A DNA stretch of 64,000 nucleotides, taken from contig MEOD01000084.1 of NCBI GenBank assembly GCA_001768555.1, forward strand, positions 175-64,174, read 5' to 3'. Source of the DNA: Bacteroidetes bacterium GWF2_29_10. Its GTDB lineage: Bacteria; Bacteroidota; Bacteroidia; Bacteroidales; GWE2-29-8. Below the pieces are notes generated by a model. The model was given only the letters and a program-made list of their open reading frames with translations, did not search any database and was not told the DNA's origin. Of this stretch, positions 1 through 64,000 are shown piece by piece (position 1 is the first letter of the stretch; each line of letters starts with the position of its first letter). Made by a program: the position numbers and the translations under genes.

Positions 1-123
1 TTATACCCAAAACAACCTACGACCCCGACAGGGTCGAACTGAACTCTAGCCCCTCTCTTTCTACAAACCTTTGATTCCGAATGCATCATTGGATATTAAT
101 TATCTATACTTATACTTTTATTT
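1..123. repeat. REPIN-like composite palindromic element, copy 1 (truncated by window edge)
   Basis: Aligns with 2419-2543 (caacctacgaccccgac-gggtcg ... ttctacaaacc ... gaatgcatcatt ... tatacttatacttttattt); abuts the stop of 124..1068. Confidence 0.9.
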
Positions 124-1068
124 CTATTTTTCTTCATTTCCATAAGCCTTTTTATCATATTCATCCATATATTCATCTATATATTTTTTTTCTATAATAC
201 ATTTTTTGTCTATGCTTTTTAAAAGACTATATTTTTCAATTAAAGGCTTAAATCTCGCTTTTCCATAATCACTTAACCCATTAAAAAATAAAAACACTAA
301 CTCGTAATTTGACAATTGTGCCCTAATAAAATTTATATAAGTCTTTTTATCCTCTATATCTGAATTCTCTACAAACTTAATGATATGATATAAATTGCAA
401 AAATAATTTCTGATATTACTATCTTCTACATGTATATTGCAAATCCCTTCCTTTATGGAATATCCTAATTTATGATCAGTTTGTAAACTAGTTAATAATT
501 TTGAATGTTCTTCGGTATCCCAATATAATTTAAAACAATCTCTTCCTTTAGCAATAATCTCTTTCAAATTCGTACTTTTTCTTAATTCCATAGCATTAAC
601 AATATTAGAATGCACATTCAACAATTGAAAAAAAGTATTTTCAAAACTTTGCTTCGTCATAGTTTTATTTTGAGCTTCTAATTGTTGCTTTTGTCCTGAT
701 AATTCTTCCGTATTTTTTGCCATTTCATCCCTTTGTAATTTCAGCTCATCCCTTTGTAATTTCAATTCTTCTCTCTGCATTCTCAATGTTGTATAAAATA
801 ATATTACACTGACAAAGGTAAATATTACGCCAATTGTTCCTGACAAAAAGCTTCCCATATTCCCAAGTAAACCCGTATCAAAAGCACTACTACTATCATA
901 GTACTGATGAATGCCAAACATTATAATTGCTCCTATTAAAATAGCAATACAAACATTAATTAAAATATTTGCAAAATTTGTAAGTCTTTTTTCTTCCGCT
1001 TGCGAATCGTTATTTATTTTTAATATTCTCAATATTCTTATTTTTATTCTTTTGTTTTCTATTTTCAT
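124..1068 (-). CDS. Putative phage abortive infection protein (putative AbiC-like family) with N-terminal TM helices and coiled coil
   Basis: FENTFFQLL...YFCNLYHIIKFV...YINFIRAQLSNYELVFLFFNGLS motif set recognised for this family; two hydrophobic N-terminal segments; QREELKLQRDELKLQRDE heptads. Confidence 0.75.
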   Translation of the reverse strand: MKIENKRIKIRILRILKINNDSQAEEKRLTNFANILINVCIAILIGAIIMFGIHQYYDSSSAFDTGLLGNMGSFLSGTIGVIFTFVSVILFYTTLRMQREELKLQRDELKLQRDEMAKNTEELSGQKQQLEAQNKTMTKQSFENTFFQLLNVHSNIVNAMELRKSTNLKEIIAKGRDCFKLYWDTEEHSKLLTSLQTDHKLGYSIKEGICNIHVEDSNIRNYFCNLYHIIKFVENSDIEDKKTYINFIRAQLSNYELVFLFFNGLSDYGKARFKPLIEKYSLLKSIDKKCIIEKKYIDEYMDEYDKKAYGNEEK

Positions 1069-1258
1069 TATACTTTAATTCTTTCCATTTAATAAACCTA
1101 TAACATTTTTTGTAGTTAAATAAATTTGATTGTCTTTTCTACAATTAAGTAAAATGTAATTATTTGTATTGTAATATATTCTAGTGATAAAATTAATGTA
1201 TTGGCAAAATTTTATTTTGCAATTGTTTTATTATAAATTTTAATTTGAATTAATTCAC

Positions 1259-2287
1259 TTATTGCATCGCTGTTAATATATCATCCTCAAAATATAGGTA
1301 ATTATCTGTATATACCCATTGTTCTGATTTTTTTTTATCTGTAATTGTTTTATTTATTTTATTTGGTTCTCCCCATGAAAGTTTACACATTTCTCTTGTC
1401 ATTCCTATTTTTATGTTATTTTGTAAAATTGTATTAAAATTTTCATTTCCAAATATTTTTTTATAATTATCAGCTTCCAATATTGTATATGCTCTACCTT
1501 TGCTAAATCTCCCATAAATATTATCATAATCTATTGTGGTAGTTTCTCCTAATGAATTTTGAACAATAAGAGAAAATGTGTAATTTTCTTCTTCAATTGT
1601 TAAATCAACACATTTCCATTTATCACCTGTTATTATTGTTAATTCTTTTCCTGTATTAATATCTAATGATAGTTTTGGATTGGCATCACCAGGAAATCTA
1701 TATTTTATATTTTTATTAGCAAATATAAATTCTTGTCCAACATTTATAGATTTTTGTTTTTCAAAAAAGCCAACAACAATAAATTCAAATTGACTTTCAT
1801 ACTTACTATTATATTCAAAATAAACTATATCTTTAGATATTTTTTCTTGTAATTTAAGATAAAAAACATTTCCATAAAGAAACTTATCGCTATTGGCTTC
1901 AGGATGTTTTATTACCTCTAAAATATTAAAATATTTACCAACTATTGAGTCATAATGAGAAGTTCCTCCACCTATATCATTTTTTATATATCTATCACCT
2001 TCCAATAAAGGTTTAACTTTATATGTGTTACTTAATTTTCTCTTATCTTCTTTATAATTTAATATAAAATTGCTATATCCGTACTTACGAAGAATTTCTG
2101 CTTTTCCCTTTAAATAAAGGGTTTGTCCTATATATTTGTATACATTTTCTCCTAAAAAGTTTTTAGTACTATCATAAGGAGTATTATCTATTTGCTCTGC
2201 TTTTGGAGCAATTTTCGTTGTTGTAATTTGTGCATAAGATAATATATACAAAACAGTAAATAGAATAATAAATGTTGTTTTTTTCAT
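1259..2287 (-). CDS. Secreted hypothetical protein with C-terminal SmpA/OmlA-(BLIP)-like small domain
   Basis: ATG at 2287 gives signal peptide MKKTTFIILFTVLYILSYAQ (the ORF-track TTG at 2314 overlaps a TATATTTG promoter box); C-terminus IGMTREMCKLSWGEP...EQWVY...LYFEDDILTAMQ. Confidence 0.7.
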   Translation of the reverse strand: MKKTTFIILFTVLYILSYAQITTTKIAPKAEQIDNTPYDSTKNFLGENVYKYIGQTLYLKGKAEILRKYGYSNFILNYKEDKRKLSNTYKVKPLLEGDRYIKNDIGGGTSHYDSIVGKYFNILEVIKHPEANSDKFLYGNVFYLKLQEKISKDIVYFEYNSKYESQFEFIVVGFFEKQKSINVGQEFIFANKNIKYRFPGDANPKLSLDINTGKELTIITGDKWKCVDLTIEEENYTFSLIVQNSLGETTTIDYDNIYGRFSKGRAYTILEADNYKKIFGNENFNTILQNNIKIGMTREMCKLSWGEPNKINKTITDKKKSEQWVYTDNYLYFEDDILTAMQ

Positions 2288-2311
2288 AATTTTTTTATTT
2301 TTATTATTAAG

Positions 2312-2319
2312 CAAATATA
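2312..2319 (-). promoter_or_regulatory. Bacteroidota -7 promoter box TATATTTG
   Basis: Matches TAnnTTTG about 25 nt upstream of ATG 2287. Confidence 0.5.
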
Positions 2320-2379
2320 ATTAATTTTTTTAAAATAATTAACTTACTACATTTTATAATTTAGATTGCTATTTTGAAT

Positions 2380-2543
2380 TTTAATTATCCCATCGGGATA
2401 AAACGTTTGTAGAACAAATTATACACAAAACAACCTACGACCCCGACGGGGTCGTACTTAACTCTATCCCCTCTTTTTCTACAAACCATTGATGCCGAAT
2501 GCATCATTTTGAATATTAATTCTATATACTTATACTTTTATTT
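2380..2543. repeat. REPIN-like composite palindromic element, copy 2 (more complete)
   Basis: Hairpins TTATCCC-atc-GGGATAA (2385-2401), ACGACCCC-gac-GGGGTCGT (2437-2455), GATGC-cgaat-GCATC (2491-2505); inverted pair GTTTGTAGAA (2405-2414) / TTCTACAAAC (2477-2486). Confidence 0.9.
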
Positions 2544-3047
2544 ATCTTTTTCTATTTCTTTTAGTTCATTAATAAAAAGAAAATACATTCGCTTTAATAT
2601 CATTAATATTGTTAAGAAAAAATGTCCAATTAAAAAATAAACAATTACTGTTGCAATTAAATGAACACATTCGTTTTTTATATAAGTAGTTAATATTACT
2701 ATTATAATTAAAATTGAAATAAAAATAGAATACGATATATTTGTTAATAGTTGTCTTAAAATTTCATTTTTTAACTTTTTCGTATTATCTCGTTTAATTA
2801 TATCAAAAAGTATAACAATAATATTAAAAAGCAAACCTACAAATATTGAGAGAGTTGTTATTATAATATTAATAGCATTCTCTTTTAATTCAAAATCAAA
2901 CCAATACAATCCAACAGATACTAATAAAGGTAAAATTAAAAATGTTAATATATCATCAAACTCACATTTCTTTGTATTATCATTTTGCAATGTATTAAAA
3001 TGATTGGATATAATTTTAAAAATATTAATTTTATTAAACATTTTCAT
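2538..3047 (-). CDS. Four-TM membrane protein, candidate RexB-like effector
   Basis: 169 aa with four hydrophobic segments (about aa 31-50, 57-83, 99-122, 129-157); starts 3 nt after the stop of 3051..3986. Confidence 0.7.
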   Translation of the reverse strand: MKMFNKINIFKIISNHFNTLQNDNTKKCEFDDILTFLILPLLVSVGLYWFDFELKENAINIIITTLSIFVGLLFNIIVILFDIIKRDNTKKLKNEILRQLLTNISYSIFISILIIIVILTTYIKNECVHLIATVIVYFLIGHFFLTILMILKRMYFLFINELKEIEKDK

Positions 3048-3050
3048 AGC

Positions 3051-3986
3051 TTAGTTTTCCGTTAGTTCTAAAATCAATTTTTTTGCAATTTCATTAATGC
3101 TATCAAAATCAGGATGTCCAGACTTGTTTTTAATTACATCCTTATCAATATCGTAATAAGGTCTTATATTTGCCGTATCAGATAAATCTATTGTTCTTGT
3201 ATTGCCTTTATGCTCAATTTTAACCTGTGATTTATGATTACCATCAAACCCCAAAGATGTTAATTCTTTCAAATCAAACATTATAGCATTCTTATCTTTA
3301 ACAAATTTTTCAATTTTATTATTTCCAAAAGATTTCATTTGTTTTGCAGTAATTTTTATTTCAATAGATTTAATCGCTTCTTGATATCCTTGCATTCCTA
3401 ATTTATCTACAACATCAGTAGGTAAATTATATCTAGTTAAAGTAAATTCTTTAATATTTCCTTCTTCAATAAATGTTTTTGCTAATTTATCTGAAATAAA
3501 TTGATTAAAATCAAGTTGCATGCTATTGTATTTACTACAAAAAAACTTTTTTAGATGTTCTCTTAATACACTATTTATCCCATAAATTCCAAATCTTTGC
3601 AAAATAACATATCCTATACTACAATTTGATGGCAAATAAATTAAAAAATAAAATGGCTTAATATCTGCATCATTTATTGTTTTAGTATATTGTTTCGCAC
3701 TTGTTATAACATTATAAATCTCGCTTTCGTATCCATATCCCCCACTTTCAATAATACCACTAATCATTCTTTTTTCTGTTGATAATTGTAATTTTTTAGA
3801 ATCAATTTTTAAAGATTTCTTTCTTTCTTCATCAATGTTAAGTTCTTTGTCAAAAGAAGATATGTAATCTTGAAAAAAAACTAAAAAATCATTCTTATCA
3901 AAAAAGTCATCTAAAGGTAAATATTCCTTATTTCTTTCTTGTCTTATTTTGATTGTGTATACTTCTAACCTTACTTCATTTGCCAT
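3051..3986 (-). CDS. Soluble hypothetical protein, candidate RexA/DUF4747-like (RdgC-fold) partner
   Basis: 311 aa with no TM segment; ISGIIESGGYG...KPFYFLIYLP...GYVILQRFGIYGI pattern; coupled to the 4-TM gene. The ORF is solid; the family call is inference. Confidence 0.6.
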   Translation of the reverse strand: MANEVRLEVYTIKIRQERNKEYLPLDDFFDKNDFLVFFQDYISSFDKELNIDEERKKSLKIDSKKLQLSTEKRMISGIIESGGYGYESEIYNVITSAKQYTKTINDADIKPFYFLIYLPSNCSIGYVILQRFGIYGINSVLREHLKKFFCSKYNSMQLDFNQFISDKLAKTFIEEGNIKEFTLTRYNLPTDVVDKLGMQGYQEAIKSIEIKITAKQMKSFGNNKIEKFVKDKNAIMFDLKELTSLGFDGNHKSQVKIEHKGNTRTIDLSDTANIRPYYDIDKDVIKNKSGHPDFDSINEIAKKLILELTEN

Positions 3987-4077
3987 ATGTAATACATTAT
4001 ATTTGTTTTATATTTGTTTTTTTAATGTAAATTAATTCTCTATATATAGTTTATTCTTTTTGTGCTTTTTTTATTAA

Positions 4078-4818
4078 TTATTGTATTATATTTTTTATTT
4101 CTTCTGGTAGCATGGGTTTTATAATTTCGGCAGTATTACTTAAAAACTTTCTATTTTCTTCCTTTGCTAACCAAGCTGACGTTTTATAAAAGAATGCTTT
4201 AAACCAATTTTTTTTATTTAAAGAGTGAGTCATTAATTTTAAATTTTCAAATTCTTTATGTAATTCTAAAATACTTTGCTTTAGCTCTTTGTTTTCTTTT
4301 TCTTGAACTTCTAATTGTTTTTTTAAGTCTTCTTCTATTTTATCTATTTTTGTTTTTATTTCTGTAATTTCTAAATCGCTGAAATAACTATCATCATCAT
4401 AATCTTTAATTTTATCATTTATATCATTAATTATCTTAGCTTGTTCTGCAATTTTTCTATTAATTGGAATAGTTAGAAGATCTTCATATAAACAATTCAT
4501 CCATTTTTTAATTGCATAATATAGATTGCGTTCTCCATAAACATCAAATTCTTCTTGTGTTACAAATTGACCTGGACAATAATATCCTTTAAAATGATAA
4601 TCTTCATCATTTGAAATAGAAATTTTACGTTCTACTATTTCTTTTTTTATTATTGATAAAGAATTTGGAATAGCACATTTAAAATAGTATGATGCATCAT
4701 ATGCATATTTTATTACAATAGTATTATTATTAATATCAATAATAAAATCTATTGAAGAAAATTTAGGATTTTCATCTATAAATACTCTTATATCTTGTTT
4801 AAATTTAGGTCGTATCAT
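4078..4818 (-). CDS. Hypothetical protein with C-terminal coiled coil
   Basis: Open frame of about 246 aa (ATG 4818; ORF track uses TTG 4827); IKTKIDKIEEDLKKQLEVQEKENKELKQSILELHKEFENLK heptads. Confidence 0.7.
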   Translation of the reverse strand: MIRPKFKQDIRVFIDENPKFSSIDFIIDINNNTIVIKYAYDASYYFKCAIPNSLSIIKKEIVERKISISNDEDYHFKGYYCPGQFVTQEEFDVYGERNLYYAIKKWMNCLYEDLLTIPINRKIAEQAKIINDINDKIKDYDDDSYFSDLEITEIKTKIDKIEEDLKKQLEVQEKENKELKQSILELHKEFENLKLMTHSLNKKNWFKAFFYKTSAWLAKEENRKFLSNTAEIIKPMLPEEIKNIIQ

Positions 4819-5030
4819 TTTTCTCAAATTTAATTACAGGCATTAGCAACCTTGTTGTTTATATACATAATTTTATTAATAAATCGCACTGCAAGGTACA
4901 TATTTTCATTTAATATAAACATAAAATAAAATTATTTTTATCATTTTTTTTATGATTTTCATATTATGATTATTTCAAGATTCCACCACTAACTCATTTT
5001 CTTTCAATCACTATTCATATTTCTTAAAAT

Positions 5031-5219
5031 CAAACTCATTTTCCCAAAATTCGTAATTCTTAATTCTCAATTTTTAATTAATTGTTCTCTCCCCAAACTT
5101 CTTTTCTCAAAATTCGTAATTCGTAATTCTAAATTCGTAATTAATTGTTCTCTCCCCAAACTCATTTTCCCAAAATTTTCAATTTTCAATTATCAATTAT
5201 CAATTAATTGTGCTCTTCT
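5031..5219. repeat. Three 63-bp units containing 7-bp (AATTCGT/AATTATC) microrepeats
   Basis: CAAACT starts at 5031, 5094 and 5157; each unit ends AATTAATTGT(T/G)CTCT... Confidence 0.85.
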
Positions 5220-5484
5220 CAAACTTAATTGTGCTCCTCTCAAACTTCTTTGTGCTCTGCCCAAACTTAATTGTGCTCCTCTAAAACTTAATTGTGCCAC
5301 TCTCAAACTTAATTGTGCTCTGCCCAAACTTCTTTGTGCTCTGCCCAAACTTAATTGTGCTCTGCCCAAACTTCTTTGTGCCACTCTCAAACTTAATTGT
5401 GCTCTGCCCAAACTTAATTGCGCTCCTCCCAAACTTCTTTGTGCCACTCTCAAACTTCTTTGTGCCAGTCTCAAACTTAATTGT
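5220..5484. repeat. 21-bp tandem array (12 full units + partial), CAAACTT(AAT/CTT)TGTGC(TCCTCT/TCTGCC/CACTCT)
   Basis: Unit starts every 21 bp from 5220 to 5472, read directly. Confidence 0.97.
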
Positions 5485-5557
5485 TTTTAACTTATTATTC
5501 TAATTATCACTATTTTAATTAAAATAAAAAAACCATGCCTTTTTAGACACGGTAATT

Positions 5558-5591
5558 AAAAAAAAAGCAAAGCTTTGTGTGCTTTGCTTTT
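5558..5591 (-). terminator. Intrinsic terminator of the oadG-oadB-nhaD operon (possibly bidirectional)
   Basis: Perfect 11-bp inverted repeat AAAAGCAAAGC (5563-5573) / GCTTTGCTTTT (5581-5591) with U-tract on the minus strand, 25 nt after stop 5617. Confidence 0.75.
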
Positions 5592-5616
5592 AGGATGTAT
5601 ATATGGATGTTAAACT

Positions 5617-6960
5617 TTACTTTATTATGTTTTGCTCAGGATTGATTGTTTCTACTTGTTCGGTTTGTTCTTTATGTTCTTTTTTATGAGGAGCGTGAGG
5701 ATGCCATCCAACTAGTGAAATCATAACGAAGAAGCTAACAATATAAGCTAAAGTAACGTGCCAGCCATTGCTTATGTACTTAACTGTGTTTTTAGCTTCT
5801 GGATACATGTTTGATAAAGCTACTCCGGCAGATGAGCCAAACCAAATCATTGAGCCTCCAAAGCCAACAGAATATGCTAAAATGCCCCAGTCATAACCTC
5901 CTTGCTCAAGGCAAAGTTTTGTTAATGGAATATTGTCAAATACTGCTGAAATAAAACCTAATGAGAATGCACTCCACATTGATGCCGGAGGTAATTCATT
6001 TACTGGCATAACTGATGCAATTGTTACTAAAGACATTAAAAAGACTGTTCCTTGCAATGAATTTTTTATTTCTTCCCATGGGGTTTTCCTAAATGTTGCT
6101 CCCAATAAAATTCCAATCCAAACTCCTACTGCAGGGAAATCTAAAAGCCAATTTGTTAGTATTGCAAAAACTAGTATTAAAAATACAATAAATATTCTAC
6201 CAAAATCAACTTTCACATTTTCTATATGCCCCATTACAATCGTTTGATATTTGTCTTGCTGTTTTGCTCCCCAAATTCCAAATATAAATAAAGCTACAAC
6301 TGACCCAATAAAAGCATGGGTTACATCAAGAGGATTAACTCCATCAATCCACATAAGAGTGGTTGTGGTGTCTCCAACAACGCTGCCTGCGCCGCCAGCA
6401 TTACTTGCAGCAACAATAGCAGCTAAATACCCGATATGAACTTTCCCTCTAAAAACAACATAAGCAATCGTTCCTCCAATCATTGCAGCCGCAATATTGT
6501 CAAGAAATGAAGAAAGAATTGTTATTGCAATTAGCAGAACAAATGCTCCTTTCCATCCTTTCGGAAGAAAACGAGGTAATATTTTAGGAAACTTTGACTC
6601 CTCAAAGTGCTTTGCTAAAATAGCAAACCCAAAAAGTAAGCCCAAAAGGTTAACCAAAGTTCTCCATTCTCCTTCATTTTCTCCATCGCCGATAATATGA
6701 CTGACAATGTTAAACTCGCCATCAAAAACAAATTTAAAAGCAAGAATAGCTACTAATCCTGTCAAGGCAACATACATTGTTTTATGATGAAAAAGTGCAA
6801 CCCCGACAAGAGTTAATGCGAAAATTATAAATTCCAATCTAATTCCCATTATCGAAGGAATTATTGATTGAGCAGATGAATAATCGGATGCAAAAATAAA
6901 TACAGGTAATAATAATAAAAATACAACTAAAAAGGAAACTTTGTTGATTAATGTTTTCAT
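5617..6960 (-). CDS. nhaD: NhaD-like Na+/H+ antiporter (IT superfamily / CitMHS-ArsB fold)
   Basis: LSSFLDNIAAAMIGG, NAGGAGSVVGDTTT, SAVFDNIPLT, GGSMIWFGSSAGVA motifs; many TM helices. Confidence 0.75.
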   Translation of the reverse strand: MKTLINKVSFLVVFLLLLPVFIFASDYSSAQSIIPSIMGIRLEFIIFALTLVGVALFHHKTMYVALTGLVAILAFKFVFDGEFNIVSHIIGDGENEGEWRTLVNLLGLLFGFAILAKHFEESKFPKILPRFLPKGWKGAFVLLIAITILSSFLDNIAAAMIGGTIAYVVFRGKVHIGYLAAIVAASNAGGAGSVVGDTTTTLMWIDGVNPLDVTHAFIGSVVALFIFGIWGAKQQDKYQTIVMGHIENVKVDFGRIFIVFLILVFAILTNWLLDFPAVGVWIGILLGATFRKTPWEEIKNSLQGTVFLMSLVTIASVMPVNELPPASMWSAFSLGFISAVFDNIPLTKLCLEQGGYDWGILAYSVGFGGSMIWFGSSAGVALSNMYPEAKNTVKYISNGWHVTLAYIVSFFVMISLVGWHPHAPHKKEHKEQTEQVETINPEQNIIK

Positions 6961-6992
6961 AAATTATAAAATTAAAATTAAAAAAAAATATA

Positions 6993-8219
6993 CTATTTAA
7001 ATAATGTAATAAAGAGGCCTGCAATTATTGCAGATGTTATAACTCCACAAATGTTTGCTCCTATAGCATAAGACAATATTATGGAATCTTTATTAACTTT
7101 GCTAACTTCTTTTTGCGCAACTTTTGCAGTTGAAGGGACGCAACTTACTCCTGCTATACCTATAACTGGATTAAACTTTCCTCCTGTGAAAAAATAAAGA
7201 AGATAACCTCCTAATATACCCCCTATGCCGGAGATAAGCAACGCAAGTATTCCCAGAAAAAGCAGTGTCAAAATTTTAGGATTCAACAACAAATGGGCTT
7301 CGCACAGTATGCCAAGTAATAATCCCAATAAAAATGTTGAGCCATACAATAAAGGCCCAGAAATGAATTCTACAATATGAGTTAAGCCTGCTTCCTTTAC
7401 GGCTACACCTACAAACAGTGAAAAAAACAAAGGACCTGCAACAGGAAATAACAAGCACAATACAGTACACATTACTACAGCAAATGCAAGTTTTGCAGAT
7501 GAAGAAACTGGTTTTGGCGGAGTCTTTTGTTCCATTTTGATGCCTCTTAATTTTTTTGGAATCATCAATCGTATAAGATAAGGATAACCTCCGTAGGTTA
7601 ATCCTAAATATAAATAAGCAACAACTGTTATCGGAACAAATATATTCTTGGCAAGCATTAACGATGTAAACAATACCATTGGCCCATCCGCACCTCCAAC
7701 CATTGCAATTGAAGCAGCTTCTCTAATATTCAAACCCATTGCTGTTGCAAGAGGAATGGTAGCAAAAGTGCCTAATTCAGCAAAGAATGCTAAAAACATG
7801 CTTGTGAATGGTCTTTGAATTAAATAGCCAACATCAAGCAAAACTCCTATGCCCATAAACACAAAACAAGCAATTAGTCCATTGCTAAAGGTAAATGTAT
7901 AAATTGGTTGAAGCCAATTGATTTGCATAATATTCATCAGCTGGTTAGTATCTGTAACTAATGGGTCAACAAAGATATTCCCTTGCGAACCATCTGGTAA
8001 AAACAAAACAGAAGCATTAATTGCTGCCATTCCCAAACCCATAGGAACCATTAAAAGAGGCTCCAGCACTCCTTTTTTACCAAGATAAACAAGAAGCATC
8101 CCTAGCAACATTAATGATATTCTGGCAATAAATATAGTTATGTCAGAATCAACTAAAGTTGCGATACCTTGAAATAAATCTAAAAAATTAAATGTTTTCA
8201 TACATCTCAAATTCATCAT
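6993..8219 (-). CDS. oadB: Na+-transporting carboxylic acid decarboxylase beta subunit (OadB/GcdB/MmdB family); start may be 8201
   Basis: EPLLMVPMGLG, EAASIAMVGGADGP, YLYLGLTY, NPVIGIAGVSCVPSTAKVAQ, GANICGVI motifs. Confidence 0.85.
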   Translation of the reverse strand: MMNLRCMKTFNFLDLFQGIATLVDSDITIFIARISLMLLGMLLVYLGKKGVLEPLLMVPMGLGMAAINASVLFLPDGSQGNIFVDPLVTDTNQLMNIMQINWLQPIYTFTFSNGLIACFVFMGIGVLLDVGYLIQRPFTSMFLAFFAELGTFATIPLATAMGLNIREAASIAMVGGADGPMVLFTSLMLAKNIFVPITVVAYLYLGLTYGGYPYLIRLMIPKKLRGIKMEQKTPPKPVSSSAKLAFAVVMCTVLCLLFPVAGPLFFSLFVGVAVKEAGLTHIVEFISGPLLYGSTFLLGLLLGILCEAHLLLNPKILTLLFLGILALLISGIGGILGGYLLYFFTGGKFNPVIGIAGVSCVPSTAKVAQKEVSKVNKDSIILSYAIGANICGVITSAIIAGLFITLFK

Positions 8220-8427
8220 TTTCTCTCATTTTTCTTAAATGTCTTGTTTGCCAAATACTCCTATAGCGATAAAGTCTGTACAACTTAACAAAATATTTAA
8301 TATCCAATGATTTCTTTTGTGAGACAATTAAAAATGCAATAAACTTTATAACTACTGCAACTCCAAAAGAAATGAGAGCAGTAATAAAAAACATAAGTAC
8401 GGTAATACCAATAATATTTTCCATCAT
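8188..8427 (-). CDS. Small single-TM protein, probable decarboxylase gamma/delta-like subunit
   Basis: N-terminal TM helix then basic tail; immediately upstream of and overlapping the beta subunit. Confidence 0.5.
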   Translation of the reverse strand: MMENIIGITVLMFFITALISFGVAVVIKFIAFLIVSQKKSLDIKYFVKLYRLYRYRSIWQTRHLRKMRENDEFEMYENI

Positions 8428-8540
8428 TCAATAAATTAAAATTAAATAAATAAAACAACAACAAACGGATTGCTTGTTGCCTGTAATGTGTATATCCTTT
8501 ATTATAAAATAAAGAATATATTAAAAAAGGGAAGATAATT

Positions 8541-8882
8541 TTAAATAATGAGCCGCAATATGAATATATTAATGTCTTTACTTATTGTAACTGCTTTTGC
8601 TGTTAAAAGTAGTTTATTACTAAAACAATAAATTGAAGAAATATTATATTCTATTTTCTTAATACAAATTGGTTTATAATCAATATTGAAATCATTTTTC
8701 TTAATTAAAGAGCAATCATAAAATAAAGGCTTGTGTTCAGTCTTATTTAATTTATAAAGGCATGTTTCTTTTTGAATATCACAAATTCTATCTTTTTTTA
8801 AATTATTTATGCTGCATTCTCCAAATAATAATCCATTTAGAGAAAAAATAAACAATAAAAATGTGATAAAAATGCGTGCCAT
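8541..8882 (-). CDS. Hypothetical small exported protein or leader-type ORF
   Basis: Hydrophobic N-terminus, Cys-rich middle; TACATTTG promoter box at 8909-8916 upstream. Confidence 0.45.
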   Translation of the reverse strand: MARIFITFLLFIFSLNGLLFGECSINNLKKDRICDIQKETCLYKLNKTEHKPLFYDCSLIKKNDFNIDYKPICIKKIEYNISSIYCFSNKLLLTAKAVTISKDINIFILRLII

Positions 8883-9165
8883 ATATTTTTGTAGTCTGAT
8901 TTGAAATGCAAATGTAAATCAATTTTTTTTATCATATACAAACAACTAAAAATAAAATAATCTTGTGTAATAAAAAAAATCAAACATAGTATTTTATTCA
9001 AAAATAAATATTTTTTATTACATCCAATTAATGCTTTTTTACTTTTGTGATGCTTAGTAAATAAGTAAAGGATTTACAAATAATAAATAATCTTTTTGTT
9101 TAATTTATGATTGGTGTAAAAAAAATGAAAAAAAAAATAAAAAGATTAGTATTTTTTTTACAAAA

Positions 9166-9199
9166 TTTGCAGACTTTAAAAAAAATTAAAGTAGGTTTG
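9166..9199 (+). promoter_or_regulatory. secA promoter (-33 TTTG, -7 TAGGTTTG)
   Basis: TTTG 9166-9169, TAGGTTTG 9192-9199, 30 nt upstream of ATG. Confidence 0.6.
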
Positions 9200-9228
9200 T
9201 ATCATATTAAGAAAAATAAAGTTTTATT

Positions 9229-12200
9229 ATGTTTGAATTTTTGAATAAACTGTTTGGGAGCAAATCAGATAGAGATGTAAAGTCAATGATGCCTTATATT
9301 GAGGAGATACATAAAATTACAGAGGAACTAAAGAATTTATCAAATGATGAATTGCGAGAAAGATCGAATAATCTAAAATTAAGAATAAAAGAATATATAA
9401 AAGAAGAAGCAGATGAAATAAAGAGTTTAAAGGAATCAATAGAGAAAAACCCTGATGTTTCAAATGAAGAAAAACTTACTACTTACAAGGAAATAGAGAG
9501 ACTTGAAAAGGTAGAAACAAAGAAAATAGAAGAAGTTCTTTTAGAGATATTACCAGAAGCATTCGCAATAGTAAAGGAAACTGCGAAAAGATATGTTGAA
9601 AATGATTATTTGGAAGTTACATCAACGCAATATGACAGAGATTTGTCAATCGTTAAGCAAAATGTTAAGATAGTTAACGATAAGGCTCAATATCATAACA
9701 CATGGACAGCTGGAGGAAATATGGTTAAGTGGGATATGGTGCATTACGATGTTCAGCTTATAGGAGGTATTGCATTACATTTAGGTAAAATTTCGGAAAT
9801 GGCAACAGGTGAGGGAAAAACTCTTGTTGCAACATTGGCCGTGTTTTTAAATGCGTTAACAGGAAGAGGGGTACATATTGTTACAGTAAATGATTATTTG
9901 GCAAAACGTGACTCTGAGTGGATGGGGCCTTTATATGAGTTTCATCAATTAACAGTTGACTGTATAGATAAGCATAATCCGCATTCAGATGAGAGGAAGA
10001 AAGCTTATATGGCAGATATTACTTTTGGAACAAATAATGAGTTTGGGTTTGATTACCTTAGAGATAACACAGCAATAAGTCCTGATGAGATAGTTCAACG
10101 AGTGCATAATTATGCTATAGTTGATGAGGTTGACTCTGTTCTTATTGATGATGCGAGGACACCGTTAATTATTTCAGGGCCTACCCCAATGGGTGATAAG
10201 CATGAGTTTTATGAGTTGAAAGTGCAGGTTGATAAACTATACAATGCACAAAAGGCTCTTATAACACAAATTATTCAGGACTTTAGAAAAATAACAAGTG
10301 AAAAGTCTATTAAAGATTGGGAAAAAGAAGCAGGAAAGTTATTGCTTAGAGCATCAAGAGGTTTGCCAAAAAATAAGGTTACAATAAAGATATTAAGTGA
10401 AGCCGGAAACAGAACGTTGATGCAAAAGACGGAGAATTTTTACATGCAGGATCAAAATAAGCAAATGCCTGTGATTGATGATGATTTGTTTTTTGTAATT
10501 GATGAAAAGGTTAACTCCATAGAAATGACTGATAAGGGAATTGACCTTATTACAGCAGCAACAGATGAGCCTAATTTCTTTATTATACCAGATGTTGGGT
10601 CAGAAATAGCCGATTTGGAGAAAAATACAACTATGTCTGCACATGAAAAATTGAAACATAAAGAAGAATTATTGAGAGATTTTTCATTAAAGTCAGGAAG
10701 AATACATACGGTAAATCAGTTGCTTAAAGCATACGCAATGTTTGAGAAAGATGTAGAGTACGTAATAATGGATAACCAGATTCGTATTGTTGATGAGCAA
10801 ACAGGTCGTGTACTTGAAGGAAGAAGATACTCCGATGGTTTGCATCAAGCAATTGAGGCAAAAGAAAATGTGAAGGTTGAAGCAGCAACACAAACTTATG
10901 CAACAATTTCTTTGCAAAACTACTTTAGGATGTACAAGAAATTGGCAGGTATGACAGGAACTGCCGAAACAGAAGCAGGAGAGTTCTGGGATATTTACAA
11001 GCTAGATGTTGTTGTTATTCCAACTAATAAACCTTTAGTAAGAAAAGACTCCGAAGATAAAGTGTTTCGTACAAAGAGAGAGAAGTATAAAGCAGTTATA
11101 GAAGAGATTGAAAGTATTGTAAAAGCAAATCGTCCAGTTCTAGTTGGAACAACTTCAGTTGAGGTTTCAGAATTATTAAGCAAGATGCTAAAGCTAAAAG
11201 GCATAAAGCATAATGTTTTGAATGCAAAATTACATAAGAGAGAAGCAGATATAGTTGCAGAAGCTGGTCAGGCAAAAACAGTTACTATAGCAACGAATAT
11301 GGCAGGACGGGGAACGGATATTAAGCTTGGTGAAGGAGTTAAGAATGCAGGAGGACTTGCTATCATTGGAACAGAAAGACATGAGTCAAGACGTGTTGAC
11401 AGACAGTTAAGGGGTAGGGCAGGCCGTCAGGGAGATCCAGGTTCATCACTATTTTTTGTATCATTAGAAGATGAATTGATGCGATTATTTGGCTCGGAAC
11501 GAATGGCCAAAATAATGGATAGATTAGGATTGAAAGAAGGGGAGGTTATTCAGCATTCAATGATTACAAAATCTATAGAAAGAGCTCAAAGGAAAGTCGA
11601 AGAAAATAACTTTGGAATGAGAAAACGTTTGCTTGAATATGACGACGTTATGAATACTCAAAGAGAAGTTATTTACAACAAAAGACGTAATGCCCTTTAT
11701 GGGGAAAAACTATCAATAGATATTGAAAATGTCATAAAAGATATTTGCCTAGAAATAATTGCAGAAACTAAAGAATATAGAGATCTTGATGCATTTAAAA
11801 TAGAAGTATTGAGAATGTTTGGAGTTAATTATGAGATTGAATCTGATGATTTCTTTAATATTAAAACGGATGTGCTGACTCAGTCAGTATTTGAAGCTGC
11901 TTATGAAAACTATATACAGAAAAAACAAATAATATCAGAAAGAGCCTTCCCTTTTATAAAAAATGTATATGAAAATAATTCACAACAATATAAAAACATC
12001 GTGTTTCCTATAACAGATGGAACAAAAGTACTTCAAGTTGTTTGTAATTTAGAAAAATCATACACATCTAAAGGAAAAGAATTAGTTATTGAATATGAAA
12101 AGACCATTAATTTAGCCGTAATAGATGAGGAATGGAGAGAACATCTAAGAGAGCTTGATGACTTGAAACAATCTGTACACAATGCTTCTTATGAACAAAA

Positions 12201-12513
12201 AGATCCTCTTTTAATTTACAAATTGGAATCATTCAATCTTTTCAAAACAATGATATCTAAAATTAATAGGAATGTTATTTCATTCTTGTATAAAGCAGAT
12301 ATTCCTATTGAAGAATCAAAGACTGTTAAAGATGCTCCTATAAAAAAGGTTGACCACAGTAAATTAACAACAAGCAGGGCTAATGATTTAGTAGCTAACA
12401 CTGCTCCACAGGAAGAAAAACGACAACCTATAATTGCAGAGAAAAAAGTGGGGAGAAATGACTTATGCCCTTGTGGAAGTGGGAAAAAATATAAACATTG
12501 TCACGGTCAATAA
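9229..12513 (+). CDS. secA: Preprotein translocase subunit SecA
   Basis: [38 protein letters not shown]-terminal SEC-C ([19 protein letters not shown]). Confidence 0.99.
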
Positions 12514-12539
12514 ATAAACAATAATAATAATACCTAGTC

Positions 12540-13691
12540 ATGGGACATTACGACGAAATACGACCATATTATGATTCGGAAGTTAATCATGTTCTAAATG
12601 GTCTTTTTACGCAAGATATCATTCAAAAGATATTATTACATTTTTATCCAAATGCGAATATGGATGAATTGATTGGAAAGCTATCAAAGATTTCATCAAT
12701 CAATGAATTTCAATCGCACATTATACAACCTTTAGTCAAGATGACTATTGATAAAAGTATAAATAATTTCACTTGTAAAGGAATTGAAAATTTACAAAAG
12801 GATAAATCATATCTATTCATCTCAAACCATAGAGACATTATATTAGACTCTGCTCTAATAAACATGCTTTTACATACTAATGGATTTGGAACAACAGAAA
12901 TTGCAATAGGCAGTAACTTGCTTATATATCCATGGATTGTTGATATTGTCAAGCTAAATAGAAGCTTTGTTGTAAATAGAAATGTGCCTATAAAAGAAAT
13001 GTATAATTACTCTTTATTGCTTTCTTCTTACATCAGATATACTTTGTTAGAGAAAAGAACTAGTATATGGATTGCACAAAGAGAAGGTCGTACAAAAGAT
13101 GGAGACGACCGCACTCAACCTTCTTTGTTAAAAATGCTAAGCATTAGTGGTGACGAGAATATTTTTGATAATATTTCAAAACTAAACATTGTGCCTATAT
13201 CTATTTCATATGAATATGAACCTTGCGATATATATAAAACGAAAGTTGCATATTTCGCTTCGCAAGAGCAAAAATATGAAAAGACTAAAGGTGATGATAT
13301 TGAAAGCATGAGGCTTGGTATTGCTAATCAAAAAGGAAATGTTAATATTACATTTTGCACACCTCTTATTGAGGGAGAAGAATTGAATATTCTTAAAAAA
13401 TCGGGAAGTATCAATGAAGGTTTAAAAGAATTAGCAAAAATAATAGATTCTCAAATACATTCAAACTTCAACTTAAATCCAAACAATTATATCGCATCAG
13501 ATTTAATAAACGACCAAAATACATATAGTCAACATTACACTGAAGAAGAAAAAGAAAAATTCTCTGACTATGTAAACAAACAAATTAATTTGCTTGAAAT
13601 TGAAGATAAGGTTGCATTAAAGAATATTTTCTTAAAGATATATGAAAATCCTCTTGTTAATTATTTAGCAACAAAGAAAATAACAATATAA
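12540..13691 (+). CDS. Glycerolipid acyltransferase (PlsC/GPAT-like)
   Basis: NHRDIILD (HxxxxD) and WIAQREGRTKDG motifs. Confidence 0.85.
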   Translation: MGHYDEIRPYYDSEVNHVLNGLFTQDIIQKILLHFYPNANMDELIGKLSKISSINEFQSHIIQPLVKMTIDKSINNFTCKGIENLQKDKSYLFISNHRDIILDSALINMLLHTNGFGTTEIAIGSNLLIYPWIVDIVKLNRSFVVNRNVPIKEMYNYSLLLSSYIRYTLLEKRTSIWIAQREGRTKDGDDRTQPSLLKMLSISGDENIFDNISKLNIVPISISYEYEPCDIYKTKVAYFASQEQKYEKTKGDDIESMRLGIANQKGNVNITFCTPLIEGEELNILKKSGSINEGLKELAKIIDSQIHSNFNLNPNNYIASDLINDQNTYSQHYTEEEKEKFSDYVNKQINLLEIEDKVALKNIFLKIYENPLVNYLATKKITI

Positions 13692-13696
13692 TAATT

Positions 13697-14164
13697 ATGA
13701 AAGCAAAATTTATAGAAGAAAACAAGGATGAATTTATTAACAATGTGCTAAGCAAGTGCGAAGCCTGCACTGTTGGGATGGTTGATTTAGATGGCAATCC
13801 ATATGTTCTTCCATTTAATTTTGGTTACAAAGATGGGGTTTTATATATTCATTCAGGCAAGGGTGGGAAAAAAGAAGGCATACTTAAAGTGAATAATAAA
13901 GTTTGTGTTAGCTTTTCAACCGATCATGAAATGCGAATACAAAACCCAGACATAGCTTGTTCTTGGAGTATGAAATACCGTAGCGTGCTTTTGGATGGAT
14001 TGTTAACATTTGTGGATGATTTTGATGAAAAGTGTAAAGCTTTAAATATTATAATGGACCATTATGCAAAGAAAGAGTTTACTTTTTCAAAGCCAGCTGT
14101 AAACAATGTTAATGTAATGAAAATTGAAATTATAAAAATTACAGCAAAAGAGTTTGGTTATTAA
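13697..14164 (+). CDS. Pyridoxamine 5'-phosphate oxidase-family flavin-binding protein (NimA-like)
   Basis: PYVLPFNFGY, LYIHSGKGGKK, NNKVCVSF, MKYRSVL. Confidence 0.85.
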   Translation: MKAKFIEENKDEFINNVLSKCEACTVGMVDLDGNPYVLPFNFGYKDGVLYIHSGKGGKKEGILKVNNKVCVSFSTDHEMRIQNPDIACSWSMKYRSVLLDGLLTFVDDFDEKCKALNIIMDHYAKKEFTFSKPAVNNVNVMKIEIIKITAKEFGY

Positions 14165-14186
14165 TTATTACAAACGAAAATAAGAA

Positions 14187-15164
14187 ATGGGAAACTTCTT
14201 TAAGAAACTAACAGCTAATATTTTTAGAAGTTTTTACAAAGGAGACAAGAAAGAATATAGCTATAAATATGGGAAGGAATTTTATAGATGGAGAGTCAAC
14301 CTTGAACATTTAATAAAAGATGCTCTTCTTATTTCTTTTGGAGTTGTTTTAGCTGGGTTTGGGCTCAAAGGATTTGTTTTACCTAATGCTTTCTTTGATG
14401 GAGGAGTTACTGGAATATCTTTAATTGTAAACCAACTAACTAATATATCCGTATCTTTTCTTATAGTTGTAATTAACTTACCATTTATATTCTTAGGGTT
14501 TAAGCAAATGGGAAAAGAGTTTGCAATAAAAAGCATTCTTGCAATATTTCTTTTAGCAATGGCTATTTATTTTATTGACTATCCCATAATAACTAATGAC
14601 AAACTTTTAATATCTTTCTTTGGAGGTTTTTTTCTTGGCATTGGCATAGGTTTTTCAATAAGGGGTGGTGCAGTGTTAGATGGAACTGAAATTATAGCTA
14701 TTTATATTAGTAAAAAGACGAGTTTAACTATTGGTGATGTCATTCTAATTTTTAATATTGTTATTTTTTCATTCGTTGCTGCTTTTTTCTCTATAGAAAC
14801 AGCAATGTACTCTGTACTTATATATTTTTCAGCATCCAAAACTGTTGACTATATTATTGAGGGTATTGACGAATATAGCGGGGCAACAATCGTTTCTAAT
14901 CATAGTAATGAGATTAGAGTAATGCTTATAGAGAAAATGCATTGTGGAGTGACTATATACTCAGGAAAAAGAGGATATGGAAAAAGAGGAGACACTCTTA
15001 ATGATATTGAAATAATATACACTGTTATTACCAGACTCGAAATAGGACGATTAAAATCTGAAATAGCAAAAATTGACCCTCATGCTTTTATGACATTGAG
15101 CAGCATAAAAGACACAAAAGGTGGTGTTATTAAGAAAAAATCTTTAAAACACAACAGTCATTAA
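14187..15164 (+). CDS. YitT family membrane protein with C-terminal DUF2179
   Basis: DGGVTGISL, GGAVLDGTEI, IDPHAFM. Confidence 0.9.
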   Translation: MGNFFKKLTANIFRSFYKGDKKEYSYKYGKEFYRWRVNLEHLIKDALLISFGVVLAGFGLKGFVLPNAFFDGGVTGISLIVNQLTNISVSFLIVVINLPFIFLGFKQMGKEFAIKSILAIFLLAMAIYFIDYPIITNDKLLISFFGGFFLGIGIGFSIRGGAVLDGTEIIAIYISKKTSLTIGDVILIFNIVIFSFVAAFFSIETAMYSVLIYFSASKTVDYIIEGIDEYSGATIVSNHSNEIRVMLIEKMHCGVTIYSGKRGYGKRGDTLNDIEIIYTVITRLEIGRLKSEIAKIDPHAFMTLSSIKDTKGGVIKKKSLKHNSH

Positions 15165-16294
15165 TTGTTTATAATTTTCTTCAAAATATTTGCATTATAA
15201 TTGTTTGCAAACCCATTTTCTAATAATAATTGCTTTCTTTCTTCAATATCCTCAAATGAAAAAGGCTTATTATATAAAGCATTCAGTTTTTCAATAAACT
15301 CATTTGGTTCATTTGCTATATGACATAATTTTTCCAAACCTGTATCAACAACCATGTAGTTATTGACCAAACAATGTCGACCATTAAATAATGCTGCCAG
15401 CAATTTAAGTTTAATCCCCGTTGCTTGAAAAGTTGGTAGAATGTTAATTTGAGCTTCTTTTATTAGTTGATATATATATTCTGTTGTGATATTTGTTTTC
15501 AATGTAATATGGTCATACTTTTCCACAGCATTTTTCAATTCAGAAGACGCCTTATTTCCAGCAATAACAAATGGTATGTTTATTTTAGAAAAAACTTCTT
15601 CTATAAGAAACAATGCGGCCTTATTGTTTTCTCCAATATTGAGCGAGCCATGATATAAAACAAAATTTCCTTTGTCAGGGCTTATTAGTACATCGTCATT
15701 TGGATGAAAAGCAGAAATAAGAACAGTATTTTTATATTTTTTATCGAAGTATTGCATATCATTCTTTGAAATGACTGCAATATGGTCTGCATAATTAAGC
15801 ACTGATTCAAATGTTTTCAGTTTAGAAGCTTCATTTAGAAAGTAATATTTTTTGAATATATTACGTTCAACGCTTGCTAAGTTATTATAATATTCATGCT
15901 CAATATTATGAGTTCTTACTATTTTCTTTCGTGTTTTTAATTGTTTTTCGTCAAGATAAAAGCAAGAATGCAAACCTTCAAATATAATAGGATAATTATC
16001 TTTCAATAAATTATCCAACAGCTCTTTTGAATTTCGGCTTGCTACAATGTATGGCTTAGTCTTGAATAAATTAGTTTTTGAAATATGCCTTTCATAATAA
16101 TAAACCTTTTGACAATACTTTTCCAATTCTTCTTGTCGTTTTCTTCCATATTCATAGCAATGGAGAATTATATTAAGACCTAAAGAACGAAGTGTTTTAA
16201 TTTTAAAGAAAACATCAATAACGCCTCCGTAATCTGCAGGAAATGGTATATCAAAAGATATAATGTGGATAGTTTTATTAGTTGATCGAGTCAT
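15161..16294 (-). CDS. Glycosyltransferase (GT-B, GT4-like)
   Basis: PFPADYGGVIDVFFKIK, FEGLHSC, HNIEHEYY, TGIKLKLLAAL. Confidence 0.8.
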   Translation of the reverse strand: MTRSTNKTIHIISFDIPFPADYGGVIDVFFKIKTLRSLGLNIILHCYEYGRKRQEELEKYCQKVYYYERHISKTNLFKTKPYIVASRNSKELLDNLLKDNYPIIFEGLHSCFYLDEKQLKTRKKIVRTHNIEHEYYNNLASVERNIFKKYYFLNEASKLKTFESVLNYADHIAVISKNDMQYFDKKYKNTVLISAFHPNDDVLISPDKGNFVLYHGSLNIGENNKAALFLIEEVFSKINIPFVIAGNKASSELKNAVEKYDHITLKTNITTEYIYQLIKEAQINILPTFQATGIKLKLLAALFNGRHCLVNNYMVVDTGLEKLCHIANEPNEFIEKLNALYNKPFSFEDIEERKQLLLENGFANNYNANILKKIINN

Positions 16295-17387
16295 TAATAA
16301 AATTGGTTAGTTTTATTTTTTCATTATTCCATGAATATTTTTCTTTTGCAATATTAACAGAACTTTTTAACATAGAGTATAATTCTTGACTATTTAACAA
16401 TTCTTTAATAGATGTTGCAATGCTTTTTGGTGTGCTATCTAAAATTACAATACCCAAATTATTATCTTTAACAAAACTTGCCATTTCAGGCATATTGCTA
16501 ACTATAACAGGAATACTCGCTTGAATATAACTAAACAATTTATTTGGTAAACAATAGCGATAATTAATATTGCTGTCCTTCTCTAGCGAAACTCCCATTA
16601 GGGCTTTTGACGTAATCCTATTAATATTTGAATTGCTGTAACGACCCGTAAAAAACACTCTATTCTCTAAATTCAGTACTTTAACCAATCTGATTAACTC
16701 TTTATCAATATCTCCTGTACCAGCAATAACAAGGCCTAAGTCTTCTGCCACAAATGGCATTGCTTGTATTAATTCTTCCAAACCTCTGTCCTTGTTCAAT
16801 GCTCCCTGATAGATTATATATTTGGCAAAAGGAACAACTATTTGATGTTTATTATCATTCCGTTCAAAGCATTCAGCGGGAATATTCCTTATAACGACAG
16901 GTTTTATTCCATATTCTTTATTAAACATATCTGCAATGCTGTATGAAACTGTAATATGGTATTTGATTTTTGGATATATCCATCTTTCTATAAATTTCCA
17001 TATTGATTTAACTATGCCACGACCATTTAACTCTGGAACACCAGTGAAGTATTCATGACTATCTATAATCATTGGTTTCCTTTTTATTAATGATGATAAA
17101 TAACTGCCTAGCACGGTGTCCAAATCATTTGCAAAGAGAAAATCACTATTCTCTTTTAACAAAAGAAAAAACAATCGTAGATTAAACTCCAAATAGAATA
17201 AAAACGAACGATCAAAAAATAAATTAAAGCGCTTAATTTTAAAAGAGGGGGAATAATCAATATTACTATTGCGTCTTATTACACCAACAACTAAAACATC
17301 AATCCCAATGTCAATCAAACTATTAACAGAACGCTTTAAGCGCTCATCTGTTTCAATGTCATTTGTAACAAAAATTATTACCCTCAA
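16278..17387 (-). CDS. Glycosyltransferase family 4
   Basis: DSHEYF, YQGALNKDRGLEELI, PNKLFSYIQASIPVIVS. Confidence 0.88.
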   Translation of the reverse strand: MRVIIFVTNDIETDERLKRSVNSLIDIGIDVLVVGVIRRNSNIDYSPSFKIKRFNLFFDRSFLFYLEFNLRLFFLLLKENSDFLFANDLDTVLGSYLSSLIKRKPMIIDSHEYFTGVPELNGRGIVKSIWKFIERWIYPKIKYHITVSYSIADMFNKEYGIKPVVIRNIPAECFERNDNKHQIVVPFAKYIIYQGALNKDRGLEELIQAMPFVAEDLGLVIAGTGDIDKELIRLVKVLNLENRVFFTGRYSNSNINRITSKALMGVSLEKDSNINYRYCLPNKLFSYIQASIPVIVSNMPEMASFVKDNNLGIVILDSTPKSIATSIKELLNSQELYSMLKSSVNIAKEKYSWNNEKIKLTNFINDSIN

Positions 17388-17417
17388 AATTTTTAATAAG
17401 TTTAAATATAGAAGACC

Positions 17418-18971
17418 TTATAATACTTTTTTTACTGTATCTATGACCGTTCCATCGACCCATTTAACAACAGCCACAACTTCATCTGACAAGTTTGCTT
17501 TTGCTGGTTTACCACAAATCTTTTCGCCTTCCTCTTTTAGCTGTTCGATTGGTTTTATTGGCAATTTTGATTTTTTCATTTTGTCAATCAAGTCTTCTCT
17601 TAACGGATTTATAGCAATACCTCGCTCCGTAACTATGACATCAACCAATTCGCCTGGACCGCAAATTGTAGTTACATCATCTTTTATTACAGGAATTCTA
17701 TCTCTAAACAATGGGATTGGGATTATCGTACATTTTGAAAAAGCACAATTTTGCCATCCCCCAATTCCATGTAGTAAGTAGCCATCTGAATGAGTAACAA
17801 CATTTCCATTAAATTTAGTGTCTATTTCTGTTGCTCCTAGAATAAGCACATCCATCATTGTTGTGTAATTCCCTTTTGAATGGTAATTATAACAATTAAA
17901 TATAGAAATATCAAAGTGATTCTTATTGTCTCTCATTGAACGAACTGCCTCCAAATCAAATGTCTGAGCATCCAATATATATTCTAAATAACCTTCTTCT
18001 AGCATTTGAACCATATATTTGGTGCTGCCTCCAACCGCAAAACGAGCTTTCATTTTCTTTTCTTTCAATAATTTATGAAAATAAACGCCTATTGCCAAAG
18101 ATGTTCCTCCTGCTCCTGCTTGAAAAGAGAATCCATCTTTTATAATTCCAGCCTCATCACAAAATTGAGCAGTCATTTGTGCTAAAAGTAAGCGGTCTGG
18201 GCTTTTTGTGATATTTGTTGTGCCTGAAACTATCTTTTCTGGAATACCTATCTTATCCACTACCACAACTGAATCTACAAAATTCCCAACAACTTGCATT
18301 GGGAAACATGGAAATGGAATTATATTATCTGTAACAATGATAACATTTTCAGCATATTGATAATCGCCCAAAGCGTACCCCAAACCTCCACACGCTGAAG
18401 GACCATACAAACCGTTTGCATTACCAAAAGGATCACTTGTTGGAGCAGCTATCACTGCAATATCTATTTTAACCTCGCCATCTTGAATTGCCTGATAACG
18501 ACCTCCATGTGAACGCAACACTGCTGTTGTTTTCATTTTACCTTCCGAGCAATAACGCCCTAAGGCGCCATTCATACTTCCTTCTATTCTGCTTATTGTG
18601 CCATTATCTAAATACTCTATAATGGCTTCATGACATGGAAAAGATGCGGATGGAAACCAAACCAAATCCTTTATTCCCAAATCAGATGCTATTTTAAAAA
18701 TCTCATTCGCAACCAAATCACCATCTCTTAAATGATGGTGAGTAGAGATTACCATTCCATTTGAAAGACCTGCTTTAAGTAGCGCAGATTTCAATGTTGG
18801 TAATATTTTGTTACCATCTTTTGGGTAATTTGCAGCGCACTTTATCTTTGGAGCATAAACATTGCCTTTTGCTTCATATTTATTAACTCCCATGTATGGT
18901 ATTGCCGCTTGCCCATTTATTTCTGTTGGAACACTTTTTCCTAATGCGTTTTTTACAAATTCATTTTTCAT
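17418..18971 (-). CDS. citF: Citrate lyase alpha subunit (citrate:acetyl-ACP transferase) family
   Basis: ISTHHHLRDGD, LRSHGGRYQAIQDGE, FSFQAGAGG, GIGGWQ, VDVIVTERGIAINP. Confidence 0.9.
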   Translation of the reverse strand: MKNEFVKNALGKSVPTEINGQAAIPYMGVNKYEAKGNVYAPKIKCAANYPKDGNKILPTLKSALLKAGLSNGMVISTHHHLRDGDLVANEIFKIASDLGIKDLVWFPSASFPCHEAIIEYLDNGTISRIEGSMNGALGRYCSEGKMKTTAVLRSHGGRYQAIQDGEVKIDIAVIAAPTSDPFGNANGLYGPSACGGLGYALGDYQYAENVIIVTDNIIPFPCFPMQVVGNFVDSVVVVDKIGIPEKIVSGTTNITKSPDRLLLAQMTAQFCDEAGIIKDGFSFQAGAGGTSLAIGVYFHKLLKEKKMKARFAVGGSTKYMVQMLEEGYLEYILDAQTFDLEAVRSMRDNKNHFDISIFNCYNYHSKGNYTTMMDVLILGATEIDTKFNGNVVTHSDGYLLHGIGGWQNCAFSKCTIIPIPLFRDRIPVIKDDVTTICGPGELVDVIVTERGIAINPLREDLIDKMKKSKLPIKPIEQLKEEGEKICGKPAKANLSDEVVAVVKWVDGTVIDTVKKVL

Positions 18972-19009
18972 CTCTGATAATTTTAAATAAAAAGTATAAA
19001 ATTAAAAAA

Positions 19010-20230
19010 CTATACGATTTCTTCTTTAATCCAATTTTCGGACAATAAATCAAGCTTTATTGCTATTTCAATTGCTCGTAAAGCTCTTTTAACAACTGGG
19101 GGGTCAATCATTTTTGAACCGATAGACACTACTCCCAAACCTTTTGCTTTTGCTTCGTTAAATGCTAATACAATTTTCTTTGCCTTGTCAATATCCGATT
19201 TATCGGGAGCAAAAGATTCTTGAATAACACTTATTTGACGTGGATGGATACAACCCATACCATCAAATCCTAATGATTTAGAGTTTAAAACTGATTCCCT
19301 TAGAGCATCCATATCGCCTACATCTGAAAAAACAGAATCAATTGGTTGAATATCTGCTGCACGACAAGCATTAACTATTTGTGTTCTCGCAAAGAATGAC
19401 TCGCTTGCCTCTTCGGTTCTTTTTGTTCCCAAATCAGCAGTATAATCCTCCAAACCTATCGCTAAAGCTACTATGTTCTTTGATGATTTCGCTATTTGAT
19501 AAGCATTAATAACTCCCAAAGCACTCTCTATTATTGGCATTAACCAAACATTATTCTTTACTCCTGATTGCTTTTTTACTTTTTCTATTTCTTTTTCTAG
19601 TTCTACAATCTGATCAACACTTTCACACTTGGGAACTAGAATTAAATTAACATTATGAGGAACAACGTATTTGATATCTTCCAAACCTTGTGGTATTTGA
19701 TTTATTCTAACCATCCTTTCACAGCCATAAAAATCAACATTACGCAAAGCATTTCTAACCAAAAACCTAGCTTCTGCTTTCTTTGATGGTGCAACCGAAT
19801 CTTCCAAATCCAAAATAATTCCATCTGGCTTATGCAAGCCTGCATTTATCATTAAGTTTGGTGAATTACCTGGCAAATAAAGCCTAGAGAAACGAAAACG
19901 GTCTCTATCCGTACTATATCTGTTTTGATCTAAAAAGTCAGGTAAAAACTCTTTTTCTGAATCTAAAACCTGCTTTATTGAAGACTCTAGTCTTGCCATT
20001 ATTACATAAGGTAAGGCTCCTGAATCTTCTACTGAAACATTTGCATTCTCTATTTTATAATAATTTAACATGTCTTTAATCAACGCAATTATAGAATCAC
20101 CATAAAGAACCTTAACTTTACTCTTTAATTCAATAACAAAACCTATTGGCTTGCTACTTAATTCAATACTGATGAAACAATCTGAACGAACGCCTTTGCC
20201 CGTATTTCCTGATGTGCCAATTTTATTCAA
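19010..20230 (-). CDS. citE: Fused citrate lyase ACP (CitD-like, N-terminal) + beta subunit (CitE, citryl-ACP lyase)
   Basis: N-terminal about 90 aa: RSDC...SKVKVLYGDSI...VEDSGALPYVIMARLE; then RLYLPGN, ILDLEDSV, PIIESALG, GMGCIHPRQI. Confidence 0.85.
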   Translation of the reverse strand: MNKIGTSGNTGKGVRSDCFISIELSSKPIGFVIELKSKVKVLYGDSIIALIKDMLNYYKIENANVSVEDSGALPYVIMARLESSIKQVLDSEKEFLPDFLDQNRYSTDRDRFRFSRLYLPGNSPNLMINAGLHKPDGIILDLEDSVAPSKKAEARFLVRNALRNVDFYGCERMVRINQIPQGLEDIKYVVPHNVNLILVPKCESVDQIVELEKEIEKVKKQSGVKNNVWLMPIIESALGVINAYQIAKSSKNIVALAIGLEDYTADLGTKRTEEASESFFARTQIVNACRAADIQPIDSVFSDVGDMDALRESVLNSKSLGFDGMGCIHPRQISVIQESFAPDKSDIDKAKKIVLAFNEAKAKGLGVVSIGSKMIDPPVVKRALRAIEIAIKLDLLSENWIKEEIV

Positions 20231-20266
20231 TTTAACCTCCTTTTTTTTAAATAAAATTTAATACTA

Positions 20267-20274
20267 CAAACCTA
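20267..20274 (-). promoter_or_regulatory. -7 box TAGGTTTG for citDE-citF
   Basis: Matches TAnnTTTG about 37 nt upstream of the start. Confidence 0.5.
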
Positions 20275-20406
20275 CTGCATTTTTTTTACATGTGTAACAT
20301 TATTGAAAAATTCTTTTATTAATCCCAATGCACTTCTCTATAATAAAGCATAATTTAAAATATGGAAAAATAAATTATAAAATAAAGCTATTTAACCAAA
20401 ATAGTT

Positions 20407-20414
20407 TATATTTG
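20407..20414 (+). promoter_or_regulatory. -7 box TATATTTG for tRNA-Val
   Basis: Matches TAnnTTTG 12 nt before the tRNA 5' end. Confidence 0.6.
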
Positions 20415-20426
20415 CTCCACAAAAAA

Positions 20427-20501
20427 GGGATGTTAGCTCAGTTGGTTTAGAGCATCGCCTTGACAGGGCGGGGGTCAGCGGTTCGAATCCGTTACATCCC
20501 A
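20427..20501 (+). tRNA. trnV: tRNA-Val (GAC), CCA not encoded
   Basis: Cloverleaf: GGGATGT/ACATCCC acceptor, GCTC/GAGC D-stem, TCGCC-TTGACAG-GGCGG anticodon arm, AGCGG-TTCGAAT-CCGTT T-arm. Confidence 0.98.
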
Positions 20502-20525
20502 CTTATTATAATAAAATTAATTCCT

Positions 20526-21287
20526 TTGAAAATAACTTTTCTAGGCACAGGAACATCTCAAGGCATTCCTGTAATTGCTTGCAATTGCGAAGTTTGCCAA
20601 TCAAGTAATCTAAAAGACAAACGATTGCGATCTTCCATAATGATTGAAATTGACGAAAATATATTCATAATTGATACTGGAATGGATTTCAGGCAACAAA
20701 TGCTAAGAGAAAATGTCAAAAGCATCAATGCAATACTGGTTACTCATTCCCATAAAGACCATATCGGAGGATTAGACGAAATTAGATCGTTCAACTTCAT
20801 CCTGAAAAAAGCAATTGATGTTTATGCTAATAAATCTACAGCTAAATGTATTAAAAATGAATACAACTACGTCTTTGCTGAAATAAAATACCCAGGCGTA
20901 CCTCTAATCAATTTACATGAAATTGAAAACGAACCGTTCTTTATTAACTCAATTAAATTCACGCCTATCGAAGCTTTGCATTATAAAATGACGGTATTTG
21001 GATATCGCATAAATGATTTCACATACATTACCGATGCAAATTTCATTAGCGAAAAAGAATTAGACAAAATTAGAGGTTCTAAAGTTTTAGTAATTAGTGC
21101 ATTGCGACGAACTGAGCACGTGTCTCATTTCACATTACAACAAGCAATTGACATAATCAAAGAGATAAACCCAGCCCAAGCATATTTAACTCACATAAGC
21201 CATCAATTAGGAACATATGACACTGTAAGTGCTGAATTACCTCAAAATATATTCATGGCTTATGATGGACTAGAACTAAAAATATAA
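20526..21287 (+). CDS. MBL-fold metallo-hydrolase (PhnP-like phosphodiesterase)
   Basis: FLGTGTSQGIP, THSHKDHIGGLD (HxHxDH), THISH; TTG start at 20526 because the ORF-track start lies inside the tRNA. Confidence 0.9.
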   Translation: MKITFLGTGTSQGIPVIACNCEVCQSSNLKDKRLRSSIMIEIDENIFIIDTGMDFRQQMLRENVKSINAILVTHSHKDHIGGLDEIRSFNFILKKAIDVYANKSTAKCIKNEYNYVFAEIKYPGVPLINLHEIENEPFFINSIKFTPIEALHYKMTVFGYRINDFTYITDANFISEKELDKIRGSKVLVISALRRTEHVSHFTLQQAIDIIKEINPAQAYLTHISHQLGTYDTVSAELPQNIFMAYDGLELKI

Positions 21288-21304
21288 TTAATTAACTAAC
21301 AACA

Positions 21305-21979
21305 ATGTCTAAATTATACATAATACCAACTCCTATCGGAAACCTTGAAGACATTACATTGAGAGCTTTACGCATTCTGAAAGAAGTGGATTATATTATT
21401 GCTGAAGACACTAGAGTTACTCACAACCTGCTTAAACACTTCGAAATTACTAAAAAAATATACTCTTACCACAAATTTAACGAACATAAAGTTACCGAAA
21501 ATATAATTAACAATCTTAAAGCTGGAGCAGTTATAGGAATGGTTAGCGATGCTGGAACTCCTGCAATATCTGACCCTGGATTTTTTATCGTTAGAGAATG
21601 CATTATTAACAACATCGACGTCGAATGTCTTACCGGTCCAACAGCATTTGTTCCCGCTTTAGTGCTTTCTGGACTGCCCAATGAAAGCTTCGTTTTCGAA
21701 GGATTCTTACCCGTAAAAAAAGGACGACAAACAAAATTAACCGAACTAGCAACCGAACGCAGAACAATCGTTTTATATGAATCTCCTCACCGAATTGTCA
21801 AAACACTAGAACAAATTAAAGAATACTTTGGGCCAGAAAGACTAGTTTCTGTATCAAGAGAAATTTCTAAAATGTATGAAGAAACAGTAAGAGGGAGTAT
21901 ACAATTTGTTGCTGAAAATTTCAAAAATAGAACATCCATAAAAGGTGAATTTGTAATAACTATTAACGGAAGCAAATAA
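21305..21979 (+). CDS. rsmI: 16S rRNA (cytidine1402-2'-O)-methyltransferase
   Basis: PTPIGNLEDITLRAL, AEDTR, SDAGTPAISDPG, YESPHR. Confidence 0.97.
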   Translation: MSKLYIIPTPIGNLEDITLRALRILKEVDYIIAEDTRVTHNLLKHFEITKKIYSYHKFNEHKVTENIINNLKAGAVIGMVSDAGTPAISDPGFFIVRECIINNIDVECLTGPTAFVPALVLSGLPNESFVFEGFLPVKKGRQTKLTELATERRTIVLYESPHRIVKTLEQIKEYFGPERLVSVSREISKMYEETVRGSIQFVAENFKNRTSIKGEFVITINGSK

Positions 21980-21981
21980 TC

Positions 21982-22449
21982 ATGGAAAAAATATTATTAA
22001 ACGGTTTTATTCTCGTTATTCCTCCTTTAGTTTGGAATATTATATTTTACGGAAAGCTAATTCAAAAAGAATTCAATGACGACGAAAACGTTCCCAAAAT
22101 ATTACTATACTCCGAACACTTGTTCCGAATTTGTGTATTTGGATCTCCCTTACTATTCTCAATGTGCACACAATGTGACAATATAAGTCAAAGTTTTCTA
22201 ATATACAAAGCAGGAATAGTAATATACTTCCTGTCTTGGATACCTCTACTATACTTTCCTAATGTTAGATGGTCTAATTCATTTATTGGCATTATGGCTC
22301 CATACTTTACCCCAATAATTTGGCTTATTGGAATAGCATATATTATAAACTGGGATTGGTATTTTTTAATATCTGGCATATTTATCATCATTCACATCAT
22401 CCACGGAATGATAAGTTTCAATTATATTAACACAGGAAAGTATAATTAA
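21982..22449 (+). CDS. Hypothetical integral membrane protein
   Basis: Multiple TM segments; 2 nt downstream of rsmI. Confidence 0.65.
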   Translation: MEKILLNGFILVIPPLVWNIIFYGKLIQKEFNDDENVPKILLYSEHLFRICVFGSPLLFSMCTQCDNISQSFLIYKAGIVIYFLSWIPLLYFPNVRWSNSFIGIMAPYFTPIIWLIGIAYIINWDWYFLISGIFIIIHIIHGMISFNYINTGKYN

Positions 22450-22506
22450 AAGCAAACAATTCACAACTATTAAGAGACTTCACATCTATTCGAGGTGAAA
22501 ACTTTT

Positions 22507-23961
22507 CTACTCATTATCTAACGGAGAATTTTGTTTGCTAATTTTCAATTTGTTTTCAATATCAATTACTGCAATAATAGCAATGAATCCCCAGAATGGA
22601 GCGGATGCTTTATCTGTATCTAAAAAGTTGTTTAAAGTCCCGTGAGTAAAATATGTTATTAGTCCTAGTAATGCAGAAATTACAACTATTTTAGATGTCT
22701 TATTTTCGGTTGCGTGATATACTTTGATGCCTTTATAAATAACCAAAAAAAGAAGGATAATAACTAAAAGAGAACCAAGTACTCCTGACTCGGCTAAAGG
22801 ACCAATATATTCAGAGTGAGCGTTTCCTTTTGTTCCTGCATTAGTAGATATAATTGTCTTTTCATATTTTTTTTGAAAAGGAGCATATTCAAACTGGTAT
22901 GTGCCTGGACCATAACCTAAAAAAGGTTTTTCATGAAACATTCTAAAAGCACATTGCCAACGGTTGATTCGCTCAGTGTTAGATACGTCTGTCGTTACAT
23001 TATAAGCCGATTTAATATGCTCAAGATAATTAGATGATGAACGATTATTGTTTTTTTCAACATACATCATCACTTGGTCTTTTGTGCTTATGAAAATGCC
23101 TAAAACAGTTAGAAATAGAACAAAAATAACCCGCATTTTCACCTTGTAATACACAAGTAAAAAAACACCAAAAGCAACAACTAAACTTAGCCACGCAGCA
23201 CGGGTATATGACAGTGCAACTGCAAATAGAAAATAAATAAATAAAACAAAAACAAATCTCCTTTTTAATGGAGAAAGCTCCTTGTCAAAAATACTACCAA
23301 AGATAAATGGAGTGAACATTGCAATCATTGCGGCATAAGACGTGTGGTCGTTAAAGAATGGATGCATAACCCAATGACCTTCTATCTGTCTGAAATTGTA
23401 TAATGAATGATGTATTATTGTGTATGTTATTATGGGGATAAAACCAAATACGTAGGACCAAATAAATGTTTTAATGTTTGCCTTATTTTGAAAGAAAACA
23501 ACCGATGCAACAAAATAGAAGGCAACTATAAACCATATTCTTGATGTTAGGTATTTGAAAGATACTAATGGTATTTGACTAGTTATTGAAGTGAAAAACA
23601 TCCATAGCAAACTAAGATAAATAACAATGCTAAATGGATGTTTCAAAAAATCATACTGCAGAAAGTCCTTCTTTGCTATAAATTGGTAAATAAATATAAA
23701 CAGCACTATTATTATTAACGGCTCTGTAGGCAGAGACAACCCTAGCTTTATATCATTACTATTAAGATTAATCGACATTGGCACTAAAAACACTATAAGG
23801 TATAGCAATGTATTTAAGTGAAAAAAAGCAATATAGCTAAATAGCAAAATAAACGAAATAATCGGAACGTAATAAAACTCTAACCCAATAGATATTGAAT
23901 TAATTAGAATGAATGTTAGAGCTATAATGTAAAAGTACTTTATGTTTAAATCTTTAATCAA
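22507..23961 (-). CDS. O-antigen ligase/polymerase family membrane protein (Wzy_C)
   Basis: About 12 TMs; SYTRAAWLS, SNTERINRW, GYGPGTY, AHSEYIGPLAESG. Confidence 0.85.
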   Translation of the reverse strand: MIKDLNIKYFYIIALTFILINSISIGLEFYYVPIISFILLFSYIAFFHLNTLLYLIVFLVPMSINLNSNDIKLGLSLPTEPLIIIVLFIFIYQFIAKKDFLQYDFLKHPFSIVIYLSLLWMFFTSITSQIPLVSFKYLTSRIWFIVAFYFVASVVFFQNKANIKTFIWSYVFGFIPIITYTIIHHSLYNFRQIEGHWVMHPFFNDHTSYAAMIAMFTPFIFGSIFDKELSPLKRRFVFVLFIYFLFAVALSYTRAAWLSLVVAFGVFLLVYYKVKMRVIFVLFLTVLGIFISTKDQVMMYVEKNNNRSSSNYLEHIKSAYNVTTDVSNTERINRWQCAFRMFHEKPFLGYGPGTYQFEYAPFQKKYEKTIISTNAGTKGNAHSEYIGPLAESGVLGSLLVIILLFLVIYKGIKVYHATENKTSKIVVISALLGLITYFTHGTLNNFLDTDKASAPFWGFIAIIAVIDIENKLKISKQNSPLDNE

Positions 23962-24977
23962 TTGAGAAAAGGTTTTATTTCTTTTAAACGTTCAAATGAT
24001 AAAATACTCAATACAGCGATAATTAATGATGATATTAAAGAAACCAACACGATAAGCCATCTAACAGGGTATGTTTTTTTCTCCGCTTTGAAAGCTTTAT
24101 CAACAATAAACTTATTTGGTAAACTTTTTTCAGCATCAATTTTTGCTTCTTCATATTTTGACTTAACGTAATTTAGTTGCTTAATAAACTCCTCTTGTTT
24201 ATTCGTTAAAGAAACATAAGCACTGCCATATTCTCCTAATACTTTAATCTTTTGTTCGAGTGCATTTATTGCCTTAGTGTTATTTTTACTTATAGATATT
24301 GCTAGTTGTTCATGAAACACCTCTGATTGAGATTCATAATCATTAACGCCTAACATTCTTATCTTTGTTAAGGAATCTTCAGTTTCTTTTAAAAATGACA
24401 ATAGAGAATTGTATTGCTCTTCCATGATCTTGTAAGCTTCAATAGCTCTTTCTTTTTGCATCTTATTAGAAATTGTATCTATAAGATTTGCAATATCATT
24501 TGCAATATCAGCAGCCAGCTGAGGATCTGTGTCAAGCACTTTAATTTCTACAGACATGTACTCTGTTCTTCTAAAAGTTATATTGTTTTCATACTCTTCA
24601 TAAAGCTTTGTCATAACATAATCCGAATTAGGATTGATGTCATAATGCTTAAGCAGATTGTATTTATTGATAACTTTTTCTTTTATCTGATATGAGTTAA
24701 GTATTTGCATAAGTTGGTCTGCACGTTCTTCATCTCCAAACTCCATAATATTTTGTTTCGAACCTGGATTCTCTGACAATAATGCTCTCGAAATGGAGTT
24801 TGACAATGTTGGAAAAACAATTACAGTTGACTTATACTTTGGTTTTATAAACCATGGCGAAGAAAATAAAGCTGACAAAACAACTGCACTAACAGCAACT
24901 ATAGCAAGGTGTTTCCTCCATCTATAAAGAAATATAATAATGTTAGAAGAATCAAATACTGACTGGTTTTTTTCCAT
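23958..24977 (-). CDS. wzz: Wzz-like polysaccharide chain-length determinant
   Basis: N- and C-terminal TM helices flanking a coiled-coil periplasmic region; PKYKSTVIVFP. Confidence 0.8.
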   Translation of the reverse strand: MEKNQSVFDSSNIIIFLYRWRKHLAIVAVSAVVLSALFSSPWFIKPKYKSTVIVFPTLSNSISRALLSENPGSKQNIMEFGDEERADQLMQILNSYQIKEKVINKYNLLKHYDINPNSDYVMTKLYEEYENNITFRRTEYMSVEIKVLDTDPQLAADIANDIANLIDTISNKMQKERAIEAYKIMEEQYNSLLSFLKETEDSLTKIRMLGVNDYESQSEVFHEQLAISISKNNTKAINALEQKIKVLGEYGSAYVSLTNKQEEFIKQLNYVKSKYEEAKIDAEKSLPNKFIVDKAFKAEKKTYPVRWLIVLVSLISSLIIAVLSILSFERLKEIKPFLN

Positions 24978-25031
24978 TAAATTGCTTTTTTATAAACTAT
25001 AAAATAGTTATCTTAATTGTTAATTTATTTA

Positions 25032-25544
25032 TTAATTTACTTTATGAGCAAACTTAACTTGCTTTAGTTCTTCATTAGCCTTAACGACTTTTTGTGCAAG
25101 ATTATTTTTATAAGTAGTCATCTTATTGAAAATACTTTGATCAATAAGAGCTAATATCTGTATTGCAAGTAAAGCTGCATTACCTGCTCCATTAAGAGCA
25201 ACTGTTGCTACTGGAATACCTTGAGGCATTTGTAAAATTGACAAAATAGAATCTAAACCTTCTATAGAGTTGGACGACTTAATAGGAACTCCGATTACAG
25301 GCAAAGTTGTTGAAGCTGCAATAACGCCAGGCAAATGCGCAGCGCCTCCTGCAGCAGCAATTATTACTCTAATACCATTAGAATAAGCATTCTTTGCAAA
25401 ATCAGCAACTAATTCAGGGGTGCGATGTGCAGATAAAGCATTAATTTCAAAAGGAATTTCAAACTCATCAAGAATTTTAGCAGCAGCTTCCATTATAGGC
25501 ATATCTGATGTGCTGCCCATGATTATACTAACAAGAGGTTTCAT
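25032..25544 (-). CDS. purE: N5-carboxyaminoimidazole ribonucleotide mutase
   Basis: IIMGSTSD, SAHRTP, AGGAAHLPG, MPQGIPVATV. Confidence 0.98.
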   Translation of the reverse strand: MKPLVSIIMGSTSDMPIMEAAAKILDEFEIPFEINALSAHRTPELVADFAKNAYSNGIRVIIAAAGGAAHLPGVIAASTTLPVIGVPIKSSNSIEGLDSILSILQMPQGIPVATVALNGAGNAALLAIQILALIDQSIFNKMTTYKNNLAQKVVKANEELKQVKFAHKVN

Positions 25545-25562
25545 TTTATTTCTTACTTTTAT

Positions 25563-25955
25563 TTATAAATTAAGGCACAAAGATATATTATTAGGGGAAA
25601 TATTAATGTCAAAAAGTTGCTTTTTCTTCTTTCTATTTAAAATATTATCATTATAGCTTAATAACTTCCCCGCTTTTCTTATTCTAACGTATGCTTTAAC
25701 ATAATAAAATGCACCTGCTCCTATAAATCCATAACCAATTCCTTTTATAGTGTTTTCAGAATTAGGACTTTTTAGTTTGAAATCAGCAATAACGATAAAG
25801 GTTCCCAATGTCTGCAATGCTAAACCTGTTATAGCATTATCTCCAGCTAACATAAGATTCTGTCCAGGCTTATTAATTCGTTCGCTTTTTCTGCCACTCT
25901 GTGAATAAAGGCTAACGCTAAATAATGTTATTATAACAATTAAATAAAATTTCAT
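25563..25955 (-). CDS. Hypothetical exported/membrane protein
   Basis: Signal-peptide-like N-terminus; TATATTTG box at 26009-26016 upstream. Confidence 0.6.
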   Translation of the reverse strand: MKFYLIVIITLFSVSLYSQSGRKSERINKPGQNLMLAGDNAITGLALQTLGTFIVIADFKLKSPNSENTIKGIGYGFIGAGAFYYVKAYVRIRKAGKLLSYNDNILNRKKKKQLFDINISPNNISLCLNL

Positions 25956-26171
25956 ACCGTTCTTTATTTATTAATGATATAAATCTATTATACCCAAATT
26001 TTTCATTGCAAATATAATAATTATTTAAACAATTTGAATTTTACTAAATATGAAGACTTTAATTATTGAATAAAAAATATTATAATAGAGTATTGATAAA
26101 AAAGAATAATTTTGCATAATTAGCGTTTAAATTTTAAGTTATTATTTAGGGAACAATTACAAGAAAAATTA

Positions 26172-27230
26172 ATGAACTTGTTTTTAAAAATATTTTTATT
26201 ATTCTTTTTTATAGAATTAGCATCCGTAGTAAATGCTCAAAACAACGGAGAAGCTGTATTTAATTTTTCACGTCTCCCATTCTCCGCAAGAAATACATCT
26301 TTAGGTGGCGATATTATTGCAATAAATGATAACGATATATCTCTTGCTTCAATAAATCCATCATTAATAAATGAGAATATTTCAGGGCATATTAACTTAA
26401 ACTATACAAAGTATTTTGCAGGAATAAACATTGGTGACGTTTCTTATTCAAAACATTTTAACAATATTGGTAGCTTTCTTGCTAACGTTAAATATATTAA
26501 TTATGGGACTTTCGATGAAACTGATTATACTGGCTTGTCAATAGGAGAGTTTTATGCTTCAGATTATATGTTTTCAATTGCTTATGCAAAGCAATTAGAT
26601 TCAATGTTTTCGTTAGGGGCAAAAGGCAATGTAATCTATTCAGTTATAGATAAGCAAAAGGCAGTAGGAATTACAGCTGATGTTGGCGTTTCATATTATA
26701 ATAAGGCAAAAGATTTATGCGCCTCAATATTACTTAGAAATTATGGAAGAGAACTAAAATCATATTATGATAGTCAAGAAAAGGATAAAATAAAATATGA
26801 TTTTGAAGCAGGAGTTTCAAAAAGATTAAAACATACACCATTCCGATTTTCTATAACTTATAACAATATGCAGAAGTTTGATTTGTGGGATGGTTTAATA
26901 CAAGACACTAGCGAAGTAAATATTCTAACAGGCGAAACTATAGCTCCAAAAAAAATTACCACAACTGAAAAAACTCTCAGACATATTGTTTTGGGAACAG
27001 AATTAATATTTTCTAAAAACTTTTCTATTCGTGTTGGCTATAATCACAATAGAAGACAATCAATGCGCATTGATACAAAGTCTGGAATATTAGGATTTAG
27101 CTGGGGTTTTGGATTTAAAATAAAGAAAATAAAAATAGAGTACTCAAGTTCAAAGTATCATTTTGGAGGTAATCTTAATACTTTTTCTATTACAGCAAAT
27201 ATTAGTGATTTTGTAAAGAAACCTAAATAA
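26172..27230 (+). CDS. porQ: T9SS outer-membrane beta-barrel PorQ (PorV family)
   Basis: Signal peptide; GEAVFNFSRLPFSARNTSLGG, INPSLIN, RVGYNHNRR, FSWGFG; TAATTTTG box at 26107-26114. Confidence 0.75.
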   Translation: MNLFLKIFLLFFFIELASVVNAQNNGEAVFNFSRLPFSARNTSLGGDIIAINDNDISLASINPSLINENISGHINLNYTKYFAGINIGDVSYSKHFNNIGSFLANVKYINYGTFDETDYTGLSIGEFYASDYMFSIAYAKQLDSMFSLGAKGNVIYSVIDKQKAVGITADVGVSYYNKAKDLCASILLRNYGRELKSYYDSQEKDKIKYDFEAGVSKRLKHTPFRFSITYNNMQKFDLWDGLIQDTSEVNILTGETIAPKKITTTEKTLRHIVLGTELIFSKNFSIRVGYNHNRRQSMRIDTKSGILGFSWGFGFKIKKIKIEYSSSKYHFGGNLNTFSITANISDFVKKPK

Positions 27231-27241
27231 AATAAAAACAA

Positions 27242-27937
27242 ATGGAAGCAATACATGTAGTTATAGATGATATTGGTTTAATTTCATATAGTGATGCATA
27301 TCAATATCAAGAAAATATTTTCAACAATGCAATAAAGAAAAAAATAAACAAACTTACAGACAACAATGAGAATGTGTTTATATTATGTGAGCATACGCAT
27401 GTCTATACTCTTGGGAAAAGTGGTTCAGAGCAAAATATGCTTTTAAATTACATTCAGCTTCAAGCAAAAAATGCTGAGTTTGTCAAAACAACACGAGGGG
27501 GCGATATTACTTACCATGGACCTGGGCAAATTGTAGGATATCCAATAATAGACTTGGAAGTTTTTGGTTTTTCCGTGAAAGGTTATGTTCATAACATTGA
27601 AGAGGTAATCATAAAAACATTAAAAGATTTCAATATTGAATCAACAAGACTGGAAGGTGCTACTGGTGTGTGGCTTGATATTGATAAACCTGGGAAAACC
27701 CGCAAAATATGTGCAATAGGAATTAGAGTTAGCAGAGGTATAACAATGCACGGATTTGCATTTAATGTAAATACAGACTTAAATTATTTCAATCATATCA
27801 ATCCTTGTGGGTTTACAGACAAAGGGGTTACCTCCATTAGTAAAGAACTAGGTGAAGTTATTGACATAAATCTGGTGAAAAAGCATTTAATAAGGCATTT
27901 TGGAGAAATTTTCAAATGTGCTATACTTCCTAAATAA
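27242..27937 (+). CDS. lipB: Lipoyl(octanoyl) transferase
   Basis: CEHTHVYTLG, RGGDITYHGPGQIVGYPI, RKICAIG, HGFAFN, INPCG. Confidence 0.97.
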   Translation: MEAIHVVIDDIGLISYSDAYQYQENIFNNAIKKKINKLTDNNENVFILCEHTHVYTLGKSGSEQNMLLNYIQLQAKNAEFVKTTRGGDITYHGPGQIVGYPIIDLEVFGFSVKGYVHNIEEVIIKTLKDFNIESTRLEGATGVWLDIDKPGKTRKICAIGIRVSRGITMHGFAFNVNTDLNYFNHINPCGFTDKGVTSISKELGEVIDINLVKKHLIRHFGEIFKCAILPK

Positions 27938-27957
27938 TTGTTTACAGGTTCAACAAT

Positions 27958-29946
27958 CTATTTGTTTTGTAAAATTACCTTACGAGAAATATTATAATCA
28001 TTATTTGAAATATTGATTAAATACACACCTTCATTTTGAAAGTTATATTTAAAGGAAGATTTATCAGAAGTAGAACTTTTAACACAGCGTCCTTGCATAT
28101 CGTATATTGCTATCTTGCTATCTTTATCTAAGTTTGTTATTTCAATAAATTTTCCGTCATTTAATACTTTAATTTTATTTGTATTAATATCACTTAAACA
28201 ATTATTTGATAAAGCCCAATCCGTAATGTGAAGAATAAACCTATCTTTAGATGTCCCTCCATCAGCATTAAACGAATATATAGAATTGTTTAAATTAGTG
28301 AAAGTATTGGTTATCTTATCTTCAAGATAAATATATTTTGCATTGTTAATATTGTCTGTTGATTTAAGTTTAATTTCAAAAGAGCCACTTAGCTTTATAT
28401 CATATCCCAAATTAATTGAATAAGCATTCTGATTTGAAGGTAGTGATTGAATTGATAATTTCTCGTTATTTAATAAACTATAGAAAGATATATTTTCATT
28501 TCCTTGAAGTTTATAGCTATCATACAATCTATCAAAATTCTCCGTAGCATCATCAAGCATAGCAATTAAAAGTTCATTTTTTCTATTATCACTAGATGTC
28601 ATCTCTAGATATACTCTCTCTACGTATAACTCTTCTTCATTAGATTTAATAGGGACTCCTGCATTTACAACTTTCATAGTGTTTCTGAAAATTAAATTTC
28701 CAGAAACATTTGCTTTTACTATAAATCCTTGTCCAGAAGGAATATATGCATTAGGTGTATGTCCATTTCCGCCAACACTTCCTGCGCCATTCCATGTTGC
28801 ATAATCATTTGTTTTGTATCCTGTGCCACCTGAAATATCATCATCCCAGTAATATAAAGTTCCTGTAATTATAGAATTTGCTGCGTCTGTTATAAACAAT
28901 GTAGCGTTAACAGATGAAGGATATGGGTTTCCAATTATATTCCATCCATCTGTAAGCAAGCCTTTAGCTGAATTAGTTACAGGCACATTAATATTGCCTG
29001 TATTTAATGAGCCCACAAATTGAATTGTTTGAGGATTAACATTGTTTATTGAATATCCTCTACCTGGTAATAGTACAACAGAAGCTCCGTTGTTTATATA
29101 TTGCCATCCAGCACTGATGTCATTTAAATTATTAGGATTAGTTTCGTCATATATATAAGCTCTGTCTGGAAATGAATCGGTTACTGCTCCTGAAACTGGT
29201 GGTGAGACATAATGAAAAACTCCTAAATTAGAACTTTTTTTAGACGTGCCGCTAACATACTTTTCCACAATAACGTTATTTACATTTGCCCCGCCAATAG
29301 CTCCTGCAACAATAATTGATGCAACTCCTGACATGTCTGATTTTAACACTAAGTCTCCATCAATTGTTAATGTTCCGTAAACGTATAATGACTGACCAGC
29401 ATTAATTGCAAGTGATGCTCCTGGAAGAATTGTAAGATTATTACATTGCATAGCTCCAACTATTAATGGGTCATTAACTACAGAATTAATATAAACATTG
29501 GTATATCTTGTAGGAACAGTATTTTTTATCCAATTAGAAGTAGTATTCCAATTTCGGGAAGATGCTCCAGTCCAATCTCTAATACAACAAAAAGTAACCT
29601 GAGAGCCATAGGCAGTCCCATCTGTATTTGTTGCATAAGCTCTTACATAATAAGTTAAATTAGGTAAAAGACTTGATAAATCGTTAATGAATGAACCTGT
29701 CCCAGCTCCATTAACAGATACATTACTTGTTAAAGTTGGATTTGCAATTGTGTCCCAACATATTCCCCTTGCAGTTACTGCGCTTCCTCCTTCATCTGTA
29801 ACATTACCAGCAGTTCGAGCAGAGTTTATTGTAATAAGAGAAGGGTTCGTTGTTGTAACTGTAGCTAATTGGCAAAAAGAGTATAAAAATAAGGAATTAA
29901 ATATTAATATTAAATAACTAATTCTAAATTTATAATTGTTTCCCAT
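27958..29946 (-). CDS. T9SS type-A-sorted surface protein (FN3-like N-terminal domain)
   Basis: Signal peptide; GNVTDEGGSAVTARGICW...TYYVRAYATN; WNIIGNPYPS; CTD ending GVYLINISNNDYNISRKVIL. Confidence 0.85.
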   Translation of the reverse strand: MGNNYKFRISYLILIFNSLFLYSFCQLATVTTTNPSLITINSARTAGNVTDEGGSAVTARGICWDTIANPTLTSNVSVNGAGTGSFINDLSSLLPNLTYYVRAYATNTDGTAYGSQVTFCCIRDWTGASSRNWNTTSNWIKNTVPTRYTNVYINSVVNDPLIVGAMQCNNLTILPGASLAINAGQSLYVYGTLTIDGDLVLKSDMSGVASIIVAGAIGGANVNNVIVEKYVSGTSKKSSNLGVFHYVSPPVSGAVTDSFPDRAYIYDETNPNNLNDISAGWQYINNGASVVLLPGRGYSINNVNPQTIQFVGSLNTGNINVPVTNSAKGLLTDGWNIIGNPYPSSVNATLFITDAANSIITGTLYYWDDDISGGTGYKTNDYATWNGAGSVGGNGHTPNAYIPSGQGFIVKANVSGNLIFRNTMKVVNAGVPIKSNEEELYVERVYLEMTSSDNRKNELLIAMLDDATENFDRLYDSYKLQGNENISFYSLLNNEKLSIQSLPSNQNAYSINLGYDIKLSGSFEIKLKSTDNINNAKYIYLEDKITNTFTNLNNSIYSFNADGGTSKDRFILHITDWALSNNCLSDINTNKIKVLNDGKFIEITNLDKDSKIAIYDMQGRCVKSSTSDKSSFKYNFQNEGVYLINISNNDYNISRKVILQNK

Positions 29947-29952
29947 GTAGTA

Positions 29953-30414
29953 TTATTTTAGTTTGTTAGTATCTTTTTTTAAAACTTTTAATATTCTTAA
30001 ATTTTCATCACACAAATGTATTTCAACTTTATTATTATCGAAAACATTGTCTGACAATTCCACTGCAAAAATTCTAATAATATCTGTGTATATTTTATCC
30101 TTTTCAATGCCTTCTTTTATAATAAATTTAATTTGGTATGTGTTACTATCTTTATTTAAATAAACTTTTGTTGAACCATTATTTAAAGTATCATTTCTTT
30201 TAAATATCCCTTCACTAAGAAAATAATTTCCAAGCTTATCAGCTTCTTTTCCAGATATATTTTCTTTATAAAAAACTTTTCCATCTCCAAAAGATTTCTC
30301 TACGTATTTTTCATCATTAAAAAACGAGCAACCTATTATATTTAAAACAATAATAAGAAAACTTATGTATATAAATAGCTTTTCTTGTATTTTACTAATA
30401 AAATTCATAAGCAA
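29953..30414 (-). CDS. Hypothetical (lipo)protein
   Basis: Hydrophobic N-terminus ending IIGC (possible lipobox). Confidence 0.65.
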   Translation of the reverse strand: MLMNFISKIQEKLFIYISFLIIVLNIIGCSFFNDEKYVEKSFGDGKVFYKENISGKEADKLGNYFLSEGIFKRNDTLNNGSTKVYLNKDSNTYQIKFIIKEGIEKDKIYTDIIRIFAVELSDNVFDNNKVEIHLCDENLRILKVLKKDTNKLK

Positions 30415-30574
30415 TGATATTAAAAAACAAATTTAATGTTTTATTTTAATTTAAGCACTAAATAATAAAAAAAATATTACATAAAGGTCTTTTGCATTCA
30501 CTTAAATGTATGATTATAACTCTACTGTAATTAGTTTCAGTTAAATATAATATTTTATAACGTTTTGTTTGGAT

Positions 30575-30615
30575 ATATCTGTAGAGGCGTTTTTTTACAA
30601 CGTCTCTACAGATAT
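30575..30615. repeat. GTAG-type REP-like palindrome, probably also terminator of the giant gene
   Basis: ATATCTGTAGAGGCGTT / AACGTCTCTACAGATAT (17-bp arms, one G-U pair), 3 nt after stop 30619; related copy at 63688-63720. Confidence 0.8.
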
Positions 30616-30618
30616 GGA

Positions 30619-33600
30619 TTAATTACCTTCAGGTGAACTTTGTTTAATTATCTTAAATGTTTCCGTTCCTATTCTAATAAACATTATTCCATTGCTAAAA
30701 TTAGATAGATTTAATAGGTGCTTGTTGTCATTTTTGTTAATTTCTTTTTCTAATAATATTGCACCTGTGTATGACATTACTGTTAGTTTTGCATCTGATT
30801 CCAATCCTATTGTCTCAATATTCACCTTGCCATCGTAAGAAGGGTTTGGATAAATATTAATGAAGAATTCGTAATTCGCAATTCGTAATTCGTAATTTCC
30901 TTCTGTTTCGTTTTTGCAATTTATGATGTTAACAATAACCTTGTCAGTGCCAGAGCAGGTGCCAGATTTAACTGTAACAGTATATGTTGTTGTTTGTGCA
31001 GGAACTACAGTAATAGATTGTTTTATTGAGCCACTACTCCAACGGAAAGAAGTAGGATTTTCGGCAAATGCTGTTAAAGTAATTTTATCCCCAGAGCATA
31101 TAGTAGTATCGTTTGTGCTTGTTACATTTAGGTCACTGCTAATAAATACTGTAACATTATCGGATGCAGAGCAACCATTTGCAGTGAATACTGTAACTAT
31201 GTATTGCGTTGTTATGATAGGGCTTACATTTATTGCCTGTGTGGAGAAGTTATTGCTCCATTCGTATTTTATACCTCCCATAGCAGATAGTTGGGCGTAT
31301 TGTCCTTTACATATTGTTTGGTCATTGCCTGCCGATGGGTTTATTGTAGTAACTACTGCAACGACCATATCTGTAATGGAGCATAATCCATTGCTAATAG
31401 TAACGAAGTAAGATGTAGTTTCTGTAGGTTTAATACTTATAAATGGAGTAACTTCGTTGTTATCCCATGAATATGAAGAGCCACCTGTTGCAACGATTAC
31501 AGAGGAGTCTCCATTGCATAAAAATACGTCTGCTCCAGCATTTCCGTAAGGAGTTTGGTTTACGGTTACGATTACCTGTGCGGTATTGCTACAGCCGTTA
31601 TTTGTAGTTCCAGTTACGGAGTATGTTGTCGTTACTAATGGTGCAAATATGACTTCGTTTTGCAGAGAACCAGCATCCCATTTGTAATTATCTGCTCCTG
31701 ATGCTACGAGATATGCGTTTTCCCCCGAACATATAGTTTGATTATTACTGGCATTTACAGTTGGAACATCGTTAACAAATATAACAATCTCGTCAGTTTC
31801 GCTAACTTCATTTATTGTAATAGTTAAGTAATATGTTGTGGTGCTTGTAGGGCTTACAGTTACATAGCTTGTTGTGTCATTAGTATTCCATAAATATTTT
31901 CCGTTTTGACTTGTAGAGAGTGTGATTGCTTGTCCTTTGCATATAGTTCTATCACCTCCAAGATTAAGTTTTATTGCTTCGGTTGTGAATGTTTGTATTT
32001 GTGTAAAGTCGGAATATATTGTTTGGTTGGCATCACAGAATGCTCTTATTTGCCATTCGTAAGTGGTATTAGGTTTTAGTTTGTGAATATCGTCACATAT
32101 ATTACAACCTATTTGTAAGTACGAATTTGCATTGTTTGCTTTTACAAAATATTTCCAAGTACTAGAATTTTGTTCTTTCCATCTAATCATAAGGTTAACA
32201 ATGTCTTGATTTGCAATCCATTGAAGTATAGCTGACGAAGATTTGATATTTAATGTGTTTAAATTATCTGGTATTTGGCAATTCCCTTTAGTTTTGAATT
32301 CTTTTAAATCTGTAAAATCTGAATAATAATTCCCATTGCAGAATTTACGTATTTGGTATTGATATTCTGTATTAGGAACCAAACCGTATATAGGAAAAGA
32401 ACTTTGATTGCCTTCTATGTAGAAATATTTATAAGTGTTATTATCGGCATCTTTTATTTTGTATCTTAGCAAATAACGTTCAGCTGTGTTATCTAAGGTC
32501 CAATTTAGTAATGCACTTCCTGATGAAATATTGTTTACGGTCAGATTAGTAGTTTTTTCGCAAAGAGAAGTTGTAGCTGTTGTAAAAGAATTCAAAGAAG
32601 TGAAACATGAATATGCTTGGTTGCTAACGATTGCTCTTATTTGCCATTCATATTGAGTATTTGAAACAAGATAATTAACAGCAACACTTGTGTTTGTTGA
32701 GCTTTGGTTTATATAATGCCAAGCTCCTAAAGGATTTCCTATTCTATATCTCAGCATATATTGAGTGACATTTGGTATAGCATTCCAATTAAGTGTAGCA
32801 GATATATTTGTAATGTTTGATGTGTATGTATTAGGAGTTTCTACATAAAGAGGAGAGCCAATATTTATTGTTTTAGAAACTGAAGCTCCTTCATTATCAT
32901 ATACGGTAACAGAATATGTCCCTCTTGATAAACCCAAAACTGTATCGTTAGTTGTTCCTTCTGACCAAGAATAAGAGTAAGGCAATATCCCATTAATTGC
33001 GACCACTATAGCTTGACCATCATTAGCTTCATAGCAACTTGCATTAGAAGTGTATATCTTATCTATTGACAGTGTTTTCTGATTAACAAGAACCACAACT
33101 TCATCGCTTGCTGAGCAGTTCCCATTGTTTACTGTTAGTTGATAGCTTGTTGTTGTGATAGGATTTACAATTATAGATTGAGTATATTGTGCAGTGCTCC
33201 AAGTATATGATTCAATTCCACCAGTAGCACTCAATAATACTGATTCTCCAGATGTTATTGTTTTATCTTCACCTGCATTTGCTGTAGGGAGTGGATTAAC
33301 GATAACTATTACAGAATCAACAGAAAGATAAGCACCATTAGTTCCTGTAACAAAATATTTAGTAGTTGTTGTAGGTGATACAGTAATAGTAGGCGTTGTA
33401 GCGCCTGTGTTCCAAACATAAGTATCTGCACCTGTAGCAGCAAGTGTAGCTGAAAACCCTTTGCAAATAGTTTGATCAGAACCGGCAGATACAGTTGCTA
33501 CAGATTGAACAAAGACAACAACTTCGTCACTTGCAGTACAACCATTATAATCATATAACCAAACGTGATAAGTTTCTGTTTGCGTTGGACCTACTTTAAT

Positions 33601-36600
33601 TGGATTAATAGTGTCACCTATATTCCATACATAAATTCCTCCACTTCCAGTAGGAGTCAAAATAACAGAATCTCCTAATGAAATAGTTTTATCTTCGCCA
33701 GCATTTACTGTTGGTAAACTATAAACCGCTACAATCACGGCATCACTAGCAGTACAACCGTTCTTAGTTATAGTTAAGTAATAAGTAGTCGTAACAGTTG
33801 GGCTTACATTAATAATCAAACCTGTAGCTCCATTGCTCCAAGCATAACTATCAGCTCCTGCATCCTCTGCTCGTAATGTTGCTATATCTCCAAAACAAAT
33901 AGCTGTGTCAAGACCAGCATTTGAAAAAGGTAAAGGTTTAACCATTACTATGACTTCATCACTTCCTGAGCAACCATTTAAACGACCTAATACTGTATAT
34001 TTCATGGTGTCATTAGGAGTTACAGTTATACTTGTTCCTGTCTGACCATCACTCCAATCATAAGTTGTGCCTACTAGGCTAGAACTTGCTGTTAATATGG
34101 TGCTTGTTCCTATGCATATTGATTTATCTAAACTTACATTTATTACTGGATTAAGATTTACTTTAACTACAATTGCATCACTTGCACTGCATCCACCTGA
34201 GTAAACAGTTACTGTATATATCGTTGTTTCTGTTGGTTTAACCCATTGGCTTAATGTTGTTATACCATTACTCCACTTAACACTGTCTAAAACCGTACCT
34301 ATGTAATTTAATTGTGTACTATCACCTACGCAAATTGTTTTGTCTGCTCCAGCATTTGCTGTTGGTAATGAACGAACTACTGCTACATTATTTAAAACCC
34401 CTATACAACCTAAACTATCTTCTACTTGTAAGCTTACTGCATAATTTCCTGCAGTTGGATAAGTATGTGTAAAGGTATCTTTTTGTAAACCTGTTGTTCC
34501 ATCTCCAAAGTTCCATCTCCATTTTAAAATACCAACACTTGGTTCAGCTGATTGACTAGAATATTCTTTAAAGCTTGTTGGAGTTCCTAAACAAACTGTA
34601 TCTAATCTAAAGCTAGATACTGGACTTCCATAGACAATTACTGTCTTTGTTATAGAATCTATACAACCATTATTATCTGTAGTTGTTAATATTATGTCAT
34701 AATAACCTGAACCATGGAATGTAAACGTTGGATTTAATAGGTTTGAACTACCTAAACCGTCAAAATTCCAATTACTTGTTGCAATAATAGTTCCTATTCC
34801 AACTGTACTTGTGTTTGTGAAAGTTGTCACAAATCCACTACATATAGTATTATATGTAAAGTTAGCAACAGGCATAGTATATAAACTCAATAAAACGCCA
34901 TCAGTCGCTGTACAACCATCCAATGTGCCTGTTATAGTATAACTTGATGTTACGTTAGGACTAACATATATAGTATCATTGGTAGCACTATTGCTCCATA
35001 AGTAATTACTTGCTCCACTTGCTACTAACATTACACTGTCTCCTAAACAAATACTCTTGTCAACTCCTGCATAAACATTTGGTAAACTATTTACAGTTAC
35101 AACTACTGAATCCTGATCACTACAACCATTTACTGTATTAGTTAATTTATAAACTGTTGTAGCCGTTGGATTAACTGATATATTATTATTATTTGAGCCA
35201 GTGCTCCATGTGAATGAGCCTGAACCTATAGCTCCTAAAGTAGCAGGAACTCCCATACAAATAGTTTTATCTACGCCTGCGTTTGCTACTGGGATAGGAT
35301 TTACTGTTACTATTACTGCATCACTATTAGTGCAACCTCCTAAATCTATCGTTACTTTATAAGTAGTATTTACTACTGGACCTACCTTGATGCTATTTGT
35401 TATATCTGCGGTACTCCATAAGTAAGAACCGCCTATAGTACCTGTTACACTTAAGATAGCACTATCGCCTAAACAAATACTCTTATCAACTCCTGCATCT
35501 ATAATAGGAAGACTATAAACATAAACTATTACTGCATCACTTGCAGTGCAACCGTCCTTAGTGACTGTTAAGCCGTATGTAGTAGTTACACTTAGACTAA
35601 CATTTGTGGCTAAGCCACTTACTCCATTACTCCAATCATAACTATCGGCTCCTACATTTTCTGCATATAATGTAGCTATTTTTCCACTACAAATTGCAGT
35701 GTCAATTCCTGCATTAGCAACAGGCAATGGTTTAACTATTACTATTACTTCATCACTAGCTGTGCAAGTATTTAATGTACCTACTACTGTATATGTTGTA
35801 GTGTCATTAGGGGTTACGGTTATGCTAGGACCTGTTTGACTTGTATTCCAGACATAAGATGAGCCTCCTGTAGCTGTAATTAAGGTTGATGTCCCAAAAC
35901 AAATACTTTTGTTTGTTCCAGCACTTATTGTTGGTAAAGGATTCACAGAAACAATAACAGTATCTTTTTCGGTAACTCCACCACTTGTTCCTGTAACTGT
36001 ATATGTAGTAGTAATATTAGGACTTACTGTTATCTTATTTGTTGTAGCTCCAGTGCTCCAGACGTAAGAGTCTGCTCCTGTAGCGGTAAGAGTAGCCGAA
36101 GACCCTTTGCAAATGGTTTGGTCAGAACCAGCAGATACATTTCCTACAGATTGAACAAACACTATTACCGCATCACTTGCCATACATGCATTACTATCCA
36201 CAACGGTAACATAATAAGTTGTAGTAACAGTAGGACTTACATTGATTGTTGGTATTATTGCTCCGTTGCTCCAAGCGTAGTTTTTTCCGCCTATAGCTGT
36301 AAGTGTTGTAGTGTCTCCTAATGAAATTGTTTTATCTACGCCAGCATTTACTGTTGGTAATGGACGAACTACTGCTAAACTATTTAAAACCCCTATACAT
36401 CCTATGCTGTCCTCTACTTGTAAGCTTACAGCAAAATTTTCTGCACTTTGATAAGTATGTGTAAAGGTATCTTTTTGTAAACCTGTTGTTCCATCTCCAA
36501 AGTTCCATCTCCATTTTAAAATACCAACACTTGGTTCGGCTGATTGACTAGAATATTCTTTAAAGCTTGTTGAAGTTCCTAAACAAACTGTATCTAATCT

Positions 36601-39600
36601 AAAGCTAGATACTGGACTTCCATAGACAATTACTGTTTTTATAGTGGAGTCTATACAGCCTTTGTTGTTTATCACCCTAACTTTTACATCATAATAACCT
36701 GAACCATGGAATGAAAACGTTGGATTTAATTTGTTTGAAAATCCTATCCCATCAAAATCCCAATAAATAAATATTAGGCTATCCCCTTCACTAATAATGC
36801 TTGTATTGGTAAATTGTGTGGCAAATCCACTACAAATAGTATCAAACGTAAAGTTCGCTATAGGGTTTGTATTAACATTTACGGTTACTTGGCTTGTGTT
36901 AGAGCAGGTTGTATCTGCACTGCAACGTACTGTTACGCTATAAGTAGTATTTGCTGTTGGAGTTAAGTCGTAAACATTTTGTGTGTTTGCACCATTACTC
37001 CATAAATACTGCCAAATGCCAGAGCAGTCTTCACCACCCGAAGGATTAGAAGTTAAAGCAATAGTATTCCCGCTACATATAGTTAATGATGTAGTTGTGT
37101 TATTTGCCTTAGCTGTTAATGTAGGAGGAGTGCAAGAGGCAGTTGTTGTTAGTGTAACCTCAGTGTATCCTAATTTGGCATAGCAAGCATCTGTTGGAGC
37201 TGCAAATGTACCATAATCAGTGTCATAAGGAATACACATTACCGTATATTTACAATCTGTACAAGTACCAAAATTAATCACAGCAGTTTGTGTTCCATTT
37301 CCGCTAATAATACCTGGGTTTCCAGCTGCTGGGGCATTCCAATACAATGTTGCTTCTCTTGCTGCATCTGCTCCTGTGCATAATGCACCTGCCGAATTAT
37401 ATCTTTTTCTTATAACCCATCTATATTTTGTTGCGCCTGCAGTTGCTGCTACAGTATAAGTATAGTCTGTACTTGGAGCCGGATTAGCTTCACCAATAGG
37501 AGTTGCTCCTGTTTTATCAGATATACTACAATCATCACAAAGCACTTTTATATTATCTATGTATTCTATGTATTCAGAACCTCTTGAGATTTTGATTTTT
37601 AAGTTAGCCTCTTTAGGTAATTGACAAGTTGCTCGCATCCATTTTCCTGTAGGGAAGTAATAGTTTACAGGCACCTTTATCCAAGTTATCGAATGATTAC
37701 CAAGATATCCCTCAGGCTTTCCTGTAGCATAATAAACTTCAGGGCAATGCATTCCGTCAGAATAATCCTCGTTATAAACAAAACTATATGCAGCACTTGA
37801 AGGATTTGGATACTTTACTAAAAAATCAAATCTTAATGTTGCGGTAGTAGCAGAGCAATTAGAAGTATTAAGCTCTTTAGTAATTATTTGTGCACCACCA
37901 GTATTATTGCAATATTCATAACCTGGAGCTAAAACGACTTTATAATCTGTAGCATTTCCTGAATGATCTAAGGTACTGCCAGCTCCACCAGTTGTTAGAT
38001 AGGCATACGTTTGTGAAGTGGATTTTAAAGAGTGGTAAGGCATTTTTACACCTGAGCTTTTTGCATTAGGATAAGTTTGTGTAACCGGAGCGTACCAATA
38101 TTGTTGAGTGAAGTTTTCGGTATAAGTCGCATTGCCGGAAATATCAGGAACGCTTACCATTGCGTTTGCTTCTACTATTTCAATATCATCCACAGTTATC
38201 CAGTTTGAAGCGGAAGCTTCAGGAAAATAAAGCAAAACACTAACTATTTGCCCTCCACATATTTCATTTGTTAATGTTAGATTTTGGTTTGTGCAACCAC
38301 TAGCAGAGGCAACGCTAGTATTTGGAGTGATAGTTCCCCATTCAATCCAACCGTTTTCATAATTATTTGTATTATTAAAAGAACATCCTCCTCCAATATT
38401 GTAAAATACTTTAATTTGTCCTGCTGATGCATTTTTCCTTCTTGAGCTGAAAGAAAGTTTGATTGATTTACCTTGAGGTACAGCAAATTCTTTTGTCATA
38501 GCATAAGCTTTTGTCGAATTTGTATATGAGATGTAATTTCCCATAGCACAGGAATAATTAGCTCCTGAATTTCTTGTAAGCCCTGAAATTGTACTAAAAT
38601 TATTTGAAGCGCTAGTAAAGTCTTCATACCAAAGTACATCTCTTACCGTTATTATAATCATATCAGAGTCAGTACACTCTCCATACTTTCCTGTAACGTA
38701 ATATATAGTATTTGTTGTAGGTGCTACATTTATATATTTGGTTGTATCTCCTGTACTCCATGAATAATTACTTACATCACCCGAAGCACTTAAACTTATT
38801 TGTTGTCCTTTGATTATTGTTTTGTCTTCCCCTGCATTAATCGAAGCTATTGAAACAATAACAGTATCTTTTTCGGTAATTCCACTACTTGTTCCTGTAA
38901 CATAATAAGTTGTTTTAACAGTAGGACTTACTGTTATCTTATCTGTTGTAGCTCCTGTGCTCCAGACGTAAGAGTCTGCACCTGTAGCAGTAAGAGTAGC
39001 AGAAGTTCCTTTGCAAATAGTTTGGTCATCGCCGGCGGATAATGATAAACTTAAATCAAACCAAACATCCCATCCAATATTTTCAGTAAGCCATAACATA
39101 TAATTAAATATAGAACTATTCCCACTCCAAGATTGTTCTATATGTTTATTTAATAAGGCATAATTCATTGATAATGATGAAGAATCATAGAAAATATCCT
39201 CATCGTCTTCATGAGACCATAAAGTTGCTGTAAAAGAATTCATATTTTGATATACATTTCCTTTAATTTCAGCGTATACAGATGATATATATATAGGGTC
39301 AGCAGATAAATATTCTTTAGGTATTCCTGATTTAAAGGTATAAGTTAATCCAACATATTTTCGAGAAGGGACTTTAAAATCCGTTTTTATCCCATAATAT
39401 TTTGTTAGGTAAGGAGAATAAAGATTATTTTCATCTAAAGTTACATCTGCTTCCGTTAAAGGTATTTTTATTACTTTATAACCATCTCCATATAATTTCC
39501 CCATCCCATTTGCAGCATAATTATCTTTTATCCATTGAGGCGCAGCATAATGTTTTTCAGGTAAACCTATGGTGTATAAATGAGCGAAACTATTGTTTTT

Positions 39601-40032
39601 GGATGTATCTCCGTAAACTAATTCAACAATTAATGTATCAACGATGGTTACATCTCCGTTTGGCGTTGTATATGTATTAAAAGGTCTTTTATAATTACCT
39701 CTTATATATATAGAATCCACTTTATAAGCATTATTATGCGTTCTATAATCAGCATCAAAATACAAATCAGAAAAGTATTCAGTATTTGGGTCTAAAACCA
39801 TAGAGGCTCCCAAAATATTTGACTTATAATAAAATGTTTCATTTTTGTAATCATCCCAGTAAACTGATCTTACATTTGTATCATTTATAAGAGCATTTTC
39901 ATATAAATTTACAGAATTAGGATTTTCCGCATTATAAAGAAATGCTATTATAGCATTTGTGTTTTGAGCTTTGCCTTGTGATGTAATTATCACAAACAAC
40001 AATGCAATGATATAGAGTTGATTCTTTTTCAT
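30619..40032 (-). CDS. Giant T9SS type-A-sorted adhesin-like protein (Ig-like/PKD repeats, SprB repeat, 3x FN3)
   Basis: Signal peptide; many AGxDxTICxG...TTTYxVT repeats; PKD WNFGDG; FN3 (ATLNW...YEWQIRA); CTD IYPNPS...GIMFIRIGTETFKIIK; TATATTTG box at 40057-40064. Confidence 0.92.
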   Translation of the reverse strand: MKKNQLYIIALLFVIITSQGKAQNTNAIIAFLYNAENPNSVNLYENALINDTNVRSVYWDDYKNETFYYKSNILGASMVLDPNTEYFSDLYFDADYRTHNNAYKVDSIYIRGNYKRPFNTYTTPNGDVTIVDTLIVELVYGDTSKNNSFAHLYTIGLPEKHYAAPQWIKDNYAANGMGKLYGDGYKVIKIPLTEADVTLDENNLYSPYLTKYYGIKTDFKVPSRKYVGLTYTFKSGIPKEYLSADPIYISSVYAEIKGNVYQNMNSFTATLWSHEDDEDIFYDSSSLSMNYALLNKHIEQSWSGNSSIFNYMLWLTENIGWDVWFDLSLSLSAGDDQTICKGTSATLTATGADSYVWSTGATTDKITVSPTVKTTYYVTGTSSGITEKDTVIVSIASINAGEDKTIIKGQQISLSASGDVSNYSWSTGDTTKYINVAPTTNTIYYVTGKYGECTDSDMIIITVRDVLWYEDFTSASNNFSTISGLTRNSGANYSCAMGNYISYTNSTKAYAMTKEFAVPQGKSIKLSFSSRRKNASAGQIKVFYNIGGGCSFNNTNNYENGWIEWGTITPNTSVASASGCTNQNLTLTNEICGGQIVSVLLYFPEASASNWITVDDIEIVEANAMVSVPDISGNATYTENFTQQYWYAPVTQTYPNAKSSGVKMPYHSLKSTSQTYAYLTTGGAGSTLDHSGNATDYKVVLAPGYEYCNNTGGAQIITKELNTSNCSATTATLRFDFLVKYPNPSSAAYSFVYNEDYSDGMHCPEVYYATGKPEGYLGNHSITWIKVPVNYYFPTGKWMRATCQLPKEANLKIKISRGSEYIEYIDNIKVLCDDCSISDKTGATPIGEANPAPSTDYTYTVAATAGATKYRWVIRKRYNSAGALCTGADAAREATLYWNAPAAGNPGIISGNGTQTAVINFGTCTDCKYTVMCIPYDTDYGTFAAPTDACYAKLGYTEVTLTTTASCTPPTLTAKANNTTTSLTICSGNTIALTSNPSGGEDCSGIWQYLWSNGANTQNVYDLTPTANTTYSVTVRCSADTTCSNTSQVTVNVNTNPIANFTFDTICSGFATQFTNTSIISEGDSLIFIYWDFDGIGFSNKLNPTFSFHGSGYYDVKVRVINNKGCIDSTIKTVIVYGSPVSSFRLDTVCLGTSTSFKEYSSQSAEPSVGILKWRWNFGDGTTGLQKDTFTHTYQSAENFAVSLQVEDSIGCIGVLNSLAVVRPLPTVNAGVDKTISLGDTTTLTAIGGKNYAWSNGAIIPTINVSPTVTTTYYVTVVDSNACMASDAVIVFVQSVGNVSAGSDQTICKGSSATLTATGADSYVWSTGATTNKITVSPNITTTYTVTGTSGGVTEKDTVIVSVNPLPTISAGTNKSICFGTSTLITATGGSSYVWNTSQTGPSITVTPNDTTTYTVVGTLNTCTASDEVIVIVKPLPVANAGIDTAICSGKIATLYAENVGADSYDWSNGVSGLATNVSLSVTTTYGLTVTKDGCTASDAVIVYVYSLPIIDAGVDKSICLGDSAILSVTGTIGGSYLWSTADITNSIKVGPVVNTTYKVTIDLGGCTNSDAVIVTVNPIPVANAGVDKTICMGVPATLGAIGSGSFTWSTGSNNNNISVNPTATTVYKLTNTVNGCSDQDSVVVTVNSLPNVYAGVDKSICLGDSVMLVASGASNYLWSNSATNDTIYVSPNVTSSYTITGTLDGCTATDGVLLSLYTMPVANFTYNTICSGFVTTFTNTSTVGIGTIIATSNWNFDGLGSSNLLNPTFTFHGSGYYDIILTTTDNNGCIDSITKTVIVYGSPVSSFRLDTVCLGTPTSFKEYSSQSAEPSVGILKWRWNFGDGTTGLQKDTFTHTYPTAGNYAVSLQVEDSLGCIGVLNNVAVVRSLPTANAGADKTICVGDSTQLNYIGTVLDSVKWSNGITTLSQWVKPTETTIYTVTVYSGGCSASDAIVVKVNLNPVINVSLDKSICIGTSTILTASSSLVGTTYDWSDGQTGTSITVTPNDTMKYTVLGRLNGCSGSDEVIVMVKPLPFSNAGLDTAICFGDIATLRAEDAGADSYAWSNGATGLIINVSPTVTTTYYLTITKNGCTASDAVIVAVYSLPTVNAGEDKTISLGDSVILTPTGSGGIYVWNIGDTINPIKVGPTQTETYHVWLYDYNGCTASDEVVVFVQSVATVSAGSDQTICKGFSATLAATGADTYVWNTGATTPTITVSPTTTTKYFVTGTNGAYLSVDSVIVIVNPLPTANAGEDKTITSGESVLLSATGGIESYTWSTAQYTQSIIVNPITTTSYQLTVNNGNCSASDEVVVLVNQKTLSIDKIYTSNASCYEANDGQAIVVAINGILPYSYSWSEGTTNDTVLGLSRGTYSVTVYDNEGASVSKTINIGSPLYVETPNTYTSNITNISATLNWNAIPNVTQYMLRYRIGNPLGAWHYINQSSTNTSVAVNYLVSNTQYEWQIRAIVSNQAYSCFTSLNSFTTATTSLCEKTTNLTVNNISSGSALLNWTLDNTAERYLLRYKIKDADNNTYKYFYIEGNQSSFPIYGLVPNTEYQYQIRKFCNGNYYSDFTDLKEFKTKGNCQIPDNLNTLNIKSSSAILQWIANQDIVNLMIRWKEQNSSTWKYFVKANNANSYLQIGCNICDDIHKLKPNTTYEWQIRAFCDANQTIYSDFTQIQTFTTEAIKLNLGGDRTICKGQAITLSTSQNGKYLWNTNDTTSYVTVSPTSTTTYYLTITINEVSETDEIVIFVNDVPTVNASNNQTICSGENAYLVASGADNYKWDAGSLQNEVIFAPLVTTTYSVTGTTNNGCSNTAQVIVTVNQTPYGNAGADVFLCNGDSSVIVATGGSSYSWDNNEVTPFISIKPTETTSYFVTISNGLCSITDMVVAVVTTINPSAGNDQTICKGQYAQLSAMGGIKYEWSNNFSTQAINVSPIITTQYIVTVFTANGCSASDNVTVFISSDLNVTSTNDTTICSGDKITLTAFAENPTSFRWSSGSIKQSITVVPAQTTTYTVTVKSGTCSGTDKVIVNIINCKNETEGNYELRIANYEFFINIYPNPSYDGKVNIETIGLESDAKLTVMSYTGAILLEKEINKNDNKHLLNLSNFSNGIMFIRIGTETFKIIKQSSPEGN
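30866..30897. repeat. AATTCGT heptamer tandem repeat inside the coding sequence
   Basis: aattcgt aattcgc aattcgt aattcgt aatt, read as NYELRIANYE; same heptamer at 5111-5142. Confidence 0.9.
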
Positions 40033-40352
40033 AATTTTTCAAATTTTATTGTATCACAAATATAATTTATTTTATTATAGTTAAATAATAGTTTATTTAA
40101 GTTACTTAATGTGTTAAAACCTTTCATATAGTTAAATTTTAGAATAACGACATGGCAATAAAACACGTAATTAAATCTGTAAAGATAATAAAAATTTACA
40201 ATTGTCAAAAAAATGATAATAGTATATTGTCAATTAGAAAAATGTCCTAAATTTTTTGCTTTTTTTGATTGTTAATGTGGGCAAGGGGTTTTTAATAGAT
40301 GGAACGCGGATTTACACGGATTTTTAATACGCGCGTACATGTGTGATAATGT

Positions 40353-40374
40353 GGGCAACCGCAAGGGATTGCCC
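40353..40374. repeat. REP-like imperfect palindrome GGGCAACC-GCAA-GGGATTGCCC
   Basis: Hairpin read directly; TAATGTGGGCAA occurs twice nearby (about 40274 and 40348). Confidence 0.6.
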
Positions 40375-40403
40375 CTATAAATGTATTATTATTATTGTAT
40401 GGT

Positions 40404-40576
40404 AAATATTTAGTATTGATAATTAATTGTTTAATTATCTAAGTGCTCTAAATGGTTATACAAGATTGATTTTCAATTAATTATACAAACACTTGGTTGT
40501 CAATATGAAAATTCTATTACTGTACATGAAAGGTACATGAAAGGTACTATAACAGTACATAAAAGGTACTATAAAT
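40404..40576 (+). repeat. Dispersed non-coding element with 11-bp periodic GTAC repeats, copy 1
   Basis: Shares three ordered blocks with the reverse complement of 63438-63622. Confidence 0.8.
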
Positions 40577-41051
40577 GTATTTAATCCTAAAATAGGTTTA
40601 CAAAAAAATAGAATTAAGCAAAAGACTGTATGTTTTGCTACATTTATATATCATGTTTATTTATAGCATTTTACTAAAAAAATGGGGTTATGGTAACTTT
40701 AAGGTGACTTTAGGGTGAAGTAAAGGCGAAGTAATAGCATATAACGCAATGAAAATTAGCAAGTTAAATGTTTTTGTGTAATGTGTTAATTATTAGATTA
40801 TTATAAAAATAGAAACGGGATAAAATGTTATAAAAAATAATTTGTGACATTTTTTTTATATTTATGGTATTTTGTTTTTTTTATATTCAAATTAGGATTA
40901 TTATTGAATAATTGTATTGTGCTAATTGTAATTTTTTTTTTAATTTTCAGATAGTTGTAAAAAAACATATAAATAGTTATTAACAAATTTAGCTAAAAAA
41001 AAGATTTTATGTAATTTTAGAATTTCAAAAATAAAGTAATGCATTAAAGTT

Positions 41052-44000
41052 ATGAATAAATTTTCTCATTTACACGTACATACACAATATTCTATATTAG
41101 ATGGAGCCGCAAATGTTGAAACACTTTTAAAAACTACCAAGAAATTAGGGATGTCTTCGATTGCAATAACAGACCATGGTAATATGTATGGTGTTTATGA
41201 TTTTGTGAAGAAAGCTAATAAAGAAGAGATAAAACCAATCATTGGCTCTGAAATGTATGTTGCGGAGGGTTCTAGATTTGATAAGAAAGGAGAAGAGGTT
41301 AGGAGTGGTTATCATCTAATTTTATTAGCTAAAAATAAAGAGGGTTATAAAAACTTAAGCAAATTAAGCTCATCTGCATTTTTAGAAGGGTTTTATTATG
41401 ATCCAAGAATAGATAAAGAATTATTACGAGCGCATAGCAAAGGTTTAATTGCTTCTTCTGCATGTTTAGGGGGAGAAATACCTCATTTTATTCTTAAAGG
41501 TCAGATAGATAAAGCAGAAATAGCACTTCAAGAATATTTAGATATTTTTGGGGATGACTTTTATTTAGAGATGCAAAGACACAAAAGTGAAAACAAAAAT
41601 AATAATGAAACATTTGAGAAGCAAGAAATTGTAAATAAAGTATTGATAGATTTGTCAAAGAAATACAATGTCAAACTAATAGCTACAAATGATATTCATT
41701 TTGTTAACAGAGATGATGCCAGAGCTCATGACATATTGGTATGTCTGAATACAGGTAAAGACATTGACGATGATAGACGAATGAAATATTCTGGAGAGGA
41801 GTTTTTGAAAAGTCCGGAAGAGATGGCTGAGCTTTTTAGTGATGTTCCAGAAGCTTTATTAAATACGCAGGAAATAGTAGATAAAATAGAGGTTATTGAT
41901 TTAGAACATAAAATTATTTTGCCTATTTTCCCATTACCAGATGGGTTTGCAAATCAGGATGAGTATTTGAAATATTTAACTTACGAAGGTGCTCAAAAAT
42001 TGTATGATGTTATAACGGATGAAATTAAAGAAAGAATAGATTACGAGTTGTCAGTTATATTTGAGATGGGCTTCTCTGGTTATTTTTTGATAGTTCAGGA
42101 CTTTATAAATGAAGCTAAAAAAATAGATGTTGCAGTAGGTCCAGGACGAGGGTCGGCAGCAGGTTCAATAATTGCTTTTTGTACAGGAATAACAAGCATT
42201 GATCCAATAAAGTATAATTTACTGTTTGAACGATTTCTTAATCCGCAAAGAAAGTCGATGCCCGATATTGATATTGACTTTGATGATGATGGAAGAGGTC
42301 GTGTTATAGATTATGTTATTAATAAATATGGGAAAGAAAAGGTAGCTCAGATAATTACATTTGGTTCGATGGCATCAAAGTCTGCAATAAAGGATGTAGG
42401 TCGAGTATTGAAATTGCCATTAACAGAGACGGATAGATTGTCAAAGTTAGTTCCTCCTAGAGCAAAAAATCTTACAGAAGCTTTTAAAGAATCTCAGGAG
42501 TTAAGAGATGTGATATCTGGGAATGATGAGAAAAGCAAGGAAACGTTAAGTTATGCAAAAATACTTGAAGGTTCGATAAGAAATGTGGGCACACATGCTT
42601 GTGGAGTAATAATAGGTCCAGAAGATTTAAAAGAGCATGTTCCTTTGTGCAAAGCAAAAGACACAGAGCTAATGGTTACTCAATATGATGGGAAAATTGT
42701 GGAGTCAGTAGGGCTTTTAAAAATGGACTTTTTGGGATTGAAAACATTATCAATAATAAAGGATACTATTTTTAATATTAAACAAAGGCATGATATAGTT
42801 ATTGATATAACAAAAATTCCTTTGGATGATGAGTTAACTTATGAGTTATTTCAAAAAGGAGATACAGTAGGTATATTTCAGTTTGAGTCTGACGGTATGA
42901 GAAGTCATTTGAAAACATTAAAGCCAAATAATATTGAGGACCTTATTGCAATGAATGCATTGTATCGTCCAGGTCCGATGGATTTTATTCCTTTGTATAT
43001 TAATAGGAAGCATGGAAGGGAAAAAGTGGAATATGCTCATCCAATGTTAGAAGAACTTTTAAAACCTACTTATGGTATTATGGTTTATCAAGAACAGATT
43101 ATGCAAACGGCACAAATTATGGCTGGTTATAGTTTGGGAGATGCAGATATTCTAAGAAGGGCTATGGGAAAGAAAAAACCTGCGGAGATGGCTTTACAGA
43201 AAGAAGTTTTTGTTAAAGGTGCAATTGTGAAGGGGATAGAAGAAAAGAATGCAGAAGAAATATTTAGCATTATGGAACGTTTTGCTGAGTATGGGTTTAA
43301 TAGGTCGCATAGTGCAGCTTATGCCGTACTAGCTTATCAAACAGGGTATCTAAAGGCTCATTATCCTGCTGAGTTTATGGCAGCCGTTTTAACTCGTAAC
43401 CTTAATGATTTAAAAGAAGTAACAGAATTGTTAGATGAATGCAAGAAAATAAATATTGAAGTTTTAGGTCCAGATGTAAATGAGAGTGCTTTTAAATTTA
43501 CAGTTATAAATGACAAAACAATTAGATTTGGATTAGGGGCAATAAAGGGTGTTGGCGAGGCTTCTGTTGATGAAATAGTTAGAGAACGAAAAGCAGCAGG
43601 TTCTTTTTCTAATTTATTTGATATTACTCGTCGTGTTAATCTTAATGCATGTAATAAAAAATGTTTAGAAGCATTAGCTATGGGAGGCGCATTTGATGGG
43701 TTTAAAAACATACACAGAGCCCAATATTTTGCTAATAGTAAAGACAATACAACAAACACAATAGAAAGAGCAATTAGATATGGTAATAGCTATCAAAGCC
43801 AAAAAGATTCGTCGCAACATTCATTGTTTGGGGAAGAGATAGGCGAAGTAAATATAGAAGAACCTATTATGCCAGAAGTAGAACCATGGCCTCATTTGTT
43901 GAAATTAAAGAAAGAAAAAGAAGTTACAGGTTTTTATTTATCAGGACATCCGCTTGATTCTTATGCAATTGAAATAAAAAATTTCACTAATACTCAAATT

Positions 44001-44567
44001 TCTGCAATAATTGAAGTGATGAAAAACGAACATGAAGCAGAGCGCTTGGTTAATCATGAGTTTGTTTTTGCAGGTATTATTACAGATGCAACTACACGAA
44101 TGACAAAAATGGGAGACTTAATGGGAACAATGGTAATAGAAGATTACACCTCAAATATATCTTTTACATTATTTAAAGAAGACTTTTTGAAAAATAGGGA
44201 TTATTTTATCAAAGACATTTTAGTTCTTATTAAAGGGAAGTTACAGCTTTCTCGTAATAGAATTAATTCTGATTCGGGATATGAATTTAAACCAAGACAA
44301 ATAGAGTTGCTTTCAAATGTATTTAGTTCTCGAGTAAACTCTATTACAATAAAAACAAATATAAACGATATAAATGAAGATTTTATTAATAATATTAAAA
44401 ATATAGCAGAAATTAATCAAGGCAAATGCAAGATGGCTTTATGTGTTATTGATGATGTTAATAATGTTTCTGTTGATTTAATATCAAAAAAATACAAAGT
44501 AGATGGTTTGTTATTTATAAAAAATCTTTTGAAGGAGTATCGTAAATTAAATTACAAATTAAATTAA
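41052..44567 (+). CDS. dnaE: DNA polymerase III alpha subunit
   Basis: HLHVHTQYSILDG PHP domain, GPGRGSAAGS, MPDIDIDFDD, EYGFNRSHSAAY. Confidence 0.99.
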   Translation: MNKFSHLHVHTQYSILDGAANVETLLKTTKKLGMSSIAITDHGNMYGVYDFVKKANKEEIKPIIGSEMYVAEGSRFDKKGEEVRSGYHLILLAKNKEGYKNLSKLSSSAFLEGFYYDPRIDKELLRAHSKGLIASSACLGGEIPHFILKGQIDKAEIALQEYLDIFGDDFYLEMQRHKSENKNNNETFEKQEIVNKVLIDLSKKYNVKLIATNDIHFVNRDDARAHDILVCLNTGKDIDDDRRMKYSGEEFLKSPEEMAELFSDVPEALLNTQEIVDKIEVIDLEHKIILPIFPLPDGFANQDEYLKYLTYEGAQKLYDVITDEIKERIDYELSVIFEMGFSGYFLIVQDFINEAKKIDVAVGPGRGSAAGSIIAFCTGITSIDPIKYNLLFERFLNPQRKSMPDIDIDFDDDGRGRVIDYVINKYGKEKVAQIITFGSMASKSAIKDVGRVLKLPLTETDRLSKLVPPRAKNLTEAFKESQELRDVISGNDEKSKETLSYAKILEGSIRNVGTHACGVIIGPEDLKEHVPLCKAKDTELMVTQYDGKIVESVGLLKMDFLGLKTLSIIKDTIFNIKQRHDIVIDITKIPLDDELTYELFQKGDTVGIFQFESDGMRSHLKTLKPNNIEDLIAMNALYRPGPMDFIPLYINRKHGREKVEYAHPMLEELLKPTYGIMVYQEQIMQTAQIMAGYSLGDADILRRAMGKKKPAEMALQKEVFVKGAIVKGIEEKNAEEIFSIMERFAEYGFNRSHSAAYAVLAYQTGYLKAHYPAEFMAAVLTRNLNDLKEVTELLDECKKINIEVLGPDVNESAFKFTVINDKTIRFGLGAIKGVGEASVDEIVRERKAAGSFSNLFDITRRVNLNACNKKCLEALAMGGAFDGFKNIHRAQYFANSKDNTTNTIERAIRYGNSYQSQKDSSQHSLFGEEIGEVNIEEPIMPEVEPWPHLLKLKKEKEVTGFYLSGHPLDSYAIEIKNFTNTQISAIIEVMKNEHEAERLVNHEFVFAGIITDATTRMTKMGDLMGTMVIEDYTSNISFTLFKEDFLKNRDYFIKDILVLIKGKLQLSRNRINSDSGYEFKPRQIELLSNVFSSRVNSITIKTNINDINEDFINNIKNIAEINQGKCKMALCVIDDVNNVSVDLISKKYKVDGLLFIKNLLKEYRKLNYKLN

Positions 44568-44604
44568 CTAAAAACTTTATTTAATGTTATTTCATAACAT
44601 TGTT

Positions 44605-44612
44605 TAATTTTG
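44605..44612 (+). promoter_or_regulatory. -7 box TAATTTTG for fabI
   Basis: Matches TAnnTTTG 23 nt before ATG. Confidence 0.5.
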
Positions 44613-44635
44613 CCTGTTAATTAAAAATACAAAAC

Positions 44636-45454
44636 ATGAATTACAATTTACTAAAAGACAAAAAAGGAATTATATTTGGAGCACTAGATAGCAACTCTAT
44701 AGCATGGAAAGTTGCAGAAAGATGTCATGAAGAAGGTGCTAGTTTAATTTTATCTAACAACAGGCTTGCATTAAGGCTTGGTGAAATATATAAATTATCA
44801 GAAAAAATTAATGCATCTGTTATTCCTGCTGATGTTAGTGACGTTAGCGATATAGAAAATTTGATGGCTGAGGCAAAAAAAGAATTTGGAGGAATAGATT
44901 TTATATTGCATTCAGTGGGTATGTCTCCTAACGTTAGGAAAAACATACCATATCCAGAAATAAAGTATGATAATTTTGTAAAGACTTTAGATGTTTCAGC
45001 AATATCGTTTCATAAAATATTGCAAGTTGCATGGGATATGGATATTTTAAATGAAAGAGCTTCAGTTCTTGCACTTTCATACATTGCTGCACAAAAAACA
45101 TTTGCAAGTTATAGTGATATGGCTCAAGCTAAAGCTTTACTTGAATCTATAGCAAGAAGCTTTGGTTATCATTATGGATTAAGAAAAGGAGTAAGGATAA
45201 ATACAATCTCTCAATCTCCAACAAAAACTACCGCAGGCTCTGGAGTTAAGGGGTTTAGTGCTTTTTACAATTATGCAAATGCAATGTCTCCTATTGGCAA
45301 TGCAGATGCAGATGATTGTGCAGATGTATGTGTTATGATGTTTTCGGATTTGTCTAAAAAAATAACAATGCAAAATCTTTTTGTTGATGGAGGTTTTTCG
45401 TCAATGGGAATAAGTGAAAAGTTGTTTGAATTTTATTTAGAAAAAGATAAATAG
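44636..45454 (+). CDS. fabI: Enoyl-ACP reductase (NADH)
   Basis: GIIFGALDSNSIAW, ALSYIAAQ, YSDMAQAKALLESIARSFG, RINTISQSPTKTTAG. Confidence 0.92.
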   Translation: MNYNLLKDKKGIIFGALDSNSIAWKVAERCHEEGASLILSNNRLALRLGEIYKLSEKINASVIPADVSDVSDIENLMAEAKKEFGGIDFILHSVGMSPNVRKNIPYPEIKYDNFVKTLDVSAISFHKILQVAWDMDILNERASVLALSYIAAQKTFASYSDMAQAKALLESIARSFGYHYGLRKGVRINTISQSPTKTTAGSGVKGFSAFYNYANAMSPIGNADADDCADVCVMMFSDLSKKITMQNLFVDGGFSSMGISEKLFEFYLEKDK

Positions 45455-45561
45455 ATGAATTAGATAAAAGAATATTTTATAATGCTGAAATTTATTTATT
45501 TCTTATTATAAAATAGTTTAGAGAAATTAGCGTTTTTTCTAATATAGTTTATTTAAAACTT

Positions 45562-47880
45562 ATGAAATTAATAATGAAATTATTCATAAACATAGTAATA
45601 TTAATTTGTTCTACAGCTTTTGTATATGCCCAACGTGTTGGTATTGAAGAATGGAGAGACCATTTACCTTATGGAAGTTGTTTAGATGTTGCAAAAGTTG
45701 GGCATATAGCTTATGGAGCAACATATTTCGGATTAATAAAATATGATATTGAAGACAATTCTGTTTCAAAGATAAGCAAGGTTAACGGTTTGTCAGATAT
45801 AGGAATTTCAACAATTGAAGCAGATGATAATCTAAAAATATTAGTTGTAGCATATCAGAATGGAAATATAGATTTAATAAAAGAGGATGAATCAGTAGTA
45901 AATATTCCAGATATTAAAAGGAAAAATATTGTAGGTAGTAAATGCATTAACGATATAATGTTCTATGATGGAAAGGCTTATTTGTCATCTGATTTTGGCA
46001 TAGTTGTTATAAATTTATTAAAAGAAGAAATATTAGAGACTTATTGGAGCAAGTATAATAATTCAATATTGGAAATATATTCTACTGTAGTTTATTCAAA
46101 TTATATATACTCAGCATCAGCTAAAGGCTTGTTCTATTGTAATATAAATAAGAATTTAGCTGATTTTAATAACTGGGAAAAAGATAATACTTTAAATTTT
46201 CCTGATAGTATTTATAAATGTATAACAAGTATTGATAATAAGTTATTAATATCTATGCGAGGTATTGATCATGACACCGTGTACTCCAAAACAACTAATA
46301 CTAATTGGAGTGTATTTAGTGAATTCAAAAGAGTTTATTCAATGAAAGAGTATTATAATCATTTAGTTGTGAGTAACGAATGGTTTACTACTGTTTATGA
46401 TAAATCTCTTAATCAAGTGCGGAATATTTACACATATTTTAATAATAACAATCCTGCTCCTAACTCTGCTTTTTTTGATTCTAAAAATGAACTGTGGATA
46501 GCTGATAGAAACAGTGGAATGATATATAATAAAAAGGACTGGGATTTGCAAATTATTATACCTCAAGGACCAGAAACAGATAGGGTTTGTAAAATTATAG
46601 AAGATAAAAACGGCAGAATTTTATATAGTGCAGGGGGGATTAACGCATCATGGAATAATCAGTATTATAAGTACGGCATTTCTTATTTTGAAAATGAGAA
46701 ATGGAATGTAATTCGAGATAATAAAGATAGTATTTTTGATATTCTAGATGTAGCCGTATCGCCTCTTGATGAGTCTTTGGTTTATGCTGCAACTTGGGGT
46801 GGAGGTATTATTGAATTTACTGGAGGCGCAGTTAGTAAATATTGGAATAGTAGTAACAGTACATTAAAACCATATACATTAGCAGCAGACAACACCGTTA
46901 GAGTGGGGGGGCTTTATTTTGATAATAATAATAATTTATGGATAGGAAATTCAAATAGTAAGAGTCAATTATCCGTAAAAACATCCACTGGCGATTGGAT
47001 AAGTTATAGCTTTGGATCTAGTTTAATTGACCAACACATAGGTAAAATTAAAGTAGACAATAATGATAGAAAGTGGATTCAATTAGGTAACGAGAAAGGA
47101 TTGCTTGTATTTGATGATAATAAAACAATTGAAGATAAAAGTGACGATAATTATATTGTGTTAACAAATTCTGCAGAAAATGGGAACCTGTCTGGTGCTA
47201 CAGTAAATGATTTTGCTTTTGATAAGGATGATGAAGTATGGATAGGTACGGATATAGGTGTTTGTGTTATTTACAATCCTTCCGATGTTTTTGAATCATA
47301 TTTTAAAGGTGCAGAAAAAATATTGATAGACCAAACAGGACAAGCTCAATATTTATTAGAAACAGAGGAAGTAACAAGCATTGCAATAGATGCTGCAAAT
47401 AGGAAATGGATAGGGACAAGTAAGGCTGGAGTTTTTTTATTATCTGTTGATGGCACTAAAGAAGTTTATCATTTTTCAGAAGAAAATAGCCCTTTACTCT
47501 CAAATACTATAACAAGTATTGCTATAAATAATAAAACAGGTGAAGTTTTTATTGGTACGGATAAAGGATTAATAGGGTTTATGGGAACTGCAACGGAAGG
47601 AAATTCAAATAATGATAATGTTTTGGTTTTTCCTAACCCTGTGAAAGATGGATATAGCGGCATTGTTGGGATTAGAGGTTTAGTAGAAAACGCTAATGTA
47701 AAAATTACCGATATTGAAGGAAATTTAGTTGCAGATATAAACGCAGAAGGTGGACAAGCTATTTGGGATCAAAAGAATTTAAATGGGAACTTAGTTTCCT
47801 CTGGTGTTTACCTTATATTTTGTACAGATTCAGAAGGGAAAGAAAATAGTGTTTCAAAGATTGCTATTATTCGAAAATAA
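45562..47880 (+). CDS. porZ: T9SS component PorZ (beta-propellers + CTD)
   Basis: WRDHLPYG, NGLSDIGI, GNIDL, IDAANRKWIGT, VFPNPV...ANVKITDIEGNLV...SGVYLIF. Confidence 0.88.
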   Translation: MKLIMKLFINIVILICSTAFVYAQRVGIEEWRDHLPYGSCLDVAKVGHIAYGATYFGLIKYDIEDNSVSKISKVNGLSDIGISTIEADDNLKILVVAYQNGNIDLIKEDESVVNIPDIKRKNIVGSKCINDIMFYDGKAYLSSDFGIVVINLLKEEILETYWSKYNNSILEIYSTVVYSNYIYSASAKGLFYCNINKNLADFNNWEKDNTLNFPDSIYKCITSIDNKLLISMRGIDHDTVYSKTTNTNWSVFSEFKRVYSMKEYYNHLVVSNEWFTTVYDKSLNQVRNIYTYFNNNNPAPNSAFFDSKNELWIADRNSGMIYNKKDWDLQIIIPQGPETDRVCKIIEDKNGRILYSAGGINASWNNQYYKYGISYFENEKWNVIRDNKDSIFDILDVAVSPLDESLVYAATWGGGIIEFTGGAVSKYWNSSNSTLKPYTLAADNTVRVGGLYFDNNNNLWIGNSNSKSQLSVKTSTGDWISYSFGSSLIDQHIGKIKVDNNDRKWIQLGNEKGLLVFDDNKTIEDKSDDNYIVLTNSAENGNLSGATVNDFAFDKDDEVWIGTDIGVCVIYNPSDVFESYFKGAEKILIDQTGQAQYLLETEEVTSIAIDAANRKWIGTSKAGVFLLSVDGTKEVYHFSEENSPLLSNTITSIAINNKTGEVFIGTDKGLIGFMGTATEGNSNNDNVLVFPNPVKDGYSGIVGIRGLVENANVKITDIEGNLVADINAEGGQAIWDQKNLNGNLVSSGVYLIFCTDSEGKENSVSKIAIIRK

Positions 47881-48037
47881 ACATTTTAATTTATAATATT
47901 TTATATAACTTAAAACTGTAGCTGAAAACTACACAAGTATTTATTTATCTAAAAGTAAAAAAAAACAGATAGATATGCTAAAAAATTGGTTAATTTGCAT
48001 TTTCGTTTACATTTATCATTAACAATAATAATAATTA

Positions 48038-48727
48038 ATGAGAATATTATTTATTACTTTTTTACTATTTAATTTAGCTACTCATATATTTTCTCAAAAT
48101 TATGACATAATATATCCTATCAAAGAAAATTTTGAAAAGAATATGGATATTTATGATGCGAAACAAAACAAAATCGCTTATTCCAATTTAAAATATAATA
48201 GCATTGAAAGTGTAAACGGATTAACAAAAATAAACGTATTAATAAAAAAATACGACACTACAAATAATGTTATTGAACAAAAAAATTATAACGTTATTTT
48301 TTCTGATACTTCATTAATGGTTGACATTAAATCGTTCGCAGAGGAAGGCTTTAATAATCAAAAAAACAATATTGAAATTATTGAAAACAATATTATTTTC
48401 CCAAAATATTTGAGTGCAAAATCAAAGCTTCCAGAGGCAAACTTATTTATAAAGAAAGATACGAAAACTACAAGCAATTCTTATGAAATAATCCTCAAAA
48501 ATAGAACAATTGAAGAGAATAAAGATATTGAAATTAATGGTCAAATATACAATTGCGTTAGGATTAATTACAATATGGTCATTAATTTTAGCTTAATGAG
48601 TATGAGTAAATCTATGACATTTGAAATAATGGATTACTTTTACTCAAATATAGGACTAATTAAGTCAGAAATGTTCAATGAGAATGGAAAATTATTAACA
48701 ACAACAATTTTAAGAAATTATAAGTAG
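48038..48727 (+). CDS. Hypothetical exported protein (DUF3108-like beta-rich)
   Basis: Signal peptide; YFYSNIGLIKSEMFNENGKL C-terminus. Confidence 0.6.
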   Translation: MRILFITFLLFNLATHIFSQNYDIIYPIKENFEKNMDIYDAKQNKIAYSNLKYNSIESVNGLTKINVLIKKYDTTNNVIEQKNYNVIFSDTSLMVDIKSFAEEGFNNQKNNIEIIENNIIFPKYLSAKSKLPEANLFIKKDTKTTSNSYEIILKNRTIEENKDIEINGQIYNCVRINYNMVINFSLMSMSKSMTFEIMDYFYSNIGLIKSEMFNENGKLLTTTILRNYK

Positions 48728-48729
48728 AG

Positions 48730-50037
48730 GTGTTTTATAGTAAATTACTTGATAAACTTTTAAAATCTAAATTATTTAAAAATTCGGCTATATATACAAT
48801 AACGAATGTTTTAAATAAGTCAATACCATTTCTTTTGATTCCTATTCTGACACGTTATTTATCCACTGAAAGCTATGGAATTATTGCAATGTTTACTGTT
48901 CTTGTTGGATTCGTAGGACCTTTTACTGGATTGAGCATACATGGTGCTGTTCAACTTAAATATTACAAAAAAGAAGAAACCGATTTCCCTGTTTATCTAA
49001 CGAATAGTCTTTTAGTATTAATTTGCAGCACTACTATTACTTCTATATTTATTTATTTGTTTGCAAATCAGATAGAATCTCTTTCTGGATTTCCTAAAAC
49101 ATGGTTTTGGTCTATTGTACTATTCTCTTTTTTTCAATTTATCTATTTTGTTTTGCTTTTTATTTGGCAAGCAAAGCAAAGTGCATTTAATTATGGAATA
49201 TATCAGATTTTAACAACAATACTTAATTTTGGATTATCATTATTACTTGTTATTCCTATTGGTAATTATAATGGGTTTGACTGGCAGGGACGAATATTAG
49301 GGCAGGTAATATCTATGATACTTTCAGGGCTTGTTGCATTGTATATTATTTACAAGTATAATTTCATAAAGTTTAAATTTAACAAACAATATATCAGAGA
49401 CGCCTTAAGAATTGGTCTGCCTATGATTCCTCATGCTTTTGGAGCAATTGTGGTAACAATGGTTGACAGGTTTTTTATAACAAACATAAAAGGTTTGCAT
49501 GAAACTGGGATTTACACTTTAGGTTTTCAAATAGGAATGATTATAATGCTCATTCAAGACGCATTTAATATGGCTTATGTCCCGTATCTATTTGAAAAAT
49601 TAAAAAAAGGAGATGAGAACGATAAAATACGTTTAGTAAAGTTTACTTATTTATATTTTTTAGCAATAATAATTATTGTTTTTATATTTAGTTATATTGT
49701 TTCGTTGGTTTTTCCTTATTTTGTTGGAGAAAAATTCACTAATTCATTGCCTTTTGTTTTTTGGATTGCTTTAGGTTTTGCATTTAATGGGATGTATAAA
49801 ATGGTTGTAAATTACATTTTCTATATAGAAAAAACTTATTTAATTGCCGTCGTGACTTTCTCAACTGCAATAGTTAATGTTATTTTGTGTTATTTCCTTA
49901 TAAATCATTTTGGCACTATAGGGGCAGCTTATTCGAGTTGCATTAGTTGGTTTGTTTGTTTTTTACTTGCTTGGAGCTTTAGTGCAAAAGTTTATCCTAT
50001 GCCATGGCTTTATTTTTTAAGAAAAACTAATGTATGA
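48730..50037 (+). CDS. wzx: Polysaccharide flippase (Wzx/MOP family)
   Basis: KNSAIYT...PFLLIPILTRYLSTESYG, VDRFFI, TGIYTLG; about 12 TMs. Confidence 0.9.
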   Translation: MFYSKLLDKLLKSKLFKNSAIYTITNVLNKSIPFLLIPILTRYLSTESYGIIAMFTVLVGFVGPFTGLSIHGAVQLKYYKKEETDFPVYLTNSLLVLICSTTITSIFIYLFANQIESLSGFPKTWFWSIVLFSFFQFIYFVLLFIWQAKQSAFNYGIYQILTTILNFGLSLLLVIPIGNYNGFDWQGRILGQVISMILSGLVALYIIYKYNFIKFKFNKQYIRDALRIGLPMIPHAFGAIVVTMVDRFFITNIKGLHETGIYTLGFQIGMIIMLIQDAFNMAYVPYLFEKLKKGDENDKIRLVKFTYLYFLAIIIIVFIFSYIVSLVFPYFVGEKFTNSLPFVFWIALGFAFNGMYKMVVNYIFYIEKTYLIAVVTFSTAIVNVILCYFLINHFGTIGAAYSSCISWFVCFLLAWSFSAKVYPMPWLYFLRKTNV

Positions 50038-51044
50038 AAAGTATTTTTATTGTTAATTCACCTTTACAACTTTTAAACGCATCGGAAGCTAGAGCTTACT
50101 TTAAGATAGATAATTGTATTTTAATTATTAAGGGAAGTAATAATAAAATACATAATGCTCAAATAAATAAAATACTGGAAATCTGGAAATGGGATAATAT
50201 CGTAAGATTACCTCTAATAAAAGGATTAAGCTACTTTAGAGATATCATTTATTTAAAGTATTTAACTCTAAAAAAGGAAAGATACGAGTATTTATTTTTT
50301 GGTGATTATAGCCCTATAACTTTACGTATTTATGCAATTAATTTAATGGCGGACAATGTGATATTGCTTGATGACGGGTTAGTTACAATTACTATAACAA
50401 AACAATATCTATCTGAAAATAATTACATCGATTATGTGTATAGCCCTATTGGAGATAAAATTCGTAAGATAATTGCAAATACATTGTTTCTAAAAACAAA
50501 ATTTAGAAACAAAATCGACTTGTTCTCTTGTTATAATGTTAACACTCACAAAGGGCAGAATCTATTTGTCAATAAATACGACTTAGTAAACAAAATTTTC
50601 GAAAAAGAAGAGTATGCTATTGATAAAACAAATATTTACTTTATAGGTGCACAATACGTTGAAATGGGAATTATTTGCATCGAAAATTACATCAAAATAT
50701 TTGAAAAATTAATCGAAACATACCCCGACAAAAGGATTATATACGTCCCACACAGATTCGAAAACGAAGAAAAACTAAACAAACTAGCTAAATTAAATAT
50801 CGAAGTCCGACATTTTGACAATATATTTGAATTAGAATTCATTTTTATGAAAATATACCCTGTTAATATATTAGGATTCTTAAGTTCGGCAATGGTTACA
50901 ATGCAATGTATATATAAGCAAGCAAACATTATCAACATCAACTTAAATGAAAAATACATTGAACCAAAATTCAAAGAAACATTTGCAAATCTCCAAGAAT
51001 CATACACTTTAGAAAACAACATTAAATCTATTTTAATCGAATAA
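50034..51044 (+). CDS. Putative sialyltransferase/nonulosonate transferase-like glycosyltransferase
   Basis: NSPLQLLNA N-terminus, LLDDG (D/E-D/E-G motif), YVPHR, GFLSSA. Confidence 0.6.
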   Translation: MKSIFIVNSPLQLLNASEARAYFKIDNCILIIKGSNNKIHNAQINKILEIWKWDNIVRLPLIKGLSYFRDIIYLKYLTLKKERYEYLFFGDYSPITLRIYAINLMADNVILLDDGLVTITITKQYLSENNYIDYVYSPIGDKIRKIIANTLFLKTKFRNKIDLFSCYNVNTHKGQNLFVNKYDLVNKIFEKEEYAIDKTNIYFIGAQYVEMGIICIENYIKIFEKLIETYPDKRIIYVPHRFENEEKLNKLAKLNIEVRHFDNIFELEFIFMKIYPVNILGFLSSAMVTMQCIYKQANIININLNEKYIEPKFKETFANLQESYTLENNIKSILIE

Positions 51045-51055
51045 AACTGTTTCCA

Positions 51056-51679
51056 ATGCAATTTCTTCTCTATTTTATCATTGCTTATCTTGTCGGTTCA
51101 ATCCCTAACGCAGTATGGATTGGAAAATTATTCTTCAACACTGACGTTCGCAATTTTGGAAGTAAAAATGCTGGCGCAACAAATACAATTCGTGTTTTAG
51201 GTACTAAAATTGGGGTAACCGTACTTATTCTTGACATATTGAAAGGCGTATTAGCAACTAACATCCCATTCTTTTTTAATTATAACAATATAAACCCTGA
51301 CAACCAATTAAACATTGAATACGCCTGCGGTATTATTGCCGTATTTGGGCATATATTCCCAATATTTGCTCAATTTAAAGGAGGAAAAGGAGTTGCAACT
51401 CTACTTGGGGTTTGCATTGCTTTGTTACCATTGCCTGTTTTGGGTTCTTTAATCGTATTTATTATCGTATTTATTATTACTCGTTACGTATCTTTGAGTT
51501 CTATGTTTGCAGCTGTTTTATTGCCTTTTTTCAGTATCATAATCTTCTCTAACAATGCAACAAGCCAAATCATATTCACTTGCTTAATTGCTGTAATAGT
51601 TCCTATTACCCATCTAAAAAACATCAAAAGATTATTAAATGGCACTGAAAGCAAATTTGTTTTTAGAAAAAATAAATGA
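51056..51679 (+). CDS. plsY: Glycerol-3-phosphate acyltransferase
   Basis: YLVGSIP, GSKNAGATN, DILKG, GHIFPIF...FKGGKGVAT, HLKNIKRL. Confidence 0.97.
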   Translation: MQFLLYFIIAYLVGSIPNAVWIGKLFFNTDVRNFGSKNAGATNTIRVLGTKIGVTVLILDILKGVLATNIPFFFNYNNINPDNQLNIEYACGIIAVFGHIFPIFAQFKGGKGVATLLGVCIALLPLPVLGSLIVFIIVFIITRYVSLSSMFAAVLLPFFSIIIFSNNATSQIIFTCLIAVIVPITHLKNIKRLLNGTESKFVFRKNK

Positions 51680-51830
51680 TGATATTAAAAAAACATACTA
51701 CATAAAACATATCCTAGTAAATCTTCTGCATCACGAAATATTTACGGAAATATACACTAAATACATATAAAATAGTAAAATTACACACTTATTTATTCAA
51801 ATTTAAATATTTAAAAAAAATACTTTTATA

Positions 51831-51862
51831 TTTGCAAAATTGTATAATTTTTCGTATCTTTG
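51831..51862 (+). promoter_or_regulatory. Consensus Bacteroidota promoter (-33 TTTG, 20-nt spacer, -7 TATCTTTG)
   Basis: TTTG 51831-51834, TATCTTTG 51855-51862. Confidence 0.7.
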
Positions 51863-51965
51863 GGAAAAATTATACTGCTTTTATAAATATATAATAAAAA
51901 AAAGCGTTATTATATATTAATTATGAAAAAGCTTATATAAAATGGACTTTTAATTTTTATTTTAA

Positions 51966-54900
51966 ATGAATAAAATTTTTATTATAATACTATCCTTTAT
52001 TCTTAGCATTAATCTTTCTGCTCAATTAATCGTAGAAGTTGGATCACCTCCATGTTCGGGGTATGTTGATCAATTAGTAAAAAATGTATTCGCTGGTAAT
52101 GGAGTTGAAGTCTTTAATGTTAAGTTTACAGGAAAATGTGTTACAACAGATAATAAATCTGCAATTTTAAAATTTACTACTGGAGTAAACTCTACTGGCT
52201 TAGGTATTGCTTCTGGAATTATTATGTCAACAGGTCATGCTGGAGATGCAACAGGACCAAATAATACAAAAGGAAAATCATCAGACTGGGGACGTGTAGG
52301 GGATGTTGATTTAGACAAATTAGTATATCCTTACGATTCTAAAGATGCAGCTGTATTAGAATTTGATTTTATTCCAACTTCTAGTAAGTTAGAATTTAAA
52401 TACGTTTTTGCTTCAGAAGAATTTCCAGAATGGGTTGGATATGATTATAATGACGTATTTGGATTTTTTATTAGTGGTCCAAAACCTGGAGGGGGAACAT
52501 ATAATACAAAAAATATAGCCTTAATTCCTGGCACAACAAATATACCTGTAACTATAAACAATCTAGTGTTATATCCTCAATATTATAGGGATAACCCAGA
52601 AGGTAATCAATTTATACAATTTGATGGTTTATCTACAGTGCTTCCAGCTACAATAGATGTTATTCCTTGTCAAACTTATCACATGAAATTAGCAATATCA
52701 GATGTTTATGATGGGACTTATGATTCTGGTGTATTCTTAGCTGAAAAAAGTTTTGAAGCTAAATCTGTAGGTGTAATAAAAAAAACGGATACAGCTGTAA
52801 CTGGTATTTACCTTGGAGATACAGCTATAGAAGGTTGCACAAGAAGCAAAATAACATTGTCTTTTCCTGAACCTGTTGTTATGGCAACTCAAGTCAAATT
52901 TACAAGTGTTGATGGAACTGCTACGTCTGGAACTGACTATAAGCCAAATATAAAAGACACTGTATTTTATTTTGCTATAGGAGAACAGTTTAAAACTATA
53001 TACATAGACCCTATTTACGATGCTGTTTCTGAAAGTTTGGAAAGTATATTATTAACAATTGATCAATCAATTTGTAGTAAAAATATGATAAGTACAGACT
53101 CTTTTTATATAAAAGATTACACAAAACTCACTGAAACATTAAGTAATGATCAATTTTTATGTAGTGGAAAATCCGTCAACTTAATTTCCTCTTTAACAGG
53201 GGGGTATCCTCCTTATTTTTTCAAATGGTCAAATGGAGAAAATAAAGACAAAACTACACATACATCCGATACAATAACAGTTTCTCCAGCTACTACAACT
53301 ACATATTTTGTTACAGCCTCTGATGCTTGCGGGAAATCAATTCAAGATACAGTAGTTATTACTGTTGCATCTGGAACAATAAGCATGAGTGACGATACAA
53401 CAATATGTAAAGGCTCTGCCGCAACATTAATAGCTTATGAAGGGACAAACTTATCATGGAGCACAAGCCCTATAAAAACTACTTCTTCAATAGTTGAAAG
53501 CCCTCTTGTTGATACAAAATACACAATCACTTTTACTGATAAAAATGGGTGTACGGGTACGGATGAAGTTAATGTAAAAGTAAATAATGTGCCAACGGTT
53601 ACTGCTCAATTAGATAAAACACAAATATGTATTGGCAATCCTGTTACATTATCAGCAATAGGAGCAAGCACATATATTTGGACTGCAACACCCACTGCAA
53701 CTATAAGCAATATTGCATCTCAATCAATTACTCCTTTGGATAATACAACATATAAGGTTACAGGAACCGACAATAACGGTTGTACAAACACTTCTTCTGC
53801 TTCAATAATAGTTGATAAAGGTGTAACTGCTGATTTTACAATAGATAAAAAACAAGTATGTAATCCAGATTCTGTTATTGTAAAATATACTGGTAGCGGA
53901 ACAGATTCTTCCGTATATCAATGGAACTTTTATGGTGCAACAATAAAATCAGGTACAGGAAAAGGTCCTTATAAATTATTATTGAATAGTACAGGAAAAC
54001 AATACATTGATTTAAAAGTTCTCGACAAAGGATGCCCTAGTTTGTTAAAAAGAGATAGTGTTATGGTTTATGATGTTCCGAATACTGATTTCTTCTATTC
54101 GGACACCACTGCTTGTCCCCCAACAGTGAGTGTGAAATATGAAGATAACTCAACGGCTACATCAGCTATGACATTTGCATGGAATTTTACAAGTGGCACA
54201 CCTGCCACATCAACAAGTCCTAATCCTGTTGTTGTTTACAATAATTCTGGTGCTTACAATGTAAAATTAACTGTAACGTCTGGAATATGCTCTACATTTA
54301 AAGAAAAGACTGTAAATATTGTTAAGTTTAGCAACCCTACAATACAAGTTACTCCTAAAAATGACACTATATGTATTTACGGTCAAATACAATTAAATGC
54401 AACTGGTGCTAAAACTTATGTTTGGGATAATAAAAGTTCATTGGATAATGAAAAAATATATAACCCTAAAGCAAATCCTATCTTGACTACAACTTACACC
54501 GTAACTGGAACAGATAGTAACTCTTGTACGAATACAAATAATCTTATTATAAATGTTGATAATGGGCCTACTACAGATTTTACGGTATCATCTAATGATG
54601 TGTGTCAAAGGTCTAACATAACAATTACATACACAGGAAATGCTTCTAATAATGGTATTTTTACATGGGGTTTTGATAATGCAGACATTATTTCTGGCTC
54701 AGGAAAAGGTCCTTATGTAGTTAAATGGGAAAATACGGGGCAAAAAAATATTACTCTTGATATAGTTGACAAAACTTGTTCTAGTTTAGTTCAAACAAAG
54801 AAAAGCATTAATGTCGAAGCTGTTCCTGTTGTAGACTTCTCGGTAACTGATACATCTGGTTGTCCTCCTACTGTAAGTGTAAAATTTCATGACAATACAA

Positions 54901-57104
54901 CTAACTTAGGAGCATCTCCTACTTACTTGTGGAATTTTACAAGTGGCATACCAACAACATCTTCTGGTCAGAATCCTACTATTGGATATAACGCTTCGGG
55001 TGTATACAATGTAAAACTAACTGTAACATCTGGGATATGTTCAGCATTCATTAATAAATCAATAAATGTTGTTAAATTTGTAAATCCTACAATAGTTCTT
55101 AATCCAACAAATGATACTATATGTATTTATGGTGAAATACAATTAAATGCTAGTGGTGCAAAAACATACATTTGGGATAATACAACTTCTTTAGATAATG
55201 GTACTCTTTCTAATCCTAAGGCAAAACCAACTGTAACTACAACATATACCGTAATAGGTACGGACGATAATTCTTGCACTAATACGAATTCAGTTGTAAT
55301 AAATGTTGACAATGGGCCAACTACAGACTTTGATGTGTCAACAAACGATACTTGTCAAAGGTCGGAAATTATAGTTACGTATAAAGGAAATGCTTCTAAT
55401 AATGCAACTTTTACATGGGGATTTGATAATGCAGATATAATTTCTGGAACAGGAAAAGGGCCATACATACTAAAATGGGATAATACTGGGTTAAAAAACA
55501 TTACTCTTGATGCTGTTGATCGAACTTGTCCAAGTTTATCACAAACAAAAAGAACTATTAACATACAACCTGTTCCTATTGCGAATTTTTCAGTAACAGA
55601 TACTTCTGGTTGTCCGCCTTCTATTAAAGCTCAGTTTTATGACAATTCTACTAATTTAGGTTCAAATATTATTTATGATTGGAATTTTGGTAATGAAAAC
55701 AAATCTAACTTAACTAACCCTACAAATGATTATACTTCAAAAAATACCTACAATGTTACTCTTAATGTAAAATCTGGGAAATGTACTGGCTCTATAACAA
55801 AGCCTGTGTTTATTGATATGTATGAAGATCCAAATGTAGGTATAGGAGCAAAAAGGACAACAGTTTGCGTTAATGAAGCTGTAAAACTTACTCCAACAGG
55901 AGCAAACACATACATGTGGACATCAAACCCTATTGATGCAAACTTAGCTCCAAACTCTAATAGCCCTAATGTTTTCCCTACAATTACAACTACTTATTAC
56001 GTCACAGGAACAGATCTTAGTGGATGTACAAATAAAGCAAATCTAGTTATTACAGTTGATCCAGGACCTACTTCTAATTTTACTATTTCAAGTTATAAAG
56101 CCTGTTTAAATGATAATGTTATAATAAAATATACAGGCTCAGGTATAGATAAAGATACATTTAACTGGAATTTCTCTGATGCTAAAATAATTTCAGGAAC
56201 AGGCAGGGGGCCTTATACTCTAATTTGGGATACATCAGGAGTTAAACGAATAACACTAACTCCTATTTCTCAATATGGATGTTCAGGACAAACAAATACT
56301 GATTCGTTAATGGTGTATGATGTGCCTAGAGTTTATTTTTATTCGAATAATAATGAAGGTTGTCCTCCATTAGTTATAGAATTTACAGATTCATCGCAGA
56401 GATTAGCTCCTCCAATTGAATATAAGTGGAATTTCGATGACGGACAAAGTGCATCAAGTAAAAAAATAGTCCATGTATTTACTGATCCTGGTTATTATGA
56501 TATTTCATTAGAAGTTACATCAGGGGTTTGTTCTAGCACAAAAACTAAAGATTCAATGATTTATGTGTATCCAGTTCCATCTGCAAAATACTTTGCAAAT
56601 CCTTACGAGGTATCAATATTTAGCCCTACTTCAATCTTTATGGATGAGTCAACAAAAGCTGACTCTATAAGATGGATTCTATGGAACGATTCTATTGTTA
56701 ATAGTAAAATATGGAGCTATACGTTTGGAGATACAGGAATCTATAATTTTTCATTAATAGCCATTAACGATCTTGGCTGTACCGATTCAACTTACGGACA
56801 TATTGTTGTAAATCCAGATTATGCAATCTATGCTCCAAACTCATTTACTCCAAATGATGATGGGAAAAATGATATTTATAAAGTATATGGTGTAGGAATT
56901 ACTCAATTTGAAATAATGGTATTTAATCGTTGGGGACAAATCGTTTACCAAGCTGACAATATAGATTTTGAATGGGATGGCAAATCAACATTAAAAGGCA
57001 AACTATGTGAGGAAGGAATATATTTATATAAAATATCATTCACTAATAATTTAAATAAGCGAAAAACCATGTACGGTAGAATAGCTCTTATCAGAAGAAA
57101 TTAA
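51966..57104 (+). CDS. T9SS type-B (CHU_C/gliding-motility CTD) surface protein with choice-of-anchor L-like N-terminus, Calx-beta-like and PKD repeats
   Basis: DAAVLEFDFIP...YVFASEEF...YNDVFGFFISGP; GTATSGTDY; PKD WNFDDG; CTD YAPNSFTPNDDGKND...VFNRWGQ...W DG...EGIYLYKI. Confidence 0.9.
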   Translation: MNKIFIIILSFILSINLSAQLIVEVGSPPCSGYVDQLVKNVFAGNGVEVFNVKFTGKCVTTDNKSAILKFTTGVNSTGLGIASGIIMSTGHAGDATGPNNTKGKSSDWGRVGDVDLDKLVYPYDSKDAAVLEFDFIPTSSKLEFKYVFASEEFPEWVGYDYNDVFGFFISGPKPGGGTYNTKNIALIPGTTNIPVTINNLVLYPQYYRDNPEGNQFIQFDGLSTVLPATIDVIPCQTYHMKLAISDVYDGTYDSGVFLAEKSFEAKSVGVIKKTDTAVTGIYLGDTAIEGCTRSKITLSFPEPVVMATQVKFTSVDGTATSGTDYKPNIKDTVFYFAIGEQFKTIYIDPIYDAVSESLESILLTIDQSICSKNMISTDSFYIKDYTKLTETLSNDQFLCSGKSVNLISSLTGGYPPYFFKWSNGENKDKTTHTSDTITVSPATTTTYFVTASDACGKSIQDTVVITVASGTISMSDDTTICKGSAATLIAYEGTNLSWSTSPIKTTSSIVESPLVDTKYTITFTDKNGCTGTDEVNVKVNNVPTVTAQLDKTQICIGNPVTLSAIGASTYIWTATPTATISNIASQSITPLDNTTYKVTGTDNNGCTNTSSASIIVDKGVTADFTIDKKQVCNPDSVIVKYTGSGTDSSVYQWNFYGATIKSGTGKGPYKLLLNSTGKQYIDLKVLDKGCPSLLKRDSVMVYDVPNTDFFYSDTTACPPTVSVKYEDNSTATSAMTFAWNFTSGTPATSTSPNPVVVYNNSGAYNVKLTVTSGICSTFKEKTVNIVKFSNPTIQVTPKNDTICIYGQIQLNATGAKTYVWDNKSSLDNEKIYNPKANPILTTTYTVTGTDSNSCTNTNNLIINVDNGPTTDFTVSSNDVCQRSNITITYTGNASNNGIFTWGFDNADIISGSGKGPYVVKWENTGQKNITLDIVDKTCSSLVQTKKSINVEAVPVVDFSVTDTSGCPPTVSVKFHDNTTNLGASPTYLWNFTSGIPTTSSGQNPTIGYNASGVYNVKLTVTSGICSAFINKSINVVKFVNPTIVLNPTNDTICIYGEIQLNASGAKTYIWDNTTSLDNGTLSNPKAKPTVTTTYTVIGTDDNSCTNTNSVVINVDNGPTTDFDVSTNDTCQRSEIIVTYKGNASNNATFTWGFDNADIISGTGKGPYILKWDNTGLKNITLDAVDRTCPSLSQTKRTINIQPVPIANFSVTDTSGCPPSIKAQFYDNSTNLGSNIIYDWNFGNENKSNLTNPTNDYTSKNTYNVTLNVKSGKCTGSITKPVFIDMYEDPNVGIGAKRTTVCVNEAVKLTPTGANTYMWTSNPIDANLAPNSNSPNVFPTITTTYYVTGTDLSGCTNKANLVITVDPGPTSNFTISSYKACLNDNVIIKYTGSGIDKDTFNWNFSDAKIISGTGRGPYTLIWDTSGVKRITLTPISQYGCSGQTNTDSLMVYDVPRVYFYSNNNEGCPPLVIEFTDSSQRLAPPIEYKWNFDDGQSASSKKIVHVFTDPGYYDISLEVTSGVCSSTKTKDSMIYVYPVPSAKYFANPYEVSIFSPTSIFMDESTKADSIRWILWNDSIVNSKIWSYTFGDTGIYNFSLIAINDLGCTDSTYGHIVVNPDYAIYAPNSFTPNDDGKNDIYKVYGVGITQFEIMVFNRWGQIVYQADNIDFEWDGKSTLKGKLCEEGIYLYKISFTNNLNKRKTMYGRIALIRRN

Positions 57105-57129
57105 TTCATAACAATTTAGATACAGAAAT

Positions 57130-57435
57130 ATGTTCAATAACTTATTAGGCAACTTGGGGAAAGCTCAGGAAAAGATGAAAGAAATAAAAGACAGACTAGA
57201 AACAATAGAAGTTACAGGCGAAGTTGAAAATGTAAAAGTAATTGCGAATGGCAATAAAGTAATAAAAAATATTATAATCAATGATGCAATGATGTCCGCA
57301 TCTCAAAAAGAAGAATTGGAAGAGTTGTTAGTTGTAGCAATCAATAGGTCTTTAAAAAACGCTGAAAATGTTTATGATGCTGAAATGAAATCAATGGCTA
57401 AAGAATTAATGCCAAGCATGCCAGGGATGTTTTAA
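57130..57435 (+). CDS. ybaB: Nucleoid-associated protein YbaB/EbfC
   Basis: VKVIANG, LEELLVVAINRSL, C-terminal MPGMF. Confidence 0.9.
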   Translation: MFNNLLGNLGKAQEKMKEIKDRLETIEVTGEVENVKVIANGNKVIKNIIINDAMMSASQKEELEELLVVAINRSLKNAENVYDAEMKSMAKELMPSMPGMF

Positions 57436-57449
57436 TTAGAAATAAACAT

Positions 57450-58163
57450 ATGCAAAATAAAGATATTCAAAATAATTTAAATGATTTGAATGAATTATTT
57501 AATAAGTTAACTTCTCTTGAAATAATACAGAAAAGTAATGAATTATTTGAAACAGATGTAGTATTTTTAACTTCAATGGGGTTAGAAGATATGGTTATTT
57601 TGGATATGATAGTTAAATCTAAATCTGATATTAAAATTTTCACTATTGATACAGGAAGACTTTATAATGAAACATATTCTTTAATTAGCAAAACAGAACA
57701 AAAGTACAATACCAAAATAAATATTGTTTTTCCTAACAATAGCGAAGTTGAAGAAATGGTTAATAACAATAGCATAAATCTTTTTTATGAAAGCATAAAC
57801 AAAAGAAAATTGTGCTGTGAAATAAGAAAAATAAAACCATTAAAAAGAGTACTGTCAGATTCAAAAGCTTGGATTTGTGGTTTGCGTAAAACTCAGTCAA
57901 TTACCCGACATGATTTAAAAATTGCAGAGCATGATGTATTAAACAATCTGATAAAAATTAATCCATTATTAGATTGGACAGAGGAAATGGTTTGGAATTA
58001 CATAAAAGAAAACAATGTCCCATATAATATTTTACATGACAAAGGGTTCCCAAGTATAGGTTGTGCTCCATGCACTCGTGCAATAAAAAAGGATGAAGAT
58101 ATCAGAGCTGGCAGATGGTGGTGGGAATCTCCAGAAAATAAAGAATGTGGGTTACATAAATAA
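57450..58163 (+). CDS. cysH: Phosphoadenylyl-sulfate/adenylyl-sulfate reductase
   Basis: IDTGRL, CCEIRKIKPL, GFPSIGCAPCT, RAGRWWWE...KECGLH. Confidence 0.93.
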   Translation: MQNKDIQNNLNDLNELFNKLTSLEIIQKSNELFETDVVFLTSMGLEDMVILDMIVKSKSDIKIFTIDTGRLYNETYSLISKTEQKYNTKINIVFPNNSEVEEMVNNNSINLFYESINKRKLCCEIRKIKPLKRVLSDSKAWICGLRKTQSITRHDLKIAEHDVLNNLIKINPLLDWTEEMVWNYIKENNVPYNILHDKGFPSIGCAPCTRAIKKDEDIRAGRWWWESPENKECGLHK

Positions 58164-58174
58164 AGTTTTATATT

Positions 58175-58930
58175 TTGAAAAAGCGTTATTTTATAAAGCT
58201 TGCTTATCATGGCAAAAATTATCATGGCTGGCAAACCCAGGACAACGCTATAACTATACAGTCTGTTTTAAATAAATGTTTTTCTCTCGTTTTGTCAGAA
58301 GAAATAAGTATTGTGGGTTGTGGTCGTACAGATCAAGGTGTGCATGCACATATTTATTATGCCCATTTTGATACAACTTACGTCTTTGAAGTATATAAAG
58401 ACTTTCTGCACAAAATAAATAGTTTTCTTCCCAAGGATATTGTAATCTACGATATTTTTCAAGTAAATAATGAAGCTAATTCTCGTTTTGATGCAACATT
58501 AAGAACATACAGATATTTTATAAATACACAAAAGGAAGTTTTTAATAATGAGTTTAGCTGGTATGTCAGGCAGCCTTTAAATGTTCATCTTATGAACTTA
58601 GTTGCAAAGAAATTAATTGAATATTCCGATTTTACATCTTTTGCAAAATTACATTCTCAATCAAAAACTAATATTTGCACAATAACAGAAGCTAAGTTTA
58701 TAAAAAGAGATTTTGGTATAATATTCACTATTTCGGCTAATAGATTTCTTCGCAATATGGTCAGAGCCATTGTTGGAACTCTTGTTGAAGTAGGACATGG
58801 GAAAATTACAATAGATGAGTTTATTAATATTATTGAAAGCAAACAAAGAGCTAATGCAGGAATGTCTGCACCAGCTCATGGTTTATTTCTTTGGGATATT
58901 ATATACCCTAAAACAATCTATAAATTGTAA
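58175..58930 (+). CDS. truA: tRNA pseudouridine(38-40) synthase
   Basis: YHGKNYHGWQ, GCGRTDQGVHA, NRFLRNMVRAIVGTL, APAHGLFL. Confidence 0.96.
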   Translation: MKKRYFIKLAYHGKNYHGWQTQDNAITIQSVLNKCFSLVLSEEISIVGCGRTDQGVHAHIYYAHFDTTYVFEVYKDFLHKINSFLPKDIVIYDIFQVNNEANSRFDATLRTYRYFINTQKEVFNNEFSWYVRQPLNVHLMNLVAKKLIEYSDFTSFAKLHSQSKTNICTITEAKFIKRDFGIIFTISANRFLRNMVRAIVGTLVEVGHGKITIDEFINIIESKQRANAGMSAPAHGLFLWDIIYPKTIYKL

Positions 58931-58991
58931 TTATTTAGTAACAGATGTCTGTGCTTTAACTCCAAATAAGTTTACATCAATAAATAATGTT

Positions 58992-59831
58992 TTATCTTTT
59001 GTATACTCTACCTGAACCTGAAACACTAACATTGATTGTTTTTGGTGATGAATTATATTTTACATCTCCTGAACCTGAAATACGGCCTTGTATTTCTTGT
59101 GTTGTTCCGATTTCTGCATCTCCCGAACCTGAGATGCTTAATAGTGTGTTTTCTGCAATTAGGTTATAAGCTTTAATGTCTCCTGAACCTGCAATTGAAG
59201 AAGTGTTTGTTTTTGCTTTGCCTGCAACAAAAACATCTCCGGAGCCGACTATATCTATAGACAGAATATTGCCTTCTAAATTATTAACATTAACGTCTCC
59301 GGAACCTATTACTCCTATAGAAAGATTGTTGCCTACTTCCAAATTATTAATTTTTACATCTCCTGAACCAATTACTTTAATTTCCAAATTATCTTCCTTA
59401 ATGGCATTAGTACCATATAAATCTCCTGAACCTTTCAATACTATTGATTCAATATTTTTTAATGTAACATAAATGCGGACTTCTTGATTATTACGTTTCT
59501 TTGAGCTAAATAATTTAACAAGAAAAGCATCATCATCGTCAATATTTTTAATATTCAACGTGTTGTCACTTACGCTAACATCCAATTTTGACAAACTTTC
59601 CTTATCCGAAATGGCATGAACAGAAAATTCATCTCCCTTTGTCAAAAATATTTTTGCAAAACCTAACGAGTAGATTTTGTTAAAAGAAGATACATCATAC
59701 TTTAATGTATCTGTCAAGACTACATTACTATTATTGTCAACATCATACTCAATGGTGCATCCATTCAAGGTTGTATAAAAGATGCTAACAGTAATTAAAA
59801 AAATAACTATTAAGGAATTTTTTCTTTTCAT
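58992..59831 (-). CDS. Head GIN domain (DUF2807) lipoprotein
   Basis: LNGC lipobox; repeated GSGD beta-helix motifs. Confidence 0.88.
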   Translation of the reverse strand: MKRKNSLIVIFLITVSIFYTTLNGCTIEYDVDNNSNVVLTDTLKYDVSSFNKIYSLGFAKIFLTKGDEFSVHAISDKESLSKLDVSVSDNTLNIKNIDDDDAFLVKLFSSKKRNNQEVRIYVTLKNIESIVLKGSGDLYGTNAIKEDNLEIKVIGSGDVKINNLEVGNNLSIGVIGSGDVNVNNLEGNILSIDIVGSGDVFVAGKAKTNTSSIAGSGDIKAYNLIAENTLLSISGSGDAEIGTTQEIQGRISGSGDVKYNSSPKTINVSVSGSGRVYKR

Positions 59832-59960
59832 AAGATATTGTTTTTTTTAAGTTTTTAAAATTTTATATAAGACTTTTTACCTACGTAAAATGTTACAGCT
59901 TTTTTTTAATTACTTAATTATTTTTTGTTAGAAGTTCATCTCTAATTTCTTAAAATATAA

Positions 59961-61631
59961 TTATTCCGTGTCTCTAACAAGTCCTTTCTCTGTCATAACC
60001 CATTTTTGATCAAACTCGTCTGGTTGTTCCAGATTACTTATAAATTGAAAATGGTCAATCATTCCTTCAACTTCTTTTGGAAGATATATGCTTTTACCTA
60101 CAGGCACTTTAACAAGTATAGTAACTTCCTGCTTTCTCCATTTCATGTCTTTGGAAAATGAATAGTACGGTTCTAATATTAAAGATGTATCTTGGTTTGT
60201 AATATTATAGTTTATTTTACTTGCAGTGTGAATAGCTCCTTTTTTATTTTCTCCACTGGCTATTCTTATTATTTTTACTTCAAAATTATCATTTTGACTT
60301 TTATCTATAACCAAATTGGGAGAAGAAAGCAAAGCAATATCGTTGTTAAATATAATCTTTTTCCAATCATATCTCTTTCTTGATGTGTAGATATCTTCCC
60401 CGTCTATTCTCACATGTATGTTTCCTCTATTATGTTTATGTCTCTTATGCAAAAACATATTATTATCCAGAAGAGTATCTCTATTTACCTGAATATATAA
60501 CACGCGGTTTGTTTGAGTATTTAAATCCATGTAGTTACTACTAACACCCGTTTCTTTAAATCCTGTGAAAGCAATAAATATGCAATAAATAGTTGTTAAT
60601 AATCCTAGAAACCATAAACTGCCTAGCGTAGCTGAAATAAAACGTGTATTTGCATTTATTCTGAATATTAATTTAAATGCTCCAAATATTAACATTACAA
60701 GAGGAATCCCAACAAGTATAAACAAACTTATTATAGCTAATGTTGAATCAAAAGAATTAGAGTATAACACTTCCAAAAATTGCGATATGGAAGGAACGGA
60801 AATAAATCCTCCTGGCAAAACCATGTTTGCATCAAAATTTCTTGTTAAGACAACTATTAAAAGAATTAATAATCCAAAGCTTATAAATAACAATATCCCT
60901 CCTAAAAGAATCGCTAATGTACGAAATAAATAATAAACCAGACTACCAGTTACATCAAACGAACGTTTTATCCATTCGTGATTATTTGCTCTCCAGTAGT
61001 TTCTATTGCGATAACGATGCGATTTGTATTTGTTTTTCAACTCATCAAACTCATCATTAATATTTTTCTCTATATTCGAGATATTTATAGGCTCTCTTTT
61101 CATCTCTAATTTCTCTGATGCAGTAATCGCTTTCGGAATTATTATCCATAAAATCACATAAAGCAATACTCCAAAACCCATAAACAGAAATATTATAACA
61201 AATATTATTCTAAATATAACCGGATCAATTGAAAAGGCATGTCCCAATCCAGAACAAACACCTCCAAGTATCCTGTTATCACCATCCCTAAATAACCTTT
61301 TCCTGTTAAAAGGATAATACTTTTTATAATTATCAGAATAACTTTCTGATTCTTGCTCCGTATCTTCATTATTGCCAAATTCCTCAGGCTTTCCCATAAT
61401 CTTTATCATCTCTTCAACATCAAGCAACGTAATTACTTGCTTTTTATCATTTATTTTTGCTTGAAATATTTCTGCTATACGAGCTTCTATATCTTTTACA
61501 ATCTCTTCATTTTCTTTAGAATTATAAAAATGATTATGAATCGCATTCAAATAATTTTGCAAAGTTTGATATGCGTTTTCTTCTATATGGAATATCACTC
61601 CACTTATATTTATTGATATTATCTTATTCAT
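59961..61631 (-). CDS. PspC domain-containing membrane protein
   Basis: DIEARIAE, MGKPEEF, RLFRDGDNRILGGVCSGLG, LLYVILWIIIPKA. Confidence 0.9.
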   Translation of the reverse strand: MNKIISINISGVIFHIEENAYQTLQNYLNAIHNHFYNSKENEEIVKDIEARIAEIFQAKINDKKQVITLLDVEEMIKIMGKPEEFGNNEDTEQESESYSDNYKKYYPFNRKRLFRDGDNRILGGVCSGLGHAFSIDPVIFRIIFVIIFLFMGFGVLLYVILWIIIPKAITASEKLEMKREPINISNIEKNINDEFDELKNKYKSHRYRNRNYWRANNHEWIKRSFDVTGSLVYYLFRTLAILLGGILLFISFGLLILLIVVLTRNFDANMVLPGGFISVPSISQFLEVLYSNSFDSTLAIISLFILVGIPLVMLIFGAFKLIFRINANTRFISATLGSLWFLGLLTTIYCIFIAFTGFKETGVSSNYMDLNTQTNRVLYIQVNRDTLLDNNMFLHKRHKHNRGNIHVRIDGEDIYTSRKRYDWKKIIFNNDIALLSSPNLVIDKSQNDNFEVKIIRIASGENKKGAIHTASKINYNITNQDTSLILEPYYSFSKDMKWRKQEVTILVKVPVGKSIYLPKEVEGMIDHFQFISNLEQPDEFDQKWVMTEKGLVRDTE

Positions 61632-61649
61632 ATATTATCCTTTTATTAA

Positions 61650-61976
61650 TTATTGTTTTTTTATTTGTTCTATTGAGTTAAGTAAACTCTTCCAGCCAAT
61701 ATCCAATTGAGCTAAAAACTCTGTTCCCATACCTGTTAGAGTATAATATTTTCTTGGAGGTCCAGAGTTTGACTCCTCCCATCTGTAACTTAAAAGTCCA
61801 TCATTTTTCAAACGAGTTAATAGTGGGTATAATGTACCCTCTACAACAATCAATTCCGCCTTTTTCAATTCTTCAATTATATTCGAGGCATACACTTCTC
61901 CTCTTGATATGATTATTAGAATGCAATATTCTAATATTCCCTTTTTCATTTGTGCTTTGCTATTTTCTATATTCAT
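61650..61976 (-). CDS. PadR family transcriptional regulator
   Basis: QMKKGILEYCIL, EGTLYPLLTRL, SGPPRKYY; TATATTTG box at 62001-62008. Confidence 0.95.
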   Translation of the reverse strand: MNIENSKAQMKKGILEYCILIIISRGEVYASNIIEELKKAELIVVEGTLYPLLTRLKNDGLLSYRWEESNSGPPRKYYTLTGMGTEFLAQLDIGWKSLLNSIEQIKKQ

Positions 61977-62518
61977 CTAGTTTGATTTTTTTTGACGCTG
62001 CAAATATAATTACTATTTTAGAACTATGCAATACAAAGTACCAAATTATTTTTGGTACAATTTTTTACAAAATAGCTAAATCCTTTGTTTAATAACGATT
62101 ACACTGTTTTTTAAAATTTCTCACAGGTGACATATTTCATGTAAATAATAAATAAGTATCCTGATTTAATTTTCAATAACTAAAATGATTGTTTCGTAAT
62201 TGCATTAGAAACTAAAGGCTTAATTTCAAATTAGTCATTAGGATTTTTTGATAATAACAAAAATCCAAGATTAGTCTTATAAAAAAAGTAATCATTTGTT
62301 TTTCTTTTTTCATAATTATATTTTTTTGTAAACCTATTTTTATGATAAGATTAAAAATAGATAAACCATTCCATGCTATTATATCTTTATATAAAAATTA
62401 TAGAAAGAGAGTAAAAATTGTATGAATTAAAAAAAAAATTATCTTTGTATGTAAAAATATAGTTTAAATCTTATTTTTTCATGTATTGACAATGTGTTAA
62501 ATATTAATTAAGTTAAAT

Positions 62519-63256
62519 ATGAATAAAGAAAAATTATACAATTTGATAATGGAGAGGCAGAATGGATATTCACAAAGAATATCAAAAAATATATTTAGAC
62601 AAATACTGGTAGCAGTAGTTGGTATTGGGTTGGTGCTTAATACAGGTATCGTTATAAAATCTATTGAGAATGTTACAAAAATTAACCCTGAAATATTATT
62701 AATGTTGATTCCTTTTTACTTATATTATTTATTTATAGAGTTTGGCTTTACTTTAAATTCATATATTATTGCCAGACGTTTGTCAAAAAACTTATTTGAT
62801 GAATTATTATTAGAAACAAAAAAAGAAGAGAAAAAATATCTAGATTATAATATGATAAGAAATGTAATGAGAGATTTAAATATTTTTGAACCAATGGCAA
62901 TCCCATTTGAAAAAGATAATCAGGAAAAATCCACAAATTTGTTGCCACAACTAATCAATCTTATGCCACAACTAATTTTTTTAATATTTATAAGTTTAAA
63001 TCATCTAGTTATATTTTTTTCCATTGGTAAAATACTTAAGGATTCGCATATTTCAATATCTTTAGTAAAGACTTCTCTTGTATATGGGATAAATTATCCT
63101 TGCATATTTATTGTAAATTGTATATTTTGCATGTTAACAATTCCTTTTTATTTAATTTATATTTTTTACAATAACAGAGGAAAATTAAATGAAACAAAAA
63201 TTCCTCAAATTACTCTTGCCATTTACATTATAATGTTTTTGTGTTATAGCTTCTAA
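62519..63256 (+). CDS. Hypothetical multi-TM membrane protein
   Basis: 245-aa open frame with several hydrophobic segments; TATCTTTG box at 62440-62447. Confidence 0.6.
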   Translation: MNKEKLYNLIMERQNGYSQRISKNIFRQILVAVVGIGLVLNTGIVIKSIENVTKINPEILLMLIPFYLYYLFIEFGFTLNSYIIARRLSKNLFDELLLETKKEEKKYLDYNMIRNVMRDLNIFEPMAIPFEKDNQEKSTNLLPQLINLMPQLIFLIFISLNHLVIFFSIGKILKDSHISISLVKTSLVYGINYPCIFIVNCIFCMLTIPFYLIYIFYNNRGKLNETKIPQITLAIYIIMFLCYSF

Positions 63257-63437
63257 TTAAAATGAGAAAGTATTAGAATAGTGAAATTGTTATAATGTAA
63301 AATGTTATTAATTAATCAATTCTACATTTTAGTCAAAACTTCCTAATTATTAATTTTATGCTATTACTTCACCCTTACTTCTCTCCAAAGTTGCTCTATC
63401 TTATTTTTAGTAAAATACTAATAACTATCATAATATG

Positions 63438-63622
63438 TATTTATAGTACCTTTCATGTACAGTAATAGAATTTTTGCACTAAAAATCAGATATTTATATA
63501 ATTAATTAGAAATCAATCTTATGTAATTTTTTAGAGTGTATTTAAAATGCTTTTACTGCGCCCTTAATGTACCACAAAGCTACTTAAATTAATAAACCAT
63601 TGATTATCAATATTAATAATTT
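63438..63622 (-). repeat. Dispersed non-coding element, copy 2 (inverted relative to 40404-40576)
   Basis: Reverse complement contains TATTGATAATCAATGGTTTATTAATTTAAG, AAGATTGATTTCTAATTAATTATA and AAATTCTATTACTGTACATGAAAGGTACTATAAAT. Confidence 0.8.
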
Positions 63623-63687
63623 GTTAAAAAATATATTATACATTTGTTATGATTTTATTAAAAATTAATAAGGGATAATTGTATTAC

Positions 63688-63720
63688 ATCTGTAGAGATG
63701 CATAGACATTCGTCTCTACA
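63688..63720. repeat. GTAG-type REP-like palindrome TGTAGAGATG...CGTCTCTACA
   Basis: Related to 30575-30615. Confidence 0.75.
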
Positions 63721-63755
63721 TTAATATACAAAAAAATTGCCGATATTGCGCTATT

Positions 63756-63790
63756 CCCCTCTGATAGAGGGGTGTCCGCAGGACGGGGTG
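63756..63790. repeat. REP-like double hairpin CCCCTCT-gat-AGAGGGG / GTCC-gca-GGAC
   Basis: GC-rich palindromes in otherwise very AT-rich DNA. Confidence 0.65.
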
Positions 63791-63826
63791 TTTTATTTAT
63801 CTAATCTCACGACACTAATAACAATC

Positions 63827-63862
63827 TTTAATTATCCCATTGCGATATAACATTTGTAGAAC
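63827..63862 (+). repeat. Partial third copy of the left arm of the REPIN-like element
   Basis: 32 of 36 nt identical to 2380-2415. Confidence 0.85.
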
Positions 63863-63875
63863 GAAATGATTCCAT

Positions 63876-63997
63876 TGCTTTAATCTTCAACCCCAAACTA
63901 ATAGCTCCGAAGGAGCGAAACAATAGTAACCACCTGCTTTAATCTTCAACCCCAAAACTAATAGCTCCGAAGGAGCGAAACAATAGTAACCACCTGC
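63876..63997 (+). repeat. Tandem 59/60-bp repeat containing a GCTCC-gaa-GGAGC hairpin
   Basis: Units at 63876-63934 and 63935-63994 differ by one A; a third begins at 63995. Confidence 0.9.
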
Positions 63998-64000
63998 GAA

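Follow-up and report, generated by a model that had tools for sequence, protein, structure and literature searches.

A family of short palindromic, REPIN-like repeats linked to a Y1 transposase gene in Bacteroidetes bacterium GWF2_29_10 and across Bacteroidota

At the start of a 64,000-nt stretch of the genome of Bacteroidetes bacterium GWF2_29_10 (contig MEOD01000084.1, hereafter C84; the whole stretch is called the window), there are two direct repeats, each located at the 3' end of a different, unrelated gene. Their position raises the question of whether they delimit an exchangeable gene unit, as a first-pass annotation of this DNA had suggested, or result from the spread of a repeated element. 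We found that the two repeats belong to a small family of non-autonomous, REPIN-like elements, which are palindromic and ~130 nt long. We describe this family, its structure with the covariation that supports it, and its linkage to a transposase gene both in this genome and across the phylum. Overall, we consider it probable (about 0.78) that the repeats are REPIN-like non-autonomous elements with a single-copy Y1 HUH partner, their placement being a by-product of element spread.

The repeat pair and its element family

The two direct copies (window positions 1-133 and 2419-2553) align with ~90 % identity, i.e. 91 % for 1-90 against 2419-2508 and 89 % for 89-133 against 2509-2553, at a spacing of 2418-2420 nt, which bears out their earlier description as diverged copies about 2.42 kb apart. 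When copy 2 was used as query in a BLASTN search of its own genome, copy 1 was recovered with E = 2.7e-60. Copy 2 holds an intact element core (2378-2509, plus strand, 107.9 bits) composed of hairpin A (TTATCCC-atc-GGGATAA, 2385-2401), GTTTGTAGAA (2405-2414), a central hairpin (TACGACCCC-gac-GGGGTCGTA, 2436-2456), TTCTACAAAC (2477-2486) and hairpin B (TGATGC-cgaat-GCATCA, 2490-2506). The two inverted arms around a central hairpin with a gac loop, already reported by the first-pass annotation, are thus found in this copy. The core of copy 1 (1-88, plus strand) is cut by the window start, its full extent being C84:134-265, and comprises within the window the central hairpin (20-36) and hairpin B (72-88), each with one mismatch, together with TTCTACAAAC (59-68). 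Folded as single-stranded DNA, copy 2 reached -23 and -24.8 kcal/mol on its two strands (z = -6.3 on both) and the mismatched copy 1 reached -12.8 kcal/mol (z = -2.5); copy 1 is a decaying copy.

At the family level, the ~130-nt element is organised as hairpin A, GTTTGTAGAA, a central hairpin, TTCTACAAAC and hairpin B. Each of the two inverted arms is a short hairpin followed by (A/C/G)GTTT(G/A)TAGAA, and the arms surround a GC-rich, nearly invariant CGACCCC-nnn-GGGGTCG hairpin. The element occupies about 14 positions on 6-8 contigs of this draft genome, all of them intergenic, and a simple local duplication of the pair was ruled out because the core is present on that many contigs. Five of about 12 loci are located less than 300 bp from contig ends, so the true copy number is probably higher. 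Near the other end of the window, a half copy (hairpin A arm plus spacer, 63829-63894, plus strand) marks the beginning of an array in which at least 6 copies are accompanied by other REP-like modules and which continues beyond the window end to C84:65261. The copies stacked at C84:64003-65261 are gene-free, and the arrays contain no ORFs.

The predicted structure was assessed on 42 sequences, in which 92.5 % of cells were paired, against 35-48 % with partners slid. Compensatory changes were observed in 16 of the 30 pairs; they back all four helices and include G:C to A:T covariation within GTTT(G/A)TAGAA / TTCTA(C/T)AAAC. None of 500 shuffles reached the observed score. The long-range helix between the inverted arms is 87 % paired and has 5 covarying pairs. 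The (G/A)TAG tetranucleotide is located 8-9 nt 3' of the arm hairpin and not directly 5' of it.

Beyond hairpin B, the two copies in the window have in common a 45-nt extension (89-133 and 2509-2553, both plus strand) that is found whole in these two copies only, its first 23 nt being also present at C84:65259-65281. The first of these tails includes the 3' end of a gene (124-1068, minus strand) encoding a 314-aa membrane-anchored putative abortive-infection (Abi) protein (Pfam putAbiC, E = 7e-23); in minus-strand reading, the TAG of this gene stands at 124-126 and an in-frame TAA at 118-120. The second tail contains the TAA stop codon (2538-2540) of a gene (2538-3047, minus strand) for a 169-aa membrane protein without family match, and the two TAA triplets occupy one alignment column in one frame. 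The earlier statement that similarity extends up to the gene 3' ends is therefore correct as regards the stop codon positions, but the 45-nt tail that carries them is outside the family consensus. The 2.4-kb unit between the copies is made up of the Abi gene and a gene (1259-2287, minus strand) for a 342-aa protein whose N-terminus carries a signal-like segment and which has no family match.

A Y1 transposase gene beside the element

In order to identify a partner enzyme, we searched for a RAYT- or IS200-like TnpA gene surrounded by the same hairpins, and such a gene was found on contig C21. This Y1_Tnp gene (C21:3704-4165, 153 aa; 82.9 bits for a cut-off of 23) lies between element copies in direct orientation, one upstream (C21:3497-3626) and three downstream (C21:4127-4528). 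Altogether, this genome has three single-copy genes for Y1 (HUH) transposases, and the remaining two are flanked by other hairpin-repeat families dispersed at 5-13 copies. The three paralogues (147-153 aa) have 39-46 % mutual identity and different flanks each. Their Y motifs are YIMNQKEHH, YILNQSEHH and YINNQEEHH, their HUH motif is KHIH or DHIH, and WQ is present in two of them, with WR in the protein encoded on contig C37.

With 60.7 bits, the C21 protein exceeds the cut-off of 55 of the NCBIfam IS200 model. The NCBIfam REP_Tyr_transpos model (cut-off 80) gave no match for it and 19-31 bits for the paralogues, and a search of PDB sequences with the transposase returned marginal matches only (ISHp608 TnpA, E = 0.04). 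Subclass 1.2 of the TnpA-Y1 proteins is described in Cyanobacteria and Bacteroidetes as ~148 aa long, with DH[IV]H, WQ and YIKNQKEHH motifs, a low copy number and divergent paralogues, and is listed as having no REPs (Quentin et al. 2018, PMC6006769). The proteins studied here resemble it in all these respects, i.e. length, motifs, low copy number, divergent paralogues and distribution in Bacteroidetes. The C21 protein is accordingly placed, by motif and length rather than by position in the tree of Quentin et al., as an IS200-like TnpA-Y1 of subclass 1.2 and not as a classical class-2 RAYT. A difference from the published description is that each of the three members has a dispersed hairpin family on its flanks, a feature that could be followed in one clade at the scale of the phylum.

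An HMM built solely from the element copies of this genome was applied across Bacteroidota, and at 66 of the 80 loci that matched best it located the element within 250 nt of the orthologous transposase gene. At these loci, which come from Chitinophagaceae, Bacteroidales, Flavobacteriaceae, Cytophagales and others, the orthologous genes have 66-77 % identity and are mostly present once per genome. HMM matches were concentrated within 300 nt of the ends of this gene, and in most loci 1-5 nt separate the Y1 gene stop codon from the start of hairpin B. Cultured carriers of the orthologous pair include Gaoshiqia sediminis A06, Sunxiuqinia dokdonensis DH1 and a Chitinophaga strain. The tetranucleotide is GTAG in this genome and ATAG in most relatives. 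One complete chromosome of 6.0 Mb has about 11 element copies spread over it, and two further genomes have 12-14; copy numbers range from 2 to 15 per genome, far below classical REPIN populations.

Among 60 genomes of the same order, the element was present in 8 of the 16 with a homologue of at least 50 % identity versus 5 of the 44 others, and it adjoins the gene in at least 4. In two genomes (G002 and G022), strong copies of the element are not accompanied by a close homologue in their vicinity and, conversely, no element was retained under stricter filters in eight genomes with a homologue at or above 50 % identity. A BLASTN search of the element against 40 relatives retrieved nothing but was too insensitive, the HMM and a covariance model having later found the element. 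As Quentin et al. (2018) list subclass 1.2 without REPs, the association between element and transposase looks unreported. The first-pass annotation had viewed the repeats as a GTAG-bearing, REPIN-like element and a likely Y1/HUH substrate: the transposase gene flanked by the element, here and in most of the orthologous loci, agrees with this view, but the enzyme belongs by its features to subclass 1.2 and not to the classical class-2 RAYTs.

Explanations for the spread of the repeats

REPIN-RAYT systems are the best-studied mobile DNA persisting through vertical inheritance, and have been described mainly for class-2 RAYTs in Proteobacteria. The present element resembles those of Pseudomonas and E. 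coli (TnpA-REP/YafM) in several respects: short extragenic palindromes formed by two inverted arms, and a single-copy HUH-Y1 gene within its own repeat family, with several gene/repeat pairs per genome. The (G/A)TAG tetranucleotide near the arm hairpin is a less clear point of resemblance, being GTAG here but ATAG in most relatives. As in REPIN-RAYT systems, where REP copies are found near gene 3' ends and sometimes provide the stop codon (PMC3733652), copies are also seen at such positions here. It differs from them in its IS200-like, subclass 1.2 protein, which stays below the REP_Tyr_transpos cut-off, in a copy number of tens at most, in a third, nearly invariant central hairpin and in the tetranucleotide being 3' of the arm hairpin, ~8-9 nt away. 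In addition, the element sequence is conserved phylum-wide and not within one lineage, and the flanking copies are direct, whereas they are inverted around the E. coli RAYT.

In the reading that we favour, the element as single-stranded DNA would fold into three hairpins and a long-range stem, and this structure would be recognised, cut and re-joined in trans by the 153-aa Y1 HUH transposase encoded at C21:3704-4165. Copies would settle in intergenic DNA, often just beyond gene 3' ends, and the repeat pair would be a consequence of this spread and not a cassette boundary. A variant with the 45-nt AT-rich tail would have come to lie at the ends of two genes with no relationship to each other, and its copies would now provide the last few codons and the stop codons of both. 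We infer both the mobilisation by the C21 protein and this route of tail spread; precise, end-defined transposition leaves a tail of only two or three copies unexplained, and no empty-site/filled-site pair was found for the element.

A tentative and rather unlikely alternative to such spread is that the element may not be a selfish REPIN but, as a conserved DNA (or RNA), the partner of a domesticated Y1 HUH enzyme of subclass 1.2; the two would form an ancient two-part module inherited across Bacteroidota. This would account for the low copy number, the conservation of the sequence across orders and the fixed distance at which hairpin B follows the stop of the enzyme gene. If it is true, the invariant CGACCCC-nnn-GGGGTCG hairpin would be the specific ssDNA site of the enzyme, and the few dispersed copies would be functional sites for a host process, e.g. 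replication-linked ssDNA processing or 3'-end transcription control.

More doubtful is the possibility that element, tnpA and element together constitute an autonomous IS of the IS200/IS605 family with the element as its ends, solo copies being MITE derivatives and not partners of a domesticated RAYT. The score of the protein with the IS200 model is in line with this, as are the flanking copies in direct orientation, like IS200 left and right ends, and a relative (G012) in which 723 nt separate two gene copies of equal score. IS200/IS605 elements and their MITEs (IS608, ISDra2; PATE-type) also have in common with the present system a Y1 HUH transposase acting on ssDNA, short gene-less derivatives and subterminal hairpins in direct orientation on either side of the gene. 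However, the three genes of this genome are too divergent from each other, each with a repeat family of its own, to look like copies of one IS: no multiple near-identical tnpA-bearing units were found among them, and there is no tnpB. Similarly, the solo elements are internally palindromic and not simple fusions of a left and a right end, the similarity to ISHp608 TnpA is marginal, and the identity of orthologues across orders, mostly at one per genome, argues against an IS. Subclass 1.2 itself has been characterised by low copy number, a mean intragenomic identity of 36 % and a lack of IS properties (Quentin et al. 2018, PMC6006769).

An improbable reading is that the unit of three hairpins serves chiefly a host function, its repetition being secondary, either as an RNA structure in the 3' UTR (terminator or mRNA stabiliser) or as a DNA site bound by a protein and kept under selection. 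The unusual conservation of the central hairpin across orders, the position of hairpin B just past the Y1 gene stop and loops of the stable GAA / TTCG types would suit such a host function. Read on the gene-sense strand, copies 1 and 2 have GGTTGTTTTG after their central hairpin, and this hairpin scores as terminator-like, but the T-rich run is not kept in relatives and a classical intrinsic terminator was rejected. Moreover, an Rfam search of window positions 1-6000 gave no family at E up to 1, the covariance model scores both strands similarly, a behaviour closer to that of a DNA palindrome than to that of an oriented RNA, and gene-free tandem arrays are hard to square with terminators.

As regards gene ends, the dispersed copies in four genomes, this one included, are located between genes, without significant preference for stop codons: a stop codon is faced by hairpin B in 15 of 23 cases (5/7 here and 10/16 in the three others) and by hairpin A in 8 of 15, at distances that are usually 13-1200 nt and mostly above 70 nt. 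Least probable is the cassette model, in which the direct copies are attC-type sites delimiting mobile units: two direct copies 2.42 kb apart, with homology up to the stop codons of co-oriented accessory genes, do recall the imperfect palindromes that follow the stop codons of promoter-less accessory genes, in one orientation, in integrons, but the copies enclose two genes and not a single one, further copies are stacked in gene-free arrays instead of one-gene units, the arms judged by eye do not match the attC R''/R' consensus (RYYYAAC / GTTRRRY), and no integron integrase was detected (best TIGR02249 match 74.5 bits for a cut-off of 265, XerC/D-like). Nor did we see the gain, loss or amplification of the Abi and secreted-protein unit by recombination that had been envisaged, the order 311aa-169aa-E2-342aa-Abi-E1 and its 2.4-kb unit being unchanged in all four independent assemblies reaching far enough.

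Significance for subclass 1.2 enzymes

Short-read assemblies of Bacteroidota MAGs are broken up by these repeats, and copies of the element are able to give neighbouring genes their stop codons. Since subclass 1.2 had been surveyed as lacking REPs, it was left without a substrate or a function. It now gains a concrete candidate substrate, i.e. a defined, covarying three-hairpin element that adjoins the gene at the majority of orthologous Bacteroidota loci and is also dispersed elsewhere in the genomes.

A dispersed three-hairpin repeat and a linked Y1 transposase gene

The two repeats near the window start, described in the first-pass annotation as diverged direct copies about 2.42 kb apart, proved to be such: positions 1-90 and 2419-2508 share 91 % identity and positions 89-133 and 2509-2553 share 89 %, with an offset of 2418-2420 nt, and copy 1 was retrieved by BLASTN against the genome with copy 2 as query (E = 2.7e-60). 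Copy 2 displays the anatomy claimed for the fuller copy, i.e. two inverted arms around a central hairpin: hairpin A (2385-2401), a box GTTTGTAGAA (2405-2414), the central hairpin (2436-2456), a box TTCTACAAAC (2477-2486) and hairpin B (2490-2506). Folding its single-stranded DNA gives -23 kcal/mol for one strand and -24.8 kcal/mol for the other, both with z = -6.3. Copy 1 is truncated by the window start, the complete core being located at C84:134-265 (C84 is contig MEOD01000084.1, of which the window covers C84:175-64174); it folds poorly (z = -2.5), with mismatches in two of its hairpins.

The genome, a 2.8-Mb draft in 110 contigs, was searched using nhmmer and a covariance model, and about 14 places were found to carry the element: nine on C84 (including the array C84:64003-65261), four on C21, and others on C26, C85 and C86, with weaker matches on C46/C77. 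The pair is thus not alone, and this spread over several contigs rules out a simple local duplication. Since five loci lie less than 300 bp from contig ends and N gaps occur inside the array, copy number is under-counted by the assembly. Three subfamilies were distinguished, all sharing hairpin-AA(C/G)GTTTGTAGAA, a central CGACCCC-nnn-GGGGTCG hairpin and TTCTACAAAC-nTTT-hairpin; the C46/C77 copies carry a compensatory change in the central stem (CGACCCA...TGGGTCG). No Rfam family matches the element.

Three Y1 transposase genes (Pfam Y1_Tnp) were identified in this genome. The first (C21:3704-4165, 153 aa) is the IS200-like transposase gene flanked by the same hairpins that the first-pass annotation had proposed to look for, with a full element (C21:3497-3626) lying 81 nt before it and three copies (C21:4127-4528) after it, the first beginning 10 nt past the stop codon. 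It is most unlikely that chance alone placed two of about 12 loci in 2.8 Mb beside one of the three Y1 genes. The two others, both subclass-1.2-like (C7:6954-7409, 151 aa; C37:40011-40454, 147 aa), are flanked by other hairpin families (e.g. GTAG-CCACCTGCGTTAGCGGGTGG), the repeats after the genes being GCCCCGTTGGGGC with GTAG-CCACCTGCG...GGTGG, and CCGTCGGTTGCACCGACGG-TTAC. As these families are themselves dispersed (5-13 copies, interspersed with the element in arrays), the genome harbours three parallel gene/repeat systems.

The three Y1 proteins share 39-46 % identity and all pass the NCBIfam IS200 model; for the NCBIfam model REP_Tyr_transpos, the C21 protein gave no match and the C7 and C37 proteins scored below the cut-off. 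Judged by sequence, their length (147-153 aa) and motifs, i.e. (K/D)HIH, YI-NQ-EHH and WQ (present in two proteins; C37 has WR instead), are the signature of TnpA-Y1 subclass 1.2. Quentin et al. (2018) described this subclass from Cyanobacteria and Bacteroidetes as of low copy number and without IS properties, with 'no' in the REP column (PMC6006769).

Stop codons and the gene-cassette reading

The genes flanking both copies are on the minus strand. Stop codons are placed as first annotated: the TAA (2538-2540) of the 169-aa gene (2538..3047) falls inside the repeat, and two codons past the Abi TAG (124-126) an in-frame TAA (118-120) occupies the same alignment column and frame. The 45-nt tail carrying these stops is common to copies 1 and 2 only; its first 23 nt recur at C84:65259-65281 and weakly resemble the sequence following hairpin B in other copies. 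An ORF upstream on C21 has its TGA within hairpin B. This placement, like that of hairpin B and (G/A)TAG at the stop codons of orthologous transposase genes (see below), agrees with the description of GTAG REPs (PMC3733652). No general rule emerged: of the informative loci in this genome, 5 of 7 have hairpin B facing a gene stop, as do 10 of 16 dispersed copies from three other genomes (for hairpin A the figure is 8 of 15), and in these four genomes dispersed copies mostly lie 70-1200 nt from the stop.

The suggestion that the repeats delimit exchangeable gene units was rejected. Two genes lie between copies 1 and 2, many copies stand in gene-free arrays, and no integron integrase was found in the genome. 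In four assemblies made independently from the same population and spanning the region (L092-L095), the order 311-aa gene, 169-aa gene, copy 2, 342-aa gene, Abi gene, copy 1 is kept with copy 2 identical; no contig shows deletion of the 2.4-kb unit, a contig-level result compatible with rare recombinants.

Population variants were observed in other assemblies (L094, 6940-7482; L095, 2723-3022; L100, 1-2974). In one sample's assembly the gene for the 169-aa membrane protein is 180 aa long, in another it is interrupted (a 99-aa call together with some 290 nt of additional DNA), and in two assemblies secA is split into two calls. At 2538-3986, the genes for a soluble protein of 311 aa and for the four-TM protein of 169 aa, 3 nt apart and with products matching no Pfam or NCBIfam family, are neighbours of the Abi gene and may form a two-gene defence pair.

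Arrays and the 64-kb segment

The arrays at C84:1-135 and C84:63,990-65,300 (window 63,816 to past its end) consist of a roughly 550-nt higher-order unit, repeated at 93-95 % identity: a half copy, GCTCC-gaa-GGAGC module(s), CCACCTGCGAAGCGGGTGG, GCCAC-gaag-TGGC, a full copy, then GCCTC-aaag-AGGC, GTAA-CCAGTTGCGTAAGCGGCTGG, GCGCC-gaag-GTGCGGC and CTCCTTAAGTCCAAGGGAG. This unit blends modules from at least three REP families, each linked to a different Y1 gene. On a complete Draconibacterium-like chromosome (L103, G041:C1:3223359-3224559), three element copies between convergent genes are spaced by exactly 534-535 nt, a regularity suggesting that a unit larger than the element was amplified in tandem.

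An independent MEGAHIT contig (L092, 64,370 bp) runs through C84:10160-1, about 240 nt of array and C84:64111-61572 at 100 %, linking the window end (from about 63,937 downwards) with the window start beyond Abi and copy 1. Both its ends map to C84 at about 12,361-12,383, so that in this contig the 64-kb segment flanked by the two arrays becomes a closed loop. In another assembly the segment stands on its own (64,101 bp), broken at both arrays; a third (L093) takes another route through the array, which C84 crosses via N gaps. The loci concerned are L092, L093 and L099, with window 1-64000 and C84:64003-65261. A plasmid is unlikely since the segment holds secA and central-metabolism genes. The loop is either an assembly artefact through near-identical higher-order units or, with distinctly lower probability, a genuine tandem or circular form that arose when arrays recombined with each other.

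Conservation across Bacteroidota and proposed mechanism

Scanning one genome per species for relatives of the C21 protein yielded 311 encoding loci, the best 80 of which (66-77 % identity; Chitinophagaceae, Bacteroidales, Flavobacteriaceae, Cytophagales, Ignavibacteria and others) were searched with an HMM trained on this genome's copies only. Within these best 80 loci, matches cluster less than 300 nt from the gene ends, and 66 of the loci have an element at most 250 nt from the gene (33 upstream, 48 downstream, 15 both). Hairpin B starts 1-5 nt past the transposase's own stop codon in most orthologous loci, and in three (L023, L034, L037) this stop is the element's own (G/A)TAG.

Across 42 aligned elements, hairpins A and B are freely variable, with compensating changes, and the central hairpin is near-invariant. 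The arm boxes covary (GTTTGTAGAA with TTCTACAAAC versus GTTTATAGAA with TTCTATAAAC), as does a T:A / G:C pair at their outer end; pairing holds in 92.5 % of cells overall versus 35-48 % with slid partners, double changes occur in 16 of 30 pairs, and none of 500 shuffles matched the observed covariation.

Using covariance model R1, about 11 copies were detected on a complete 6.0-Mb chromosome (three at the gene, the rest over seven other sites), 12-14 in two other genomes, and nine in one genome, all stacked by the gene. Among 60 same-order genomes, surveyed with filters strict enough to make absences soft, the element was detected in 13, i.e. in 8 of 16 with a homologue of at least 50 % identity versus 5 of 44 others, and adjoins the gene in at least four.

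The REPIN/RAYT reading of the first-pass annotation is supported by the flanked Y1 gene, the 66 of 80 orthologous loci and the covarying structure, mobilisation itself being proposed by analogy. Most likely, the element is a REPIN-type non-autonomous element that would be handled in trans, on single-stranded DNA, by the neighbouring HUH-Y1 enzyme. By comparison with IS608 TnpA and E. coli TnpA-REP, from which catalysis and the other steps are drawn, the enzyme would have its sequence-specific site in the invariant central hairpin, the (G/A)TAG boxes would be candidate cleavage or guide positions, and the covarying outer hairpins would play a structural role. The element may have an extra, non-conserved role as an RNA structure at 3' ends. 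What is new here is that IS200-like transposases bearing the subclass 1.2 signature are linked to a conserved three-hairpin repeat across Bacteroidota; no published report of this link was found in the literature searched.
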